Notes under the pieces: model-generated | Database searches by the model: none | What the model was told of the DNA's origin: nothing | What the model saw: the letters and a program-made list of their open reading frames with translations, nothing else | Virus record (IMG/VR): IMGVR_UViG_2695420793_000010 | DNA from: a virus | Lineage: Duplodnaviria; Heunggongvirae; Uroviricota; Caudoviricetes | Direction: 5' to 3' (one strand) | Length of the DNA: 9,214 bases | Made by a program: the position numbers and the translations under genes | Part shown: positions 1-9,214 of the stretch, in pieces | Position numbering within the stretch: the stretch's first letter is position 1 | How the letters are laid out: every line of letters begins with the position of its first letter

Positions 1-112
1 TCTGAGGCAGCACCTGGCACGGCTGGGACGGAAGTCGCTGTCGTTCTCAAAATCGGTGGAGCTGCATGACAAAGTCATCGGGCATTATCTGAACATAAAA
101 CACTATCAATAA
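1..112 (+). CDS. insB: IS1 transposase InsB, C-terminal fragment (partial at window edge)
   Basis: Translation matches the same InsB C-terminus as the 125-aa minus-strand ORF at 8821..9198; stop TAA at 110..112. Confidence 0.85.
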
Positions 113-127
113 GTTGGAGTCATTACC
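1..127 (+). mobile_element. IS1: IS1 right end (partial): 3' end of insB plus terminal inverted repeat ending at 127 (…aagttggagtcattacc); element body lies left of the window
   Basis: Frame-2 translation 2..112 gives [36 protein letters not shown], the InsB C-terminus; 105..127 is the reverse complement of the IS1 terminal repeat GGTAATGACTCCAACTTATTGAT. Confidence 0.9.
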
Positions 128-186
128 CTTCTTTCCTTCTTCGAACCAAACCGTGTACACCATCCGTTATCTGCGGAGGTGAGGCT

Positions 187-402
187 ATGAAATCCATGGA
201 TAAGTTAACAACGGGCATCGCCTACAGCACCTCTGCAGGCAGTGCTGGCTACTGGTTTTTACAGTTGCTCGATAAAGTCACGCCCTCACAGTGGGCGGCA
301 ATAGGTGTGCTGGGTAGCCTGGTATTTGGCCTGCTGACGTACCTGACAAACCTTTATTTCAAGATTAAAGAAGATAAGCGCAAGGCTGCGAGAGGTGAAT
401 AA
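187..402 (+). CDS. Class II holin, phage 21 S-like pinholin (71 aa) with dual-start motif
   Basis: MKSMDK… has Met1-Lys-Ser-Met4 (antiholin/holin dual start); GGAGGT at 176..181 five nt before the ATG; 71 aa; stop overlaps the endolysin start (TAATG). Confidence 0.9.
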
Positions 403-899
403 TGCCTCCATCATTACGAAAAGCCGTTGCTGCTGCTATTGGTGGCGGAGCAATTGCTATAGCATCAGTGTTAATTACTGGCCCAAGTGGTAACGATGGT
501 CTGGAAGGTGTCAGCTACATACCATACAAAGATATTGTTGGTGTATGGACTGTATGTCACGGGCATACAGGAAAAGACATCATGTTCGGTAAAACGTATA
601 CCAAAGCAGAATGCAAAGCCCTCCTGAATAAAGACCTTGCCACGGTCGCCAGACAAATTAACCCGTACATCAAAGTCGATATACCGGAAACAATGCGCGG
701 CGCTCTTTACTCATTCGTTTACAACGTGGGTGCTGGCAATTTCAGAACATCGACGCTTCTTCGCAAAATAAACCAGGGCGATATCAAAGGCGCATGTGAT
801 CAGCTACGTCGCTGGACATATGCTGGCGGTAAGCAATGGAAAGGTCTCATGACTCGTCGTGAGATTGAGCGTGAAATCTGTTTGTGGGGTCAGCAATGA
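402..899 (+). CDS. SAR endolysin (T4-lysozyme-fold, phage 21 R-like), 165 aa
   Basis: Gly/Ala-rich N-terminal signal-anchor-release segment ([20 protein letters not shown]) followed by a lysozyme domain with E…D…T spacing; start overlaps holin stop, stop overlaps Rz start (ATGA). Confidence 0.9.
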
Positions 900-1357
900 A
901 CAGAGTAACCGCGATTATCTCCGCTCTGGTTATCTGCATCATCGTCGGCCTGTCATGGGCTGTTAATCATTACCGTGATAACGCCATTACCTACAAAGCC
1001 CAGCGCGACAAAAATGCCAGAGAACTGAAGCTGGCGAACGCGGCAATTACTGACATGCAGATGCGTCAGCGTGATGTTGCTGCGCTCGATGCAAAATACA
1101 CGAAGGAGTTAGCTGATGCGAAAGCTGAAAATGATGCTCTGCGTGATGATGTTGCCGCTGGTCGTCGTCGGTTGCACATCAAAGCAGTCTGTCAGTCAGT
1201 GCGTGAAGCCACCACCGCCTCCGGCGTGGATAATGCAGCCTCCCCCCGACTGGCAGACACCGCTGAACGGGATTATTTCACCCTCAGAGAGAGGCTGATC
1301 ACTATGCAAAAACAACTGGAAGGAACCCAGAAGTATATTAATGAGCAGTGCAGATAG
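896..1357 (+). CDS. Rz: Rz i-spanin (inner-membrane spanin subunit), 153 aa from ATG 896
   Basis: N-terminal TM helix then coiled-coil-like charged region; position right after the endolysin; ATG 896 overlaps endolysin TGA 897..899; the ORF-track start at 884 is a GTG. Confidence 0.85.
1116..1298 (+). CDS. Rz1: Rz1 o-spanin (outer-membrane lipoprotein), 60 aa, embedded in the +1 frame of Rz
   Basis: Signal peptide with lipobox-like VVGC, proline-rich mature part ([16 protein letters not shown]); AAGGAG at 1103..1108 seven nt before the ATG; wholly inside Rz. Confidence 0.8.
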
Positions 1358-1381
1358 AGCTGCCCATATCGATGGGCAGCT
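1358..1381. terminator. Perfect 10-bp inverted repeat (agctgcccat-atcg-atgggcagct) between convergent Rz and bor; candidate bidirectional terminator
   Basis: Read directly: stem 1358..1367 / 1372..1381, 4-nt loop; sits between Rz stop (1357) and bor stop (1389..1391); no clear U-tract. Confidence 0.45.
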
Positions 1382-1388
1382 CATGCAA

Positions 1389-1682
1389 TTATTGTGAGCA
1401 ATACACACGCGCTTCCAGCGGAGTATAAATGCCTAAAGTAATAAAACCGAGCAATCCATTTACGAATGTTTGCTGGGTTTCTGTTTTAACAACATTTTCT
1501 GCGCCGCCACAAATTTTGGCTGCATCAACAGTTTTCTCCTGTCCAATTCCCGAAACGAAGAAGTGATGGGTGATGGTTTCCTTTGGTGTTACTGCTGTCG
1601 GTTTGTTTCCAACAGTAAACGTCTGTTGAGCACATCCTGTAATAAGCATTGCCAGAGCGGCAGAAAACAACATTTTTTTCAT
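1389..1682 (-). CDS. bor: Bor outer-membrane lipoprotein (lambda Bor / Iss family), 97 aa
   Basis: MKKMLFSAALAMLITGC… signal peptide with lipobox LITGC; near-identical to lambda Bor as recalled; AGGA 6 nt before ATG 1682; the 113-aa ORF in the track is an upstream in-frame extension. Confidence 0.9.
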   Translation of the reverse strand: MKKMLFSAALAMLITGCAQQTFTVGNKPTAVTPKETITHHFFVSGIGQEKTVDAAKICGGAENVVKTETQQTFVNGLLGFITLGIYTPLEARVYCSQ

Positions 1683-2168
1683 CTTATTATCCTGCATTGT
1701 TAAAAACGGCAGAATCCTATGTGACAACAATTAAACGATAGTTAAATGGATTGATGAAAATTAAAACTATATAGGTGTACGCTCAGACTATTGGAGGAAG
1801 TTGGGGACACTCAGAATCCTGTGGAATGAAATAAACCGGTCTATCCGTCTATTACCCTTTTAGCTGCGCTGTATCGTCGCCGTATTCCCGTATTAACAGA
1901 GACCGTAGCCCGACGGGGAACTCCTTCTGCGCGAGTATGCGGGAATAATCAAAAACGATGCACACCGGGTTTTTACCGCGTTTATGGTTCGCGGGTTTGT
2001 CCCTCATGCTCGCCAGTCCTGTGCGGGGGTGGAAGAAACAGGACACTTACACAGATTCTTGTGGGCACGATGCTATGCCTTTCTGGATTATCCCGATGCC
2101 ATTCATGCAAGGCGTTGTATCAGACGTTCGTCAGAGCTGTCAGGCTGACGGGTCCTCCCGGTGGGGTG

Positions 2169-2200
2169 GCCTGCCACGGGGCGGGAGCGTCGCGGAAAAA
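2169..2200 (+). other. cos site core (cosN-like): acg|gggcgggagcgt|cgcgg, resembling lambda acg|GGGCGGCGACCT|cgcgg
   Basis: Candidate 12-nt cohesive-end segment at 2179..2190; lies about 196 nt before the small-terminase start, as in lambda (about 190 nt); comparison is against the lambda sequence from memory. Confidence 0.5.
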
Positions 2201-2362
2201 GGCTAGTTTTTGCATTTCCATGGCGGCGGCAGCATGTTTGGTAATTTATTGATAATTAAAAGTTATTTCTCTTTTCAGCTGTACAATATTTTTTTCTCCC
2301 TGTCATTAGACTAGTTTGCAATTAATTGAAATATATAAATAAACCTGATTTTCACCTGCCAG
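2201..2362 (+). promoter_or_regulatory. cosB-like region: IHF-consensus site (minus strand, about 2242..2254, TATCAATAAATTA) flanked by three TTTC-N-CC-type repeats (about 2215, 2294, 2351)
   Basis: Matches WATCAANNNNTTR; the repeat spacing relative to cosN mirrors the lambda R3-I1-R2-R1 layout; loose pattern match only. Confidence 0.3.
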
Positions 2363-2374
2363 ATGGAGTTGCTT

Positions 2375-2902
2375 ATGTCAAATGTGAGCGGGATCGGTGA
2401 TGCTTATTACTGGAGTGTTTTTAAAATCGCCGAGGCCTTTGGGCTTCACCGGGACACAGTAAAAAAACGGCTCCTCGCGGCCAACACTCCTGTGGCTGCG
2501 ACTGTCAGGGGGAACCCCGTTTACGCCCTGCAGCATGTCGGGCCCGCCCTGTTTAGTGTGAAGCATGAGGCAGCAGACTCTGTTCATGATCCATCCCGTA
2601 TGGAGCCGAAAGAGAGAAAGGACTGGTACCAGTCTGAAAATGAAAGGATCAAGCTGGAAAAGGAGCAGCGAAAACTCATCCCAGTTGATGAAGTAGTCAT
2701 CGTCTATTCGTCCATGAGAAAGGCTGTCGTCCAGGTTCTGGAGACAATTCCGGATGTTCTTGAACGCGATTGCGCCCTGACTCCTCAGGCCGTCGGCGTT
2801 GTACAGCAGGCCATTGATGACCTGCGATACACTCTTCAGGAAAAATCCTACGAGGCTTGTGCTGCTGAATTAATTCCTGATGAGGAAGGAGAGAGTCTCT
2901 AG
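2375..2902 (+). CDS. Terminase small subunit (Nu1-like, winged-HTH DNA-binding N-terminus); possibly NohA/NohD-like
   Basis: GGAG at 2365..2368 six nt before ATG 2375; N-terminal pattern FKIAEAFGLHRDTVKKRL…PV…GNPVY parallels lambda Nu1 IFGASIRTIQNW…PV…GNEVLY; directly upstream of the large terminase; follows the cos site. Confidence 0.7.
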   Translation: MSNVSGIGDAYYWSVFKIAEAFGLHRDTVKKRLLAANTPVAATVRGNPVYALQHVGPALFSVKHEAADSVHDPSRMEPKERKDWYQSENERIKLEKEQRKLIPVDEVVIVYSSMRKAVVQVLETIPDVLERDCALTPQAVGVVQQAIDDLRYTLQEKSYEACAAELIPDEEGESL

Positions 2903-2910
2903 GAGGAATA

Positions 2911-4221
2911 ATGGGTTTTTCATCAGCCCGAAATTTGGGAAGGGACATATCGGCAGGATTTTCCCCACCACGTCGCATGCCGATTTCGGAGGCTGTTAAA
3001 AAATTCATGCGTGTTCCCAAGGGGGCTGGTAACTCGGTGCCATGGGATCCTGAACTGACACCCTACATCATTGAGCCCATGAACTGCCTGGCATCGCGTG
3101 AATACGATGCGGTGATTTTTGTTGGTCCTGCGCGAACAGGGAAGACCATTGGTCTGATCGATGGATGGATTGTCTATACCATCGTTTGCGATCCTTCGGA
3201 CATGCTCGTTGTGCAGATGACCGAAGATAAGGCCCGCGAGCATTCTAAAAAGCGCCTCGACAGAACGTTCAGAAGCAGTGCGGCGGTAAAGAAAAGAATG
3301 AGTCCACGTCGTAACGACAATAATGTCCATGATAAGACGTTCAGGGATGGCTCGTTCCTTAAAATTGGTTGGCCCTCGGTCAACATTATGTCGTCGTCGG
3401 ATTACCGGTTTGTCGCCTTAACCGATTACGACCGTTTTCCGGAGAATATCGACAGCGAGGGTGATGGTTTCTCCCTGGCCTCAAAACGTACCACCACATT
3501 TATGTCCGCCGGGATGACTCTGGTGGAGAGCTCGCCGGGACGTGACATCTGCGACAGCAAATGGCGACGTAAGTCGCCTCATGAAGCGCCACCGACGACT
3601 GGTATTCTTTCCCTTTACAATCGTGGTGACCGCCGCCGCTGGTACTGGCCATGTCCGCACTGCGGTGAATATTTTCAGCCAGCTATGGATGCCATGACCG
3701 GCTACCGTAATGAACCGGATCCCTTTAAAGCCAGTGAGGCGGCGTATCTACTTTGCCCACACTGCAGCGGCATTATCACTGCGGAGAAAAAGCGTGAGCT
3801 CAATAGTGCAGGAGTCTGGTTGCGTGAAGGTCAGGTCATTGATCGTAACGGCAACGTTTCCGGTGAACCGCGCCGCTCCCGTATCGCCAGTTTCTGGATG
3901 GAAGGGCCAGCTGCTGCGTATCAGGCCTGGGCGCAACTGGTTTACAAATTACTGACTGCAGAACAGGAGTATGAAGCGACAGGAAGAGAAGAAACACTCA
4001 GGGCGGTTATCAACACCGACTGGGGATTACCTTATCTTCCCCGCGCCAGCATGGAGCAACGAAAAAGTGAACTGCTTGAGCAGCGGGCAGAGCCAGTTCC
4101 TTCCCGCAGTGTGCCAGATGGCGTTAATTTCCTTGTGGCGACAGTGGATGTGCAGGCGGGACGTCATCGCCGTTTTGTGGTTCAGGTACCGGAGTCGGAA
4201 GTTGCCGGACCCTGCAGATGA
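2911..4221 (+). pseudogene. Terminase large subunit, GpA family, C-terminally truncated (436 aa versus about 640 aa full length)
   Basis: P-loop FVGPARTGKT, CPHCGE…LCPHC zinc-finger-like motifs and an INTDWG…VDVQ segment align with lambda gpA up to the start of the nuclease domain; AGGAGGA RBS at 2901..2907; ORF ends where the tail-fibre fragment begins. Confidence 0.8.
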
Positions 4222-5024
4222 AGGCGCATTACAGAAATGGTGGTCTGTTCTACCGTTCTTCAAGAGACGGTTATGGTTTTGAGGAAGGCTGGGCAGAAGT
4301 TTATACCTCGAAAAATCTTCCACCAGAAAGCTACCCAGTCGGCGCACCAATCCCGTGGCCATCAGATACCGTTCCGTCTGGTTATGCCCTGATGCAGGGG
4401 CAGACTTTTGACAAATCTGCCTACCCGAAACTTGCAGCCGCTTATCCGTCAGGCGTGATCCCTGATATGCGTGGCTGGACGATTAAGGGCAAACCTGCCA
4501 GTGGTCGGGCCGTATTGTCTCAGGAACAGGACGGCATTAAATCGCACACCCACAGCGCCAGCGCATCCAGTACGGATTTGGGGACGAAAACCACATCGTC
4601 GTTTGATTACGGAACCAAATCCACGAATAACACCGGGGCGCATACCCATAGTATTAGCGGGACCGCAAATAGTGCCGGTGCGCACCAACACAAGAGTTCC
4701 GGTGCATTTGGTGGCACGAACACGAGCATTTTCCCTAATGGTTATACCGCGATTTCAAATCTAAGCGCGGGGATTATGAGCACAACAAGCGGTAGTGGCC
4801 AGACTCGTAATGCAGGGAAGACATCATCAGATGGTGCTCATACCCACTCGCTGTCCGGCACTGCTGCAAGCGCAGGCGCACATGCACATACTGTCGGTAT
4901 TGGTGCTCATACGCACTCCGTTGCGATTGGCTCACATGGACACACCATCACCGTTAACGCTGCTGGTAACGCGGAAAACACCGTCAAAAACATCGCATTT
5001 AACTATATTGTGAGGCTTGCATAA
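4218..5024 (+). pseudogene. stf: Side tail fibre protein (Stf), C-terminal fragment only (268 aa ORF)
   Basis: …[11 protein letters not shown]…[49 protein letters not shown]…[31 protein letters not shown] matches the lambda Stf C-terminal region as recalled; the N-terminal fibre shaft is absent. Confidence 0.8.
4530..4960 (+). repeat. Histidine-rich repeat units (GAHTHS / GAHAHT / GSHGHT) inside the Stf C-terminal domain
   Basis: Repeated HxH motifs visible in the translation and as reiterated ggtgc(t/a)ca(t/c)ac(c/g)cac DNA units. Confidence 0.5.
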
Positions 5025-5605
5025 TGGCATTCAGAATGAGTGAACAAGCACGGACCATAAAAATTTATAATCTGCTGGCCGGAACTAATGAATTTATTGG
5101 TGAAGGTGACGCATATATTCCGCCTCATACAGGTCTGCCAGCAAACAGTACCGATATTGCACCACCAGATATTCCGGCAGGCTTCGTGGCTGTTTTCAAC
5201 AGTGATGAGGCATCGTGGCATCTCGTTGAAGACCATCGGGGTAAAACGGTTTATGACGTGGCTTCCGGCGACGCGTTATTTATTTCTGAACTCGGTCCGT
5301 TACCGGAAAATGTTACCTGGTTGTCGCCGGGAGGGGAATATCAGAAGTGGAACGGCACAGCCTGGGTGAAGGATACGGAAGCAGAAAAACTGTTCCGGAT
5401 CCGGGAGGCAGAAGAAACAAAAAACAGCCTGATGCAGGTAGCCAGTGAGCATATTGCGCCACTTCAGGATGCTGTAGATCTGGAAATCGCAACGGAGGAA
5501 GAAATCTCGTTGCTGGAAGCCTGGAAGAAGTATCGGGTGTTGCTGAACCGTGTTAATACAACAACTGCACCGGATATTGAATGGCCAGTAGCACCTATAG
5601 GGTAA
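5024..5605 (+). CDS. tfa: Tail fibre assembly protein Tfa (193 aa)
   Basis: [54 protein letters not shown]… closely matches lambda Tfa as recalled; start overlaps stf stop (TAATG). Confidence 0.9.
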
Positions 5606-5869
5606 ATTCGTAATGATTACCTAAATACGTTATTCTTTTGTTCAAAAAGTGATTTTGCTATAGGTAGGGAGTATGTTCTTGGATTAAGAATAAAAATCGC
5701 CATGAAAGAGCTTCATGGCGAGTACATAAACGTACAAAATATGATGAAAGTAGAGTGGCGTAAGCCACTATATTAAGATATGACAATAGCGAAGAAAAGT
5801 AAATAACATTTTATGGGCGTTTAATTGTCAATTATAAAAACTAGAGTGCCCGATATTGTTTATCTTGCT

Positions 5870-5971
5870 TTAAAATAATGTACTCAAACCAAATTTTTGA
5901 GCTAAAAGCTCAAATAATATAAATGCAATGATAATGTTTAATAAGACAATTAGCTTGCTTTGTATTTTCAT
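5870..5971 (-). CDS. Hypothetical 33-aa hydrophobic peptide (MKIQSKLIVLLNIIIAFILFELLAQKFGLSTLF); speculative
   Basis: ATG-initiated ORF translated by hand from the minus strand; one predicted TM-like core; no Shine-Dalgarno; AT-rich context makes chance ORFs likely. Confidence 0.1.
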   Translation of the reverse strand: MKIQSKLIVLLNIIIAFILFELLAQKFGLSTLF

Positions 5972-6142
5972 TTCGGAATACTGTTAAGTAACTTTGATGA
6001 CACTAACAATAGATCGGAATTTTCTTAGAGTCAATGGTCACTGTTTTTGCTTGCAAAGCAAATGTTTTTGGTGGTTATAAGTTTTCTTAATATAGTCACC
6101 TATGCAACTTGTTCCTTGTGGAGATTAAAGGTTAAAATTTAA

Positions 6143-6292
6143 TGCGAAGATGGAATTATAATATATTTTTTTATAATTAATTTAACCTTAACATCGTTGC
6201 TGGCGGCATGGAAGAAATATCGGGTCTTGCTGATGTCGTGTTGGCACTTCCTTAGTGCGGTTATCGAATGGCCAGCTGTACCTGTGGGGTAA
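6143..6292 (+). pseudogene. Decayed 3' remnant of a second tfa-like gene (encodes …[32 protein letters not shown])
   Basis: About 100 nt (6190..6292) align to the 3' end of tfa (5500..5605); translated tail parallels Tfa …[32 protein letters not shown]; no in-frame ATG, upstream frame closed at 6140..6142. Confidence 0.6.
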
Positions 6293-6424
6293 AAACTTTA
6301 TATGGGTGCTATTTTTATAATAGCTGGTAAAAACTGGCCGAACTGAAATTCACTGTTGATAAAAAAGATGTGTTTGAGTGTATGTCATTGTTTTCTTAAT
6401 GGAATCCACTAGAATGCAGCGAAT

Positions 6425-6622
6425 TTAAGAAGGTGGGTTTTTATTGGAATATAAACTACAATAATGCTCAACTCGTTCGTAGAATTGTTTTTTCTTATTT
6501 TTTGGAATGCTAACCATTATATGCATTATGGGGGCGATACTTCCTGATAATTTACATGATGCATACATTGAAGCAATAAATTCAATATCATTGTCATCAA
6601 AGTTAAAGCTTTCTCCGTCCAT
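6425..6622 (-). CDS. Hypothetical small protein (65 aa), acidic N-terminus; low-confidence
   Basis: ATG at 6622 preceded by AAGGA with a 6-nt spacer; no recognisable family; sits in AT-rich DNA. Confidence 0.2.
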   Translation of the reverse strand: MDGESFNFDDNDIEFIASMYASCKLSGSIAPIMHIMVSIPKNKKKQFYERVEHYCSLYSNKNPPS

Positions 6623-6947
6623 TTCAATTCCTTATGTGTTTGGCACAACTGATGCTGTATCCCATGAGAATTTATGCAAGTTGTTATGTTTGATTTGATA
6701 TTGCAATGATAATTGTAGCTAATTGTTTTCAATTGAGTGAAAGTTTATTTCGAGTGATTAAGTCGAAAAAAAAGATTTCTCACGGTTAGTAAGCGTATTA
6801 GGTTAGTATTCAGATATGAATGGTATTAATGACTAAATTTTCAATCATATATGGATTTTTATGCTGATGAAGATGTTTTATTTGGCGATTCGTCAAGCAT
6901 CTTCACTTAAGTAATCGTATATTTTAAGAGTGCAAAAGAGAAAGGGA

Positions 6948-7050
6948 CAACGTTGCTCGCACTCTGGATTAAATATAGGGTGTTGTTAAACTGCGTTGAT
7001 ACATAATTGTACCGGATATTGAGTGGTCTGAAGTCCCAGTCATTAAGTAA
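6948..7050 (+). pseudogene. Second decayed tfa 3' remnant (…LLALWIKYRVLLNCVDT* then frameshift …VPDIEWSEVPVIK*)
   Basis: Nucleotide and translated similarity to the tfa 3' end ([11 protein letters not shown]…[10 protein letters not shown]); in-frame stop at 7004..7006 and a frame change before the last block. Confidence 0.5.
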
Positions 7051-7338
7051 TCGTTTCGTGATATGCCGCAGAAACGTTGTATGCAATAACGTTCTGCGGT
7101 TGGCTGATGCACTTTCGAGAGTGTATTGAATAATTTCAATCCGTTATTGTTTTTACGCGTAACACCATGAAAAGACTGCTTATCTGTTGGGGTATTTTTT
7201 GGGGCATATATGGGACAGAAATAGGCCACAGATAGATAGTAAGATCGAACTCAGGATGCTTTTGAAAAAATGTAACTATCTGAAAAAACCTAGAAAGCGC
7301 CAAGGAAACCACAGAATGAGAAAAAACATCTGTGAATT

Positions 7339-8622
7339 ATGGATTTCCAGTTATATTCGCTCGGCGCAGCGTTGGTGTTTCATGAAATATTTTTTCCTGA
7401 ATCATCAACGGCAATGGCGTTAATTTTGGCAATGGGAACCTACGGTGCAGGTTATGTGGCGCGTATTGTCGGAGCATTTATTTTCGGCAAAATGGGCGAC
7501 AGAATAGGGCGTAAAAAAGTGCTCTTTATTACCATCACCATGATGGGGATCTGTACCACCTTAATTGGTGTGTTACCGACCTATGCACAGATTGGTGTTT
7601 TTGCCCCCATCTTGCTGGTGACGCTGCGTATTATTCAGGGGTTGGGTGCAGGTGCGGAAATTTCCGGTGCCGGTACGATGCTGGCGGAATATGCACCAAA
7701 AGGTAAGCGCGGAATTATCTCCTCATTTGTAGCTATGGGAACTAACTGCGGAACCTTGAGCGCAACGGCAATCTGGGCCTTTATGTTCTTCATTCTCAGT
7801 AAAGAGGAACTGCTGGCGTGGGGATGGCGTATACCGTTCCTGGCGAGCGTTGTCGTGATGGTCTTTGCTATCTGGTTACGTATGAATCTGAAAGAAAGCC
7901 CGGTCTTTGAGAAGGTTAATGACAGCAACCAACCCACAGCAAAACCTGCACCTGCTGGTAGCATGTTCCAGAGCAAATCCTTCTGGCTGGCAACAGGGCT
8001 GCGTTTTGGTCAGGCGGGTAACTCCGGGTTAATTCAGACTTTCCTTGCAGGCTATTTAGTGCAGACGTTATTGTTTAACAAAGCAATTCCAACAGATGCA
8101 TTGATGATTAGTTCGATTCTCGGCTTTATGACCATTCCGTTCCTTGGTTGGTTATCCGATAAAATTGGTCGCCGGATCCCGTATATTATTATGAATACCT
8201 CCGCGATTGTGCTGGCATGGCCAATGCTTTCTATCATTGTAGATAAAAGCTATGCCCCGAGCACCATTATGATTGCACTGATTGTGATTCATAACTGTGC
8301 GGTGCTGGGATTATTTGCTCTGGAAAACATTACCATGGCAGAAATGTTCGGCTGTAAAAACCGCTTTACCCGGATGGCCATTTCTAAAGAAATTGGTGGT
8401 CTTATCGCTTCCGGTTTTGGTCCTATCCTGGCGGGTATTTTCTGCACCATGACGGAATCCTGGTATCCGATCGCCATTATGATCATGGCATATTCAGTGA
8501 TTGGTTTAATCTCTGCGCTGAAAATGCCAGAAGTGAAAGACCGTGATTTAAGTGCGCTGGAAGACGCTGCGGAAGATCAACCGCGTGTTGTAAGAGCTGC
8601 GCAACCTTCCAGAAGTCTGTAA
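7339..8622 (+). CDS. ydfJ: MFS transporter, metabolite:H+ symporter family (ProP/ShiA/KgtP-like), YdfJ-like; 5' end probably disrupted
   Basis: 427-aa ORF with MFS signature GKMGDRIGRKK between predicted TM2 and TM3 and WGWRIPF motif; aligns to ProP/ShiA starting at their W-F/Y-D-F motif, so the N-terminal segment is short; no SD before ATG 7339. Confidence 0.85.
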   Translation: MDFQLYSLGAALVFHEIFFPESSTAMALILAMGTYGAGYVARIVGAFIFGKMGDRIGRKKVLFITITMMGICTTLIGVLPTYAQIGVFAPILLVTLRIIQGLGAGAEISGAGTMLAEYAPKGKRGIISSFVAMGTNCGTLSATAIWAFMFFILSKEELLAWGWRIPFLASVVVMVFAIWLRMNLKESPVFEKVNDSNQPTAKPAPAGSMFQSKSFWLATGLRFGQAGNSGLIQTFLAGYLVQTLLFNKAIPTDALMISSILGFMTIPFLGWLSDKIGRRIPYIIMNTSAIVLAWPMLSIIVDKSYAPSTIMIALIVIHNCAVLGLFALENITMAEMFGCKNRFTRMAISKEIGGLIASGFGPILAGIFCTMTESWYPIAIMIMAYSVIGLISALKMPEVKDRDLSALEDAAEDQPRVVRAAQPSRSL

Positions 8623-8631
8623 ATCCTCAAT

Positions 8632-8662
8632 CCCTTCTCTTACCGGAGAGGGGATTTTTATT
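8632..8662 (+). terminator. Rho-independent terminator candidate after the MFS gene (cccttctc-ttaccg-gagagggg then atttttatt)
   Basis: 8-bp stem with one G-U pair, 6-nt loop, followed by a T-rich run; 10 nt after the stop codon. Confidence 0.5.
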
Positions 8663-8710
8663 CATATAACAAAACATGTAGCTTGCCATATTTAAATTTA
8701 AGGAATTGTT

Positions 8711-8805
8711 ATGGGAAATAATTTGTTATCAGCAAAAGCGACACTCCCTGTTTATGATCGTAATAACCTGGCCCCAAGAATTGTTCATTTAGGCTTTGGT
8801 GCATT
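8711..8805 (+). pseudogene. ydfI: 5' fragment of a mannitol-dehydrogenase-family oxidoreductase (YdfI/UxuB-like), cut by IS1 after about 32 codons
   Basis: [31 protein letters not shown]| matches the family N-terminus (…RIVHLGCGAFHRAHQ… in UxuB); TAAGGA RBS at 8699..8704; the frame runs into the IS1 terminal repeat at 8806. Confidence 0.6.
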
Positions 8806-9214
8806 GGTAATGACTCCAACTTACTGATAGTGTTTTATGTTCAGATAATGCCCGATGACCTTGTCATGCAGCTCCACCGATTTTGAGAACGACAGTGACT
8901 TCCGTCCCAGCCTTGCCAGATGTTGTCTCAGATTCAGGTTATGCCGCTCAATTCGCTGAGTGTAACGCTTGCTGATTACGTGCAGCTTTCCCTTCAGGCG
9001 GGATTCATACAGCGGCCAGCCATCCGTCATCCATACCACGACCTCAAAGGCCGACAGCAGGCTTAGAAGACGCTCCAGTGTGGCCAGAGTGCGTTCACCG
9101 AATACGTGCGCAACAACCGTCTTCCGGAGCCTGTCATACGCGTAAAACAGCCAGCGCTGGCGCGATTTAGCCCCGACGTATCCCCACTGTTCGTCCATTG
9201 CCGGGCAGCGACGT
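8806..9214 (-). mobile_element. IS1: IS1 (partial, continues past window end), inverted relative to the left IS1; terminal repeat ggtaatgactccaacttactgat at 8806..8828
   Basis: Terminal inverted repeat read directly; encodes the InsB C-terminal region on the minus strand; differs from the left copy at several positions. Confidence 0.9.
8821..9214 (-). CDS. insB: IS1 transposase InsB (partial; N-terminus beyond window end)
   Basis: 125-aa [40 protein letters not shown]…[13 protein letters not shown] is the InsB core and C-terminus; the frame stays open to the window edge. Confidence 0.85.

Follow-up and report, generated by a model that had tools for sequence, protein, structure and literature searches.

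The window, by which we mean the whole stretch of 9,214 nucleotides that was analysed, opens with the 3' end of an insertion sequence and passes through a short leader into a phage lysis cassette. It is the late end of a DicA-repressed cryptic prophage of the lambdoid, Qin-like kind, which occupies ydfJ. The features at its left end are listed below, with two reference loci: L001, the locus of E. coli AR_0128, and L004, the locus of STEC005, which is free of insertion sequences between Q and the holin gene.

1-127, plus strand: 3' end of an IS1A-type IS1 (C-terminus of InsAB' and right inverted repeat), identical to L001 12001-12127
128-186, plus strand: remnant of the holin leader, 59 bp, aligning to L004 6608-6666 directly 5' of essD in the IS-free genome
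187-402, plus strand: essD, phage-21-type class II (pin)holin of 71 aa (PF04971, E 2e-34, 117.7 bits)
402-899, plus strand: rrrD, SAR endolysin (lysozyme) of 165 aa (PF00959; alignment to 3hde_A)
896-1357, plus strand: rzpD, Rz-type inner-membrane spanin of 153 aa (PF03245, E 3e-54; RefSeq annotation; translation)
1116-1298, plus strand: rzoD, Rz1-type outer-membrane lipoprotein spanin in another frame inside rzpD (translation)
1389-1682, minus strand: iss/bor lipoprotein gene, which closes the cassette as in lambdoid phages (PF06291; RefSeq annotation)

The essD translation begins with MKSMDK and so offers two start codons, Met1 and Met4; the annotation of phage 434B lists both an S71 antiholin and an S68 holin. 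The rrrD product differs by one substitution from the full-length 165-residue lysozyme chain 3hde_A, and since the Gly/Ala-rich N-terminus is included in this alignment, a signal-anchor-release N-terminus can be assigned to it. The database names 3hde_A simply “Lysozyme”; we take it to be R21, the SAR endolysin of phage 21. The rzoD reading frame (60 aa, called rzoD in the annotation of one genome) carries a lipobox, LVVVGC, and a proline-rich body, which together with the PF03245 match of rzpD represents an Rz gene with an embedded Rz1 lipoprotein gene. The ribosome-binding site GGAGGTGAGG lies at 175-184 within the leader, and the junctions are present, the holin stop overlapping the endolysin start as TAATG at 400-404 and the endolysin stop overlapping the Rz start as ATGA at 896-899, in agreement with the sequence-only reading, which had described the holin RBS and the downstream start/stop overlaps as intact. 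None of the four lysis ORFs is shortened, and their DNA is 98.5% identical to phage records such as ev207, 2G7b, and PhiR11_1. By these comparisons the cassette is of the phage-21 type (pinholin, SAR endolysin, Rz, and Rz1) and is complete as genes. With phage 21 itself (S21 pinholin/antiholin, R21 SAR endolysin, Rz/Rz1) it shares the PF04971 double start MKSMDK and a near-identical endolysin, while the window cassette sits in a remnant without virion genes.

The left IS1 is complete in AR_0128, where it occupies L001 11360-12127 with the ends GGTGATGCTGCCAACTTACTGAT and ATCAATAAGTTGGAGTCATTACC; its 768 bp agree with the length of about 768 bp and the terminal inverted repeats of about 23 bp that characterise IS1. 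RefSeq annotates L001 11415-12112 as an IS1A family transposase with a programmed frameshift, and it is this annotation that identifies the left copy, PF03400 (InsA/InsAB') having been scored directly on the right-hand IS1 of the window only (E 4e-71). The transposase of the left copy points at the holin gene and ends with a stop codon at window positions 110-112; the right inverted repeat covers approximately 105-127, its last base is 127, and the gap to the holin ATG at 187 is exactly 59 bp (128-186). The earlier placement of the IS1 terminal repeat 59 bp before the holin start is thus confirmed by the identity of window positions 1-127 with a 768-bp IS1A copy. Among 5426 complete E. coli genomes the junction between IS1 and the leader occurs in 38 at a coverage of at least 80%, and in about 36 at 100% identity. 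Because it recurs across complete genomes, the junction is, on this sequence evidence, genuine and inherited, and no assembly artefact.

The window shows only 127 bp of this element, and what lies further upstream was read from near-identical complete genomes. AR_0128 agrees with the window at 8803 of 8805 positions (two differences), as do a dozen other complete genomes. Its order on the holin strand is Q, a tR'-like terminator, blc (opposite strand), ybgA, IS1, and essD at 12187. The Q antiterminator gene (L001 9045-9422, 125 aa, full-length PF06530, E 8e-50) has the same orientation as the holin gene, and its stop codon lies 2764 bp from essD. The 100-bp intergenic region that follows Q ends in a strong plus-strand intrinsic terminator (L001 9521-9552) with a stem of nine pairs followed by eight T, conserved in phage and folding with a z of -3.8 relative to shuffled sequence; the 200 bp 3' of Q are 97% conserved among prophages and phage Lambda_2E9. 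The best candidate for the late promoter past Q is TTGCTG-17-TAACAT, which scores 9.9 bits with the position weight matrix (PWM) and matches seven of 12 consensus positions. A simple consensus scan missed it, and its -10 differs in phage; two -10-like hexamers, TATTAT and TATAAC, lie 3' of it. The succession of Q, late promoter, and tR' is, as far as sequence can tell, the standard arrangement, with the promoter, Q-binding, and pause elements as candidates.

In both junction-bearing genomes inspected, Q and the promoter/terminator region are intact and lie on the same strand 5' of IS1. The late promoter region, with its candidate promoter, is in these genomes untouched by the IS1 event and stands 2.76 kb upstream of the cassette. 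The sequence-only reading had held that IS1 cuts the cassette off from any Q-dependent late promoter, which does not agree with the finding of Q and the tR'-like terminator 2.7 kb upstream in the relatives.

A long interval between Q and the holin gene is found in complete phages as well. The genomes of Lambda_2E9, 1H12, Lambda_ev087, and others have the order Q-blc-ybgA-HTH-S-R-Rz-bor, with 3050 bp from Q to S. Gene order is the same in these phages as at the locus studied, with DNA identity of 92.8% in the Q-promoter-terminator region and 95% in the lysis cassette; unlike the window prophage, these complete phages (46-48 kb) retain the AraC-type gene and its terminator and contain no insertion sequence. 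The deposited genome of phage 434B contains the DLP12 region with Q, then nmpC interrupted by a 1.2-kb IS5, then S, at a Q-S distance of 3058 bp. DLP12 (quuD - nmpC::IS5 - essD-rrrD-rzpD/rzoD-borD) shares with the window prophage the PF06530-type Q, the phage-21-type cassette, accessory DNA that separates Q from the holin gene and holds an insertion sequence, and a Q-S spacing of about 3 kb. However, in DLP12 the IS5 lies within nmpC, far from the holin gene, whereas the window prophage has an IS1 with an adjacent deletion of 1147 bp, 59 bp from the ATG; it also differs from DLP12 in its accessory genes (blc, ybgA, and the AraC-type gene) and in its ydfJ (Qin) site. With Q and S about 3 kb apart in complete phages, the late promoter was never adjacent to the holin gene, and the premise that it should lie within several hundred bp of the holin fails. 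In lambdoid phages that bear accessory genes the late promoter can be 3 kb from the holin, and a short holin leader is therefore no sign of lost Q control.

The mode of origin of the junction can be read from its flanks. The 9-bp sequences bordering the left IS1 are unlike (TAAAAATGC and CTTCTTTCC), and a target-site duplication of 8-9 bp was not found around this copy. Since the flanks differ, simple insertion does not account for the junction; the missing duplication marks it as a product of deletion or recombination and casts no doubt on the identity of the element as IS1. Relative to STEC005, with both flanks aligned, 1147 bp of DNA with 32% GC (L004 5461-6607) are absent, comprising a gene for a 237-aa AraC-type helix-turn-helix protein (HTH_AraC) and an intrinsic terminator (L004 6545-6576) that stands about 100 bp before essD. 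A single IS1 copy without target duplication, abutting a deleted interval, is the textbook outcome of IS1 adjacent deletion. From this configuration the origin is either such a deletion or recombination between two IS1 copies.

Two other origins were considered. A precursor formed by simple insertion, with a target duplication at either junction, was not found, all junction-bearing genomes having the order ybgA-IS1-essD. Nor is the junction likely to have come from an inversion between the IS1 copies at the two ends of the window, since these share 92% identity and genomes without the second copy have the junction too.

In the ancestral form, no promoter-like site was predicted on the plus strand between the terminator at L004 6545-6576 and essD, so the deletion took no recognisable proximal promoter. 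By comparison with the IS-free locus, the event cost the prophage an accessory gene and its terminator and no late promoter. Of the earlier interpretation there remains the interposition of IS1 between the late control region and the holin gene, with loss of regulatory DNA; the supposed loss of the late promoter and the rewiring drawn from it are not supported.

Neither the end of IS1 nor the leader appears to supply a promoter of its own. The consensus scan returned no sigma-70-like site on the plus strand of window positions 1-1800, the PWM scores of 61-186 reach at most 5.35 bits, short of the shuffle mean of 6.9, and a sigma-E-type motif (GGAACTT-N15-17-TCNAA) has no match in window positions 1-200 or in the ancestral leader. 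An outward -35 candidate of IS1, TTGGAG, is present at 114-119, and no -10 hexamer follows it at 16-18 nt, positions 136-143 reading CTTCTTCG. The IS1 end is known to bear an outward -35 that forms a hybrid promoter only with a correctly spaced -10 (PMC8764528); a hybrid promoter of this kind is described for afaA, whereas the essD leader has no such -10. An IS1-derived or hybrid promoter for the holin gene, which had been proposed as one source of expression, was therefore rejected on the empty consensus and shuffled PWM scans of 61-186 and the lack of a -10 at the required spacing. The promoter scans found no promoter-like site within 128-186. In its description of the sequence itself, the sequence-only reading was right on every point.

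As for terminators, none of the intrinsic type was predicted on the plus strand within IS1, and prediction likewise gave no terminator for the 59-bp leader or for the 3' end of IS1. Outside the window, 30 bp to the left of IS1, lies a near-consensus sigma-70 site, TTTACA-16-TATGAT (L001 11303-11330), which matches 10 of 12 consensus positions, scores 11.1 bits, and is conserved in STEC005 (L004 5404-5431). It probably served the deleted AraC-type gene as its promoter. Two upstream promoters, this site and that of the IS1 transposase, now face the cassette with no strong terminator between.

To place the locus among its relatives, the same interval may be compared across the 5426 complete E. 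coli genomes. An uninterrupted leader of the ybgA-HTH-holin form occurs in 844 of them, a contiguous ybgA-IS1-essD stretch in about 37, and ybgA and essD are linked within an IS1 distance in 38. Other lineages (loci L005, L009, L010, and L011) carry their own insertion sequences between Q and the holin gene, namely IS3 or IS1 in the AraC-type gene and IS1 in ybgA; in L010, IS1 has replaced Q and part of blc, next to corA. The IS1 copies of these lineages stand at positions differing from that of the junction with the 59-bp leader. As compared here by sequence, these repeated hits are the usual IS-driven erosion of a cryptic prophage. A separate rearrangement is a 3.8-kb inversion (L006 10391-14523) with endpoints in a DUF968 gene and in rrrD, found in E. 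coli EH01-18-02 and four relatives; in these five junction genomes it splits rrrD and keeps Q-blc-ybgA-IS1-essD together.

We suggest that the cassette still depends on Q, through read-through from the control region 2.7 kb upstream, and that the locus represents ordinary prophage decay; we give this reading a probability of about 0.65. The ancestral late operon would have consisted of Q (PF06530), the late promoter and tR', blc (opposite strand), ybgA, the AraC-type gene with its terminator, the holin, SAR endolysin, and Rz/Rz1 genes, and bor. Through IS1-associated deletion, or through recombination of two IS1 copies, 1147 bp of AT-rich accessory DNA would then have given way to one 768-bp IS1, whose right end halts 59 bp before the holin ATG, with the late promoter region spared. 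Q-modified RNA polymerase may be expected to read through tR', the accessory genes, and IS1 into the cassette, which would be transcribed only when Q is made.

Across tens of thousands of nucleotides, Q-loaded polymerase disregards both terminators and sites of pausing (bioRxiv 10.1101/651190). Since in the ancestral form it would cross blc, ybgA, and the terminator of the AraC-type gene, it should cross IS1 likewise. For K-12, control of the DLP12 lysis operon by its Q-type antiterminator is reported in a passage of PMC7918800 that cites Rueggeberg et al. 2013. The change would be neutral or degenerative decay, with no new control circuit. A regulatory rewiring of the lysis module, as had been proposed for this locus, is not evident, the late control region being present upstream and no new promoter being seen. 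The mobile element, the cassette, the deletion mechanism, and the occurrence of an insertion sequence between Q and S are all of already known kinds. The locus adds one more IS-eroded accessory region of a cryptic lambdoid prophage, and its importance is small.

The adverse effect of IS1 on downstream transcription deserves attention here, since IS1 insertions are classically polar, through Rho, and the element stands in line between Q and the holin gene. Rho-dependent termination in the poorly translated insB' may block late transcription, in which case the cassette would be transcriptionally dead and simply not yet mutated. An IS1 upstream of osmB, in the same orientation, lowered the osmB transcript (PMC8764528), and the inversion through rrrD in five of the 38 junction genomes suggests weak selection on the cassette; a literature search on IS1 polarity and internal terminators returned nothing direct. 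However, resistance of the Q-loaded polymerase to termination and pausing extends over tens of kb (bioRxiv 10.1101/651190), and a 1.2-kb IS5 occupies the same interval in phage 434B and DLP12, while the DLP12 operon is still described as Q-controlled in the cited passage of PMC7918800. The lack of a predicted plus-strand intrinsic terminator in IS1 and the full-length lysis ORFs, so close to those of ev207, 2G7b, and PhiR11_1, point in the same direction. On analysis, the processivity of the Q polymerase and the DLP12 and 434B precedents make silencing by IS1 polarity unlikely.

Somewhat less probable still is a supply of transcripts independent of Q. The promoter of IS1, weak and under InsA repression, counts against this possibility; even so, transcripts started there or at TTTACA-16-TATGAT could leave the right end of IS1 and enter the holin gene, giving expression that is low and constitutive or tied to IS1. 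The strength and conservation in L004 of TTTACA-16-TATGAT, the deletion of the sole strong terminator between it and essD, and the lack of a predicted terminator in the IS1 3' end and leader are consistent with such read-in, and IS1 elements do receive transcription from the DNA around them (PMC12428005). On the other hand, an ordinary polymerase would have to cross the 768-bp IS1, where insB' is rarely translated, so that Rho would probably terminate it; the candidate -10 of TTTACA-16-TATGAT is overlapped by a hairpin; and the outward TTGGAG, with no -10 at the right distance and a best score in 61-186 below the shuffle mean, adds no start of its own. Constant expression of holin and endolysin would, moreover, harm the cell. 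It is improbable, though conceivable, that the loss of the terminator exposes the cassette to the near-consensus accessory promoter and the InsA-repressed IS1 promoter and results in low, IS1-linked expression, which might for example affect the turnover of the envelope or the release of vesicles, effects reported for the cassette of DLP12. If read-in were true, the locus would illustrate, on a small scale and in nature, how a lysis cassette can slip out of antiterminator control.

Least probable of all is that in the source genome a further IS1-IS1 rearrangement has unlinked the left IS1 from Q and truly orphaned the cassette. In its favour, the window is bounded by IS1 sequence at both ends, the right-hand copy in ydfI is unique to the source genome, and IS1 has replaced Q itself in the L010 lineage. 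Against it, the two window copies are inverted with only 375 of 409 positions identical, and the ybgA-IS1-essD stretch is contiguous in about 37 genomes.

The remainder of the window bears further traces of prophage decay. The gene for the large terminase subunit breaks off within its nuclease domain (436 aa) and adjoins an ORF for a tail-fibre C-terminus (4218-5024), followed by tfaQ (5024-5605), the whole region covering 2911-5605; as read from this fusion, a single deletion took all head and tail genes of the prophage. At 7339-8622 lies ydfJ, an MFS transporter gene without its N-terminus, a chromosomal gene split by integration of a Qin-type prophage. The second IS1 (8806-9214), inverted and divergent from the left copy (375/409 identical), follows codon 31 of ydfI; a search of the 5426 complete E. 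coli genomes found this ydfI-IS1 junction in none, which makes it private to the source strain; that strain itself falls outside the set. The single match in the Rfam scan of the window was IS009, a candidate small RNA, at 5367-5565 on the plus strand (229 bits), which lies within tfaQ and is unrelated to the IS1 junction.

Follow-up and report, generated by a model that had tools for sequence, protein, structure and literature searches.

We analyzed a 9,214-nucleotide stretch of DNA, called the window below, that carries genes and sites of a lambdoid prophage. On the plus strand at 187-1357 lies a lysis cassette composed of the holin gene essD (187-402), the lysozyme gene rrrD (402-899) and the spanin genes rzpD/rzoD (884-1357), as read from the open reading frames and from the RefSeq annotation of an identical locus. 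It is followed on the minus strand at 1389-1682 by the iss/bor serum-resistance lipoprotein gene (iss, WP_000738423.1), which sits to the left of cos, and the Rz-bor region of the window is 94.7% identical to that of lambda. On the other side of the cos region, all on the plus strand, are an intact small terminase gene (terS, 2375-2902), a truncated gpA-type large terminase gene (terL', 2911-4188) with about 426 of 699 codons left, and two tail-fibre genes. The first of these, stf' (4189-5024), is a pseudogene that consists of the C-terminal ~279 codons of a side tail-fibre gene with Collar and Phage_fiber domains and is 87% identical to lambda orf-314, and the second, tfa (5024-5605; Caudo_TAP, 2.8e-42), is an intact tail-fibre assembly gene that is annotated as tfaQ and is 94% identical to lambda orf-194. 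Finally, an attR core at 7333-7347, at the ydfJ' junction of the Qin attachment site, marks the right end of a 24.4-kb element. This core was defined by the 15 nt that the two halves of the attP junction share where the element is present in tandem in strain ET791, with the 5' end of ydfJ found on the attL side.

An earlier note on this DNA had proposed a lambda-like cosN at 2176-2195 (ACGGGGCGGGAGCGTCGCGG) that agrees with the lambda junction at 17 of 20 positions. By direct count the agreement is 16/20, and a search with the lambda cosN 20-mer that allowed up to three mismatches gave no match anywhere in the window. The identification as a lambda-like cosN holds, since the start points of the cdtI and Tritos genome records, an exact cosQ, an IHF site and flanking CG dinucleotides all agree with it. 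Specifically, cosN is placed at 2177-2192, where a predicted 12-nt 5' cohesive end, GGGCGGGAGCGT, occupies 2179-2190 with CG on both flanks, and these conserved dinucleotides stand beside both predicted nick positions (2178/2179 on the top strand and 2190/2191 on the bottom strand). The overhang shares 8/12 bases with that of lambda, including all of base pairs 1-6. The mismatches are base pairs 7, 8, 9 and 11; they all belong to the cohesive-end half in which lambda-like phages show natural variation (PMC4669245). Two-fold symmetry of the 16-mer CG-GGGCGGGAGCGT-CG extends over 8/16 positions as compared with 10/16 in lambda. To the left of cosN, on the plus strand at 2150-2156, is GGGTCCT, an exact match to the lambda packaging-termination signal cosQ (lambda 48473-48479), with 29 nt from its start to the nick in the window versus 30 nt in lambda. 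This signal is reported to be highly conserved across lambda-like phages (PMC4669245). Note that cosQ lies outside the segment described in the earlier note, to the left of its start, and was missed there. Sequence similarity among phages and prophages starts immediately to the left of this signal. At least 16/20 agreement with lambda was reached in 2/300 first-order Markov random windows, and local alignment of the cosQ-cosN stretch to lambda scored 20 versus 9.3 +/- 1.8 for shuffled sequences, which places the resemblance to the lambda cos region above chance. The distance to the small terminase start codon also proved to be like that of lambda, as had been claimed, with 196 nt from nick to ATG (2179 to 2375) as compared with 190 nt.

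Genomes of related phages further define this site. The GenBank records of cdtI (AB285204) and of Tritos, a phage from E. coli LF82 (OV696610, linear), both have as base 1 the equivalent of window position 2179, the first G of GGGCGGGAGCGT, a starting point that may have been set by the depositors through analogy with lambda. Loose independent support comes from the virion-derived assembly of mEp460_4F5, which has a break 5 nt off the predicted nick. Furthermore, the exact GGGCGGGAGCGT overhang is present in 77 of the 78 IMG/VR loci that encode the same TerS and have the cosN-like core CGGGGCGG ~196 nt upstream. A block composed of cosQ, cosN and the adjoining spacer (~2149-2211) is matched in mEp460, mEp213, mEp043, VT1-Sakai, Stx2 phages and one Klebsiella phage, all of which diverge from the window past about +33. 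The conserved spacer, CGGAAAAAGGCTAGTTTTT (2193-2211, plus strand), is located where lambda has its I2 region and is common to phages with other cosB and terS sequences, indicating that the same cosQ-cosN block is paired with different cosB/terS modules in other phages. The features at 2150-2375 agree with published rules for lambda-like cos sites (PMC4669245; PMC9026076), and Tritos is a plaque-forming siphovirus that makes virions (PMC9928086). Judged from its sequence, 2150-2362 is an authentic lambda-family cos region (cosQ, cosN, IHF site and cosB) of a Tritos/cdtI-type lambdoid phage.

Between cosN and terS, as is the case for lambda cosB, lies the presumed cosB (2212-2362, plus strand), the predicted TerS-binding region. 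An IHF-consensus site downstream of cosN, already pointed out in the earlier note, is confirmed as an exact match to the WATCAANNNNTTR consensus at 2242-2254 on the minus strand (TATCAATAAATTA, +64 to +76), a match expected 0.56 times per whole window. This predicted site would be the equivalent of lambda I1. The best lambda IHF site is located at +79 to +91 on the same strand as that of the window, and the 2242-2254 site is also found in cdtI and Tritos. Three TTTC-N-CC repeats had also been described as laid out like those of lambda cosB, but there are only two in the cos region (2293 and 2350), which is not above chance, and the whole window has 8 versus 5.5 expected. With two copies and no enrichment, TTTC-N-CC was rejected as a cosB repeat. 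A de novo repeat search of 2140-2380 yielded short A+T-rich pairs and a CAATTAATTG palindrome and nothing like R3/R2/R1. For phylogenetic footprinting we used 80 IMG/VR loci, in all of which TerS is 99-100% identical, and cosB is almost unchanged over the 56 distinct sequences, which is too little variation for footprinting. Within cosB the window differs from cdtI and Tritos at +100 and +134, and both alleles are common among prophages.

The terS gene codes for a protein of 175 amino acids from an ATG at 2375 that is preceded by GGAG at 5 nt, and an alternative in-frame ATG upstream at 2363 would give 179 amino acids. Its sole Pfam match is DUF1441 (PF07278, 151.8 bits, E = 1.6e-44), whereas lambda Nu1 matches PF07471, the Phage_Nu1 family, whose model threshold TerS does not reach and to which it does not belong. 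Pairwise searches gave no relationship to Nu1 by BLASTP (E = 4.6), and a phmmer search against PDB sequences returned unrelated proteins with a best E of 0.49. At the profile level, TerS matches phrog_141 ('terminase small subunit', 7.9e-65) with a cross-match to the phrog_57 profile of Nu1 at 1e-9, and the reciprocal cross-match to phrog_141 is 5.6e-8, with homology spanning most of the length. By these profile matches TerS is a remote homologue of Nu1, and is predicted to work like Nu1 though outside that Pfam family. The description of the small subunit as 'Nu1-like' is overstated, as the homology is remote and the Pfam family is DUF1441 and not Phage_Nu1.

In regards to the large terminase, the ATPase half was correctly reported as present, with a complete GpA_ATPase domain (PF05876, 2-247/247). 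The nuclease domain had been reported as gone; its first 95/294 positions remain (GpA_nuclease, positions 1-95 of 294) and the rest is lost. The open frame of terL' continues to a stop at 4221, and RefSeq lists the gene as a pseudogene with a missing C-terminus. Measured against gpA-type large terminases, the product has a whole ATPase and an incomplete nuclease and C-terminal end, and terL' is a pseudogene fragment of a true gpA-family member. The deletion junction was located at 4187-4192, a microhomology of TA(A/C)CGG, by alignment with the prophage that strain XH990 has in full length; the missing 19,812 bp extend from terL codon ~427 to stf codon 814. Prophages with this junction have no portal, capsid or tail-shaft genes, so that the description of all capsid and tail genes as gone is right for the capsid and the tail shaft in the carrier genomes, but 279 stf codons and tfa persist.

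The element to which the window belongs is a 24.4-kb (24,432 bp) E. coli prophage in the Qin site at the 5' end of ydfJ, the known place of Qin integration (PMC6379469). It is flanked by rspB and ydfJ', shares the att core, and contains dicB, dicA, dicC, hokD and rem. Its parent is a 45.4-kb full prophage that occupies the same site intact in strain XH990 and is 99.9% identical and collinear to the element save for one deletion. Among 5426 complete E. coli genomes the junction occurs in 19, while this type of cos occurs in 886 (~16%). Annotation of the carriers indicates intact integrase, excisionase and replication genes as well as Q, and lysis genes, iss, cos and terS are also kept. In parent and derivative alike, Q is separated from the lysis and packaging genes by blc, a YbgA-family gene and IS1. 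An independent deletion from terL' to the tail genes is present in strains ET881 and SW071610. In 13 of the 19 carriers the genome contains no second locus resembling cos-terS-terL', which means that in these strains a helper would need to arrive by infection. Finally, in the assembly of strain ET791, which has many frameshifts, the element with its deletion already in place apparently occurs twice in tandem, joined at a clean attP junction and with a cos-to-cos interval of 25.7 kb. The clean attP junction implies Int-mediated recombination after the deletion.

These results make it very probable that the segment represents a Tritos/cdtI-type cos together with an intact terS and the first 426 codons of terL, left as a relic of a recent 19.8-kb prophage deletion. 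One illegitimate recombination event at the 6-bp microhomology, running from the middle of terL to the inside of stf, would account for the loss of 19.8 kb. The earlier note spoke of cos and terS as 'kept', which implies selection, but a single deletion of 19,812 bp, ~0.1% substitutions and occurrence in 19/5426 genomes point instead to recency. Selection for retaining cos and terS was rejected on the basis of a 19-genome clade with 99.9% identity to its parent, and need not be invoked for their presence; cos and terS are likely still there because the deletion ended to their right and there has been too little time for decay.

By itself the lone cos would be inert because the resident large terminase has lost its C-terminus and the greater part of its nuclease domain. 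A phage of matching specificity is expected to recognize the cos at 2150-2362. If the lambda mechanism applies, the terminase of a helper with the same TerS/cosB specificity would bind cosB aided by IHF, would then nick cosN at 2178/2179 and 2190/2191, and would translocate rightwards via terS, ydfJ and ydfI toward the mar locus, which lies ~23 kb away on that side. Under the same mechanism, with a single chromosomal cos the head would fill without a terminal cut, giving rise to a tailless, non-infectious particle. This is the outcome described for helper action on a lone prophage cos, where the motor stalls at a full head (PMC4669245). Since lambda-type packaging runs from cosN to terS to terL, bor and the lysis cassette, which form the last-packaged end, would not be loaded from a lone cos. 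The suggestion that packaging would enrich bor/lysis-cassette DNA therefore appears misdirected, as the lone cos should point rightwards and away from both. To yield mature DNA that can be transduced, a second cos oriented like the first would be required, as provided by concatemers of the excised element or by a tandem array. Packaging in trans by a helper in the manner of a cosmid, as had been envisaged, is plausible in light of the Sp4/Sp14 precedent in O157, but would probably occur only if the element were excised and concatemeric, or in tandem.

Comparison with known phages illustrates what has been preserved and what has been lost. From cosQ (-29) to the terS start there are 3-6 substitutions in 230 nt relative to Tritos and cdtI, which have the same GGGCGGGAGCGT, IHF site and TerS (175/175 amino acids identical). 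Window positions 2179-4192 are 99.1-99.4% identical to the first 2014 bases of these phages, and 423-424/427 amino acids of TerL' are identical to theirs. The difference is that Tritos and cdtI have a 699-amino acid large terminase and all head and tail genes, whereas the element has 19.8 kb deleted. With lambda, the window shares the order cosQ, cosN, IHF site, terS and gpA-type terL, an identical cosQ heptamer and an IHF site on the same strand, but differs at overhang base pairs 7, 8, 9 and 11 and in having an unrelated cosB sequence, with no R3/R2/R1 set found in 2140-2380. Since its cosB and TerS are unlike those of lambda, the lambda terminase is not expected to initiate here.

E. coli K-12 has a relic of this kind, likewise located at ydfJ, and the cos/terS remnant is of an ordinary and already known type. 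In K-12 Qin, with the order cos-nohA-stfQ-tfaQ, lambda cosQ-cosN is found in perfect form ~189 nt upstream of nohA, this gene forms a fusion with stfQ, and head and tail-shaft genes are absent. The K-12 version differs in that its cos is lambda-type (GGGCGGCGACCT), its NohA belongs to the Nu1 family with a C-terminus altered by the fusion, and there is no terL fragment. K-12 Qin is also older and more decayed, while the annotation of the present element still lists int and xis as intact. The nohD gene of DLP12 is a case similar to the cos-nohA of K-12 Qin. A literature search on docL gave unrelated papers only.

We also considered whether the remnant is a helper-dependent mobile element, similar to a cosmid or cos-satellite, that forms infectious particles and thereby spreads iss/bor and the lysis cassette. 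Its cos is near-identical, and its TerS identical, to those of functional phages, the carriers by annotation have intact integrase, excisionase and replication genes and an intact Q, and the tandem copies in ET791 create a cos-to-cos interval. There are also precedents. In O157 Sakai, Sp4, which is without a working terminase, is packaged in trans by the Sp14 terminase through a shared cos (PMC2669165), and cos-type PICIs have no morphogenesis genes, carry a lambda-like cosN and rely on the TerL and TerS of a helper (PMC9026076; PMC6092414). However, Sp4 has a near-full-length genome and co-resident helpers, while the element is about half a genome in length and most carriers are without a related terminase locus (13/19 have no resident helper). 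Cos-PICIs are specialized satellites of 10-15 kb that encode regulators of their own and use Rpp to retarget the helper TerS, whereas the element keeps the TerS and cosB of the phage itself. A PICI-type satellite was rejected as a description of this locus, which is a collinear, 99.9% identical deletion derivative of the 45.4-kb full prophage in which no gene for capsid size or packaging redirection was recognized.

The amount of DNA available for packaging is a further consideration. A dimer of the element (48,864 bp) is 1.04-1.05 times the size of a helper genome, which can be counted in favor of mobility, but is also at or past the upper packaging limit. At 0.53 of a helper genome for the monomer and 25.7 kb for the ET791 interval, both lengths fall far under the lower limit of lambda, reportedly placed by Feiss and colleagues at roughly 75%. 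A single chromosomal cos would moreover package away from iss and the lysis genes and then stall, the tandem copy in ET791 needs confirming given the frameshifts in that assembly, and the carriers form a small clade with no sign of spread. We consequently regard an infectious, helper-dependent element as unlikely. A more specific version, in which the 24.4-kb remnant is an incipient cos-type satellite that Tritos/cdtI-type helpers package as a head-to-tail dimer of 48.9 kb, in this way moving iss, is given a smaller chance still. It draws on the attP junction in ET791, which suggests ongoing excision and integration, and on the retention of replication genes, Q, lysis genes, cos and the element's own TerS.

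A role in interference is highly improbable. According to this proposal the orphan cos would act as a decoy for terminase and proheads, and TerS together with a nuclease-less TerL', composed of a TerS-binding N-terminus and the ATPase, may poison the terminase of an invader, giving partial protection. Initiation at the cos of a resident prophage is reported to produce inactive particles and to lower the yield of the infecting phage (PMC4669245), the intact TerS has the same sequence as in phages now in circulation, the ATPase domain of TerL' is complete, and the cos type is common (886/5426 genomes). Against this, one chromosomal cos facing hundreds of replicating phage genomes would be expected to have a small effect, terS and terL' may not be expressed, blc, the YbgA-family gene and IS1 intervene between Q and the packaging genes, and the architecture occurs in 19 genomes with no signal of selection for it. 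As for a G+C-rich 20-mer that only looks like lambda cosN by chance, the 16/20 rather than 17/20 match and the TTTC-N-CC count would fit such a coincidence, but it is effectively refuted by its agreement with the first base in the genome records of two phages, the exact cosQ and IHF site at proper distances, the same 12-mer in 77/78 loci that have this TerS and a cosN-like core ~196 nt upstream, the conservation of the cosQ-cosN block among many lambdoid phages with different cosB, and the rarity of 16/20 matches (2/300 random windows).

With a recent deletion relic as the preferred explanation, the locus has little importance beyond correct annotation. In terms of gene transfer, the lone cos would aim packaging at ydfJ, ydfI and mar, and by lambda rules dead-end particles are expected. 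Dimer packaging, if it were true, would add a further way for iss to move, and O157 already provides a demonstration of the principle that a shared cos allows defective prophages to be mobilized. The analysis does place a previously unannotated cos, with cosQ at 2150-2156, an IHF site at 2242-2254 and predicted nicks at 2178/2179 and 2190/2191, for a group of lambdoid prophages that is common in E. coli. The small terminase of this common prophage group is still labelled DUF1441.

The sequence comparisons made here indicate that the earlier note was right to read the 2176-2195 region as a lambda-family cos, the phage packaging start, with an orphan small terminase gene. The 20 bases at 2176-2195, ACG-GGGCGGGAGCGT-CGCGG, match the lambda cos junction at 16 positions by direct count rather than at the 17 claimed by that note, and a search of the window for the lambda 20-mer with three or fewer mismatches found no site. 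A match of this 16/20 grade was reached in 2 of 300 Markov-1 random windows, while alignment to lambda bore out the resemblance, with a local score of 20 across the span from cosQ (the termination signal) to cosN (the nicking site) versus 9.3 ± 1.8 for shuffled sequences. CG flanks the overhang on both sides, its left half is the same as that of lambda, and the mismatches fall at overhang positions 7, 8, 9 and 11. This is exactly the pattern published for lambda-like phages, in which overhang variation is confined to bp 7-12 (as in Gifsy-1, where positions 8, 9 and 11 differ) and cosQ is invariant (Feiss and colleagues, PMC4669245). Note that GGGCGGGAGCGT is exact in 77 of the 78 IMG/VR loci in which a cosN-like core lies ~196 nt upstream of a gene for the same small terminase.

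As judged from where phage genome records start, the comparative evidence for a cos is far stronger than these random-match statistics. Specifically, the GenBank records of cdtI (AB285204) and Tritos (OV696610, deposited as linear) both have as base 1 the position corresponding to window 2179, where the proposed cohesive end has its first G, and window 2179-4192 is 99.1-99.4% identical to the first 2014 bases of both phages. E. coli LF82 carries Tritos as a prophage, which makes virions, plaques on MG1655 hsdR- and has been imaged as a siphovirus (PMC9928086). The record of a related phage, the virion-derived assembly mEp460_4F5 (LR595868.1; L093/L094), begins 5 nt before the predicted nick at 2178|2179, and its sequence there is GGGCGGGAGCG-CGG, three bases fewer than in its relatives. 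These record ends look like an assembly collapse at cohesive ends, and the break gives loose support for the nick position.

An exact copy of the lambda cosQ heptamer, GGGTCCT, lies at 2150-2156, with 29 nt from its start to the nick as compared with 30 nt in lambda. Similarity to phages and prophages starts abruptly just left of cosQ, indicating that the functional site begins 19 nt ahead of the start coordinate previously proposed (2169). The cosQ-cosN-spacer block (~2149-2211) is also found in mEp460, mEp213, mEp043, VT1-Sakai, several Stx2 phages and Klebsiella phage Kp4865-4, with 83-100% identity (window 2149-2211 versus loci L005-L009), and all of these phages diverge past ~+33 (counted from the nick), a mosaic boundary at the start of cosB beyond which cosB is unrelated and the small terminases are different. 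A shared cosQ-cosN block with swapped cosB and terS fits the division of labor in which TerL reads cosN and cosQ and TerS reads cosB (PMC9026076). Within cosB, the IHF-consensus site reported downstream of cosN is confirmed as an exact match, TATCAATAAATTA, on the minus strand at 2242-2254 (+64..+76), against an expectation of 0.56 such sites for the whole window; it shares its strand with the lambda I1 region and lies close to where that region is placed (+79..+91). The three TTTC-N-CC repeats said to accompany it are reduced to two in the region, and the window total of 8 compares with 5.5 expected. R sites in cosB were picked out neither by repeat search nor by conservation, for which the relatives are too alike. 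VT1-Sakai has CATCATCATC and an inverted GATGATGAT on either side of an A+T-rich stretch, an arrangement resembling the R3-I1-R2 layout. A perfect 10-bp palindrome that cdtI and Tritos conserve, CAATTAATTG, is also present within cosB at 2319-2328 (+141..+150), overlapping a one-mismatch IHF-like site.

The small terminase gene (2375-2902) is intact, and its product is identical to the Tritos and cdtI TerS at 175 of 175 residues. Its description as Nu1-like holds for function and remote homology but not for family membership, as TerS belongs to Pfam DUF1441 and not to Phage_Nu1, and BLASTP against Nu1 gave no significant match. The remote relationship is seen in PHROG, where TerS matches phrog_141 at 7.9e-65 and phrog_57 at 1e-9, and lambda Nu1 matches phrog_57 at 1.3e-76 and phrog_141 at 5.6e-8, cross-matches that join the two families both ways over most of their length. 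The truncated large terminase gene, terL', retains ~426 of 699 codons with a whole GpA_ATPase domain, so the ATPase half is kept as had been stated, but the nuclease domain is not wholly gone (the first 95 of 294 GpA_nuclease positions remain).

Window positions 1-8805 match, at 100% identity, a locus on the chromosome of 18 complete E. coli genomes (e.g. AR_0128). RefSeq annotation of this locus shows a lambdoid prophage flanked by rspB and a 5'-truncated ydfJ, the site at which the cryptic prophage Qin is attached in K-12 (PMC6379469). The prophage genes run in the order int, xis, exo, ydfD, dicB, dicA, dicC, replication genes, hokD, rem and Q; then blc, a YbgA-family gene and IS1; then essD, rrrD, rzpD and iss (bor-like); and finally the DUF1441 protein, a 'terminase gpA' without its C-terminus, a 'phage tail protein' without its N-terminus, tfaQ and ydfJ'. 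Thus the reported loss of capsid and tail genes is correct in that the annotation contains no portal, capsid or tail-shaft genes, but the tail-protein fragment and tfaQ remain. At the same site, and with the same IS1/blc/iss cargo, strain XH990 has a prophage of full length (45.4 kb) that shares 99.9% identity with the window. Relative to it, the window lacks IS903B and has a single 19,812-bp deletion that starts at terL codon ~427 and stops at side tail-fibre codon 814, with an imperfect 6-bp microhomology, TA(A/C)CGG, at the endpoints, leaving an element of 24,432 bp from attL to attR. Among 5426 complete genomes the deletion junction occurs in 19, versus 886 with this cos type (708 with cos, terS and the 5' part of terL), which is the signature expected of a recent, lineage-restricted deletion derivative. 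Nothing suggests selection for keeping cos and terS. In parent and deleted prophage alike, Q is parted from the holin gene by blc, the YbgA-family gene and IS1A, upstream of the window (17045-20187 in L001, the annotated identical locus; 14740-17882 in L010, the XH990 prophage), so late transcription of lysis and packaging genes may be impaired already in the 'intact' parent.

Packaging of this region in trans by a helper is plausible in principle, by analogy with known systems, and from a lone cos it would probably be abortive. As the resident TerL fragment is predicted to be unable to cut or dock, the cos would stay silent until a phage of the same specificity grows in the cell, and this helper must presumably come from outside, since 13 of the 19 carriers have no second cos-terS-terL'-like locus even at blastn sensitivity. 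Given the identical TerS, a Tritos/cdtI-type terminase would be expected to bind cosB with IHF and nick cosN. Packaging would then run lambda-fashion towards terS, loading terS, terL', stf', tfa, ydfJ', ydfI and onwards, with the mar locus ~23 kb to the right; this direction argues against the enrichment of bor/lysis-cassette DNA proposed earlier, as iss/bor and the lysis genes lie on the other side. Without a second cos the head would fill and the motor stall, giving a tailless non-infectious particle, for which the docL particles of lambda (Sternberg and Weisberg, 1975) are reportedly the classical counterpart. Such an outcome has been stated for exactly the case of a lone prophage cos under helper action (Feiss and colleagues, PMC4669245).

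For transfer to be productive, two cos sites pointing the same way would be required. The element monomer is 0.53 of the Tritos genome and a dimer of 48,864 bp would be 1.054x Tritos and 1.039x cdtI. These dimer ratios lie at the limit of lambda head capacity. One carrier, ET791 (NZ_CP100906.1; locus L092, 1-47370), does contain two head-to-tail copies of the already-deleted 24.4-kb element, linked through a clean attP junction whose core overlap is 15 nt (18600-20600 of L092). This tandem implies that Int-mediated recombination took place after the deletion and still acts on the remnant, in an assembly that is rich in frameshifts and needs confirmation. Its cos sites share one orientation and are separated by 25,666 bp, too little DNA for a lambda-size head. 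Satellites that carry a cos are known, namely the PICIs. Mobilisation via a shared cos is an already established concept, as in O157 Sakai, where a terminase-defective prophage is packaged in trans (Sp4/Sp14; PMC2669165).

Relics of this kind are common, the cos-terS-terL' form arises repeatedly, and an orphan cos with a small terminase in a deleted prophage is an already known kind of low importance. The window architecture is the same as that of the best-studied E. coli strain, K-12, in whose Qin prophage a perfect lambda cosQ-cosN precedes nohA by ~189 nt; nohA is fused to stfQ and followed by tfaQ, and head genes are absent. A terL'-tail' deletion of independent origin is present in ET881 and SW071610, in a different Qin-site prophage; in these strains (ET881, L091 4355-6752; SW071610, hit H76) a 164-aa DUF1441 terS is followed by a truncated terL joined to part of a tail protein and, immediately after it, by a truncated ydfI.

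Both ends of the window (1-112 and 8806-9214) are IS1 sequence. The final 409 bases are IS1 at a position where none of the 18 matching genomes, and 0 of the 5426 complete E. coli genomes searched, has it, and this copy, just past ydfJ', shares only 94% identity with the IS1A that precedes essD. Between tfa and attR, a 1.7-kb A+T-rich stretch (5606-7338; 30-36% G+C) has a single annotated gene, which encodes a hypothetical protein of 65 aa (minus strand, 6425-6622), and is interrupted in XH990 by IS903B at about window position 6810; this stretch is probably cargo (a 'moron' region). Finally, a full-length match to Rfam family IS009 (RF02111; 229 bits) is located on the plus strand at 5367-5565, inside the 3' half of tfa.

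Follow-up and report, generated by a model that had tools for sequence, protein, structure and literature searches.

Mosaic accessory DNA past tfa in a decayed Qin-type Escherichia coli prophage, with a candidate YncL-like small gene

What fills the AT-rich DNA between tfa and the host junction of a decayed E. coli prophage, and is any of it likely to be functional? The question is raised by positions 5606-7338 of a 9,214-nucleotide stretch of virus DNA (IMG/VR record IMGVR_UViG_2695420793_000010; hereafter, the window). A first-pass annotation, made from the letters alone, described this part as an abrupt AT-rich shift after the tfa stop, with no invertase gene and no open reading frame (ORF) above about 90 aa, and these descriptions hold. 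The G+C content is 33.4% in 5606-7338, compared with 49.9% in 1-5605 and 47.3% in 7339-9214, and in 300-nt bins it falls from 0.51 at 5251-5550 to 0.29 at 5701-6000, the drop starting directly past the stop of tfa (itself 48.5% G+C). No ORF longer than 86 aa lies within 5606-7338, none of the ORFs of 33 to 86 aa in the stretch matched Pfam or PHROGs, and tblastn searches of the stretch with K-12 PinQ, the HannyBb invertase, YdfK, and YnfT gave no match at E ≤ 3. Small proteins and RNAs had been proposed as worth a look; the protein half of that suggestion led to the YncL-like gene described below, whereas covariance models gave no known structured RNA, an Rfam scan of the whole window (E ≤ 1) returning IS009 matches and one spurious snoRNA match. 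A search for lambda cos in the window found none.

The reading that we favor, and consider probable, is that the stretch is the mosaic right-end accessory region of a decayed Qin-type E. coli prophage and includes an expressed, moron-like unit encoding a YncL-like peptide. The region would be the counterpart of the lambda b region in a Qin-type lambdoid prophage that sits in ydfJ and is heavily deleted; the deletion is visible as a terminase fragment joined to a tail-fiber fragment. Its building blocks (Table 1) would be a post-tfa module also found circulating among viable lambdoid phages (A), a locus-specific orphan segment (B), and a phage attP arm (C), linked to one another through a conserved hairpin and through the final ~100-120 nt of tfa. 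The intact tfa forms the left boundary of the stretch and serves as the reference copy for the tfa remnants.

Table 1. Features in and beside the AT-rich stretch (window coordinates; a dot marks features given without a strand)
Feature	Position	Strand	Remarks
Intact tfa, 193 aa	5024..5605	+	RefSeq tfaQ in identical locus, strain AR_0128
Module A, AT-rich post-tfa module, 28.8% G+C	5606..6184	.	Common to viable lambdoid phages and many prophages
Predicted intrinsic terminator, 10-11 bp stem with 5 G-C pairs, followed by TTTTTATTCT	5687..5721	-	
Unannotated 33-codon gene (stop codon included), YncL-like predicted single-pass membrane protein MKIQSKLIVLLNIIIAFILFELLAQKFGLSTLF	5870..5971	-	
Sigma-70 promoter-like site, TTGACT-17-TATTGT	6006..6034	-	About 30 nt upstream of the 33-aa ORF; consensus scan
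tfa 3'-end remnant 1, about the last 32-33 codons and stop, middle scrambled	6191..6293	+	
Module B, AT-rich	6294..6930	.	Known only from this ydfJ-linked locus
65-aa ORF, RefSeq hypothetical protein WP_000348576.1	6425..6622	-	Orphan, gene status unproven
tfa 3'-end remnant 2, last ~38 codons, plus 15 nt lambda-like past the tfa stop	6931..7065	+	
Conserved G+C-rich hairpin (inverted repeat I6)	7066..7099	.	Alignments and variants
Module C, phage attP-derived arm, now attR side	7100..7347	.	Ends at truncated ydfJ junction

Of 5426 complete E. coli genomes, 831 contain module A, K-12 being without it, and in one lineage it is only about 90% identical. It lies directly past tfa in the viable lambdoid phages ev099, mEp332, and PhiR70_1, each of which has an AraC-family regulator about 0.9 kb past the end of the module, and in BH100 it stands ahead of sitABCD. 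Accessory cargo had been expected at this position from the sequence, and related phages do have varied cargo exactly there: an AraC/AppY-like regulator, sitABCD, a SAM methyltransferase, an alpha/beta hydrolase, or OmpT. Among the 40 RefSeq records listed, no annotated feature underlies the module A match. PhiR70_1 has an annotated 37-aa ORF at the far end of the module, a candidate that we rejected: it is not conserved, and it is 22 aa long in this window.

Module B is present in 591 of the 5426 genomes, with best matches at ≥95% identity in 581 and at 60-90% in 10, and all matches listed fall at the same chromosomal position; in blastn searches against phages, the tfa remnants were matched and module B was not. 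The 65-aa ORF within it has near-identical E. coli sequences as its only relatives, with no Pfam or PHROG match and no tblastn match in phages or plasmids. An AAGGA Shine-Dalgarno sequence stands 6 nt ahead of its ATG. Its variation comprises 3 synonymous and 3 nonsynonymous changes at a site density equal to that of the flanks, together with frameshift variants at an A-run, a substitution pattern that appears neutral-like and gives no sign of constraint. Modelled with AF2 from its sequence alone, it folds as a 3-helix bundle (pLDDT 68.6); a PDB sequence search with the protein and Foldseek with the model against the PDB gave no significant match, the best from Foldseek being the theta-like Hot protein (E 0.48). 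An assignment to GlgS was discarded as too weak (E 0.026; 14.5 bits against a cut-off of 105 bits), and a 63-aa plus-strand ORF antisense to the 65-aa ORF (6507-6698) was rejected because it shows 2 synonymous and 4 nonsynonymous changes.

The modules are separated by two tfa 3'-end remnants in the orientation of the intact tfa, as the first-pass annotation had recognized, and several searches agree on them. With blastn, 6194-6293 aligns to tfa 5507-5606 (74% identity) and 6951-7026 to tfa 5508-5584 (77% identity), and with tblastn remnant 1 corresponds to Tfa residues 162-193 (E 2e-7) and remnant 2, which contains an internal stop and a frameshift, to residues 156-192 (E 5e-5 to 1e-6). Rfam model IS009 scores 229 bits on the intact tfa 3' end and 41 and 32 bits on the two remnants, and its matches in this window lie at tfa 3' ends only; the three copies form one repeat family (D1-D3). 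The positions first given for the remnants (6190..6292 and about 6948..7050) were right within about 20 nt, the second being better set at 6931-7050 because the match to lambda/HK630 tfa starts at 6931 and runs on into lambda downstream sequence to 7101. Remnant 2 and its downstream sequence are 81% identical to the tfa 3' end and downstream sequence of lambda/HK630.

How these remnants arose is a separate matter. They had been taken for eroded alternative tail-fiber/tfa cassettes; in its explicit form, this reading supposes cassettes switched by an invertase, comparable to those of Mu G, P1 C, e14, and K-12 Qin pinQ, which eroded once the invertase was lost. In its favor, the interval from tfa to this att arm contains an invertase in K-12 Qin and phage HannyBb, so that an invertase is also probable for the ancestor of module C. 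The presence of several tfa-related sequences past a tail-fiber gene recalls the invertible segments of Mu (Gin/G), P1 (Cin/C), and e14 (Pin). Those systems differ from the present locus in orientation and content: the repeats here are direct, whereas a Gin/Pin-type cassette would leave the second tfa inverted, and the invertase, the crossover sites, and the alternative stf ends are absent. What survives is the last 32-38 codons of tfa alone (~100-120 nt), with 5' edges that look sharp; tblastn found no trace of stf or of an upstream tfa beside the remnants, nor of an invertase, and a search for gix/pix-like cores gave 8 matches against 5.3 expected, every one with 2 mismatches, and so no crossover-site signal. 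Furthermore, remnant 2 and its downstream sequence match lambda, which is not known to have an inversion system, through the terminator-like hairpin of tfa. We consider eroded cassettes highly improbable, and this is the part of the first-pass interpretation that is not supported, the prophage accessory DNA, the reality of the remnants, the cargo position, and the interest in small proteins all being retained. Judged from the present-day joints, the remnants fit recombination scars at the conserved tfa 3' end better than cassette erosion; since the modules are joined at short conserved linkers, they would be the scars of recombination among different phages and prophages. A similar arrangement is found in the viable phage 2G7b, which has partial tfa 3'-end ORFs past a cargo gene; the stretch ahead of that gene also matches the remnants, without a tfa annotation.

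The right edge of remnant 2 is marked by the conserved hairpin, which is the joint where the lambda-like tfa end switches to the Qin att arm. The same hairpin is found in lambda (between tfa and ea47), K-12 Qin, HannyBb, and 2G7b, and BH100 has its counterpart past module A. Compensatory changes occur at 3 of its 12 pairs, and 90.6% of cells are paired, with a covariation score that none of 500 shuffles reached. On the minus strand, the hairpin of K-12 and HannyBb is followed by TTTTT and is terminator-like; the T run is missing here. Beyond it, module C is 86% identical to K-12 Qin DNA adjoining ydfJ' and to phages Tritos, HannyBb, mEp460_ev081, and PhiR42_1, and its counterpart in HannyBb directly adjoins the integrase gene. 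Homology to free phages stops at ~7347-7350, after which the window and K-12 run together into ydfJ, and the right edge of the stretch at 7338 thereby all but coincides with that junction, in agreement with the earlier placement of the stretch as prophage accessory DNA adjoining the prophage-host junction.

K-12 Qin (tfaQ-pinQ-ydfK-ynfT-ydfJ') thus shares its integration site and att arm with the prophage studied here, and its ynfT, a minus-strand gene for a small single-pass membrane protein, occupies the same relative place as the 33-aa ORF of module A. The contents differ, pinQ, ydfK, and ynfT being missing here, where modules A and B stand instead, and YnfT is unrelated to the 33-aa ORF. 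The prophage in the window has a stranded tfa 3' fragment past the cargo, as does 2G7b. DLP12 is arranged similarly, as tfaD-ybcY-tfaX-appY, with tfaX likewise a stranded tfa 3' fragment past cargo.

Most of the stretch is without demonstrable function and, because its G+C content is 29-38%, would probably be silenced by H-NS. The 33-aa ORF of module A, with its promoter-like site and terminator, appears from the comparison of copies to be the sole element under evident constraint. It is a conserved, unannotated, and modestly novel candidate small gene resembling yncL of E. coli K-12. Against K-12 YncL (31 aa, thus nearly the same length), BLASTP gave 11 of 28 identical residues (39%; E 2e-7) in an ungapped alignment from residue 1 to 28. 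Common to the two are M1, S5, K/R6, V9, L10, N12, A16, L19, F20, L22, and K/R26-F27-G28, with N12 a polar residue within the helix; each has one hydrophobic helix, with a GRAVY of 1.5 for the ORF and 1.3 for YncL. The family pattern of S5, K/R6, N12, A16, L19-F20, and K/R26-F-G is present in the phage ORF; the 14 distinct sequences of yncL orthologues in which it is conserved come from Escherichia, Shigella, Citrobacter, and Intestinirhabdus. The two differ in the C-terminal tail (GLSTLF in the ORF, GWFI in YncL) and in genomic setting, K-12 yncL lying between patD and ortT and the ORF past a phage tfa, in accessory DNA.

The similarity also emerges from profile searches. NCBIfam NF000537 (YncL), an equivalog model with a curated whole-protein cut-off of 35 bits, matched the ORF with E 1.3e-5 and 25 bits, and because the score lies below that cut-off, the product is not a YncL equivalog and at most a distant paralogue. 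None of ten shuffled or reversed controls gave an NCBIfam match. On a YncL profile of our own, the ORF scored 21.9 bits, the best of 20,000 shuffles 12.8, and YnfT, another small membrane protein, -0.4. Apart from the phage ORF, a degenerate family-level DNA pattern recovered only the chromosomal yncL of these four genera, and scans of genomes, viral sequences, and metagenomes gave no intermediates between the two clades. The search of 1.84 billion representative proteins with the ORF returned itself and one frameshift variant, and tblastn against phages gave no match even in the carrier phages, probably owing to low-complexity masking. A literature search with IS009, the 33-aa peptide string, and the phage names gave nothing useful.

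Each of the 74 copies examined, 55 from loci and 19 from metagenome contigs, has the ORF intact, and together they encode 3 peptide variants; places for the ORF number roughly 940 in the 5426 complete genomes. The complete genome records of lambdoid phages with it include mEp332 (host K-12 MG1655), PhiR70_1 (host E. coli C), and ev099. Five of its variable sites are synonymous and 2 nonsynonymous, a coding-type pattern, and the density of such sites is lower than in the flanks (7/102 versus 45/288, p = 0.016; in summary, p about 0.02-0.05). These substitution statistics rest on just 7 variable sites.

The same data bear on a more skeptical account, in which the whole stretch, ORF included, is non-functional decaying prophage DNA, the ORF looks conserved merely because its copies are young and spread by recombination, and it would resemble YncL because short hydrophobic helices converge. 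The fused terminase and tail-fiber fragments speak of decay, the 7 variable sites are few, and the YncL match stays under the NCBIfam cut-off; in addition, the ORF has no Shine-Dalgarno sequence ahead of its ATG, a signal present in all yncL orthologues as AAGGTGG or something very near it, and gene callers almost never pick it, its protein cluster having 2 members. Decay sits poorly with the presence of module A in viable phages, with an ORF that stays intact even in the lineage whose module A is about 90% identical, and with changes that are skewed to synonymous sites and sparser than in the flanks. Convergence, for its part, is countered by an alignment that is ungapped from Met1 to Gly28 and order-specific, by a profile score reached by none of the 20,000 shuffles, and by the score of YnfT. 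We regard the decay account as somewhat unlikely.

If the ORF is a gene, its surroundings suggest how it might be expressed. The promoter-like site upstream is a 9/12 match to the consensus, in a region with fewer promoter-like sites than shuffles, and across 35 distinct copies its -10 hexamer is invariant and its -35 hexamer differs in one copy. The predicted terminator lies about 150 nt downstream, with a stem conserved across copies, and the predicted transcript (6000..5688) folds at z = -3.8. The unit resembles lambdoid morons in being a predicted promoter-ORF-terminator set of deviant base composition (28.8% G+C, against 48.5% for tfa), predicted to be transcribed opposite to the late operon, and in its moron-like insertion: tfa is directly followed by ea47 in lambda/HK630, whereas module A follows tfa here and in ev099, mEp332, and PhiR70_1. 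It departs from classical morons in that the 33-aa product is far smaller, is without annotation in the RefSeq records listed, and would be expressed from a putative promoter. Morons and the b region of lambda (bor, lom) were reportedly treated in 2000 by Juhala and colleagues and by Hendrix and colleagues.

A transcript of this kind could instead belong to a type I toxin-antitoxin locus or an sRNA gene, with the ~310-nt minus-strand RNA acting as such or encoding a toxic peptide curbed by an antisense RNA. The peptide is small and hydrophobic, as are Hok, Ldr, and TisB, the predicted transcript is more structured than shuffles and has a 3' UTR of ~150 nt, the only promoter-like site on the plus strand lies at 5780-5809, and YncL itself depolarises membranes (PMC12542507). 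That candidate antisense promoter, however, is poorly conserved, with 3 of the 6 positions in the -35 hexamer differing among copies, A24D in one lineage breaks the internal hairpin at 5896-5914, the synonymous bias points to constraint on protein rather than RNA, and Rfam gives the tfa-derived IS009 match alone. An RNA-based locus is, on this balance, quite improbable.

Under the moron-type reading that we prefer, the minus strand of module A would have the promoter-like site, the 33-codon ORF, and the intrinsic terminator as one unit, from whose own promoter the peptide would be expressed in the lysogen. The product would enter the inner membrane as a single-pass protein. The conditions that induce yncL include heat shock, minimal medium, and stationary phase. 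YncL is stress-induced and, when produced, depolarises the membrane and condenses the nucleoid, effects followed by DiBAC4(3) fluorescence, DAPI nucleoid compaction, and psp induction (PMC12542507); by analogy, the phage peptide may lower the membrane potential and shift host stress physiology, and the prophage could benefit through stress tolerance or the exclusion of other phages. A bolder version, unlikely as a whole, would hold that temperate lambdoid phages have a dedicated YncL-family gene past tfa, in about 15% of complete E. coli genomes and overlooked by standard annotation, whose peptide partly depolarises the lysogen membrane, and that the tfa end and the hairpin are portable recombination linkers for cargo swaps. 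The depolarisation would then benefit the phage, for example through superinfection exclusion, aborted infection, stress tolerance, or persistence.

Apart from this unit, the stretch is an ordinary mosaic prophage end, in which the idea of eroded cassettes is settled. The YncL-like gene matters more than the mosaic, given the frequency of module A among complete E. coli genomes, its presence in several viable lambdoid phages, and its lack of annotation in the records listed. Should it be expressed, phages would have their own copy of a host stress peptide, offering a handle on the role of YncL-type peptides and adding a micro-protein example of lysogenic conversion. Small proteins have been mapped mostly in K-12, which is without module A, and the case illustrates how catalogues built on that strain can overlook accessory-genome genes.

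The window covers the right part of a defective E. coli prophage of the lambdoid type. Strain AR_0128 carries an identical copy of its 1.7-kb AT-rich stretch (5606-7338) in a gene order that agrees with the ORFs of the window, annotated in RefSeq as essD-rrrD-rzpD, iss/bor, a DUF1441 protein, a truncated terminase, a truncated tail protein, tfaQ, a "hypothetical protein," and ydfJ without its N-terminus. In K-12, prophage Qin likewise interrupts ydfJ, with the order tfaQ-pinQ-ydfK-ynfT-ydfJ'. At 2911-5024, the large terminase subunit is represented by an N-terminal piece (ORF 2911-4221), which runs directly into a C-terminal piece of a tail fibre that bears His-x-His/Gly-rich repeats (ORF 4218-5024). 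The head and tail genes seem to have been lost in a single large deletion that created this terminase'-'stf junction near 4200.

The first-pass annotation had described an abrupt compositional shift after the tfa stop codon, with neither a large ORF nor an invertase gene beyond it, and all three points were borne out: G+C content, at 49.9% in the left flank and 47.3% in the right, is 33.4% in 5606-7338, falling from the tfa stop onwards; no ORF is longer than 86 aa; and tblastn searches of the stretch with PinQ, a phage invertase, YdfK, and YnfT returned no matches. When the stretch was compared against 5426 complete E. coli genomes, 50,697 phage records, and contigs of IMG/VR, three modules (A to C) and 2 pieces of the tfa 3' end could be delimited. 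The stretch is an ordinary, well-understood type of prophage mosaic. In other strains, IS1 or IS903B lies within it (matches H1, H16, H29, and H30), and in LR-64-1 an IS5-family transposase gene sits directly upstream of a truncated version.

Features of the AT-rich stretch and their distribution
Feature	Position	Strand	Remarks
Module A	5606-6184		28.8% G+C; in 831 of 5426 complete E. coli genomes and phages ev099, mEp332, and PhiR70_1
Strong intrinsic terminator with T-run	5721..5697	-	About 150 nt downstream of the 33-codon ORF
33-codon ORF (ORF33)	5971..5870	-	In module A; peptide MKIQSKLIVLLNIIIAFILFELLAQKFGLSTLF
Promoter-like site, TTGACT-17-TATTGT	6034..6006	-	Precedes ORF33
tfa remnant 1	6191-6293	+
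Module B	6294-6930		In 591 genomes, 581 at at least 95% identity; same chromosomal position among the records listed
65-aa ORF	6425..6622	-	In module B; sole RefSeq gene in the stretch
tfa remnant 2	6931-7050	+
G+C-rich hairpin	7066-7099		Lambda match of remnant 2 ends within it

Both tfa remnants, which run in the same direction as tfa, are real at the nucleotide and protein levels, and the coordinates first proposed for them were good to about 20 nt. Remnant 1 aligns at 6194-6293 with tfa 5507-5606 (74% identity; Tfa residues 162-193) and remnant 2 at 6951-7026 with tfa 5508-5584 (77%; residues 156-192, with a stop and a frameshift). The covariance-model scan suggested for structured RNAs matched Rfam IS009 to the intact tfa (229 bits) and the 2 remnants (41 and 32 bits), so that in this window the model labels tfa 3' ends alone. 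Remnant 2 and the next approximately 50 nt match lambda/HK630, first the tfa 3' end and then the tfa-ea47 interval, up to the shared hairpin, at which one phage type gives way to another. Upstream of either remnant, no further tfa or stf similarity was found, and the left edges look sharp. A comparable arrangement exists in the viable phage 2G7b, in which partial tfa 3'-end ORFs come after a methyltransferase gene and the sequence before that gene also matches the remnants; K-12 DLP12 (tfaD-ybcY-tfaX) shares this layout. Since the remnants span just the last 32-38 codons in direct orientation, with no invertase or gix/pix-like site, and given the switch point at the hairpin and the layout of 2G7b, we read them, from present-day joints, as scars of recombination at the conserved tfa 3' end. 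Such scars could have arisen by Campbell-type insertion of cargo circles bearing a tfa 3' end or by deletions between tandem or related prophages. The earlier proposal of eroded alternative tail-fibre cassettes is not supported by the same evidence, and eroded invertible cassettes are highly improbable, although the ancestor of module C probably had an invertase, as in Qin and HannyBb.

Copies of the hairpin follow tfa in lambda and module A in BH100, a urinary isolate, and others lie in K-12 Qin and in phages 2G7b and HannyBb (compared loci L060, ~1640-1672; L004, ~4990-5020; L007, ~3000-3035; L010, ~3600-3635; and L061). The 8 distinct versions have 90.6% of cells paired and compensatory changes at 3 of the 12 pairs, and none of 500 shuffles reached their covariation score. 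A TTTTT run follows the minus-strand version in K-12 Qin and HannyBb. The hairpin sits approximately 250-280 nt from the Qin-type attP core, a distance that resembles that of the lambda tI/sib element downstream of int; by this analogy it is a candidate int-transcript terminator or retroregulator. To its right the sequence turns Qin-like: 7066-7347 shares 86% identity with K-12 Qin beside ydfJ' and with phages Tritos, HannyBb, mEp460_ev081, and PhiR42_1, and in HannyBb the integrase gene directly abuts the counterpart. Phage homology stops at about 7347-7350, beyond which the window and K-12 run on together into ydfJ; module C is therefore the attP-derived arm, and the right edge of the AT-rich stretch is the prophage-host junction that the first-pass annotation had placed beside it.

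The most useful outcome of the analysis lies in module A, where the search for small proteins yielded a conserved and intact 33-codon ORF, a candidate unannotated gene for a YncL-like micro-protein of lambdoid phages and approximately 15% of complete E. coli genomes. The candidate is modestly novel. No annotated feature underlies module A among the RefSeq records listed, the peptide is not mentioned in the searchable literature, and small-protein surveys based on K-12 cannot have seen it because K-12 lacks module A. The putative promoter, ORF33, and terminator have the layout of a lambdoid "moron." Immediately upstream of module A there is always tfa, whereas the downstream cargo differs: remnant 1 in the window, an AraC/AppY-like regulator approximately 0.9 kb past the module end in ev099, mEp332, and PhiR70_1, and the iron/manganese transporter operon sitABCD in BH100 (L010, 3001-6545). 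Several IMG/VR viral contigs (also L041, L042, and L053) share with BH100 this position between tfa and sitABCD and the A24D variant of ORF33; the 33-aa gene thus travels with varied cargo.

In the 35 distinct versions of module A from 56 loci, ORF33 has 7 variable sites in 102 nt and the flanks have 45 in 288 nt (p = 0.016 by a one-sided Fisher test); 5 of the 7 are synonymous (the others being A24D and I18V), as are 5 of 6 transitions versus 37% expected (p = 0.03), statistics that rest on few variable sites. The frame is unbroken in 55 of 55 loci and 19 more metagenome contigs, even in a lineage in which module A is merely ~90% identical. The -10 hexamer and terminator stem are conserved, whereas the sole antisense promoter-like site is not; that the unit is a type I toxin-antitoxin or sRNA locus appears improbable to us. 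A perfect 12-nt inverted repeat (ACTATATTAAGA / TCTTAATATAGT, at 5767-5778 and 6085-6096; 25 nt at 80%, with ~306 nt between the arms) brackets promoter and ORF. By a rough estimate, chance alone would give about 0.3 pairs of this kind in DNA so rich in AT, and the repeat may be meaningless or may delimit a small inserted cassette.

A single NCBIfam model, YncL (NF000537), matched the peptide (E = 1.3e-5), at 25 bits and thus under the 35-bit equivalog cut-off, and ten shuffled or reversed versions matched none. The gapless alignment with K-12 YncL (MNVSSRTVVLINFFAAVGLFTLISMRFGWFI) has 11 of 28 residues identical (E = 2e-7). On a YncL profile made from 14 distinct orthologue sequences that a degenerate DNA pattern had retrieved, ORF33 scores 21.9 bits, compared with 12.8 for the best of 20,000 shuffles and -0.4 for the unrelated small membrane protein YnfT. 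A Shine-Dalgarno sequence, present in every yncL orthologue, is missing before ORF33, and genome, viral, and metagenome scans contained no intermediates between the two clades. We consider it unlikely, if still a reading of some weight, that the whole stretch is junk and the resemblance fortuitous. YncL is induced in minimal medium and upon heat shock, stationary phase, or stress, and its production causes sublethal membrane depolarisation, phage-shock induction, less protein synthesis, and nucleoid condensation (PMC12542507). By analogy, we infer transcription, translation, localisation, and phenotype for a phage-borne paralogue: it would be made in the lysogen from its own putative promoter, enter the inner membrane, and tune membrane potential as well as stress physiology. 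Being convergent with late transcription, it would probably be silenced by read-through in lytic growth.

For the remainder, the simplest reading is non-coding mosaic DNA, probably H-NS-bound judging from base composition, plus the att arm. Module B has no counterpart among the phage records. Its 65-aa ORF is an orphan with near-identical E. coli sequences only, some frameshifted at an A/T homopolymer-rich run (6490-6505; KNKKK codons), where public data hold many such variants, which could reflect real slippage or sequencing error. No relatives were found in Pfam, PHROG, phages, or plasmids; the GlgS family matched at E = 0.026, far under its cut-off, and a moderate-confidence three-helix model had no significant structural match. 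A reasonable Shine-Dalgarno sequence is present, variable sites (3 synonymous, 3 nonsynonymous) are as dense as in the flanks, and its status as a gene is unproven. The predicted RNAs of both ORFs, each minus-strand, could pair through a perfect 14-nt complementarity between the ORF33 leader (5989-6002) and the start of the 65-aa coding region (6592-6605). This is likely chance, because just 4 of the 35 distinct versions of module A have an A at position 6002 and modules A and B occur independently.

Elsewhere in the window, an IS1 InsB-type ORF (8821-9198, minus strand) lies directly downstream of the truncated ydfJ, where the otherwise identical AR_0128 locus has ydfI. A proline-rich lipoprotein-like ORF (1116-1298), which is not among the annotated features of AR_0128, is nested out of frame within the Rz-type gene (884-1357) and resembles the usual Rz1/o-spanin partner.

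Follow-up and report, generated by a model that had tools for sequence, protein, structure and literature searches.

The longest open reading frame (ORF) of the window, i.e., of the whole 9,214-nucleotide stretch of DNA analysed here, opens with an ATG at 7339, comprises 427 codons (7339..8622) and has the character of an MFS transporter. The question raised by this locus is why the start of such a gene appears compromised, as an earlier note on this DNA had remarked. The note had pointed to an ATG at 7339 devoid of a Shine-Dalgarno (SD) sequence, to a TGA in the same frame at 7333..7335, and to an AAGGA motif (7302..7306) preceding another ATG, at 7316, in a different frame. All these elements are present at those positions, in the sequence ...CCAAGGAAACCACAGAATGAGAAAAAACATCTGTGAATTATGGATTTCCAG... 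(7300..7351), and the best duplex of the 3' end of 16S rRNA has +0.2 kcal/mol for ATG 7339 and -5.4 kcal/mol for ATG 7316. It is regarded here as close to certain that the compromised start is explained by the right attachment site (attR) of a Qin-family defective lambdoid prophage, a junction that cuts off codons 1-28 of the gene, and that no one-base frameshift is involved. The interruption of ydfJ by Qin, mentioned in the earlier note, thus turns out to be the true cause, as seen from the empty site, the left junction, and the attP of free phages.

The truncated gene and its native form

The ORF 7339..8622 (plus strand), designated ydfJ', is a 3' remnant corresponding to codons 29-455 of an MHS-family MFS transporter gene. 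Aligned with the 455-amino-acid product of the intact gene over these codons, it shows a single difference, I/V at intact residue 367. The remnant is orthologous to YdfJ, as indicated by its MFS_1/Sugar_tr domains, its near-identity to E. coli YdfJ, and the presence of ydfI as the next gene downstream (start at 8711). Just after the ydfJ stop there is a terminator-like hairpin with a T-run (8629..8656, plus strand), consisting of a 12-pair stem followed by TTTATT. In the window, ydfJ' has lost 28 codons along with its own ribosome-binding site and the operon context upstream; the N-terminus is thus indeed shorter than in relatives, as had been noticed earlier. The native upstream neighbours rspA-rspB, located ca. 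57 nt from the start codon, are absent, and prophage genes are found upstream in the window. In RefSeq the identical sequence is labelled as a pseudogene, 'MHS family MFS transporter YdfJ, incomplete; missing N-terminus'.

The intact ydfJ of strain OkiPb01714 comprises 455 codons and begins with MTIEKHERSTKDLVKAAVSGWLGTALEFMDFQLYSLGAALVF... Orthologues were sought in one genome per species, and their translations compared; a conserved GAGAT-like ribosome-binding region lies ahead of the coding sequence in them. They are present in about 75 species of many genera of Enterobacterales, including Citrobacter, Enterobacter, Klebsiella, Raoultella, Leclercia, Kosakonia, and Serratia, and also in Salmonella enterica subsp. 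arizonae, and the match begins at residue 1 or a few residues from it. Residues 12-48, DL[VI][KR]AA[VL]SGWLGTALEFMDFQLYSLGAALVFHEIFFPE, are essentially invariant across these species, which points to strong purifying selection acting on the 28 codons lost from the window. The same invariance indicates that the native helix-1 motif is E-F-M-D-F rather than W-D-F, and that ATG 7339 corresponds to the internal Met29: YdfJ of OkiPb01714 reads MTIEKHERSTKDLVKAAVSGWLGTALEF-M-DFQLY, the native form being ...GTALEF-M29-DFQLY. The earlier note had expected the W-D-F motif, i.e., ...TGGGATTTCCAG..., which is not the native reading. Nor does alignment to intact ydfJ bear out the case that the note had set against its own proposal, a native protein starting at the equivalent of 7339 behind the same upstream sequence, for no upstream sequence is shared and the native start lies upstream of that position.

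The window ORF lacks the conserved N-terminal segment ...AAVSGWLGTALEFMDFQLY of the ca. 455-amino-acid YdfJ, i.e., the first half of helix 1. The Pfam MFS_1 profile matches the 427-residue remnant with E=4e-37, with the match starting at profile position 33, as against position 2 (residue 21) in intact YdfJ, and the hydropathy of the intact protein is continuous over residues ca. 13-46. Helix 1 was placed on the basis of these profile coordinates and hydropathy, according to which the truncation removes the cytoplasmic tail and, approximately, the N-terminal half of transmembrane helix 1. A search of the sequences of solved structures with intact YdfJ returned just distant MFS proteins (a fungal phosphate transporter and SV2A; E ca. 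1e-5). The rspAB-ydfJ-ydfI cluster presumably serves L-gulonate catabolism; in the literature searched for an experimental link of rspB or ydfJ to L-gulonate, only a paper on the Haemophilus pathway was found, whose main text contains neither rspA nor rspB.

The attachment-site junction

The boundary between phage and host DNA falls on the 11 bases TTATGGATTTC (7337..7347, plus strand), which contain ATG 7339 and were assigned as the attachment-site core (crossover region) by a four-way comparison of att sites. The core is the only block common to attR (the window and K-12), attL (LA3 and AR_0128), attB (OkiPb01714), and attP (phage Tritos), the last having one mismatch, TTATGCATTTC. It occurs once in the window, once in intact ydfJ, and at attL in LA3 and AR_0128. 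Its length is ambiguous, with 11 exactly shared bases and near-identity on both sides over ca. 18-19, the att of prophages at this locus having been published as 18-19 bp (PMC8112680).

The sequence to the left of the core (7066..7336, plus strand) is the phage-derived arm of the right junction, i.e., the attP arm distal to int, and it holds AAGGA, ATG 7316, and the TGA. With the attP region of the free phages Tritos, HannyBb, mEp460_ev081, and PhiR42_1 it shares 86-87% identity, and it is unrelated to the sequence upstream of intact ydfJ. The match of Tritos to window positions 7066..7347 (86.9% identity) stops exactly at the core, after which Tritos has an int-proximal arm like that at attL of LA3, followed by int, on the opposite strand, and xis, which is the attP arrangement. 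The four free phages have the same arm, core, and opposite-strand int in a lambda-like order; in them the core leads into the int-proximal arm, whereas in the window it leads into ydfJ. The junctions of K-12, BL21, and O157 carry the same arm at ca. 93% identity. The interval 7302..7345, for which the earlier note had proposed a frameshift, thus straddles attR, with 7302..7336 being phage DNA and the core and host gene following from 7337 onward. As in attR sites of tyrosine-integrase elements, the core is found at both ends of the element and the attP of free phages lies beside the integrase gene, while int and xis are located at the opposite junction of the element, outside the window, in AR_0128 and LA3. 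A candidate arm-type repeat, CAACTATCTGAAAAA (window ca. 7272..7286), has a counterpart, CAACTATTTGATAAA, in the int-proximal arm of Tritos, at 2714..2728 and 2804..2818 of the Tritos piece (L006); with 87% identity and two copies only, it is suggestive only of possible integrase-binding sites.

The empty site, the left junction, and the prophage

A search of 5426 complete E. coli genomes with window positions 6900..7700 gave matches falling into classes according to where homology begins, the latest-starting class beginning at 7333. OkiPb01714, a member of this class, is prophage-free at this site, with the gene order rspA-rspB-ydfJ-ydfI; it is identical to the window from TTATGGATTTC / TTATGGATTTCCAG and unrelated upstream. 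The reciprocal junction is found in LA3, which shares the upstream sequence of the window. Its ydfJ 5' end lies beside rspB and continues through ...GCGCTTGAATTTATGGATTTC, where the sequence switches to AAGAGTCATACG...; the 3' end of a tyrosine integrase gene is situated 35 nt past the switch, followed by an excisionase gene, on the opposite strand. In both LA3 and AR_0128 the left junction comprises ydfJ codons 1-31 beside rspB, phage DNA, and then int and xis.

Over window positions 1..8805, AR_0128 shows 100% identity. It has two copies of the core, separated by 24,431 bp, with the lost 28 codons adjoining rspB, 24.4 kb away. Between the two copies lies an element with int, xis, exo, ydfD, dicB, ydfC/B/A, dicA, dicC, hokD, rem, a Q antiterminator gene, a lysis cassette, and tfaQ, a gene content by which it can be assigned to the Qin family of defective prophages, lying between rspB and ydfJ. 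Present in the window are the essD/rrrD/rzpD lysis cassette, the remnant of a tail-fibre gene, and tfaQ. From the identity over 1..8805, the left junction of the window's own genome is expected to resemble that of AR_0128.

The left-junction 5' piece of ydfJ in AR_0128 forms a 36-codon ORF composed of YdfJ residues 1-31 and KSHAC; such orphaned pieces are found at ca. 20631..20747 (piece L004) and 18491..18601 (piece L089). Located downstream of rspB and retaining the native ribosome-binding region, this ORF could be translated into a short peptide.

These data fit a model in which a phage integrated into ydfJ codons 28-31 by site-specific recombination catalysed by a tyrosine integrase. To the left of the core there is the phage arm with AAGGA 7302, ATG 7316, and TGA 7333, and to the right ydfJ from codon 29. 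ATG 7339, an internal methionine codon (Met29), opens the longest remaining ORF by the chance of lying within the core, and codons 1-28, the native ribosome-binding site, and rspA-rspB were left at the other end of the prophage, ca. 24.4 kb off in the closest genome. The model predicts ...GCGCTTGAATTTATGGATTTCAAGAGTCAT... followed by an opposite-strand int at the rspB-proximal end in the window's genome, and excision that would restore GCGCTTGAATTTATGGATTTCCAG and an intact 455-codon ydfJ. Nothing contradicts it.

Comparison with published prophages at ydfJ

The feature is already known, since both the 28-codon truncation by Qin and the role of ydfJ as a phage integration hotspot have been published, and a rspAB-ydfJ-ydfI cluster split by a lambdoid phage inside a gene is textbook biology. 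In K-12 the ydfJ pseudogene is interrupted by the cryptic prophage Qin (Ramisetty and Sudhakari 2019, PMC6379469), with the same host gene, junction, 28-codon loss, and 427-codon ORF as in the window. The K-12 junction arm is ca. 93% identical to that of the window from 7080 onward. The two differ in that the window has IS1 beside the lysis genes, an iss/bor gene, and a deletion from terminase to tail fibre, and lacks pinQ, ydfK, and ynfT between tfaQ and the junction. Lambdoid prophages named PPydfJ have been described at the ydfJ locus in STEC and EPEC, with att sites set by comparison of attP, attL, attR, and attB (Nakamura et al. 2021, PMC8112680). They occupy the same locus as the window element, and the O157 junctions have the last ca. 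150 nt of the arm and the core in common with it. PPydfJ prophages differ in carrying genes of type III effectors or DinI-like genes beside the junction, and the prophages often occur in clusters (PMC8112680).

The frequency of the interrupted site in E. coli was estimated with a 301-nt probe across the empty site, the junction being counted as uninterrupted when at least 80% of the probe was covered. It is uninterrupted in 2007 of the 5426 complete genomes, leaving ca. 63% without an uninterrupted junction. The same proportion was obtained from an evenly spaced sample, in which 15 of 40 genomes begin at 7333. Among the split genomes sampled, all but a few have an rspB-side match that breaks off at the core (probe positions 187-190); most non-intact genomes are thus split at the same core and have a phage or remnant arm homologous to that of the window. 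The identical junction sequence recurs in hundreds of independently sequenced genomes.

Start signals and the ORF at 7316

The AAGGA motif (7302..7306, plus strand; anti-SD duplex of -5.4 kcal/mol) is an SD-like chance feature of the phage arm. Counting both strands, the window has 373 ATGs, and for 47 of them (12.6%), several times the number of its genes, the anti-SD match equals or exceeds that of ATG 7316. The SD-ATG pairing at 7316 is therefore no better than chance, and an SD match alone is no evidence of a gene.

The 35-codon ORF opened by ATG 7316 (MRKNICELW..., 7316..7423, plus strand) begins within the phage arm and crosses into ydfJ in another frame, up to a TAA at 7421..7423; it is judged not to be a gene. 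Its translation is MRKNICELWISSYIRSAQRWCFMKYFFLNHQRQWR*, opening with MRKNICELWISSY..., and no Pfam match was found for it. In the O157-type arm, ATG 7316 is replaced by ATA and AAGGA by CAAAA. The K-12 and BL21 arms differ by R2G and I5T within the first five codons, with no synonymous change, and there the ORF stops after 19 codons owing to a change silent in the ydfJ frame. In the attP of Tritos its continuation is unrelated sequence, antisense to int and devoid of annotated features. This behaviour from arm to arm, together with the Pfam result, argues that the ORF is fortuitous, a non-conserved SD-ATG in AT-rich arm DNA. Thus the motif and the ORF that AAGGA had been proposed to serve do exist, but they are not the native start, being absent from the O157-type arm.

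The TGA in the ydfJ frame (7333..7335, plus strand) belongs to the phage DNA and is kept in the arms of K-12, BL21, O157, and Tritos; therefore there is no phage-encoded N-terminal extension or fusion. The nearest upstream plus-strand gene, tfaQ, ends at 5605, and a consensus scan, as a weak negative, found no plus-strand sigma-70-like promoter in 6300..7500. According to a preprint, ydfJ is among the differentially expressed RNAs responding to DicC in K-12, so some transcript is made there. The remnant is most likely an untranslated or non-functional pseudogene. Judging by its start region, it would not be productively expressed, and its protein, if made, would lack half of helix 1 and hence be non-functional. 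For annotation purposes, the 427-codon ORF is best regarded as a 5'-truncated pseudogene rather than a transporter with an unusual start, and neither frameshift correction nor resequencing of the ydfJ' start is warranted.

Alternative explanations

The earlier note held that ATG 7316 behind AAGGA was the native start and that one G had been lost at 7340..7342, by frameshift or sequencing error, from a gene whose protein began MRKNICELWDFQLY..., a proposal that is considered exceedingly improbable. Its arithmetic is correct, as a G inserted after TGG 7340..7342 does give ...ELWDFQLY; moreover, the SD match of ATG 7316 (-5.4 kcal/mol) is reasonable, and helix 1 of related MHS transporters contains a W-F-D-F-like motif. 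However, ATGGATTTCCAG is the same in the window and in uninterrupted ydfJ, and therefore no base is missing. The proposal is also at odds with the native EFMDF, invariant in ca. 75 species, with the origin of the DNA upstream of 7337 in a phage attP arm, with the occurrence of the same junction in hundreds of independently sequenced genomes, and with the O157 arm, devoid of both ATG 7316 and AAGGA. A sequencing error was rejected, the junction being base-identical in many independent complete genomes. That ATG 7339 is the genuine start of a 427-amino-acid transporter, as in the older K-12-style model, and that the 455-amino-acid models are over-extended is scarcely credible, even if this ORF is the longest in the window. 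The 28 upstream codons are conserved as protein across genera, with residues 12-28 essentially invariant, only the long form matches MFS_1 from profile position 2, ATG 7339 has no SD, and the upstream DNA of empty-site and occupied genomes diverges exactly at the att core.

It is also very unlikely that the phage arm supplies replacement signals and that a shortened but functional YdfJ (29-455) is made, with integration only partly disruptive. Initiation at Met29 would then be helped by ribosomes at AAGGA and the 7316 ORF, or by read-through from a prophage promoter. There are parallels in other gene-integrating phages, which carry replacement ends, and in the altered TtcA N-terminus at the Rac junction noted in a review (PMC6379469), and ydfJ RNA is detectable in K-12. 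Against this, the in-frame TGA 7333 excludes a fusion, AAGGA, at a distance of 33 nt, is too remote from ATG 7339 to act as its SD, and O157 arms lack the SD-ATG; the protein is deprived of half of helix 1, invariant residues included, no promoter-like site lies nearby, and the downstream ydfI is destroyed by IS1 in the window, consistent with a decaying locus. There is only a slim chance that a shorter YdfJ is translated from Met29, or that the 35-codon 7316 ORF is translated and influences YdfJ. If this were so, the majority of E. coli, which carry the prophage, would produce a modified transporter or a micropeptide encoded at the junction, and the gene would not be dead. The attR junction is thus retained as the explanation of the compromised start.

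Other features of the window and related junctions

Both ends of the window lie within IS1 copies. Positions 1..127 are inside one copy, with an IS1A-type end (...GTTGGAGTCATTACC at 127), and 8806..9214 are inside a second, diverged copy in inverted orientation, whose transposase domain (Pfam IS1) lies at 8821..9198 on the minus strand. Comparison of 127 bases gives 7 differences between the two copies, and the 8.7-kb segment flanked by them is laid out like a composite element. The second copy interrupts ydfI after 95 nt (codon 32); this insertion is absent from the closest complete E. coli genomes among the matches listed, which stop at 8805.

In the region 2911..5024 the large terminase gene gpA is cut within the nuclease domain (Pfam positions 1-95 of 294) and continues as a C-terminal tail-fibre fragment with Collar and fibre-repeat domains, both pieces being labelled as partial in RefSeq. 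From this fusion it seems likely that the genes for head and tail were lost in a single large deletion. Immediately after the lysis cassette, on its downstream side, there is a gene for a lipoprotein of the Bor/Iss family (increased serum survival; 1389..1682, minus strand; Pfam Lambda_Bor, E=1e-30). The Rz-like gene (884..1357) contains, in another frame, a 60-codon ORF (1116..1298, plus strand) that has an SD-like motif and occupies the position expected of a putative Rz1-type spanin lipoprotein. The ca. 1.5 kb between tfaQ and the arm (5606..7065) contains only one annotated ORF, of 65 codons (6425..6622, minus strand), with no Pfam match; at this place K-12 has pinQ, ydfK, and ynfT, and LA3 an IS5-family element.

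The K-12-type prophage/ydfJ junction is also found, with 100% protein identity, in SMXE01000224.1 (L010), labelled as a MAG of Caldithrix sp., which almost certainly reflects contamination of the bin with E. coli. In E. coli BL21(RP) (L088, NZ_CP084683.1) the prophage body is absent, and the arm and the truncated ydfJ have as neighbours an IS4 transposase fragment, a tRNA-Ser gene, and mtfA; the element has been largely deleted or rearranged there, with the ydfJ truncation remaining.
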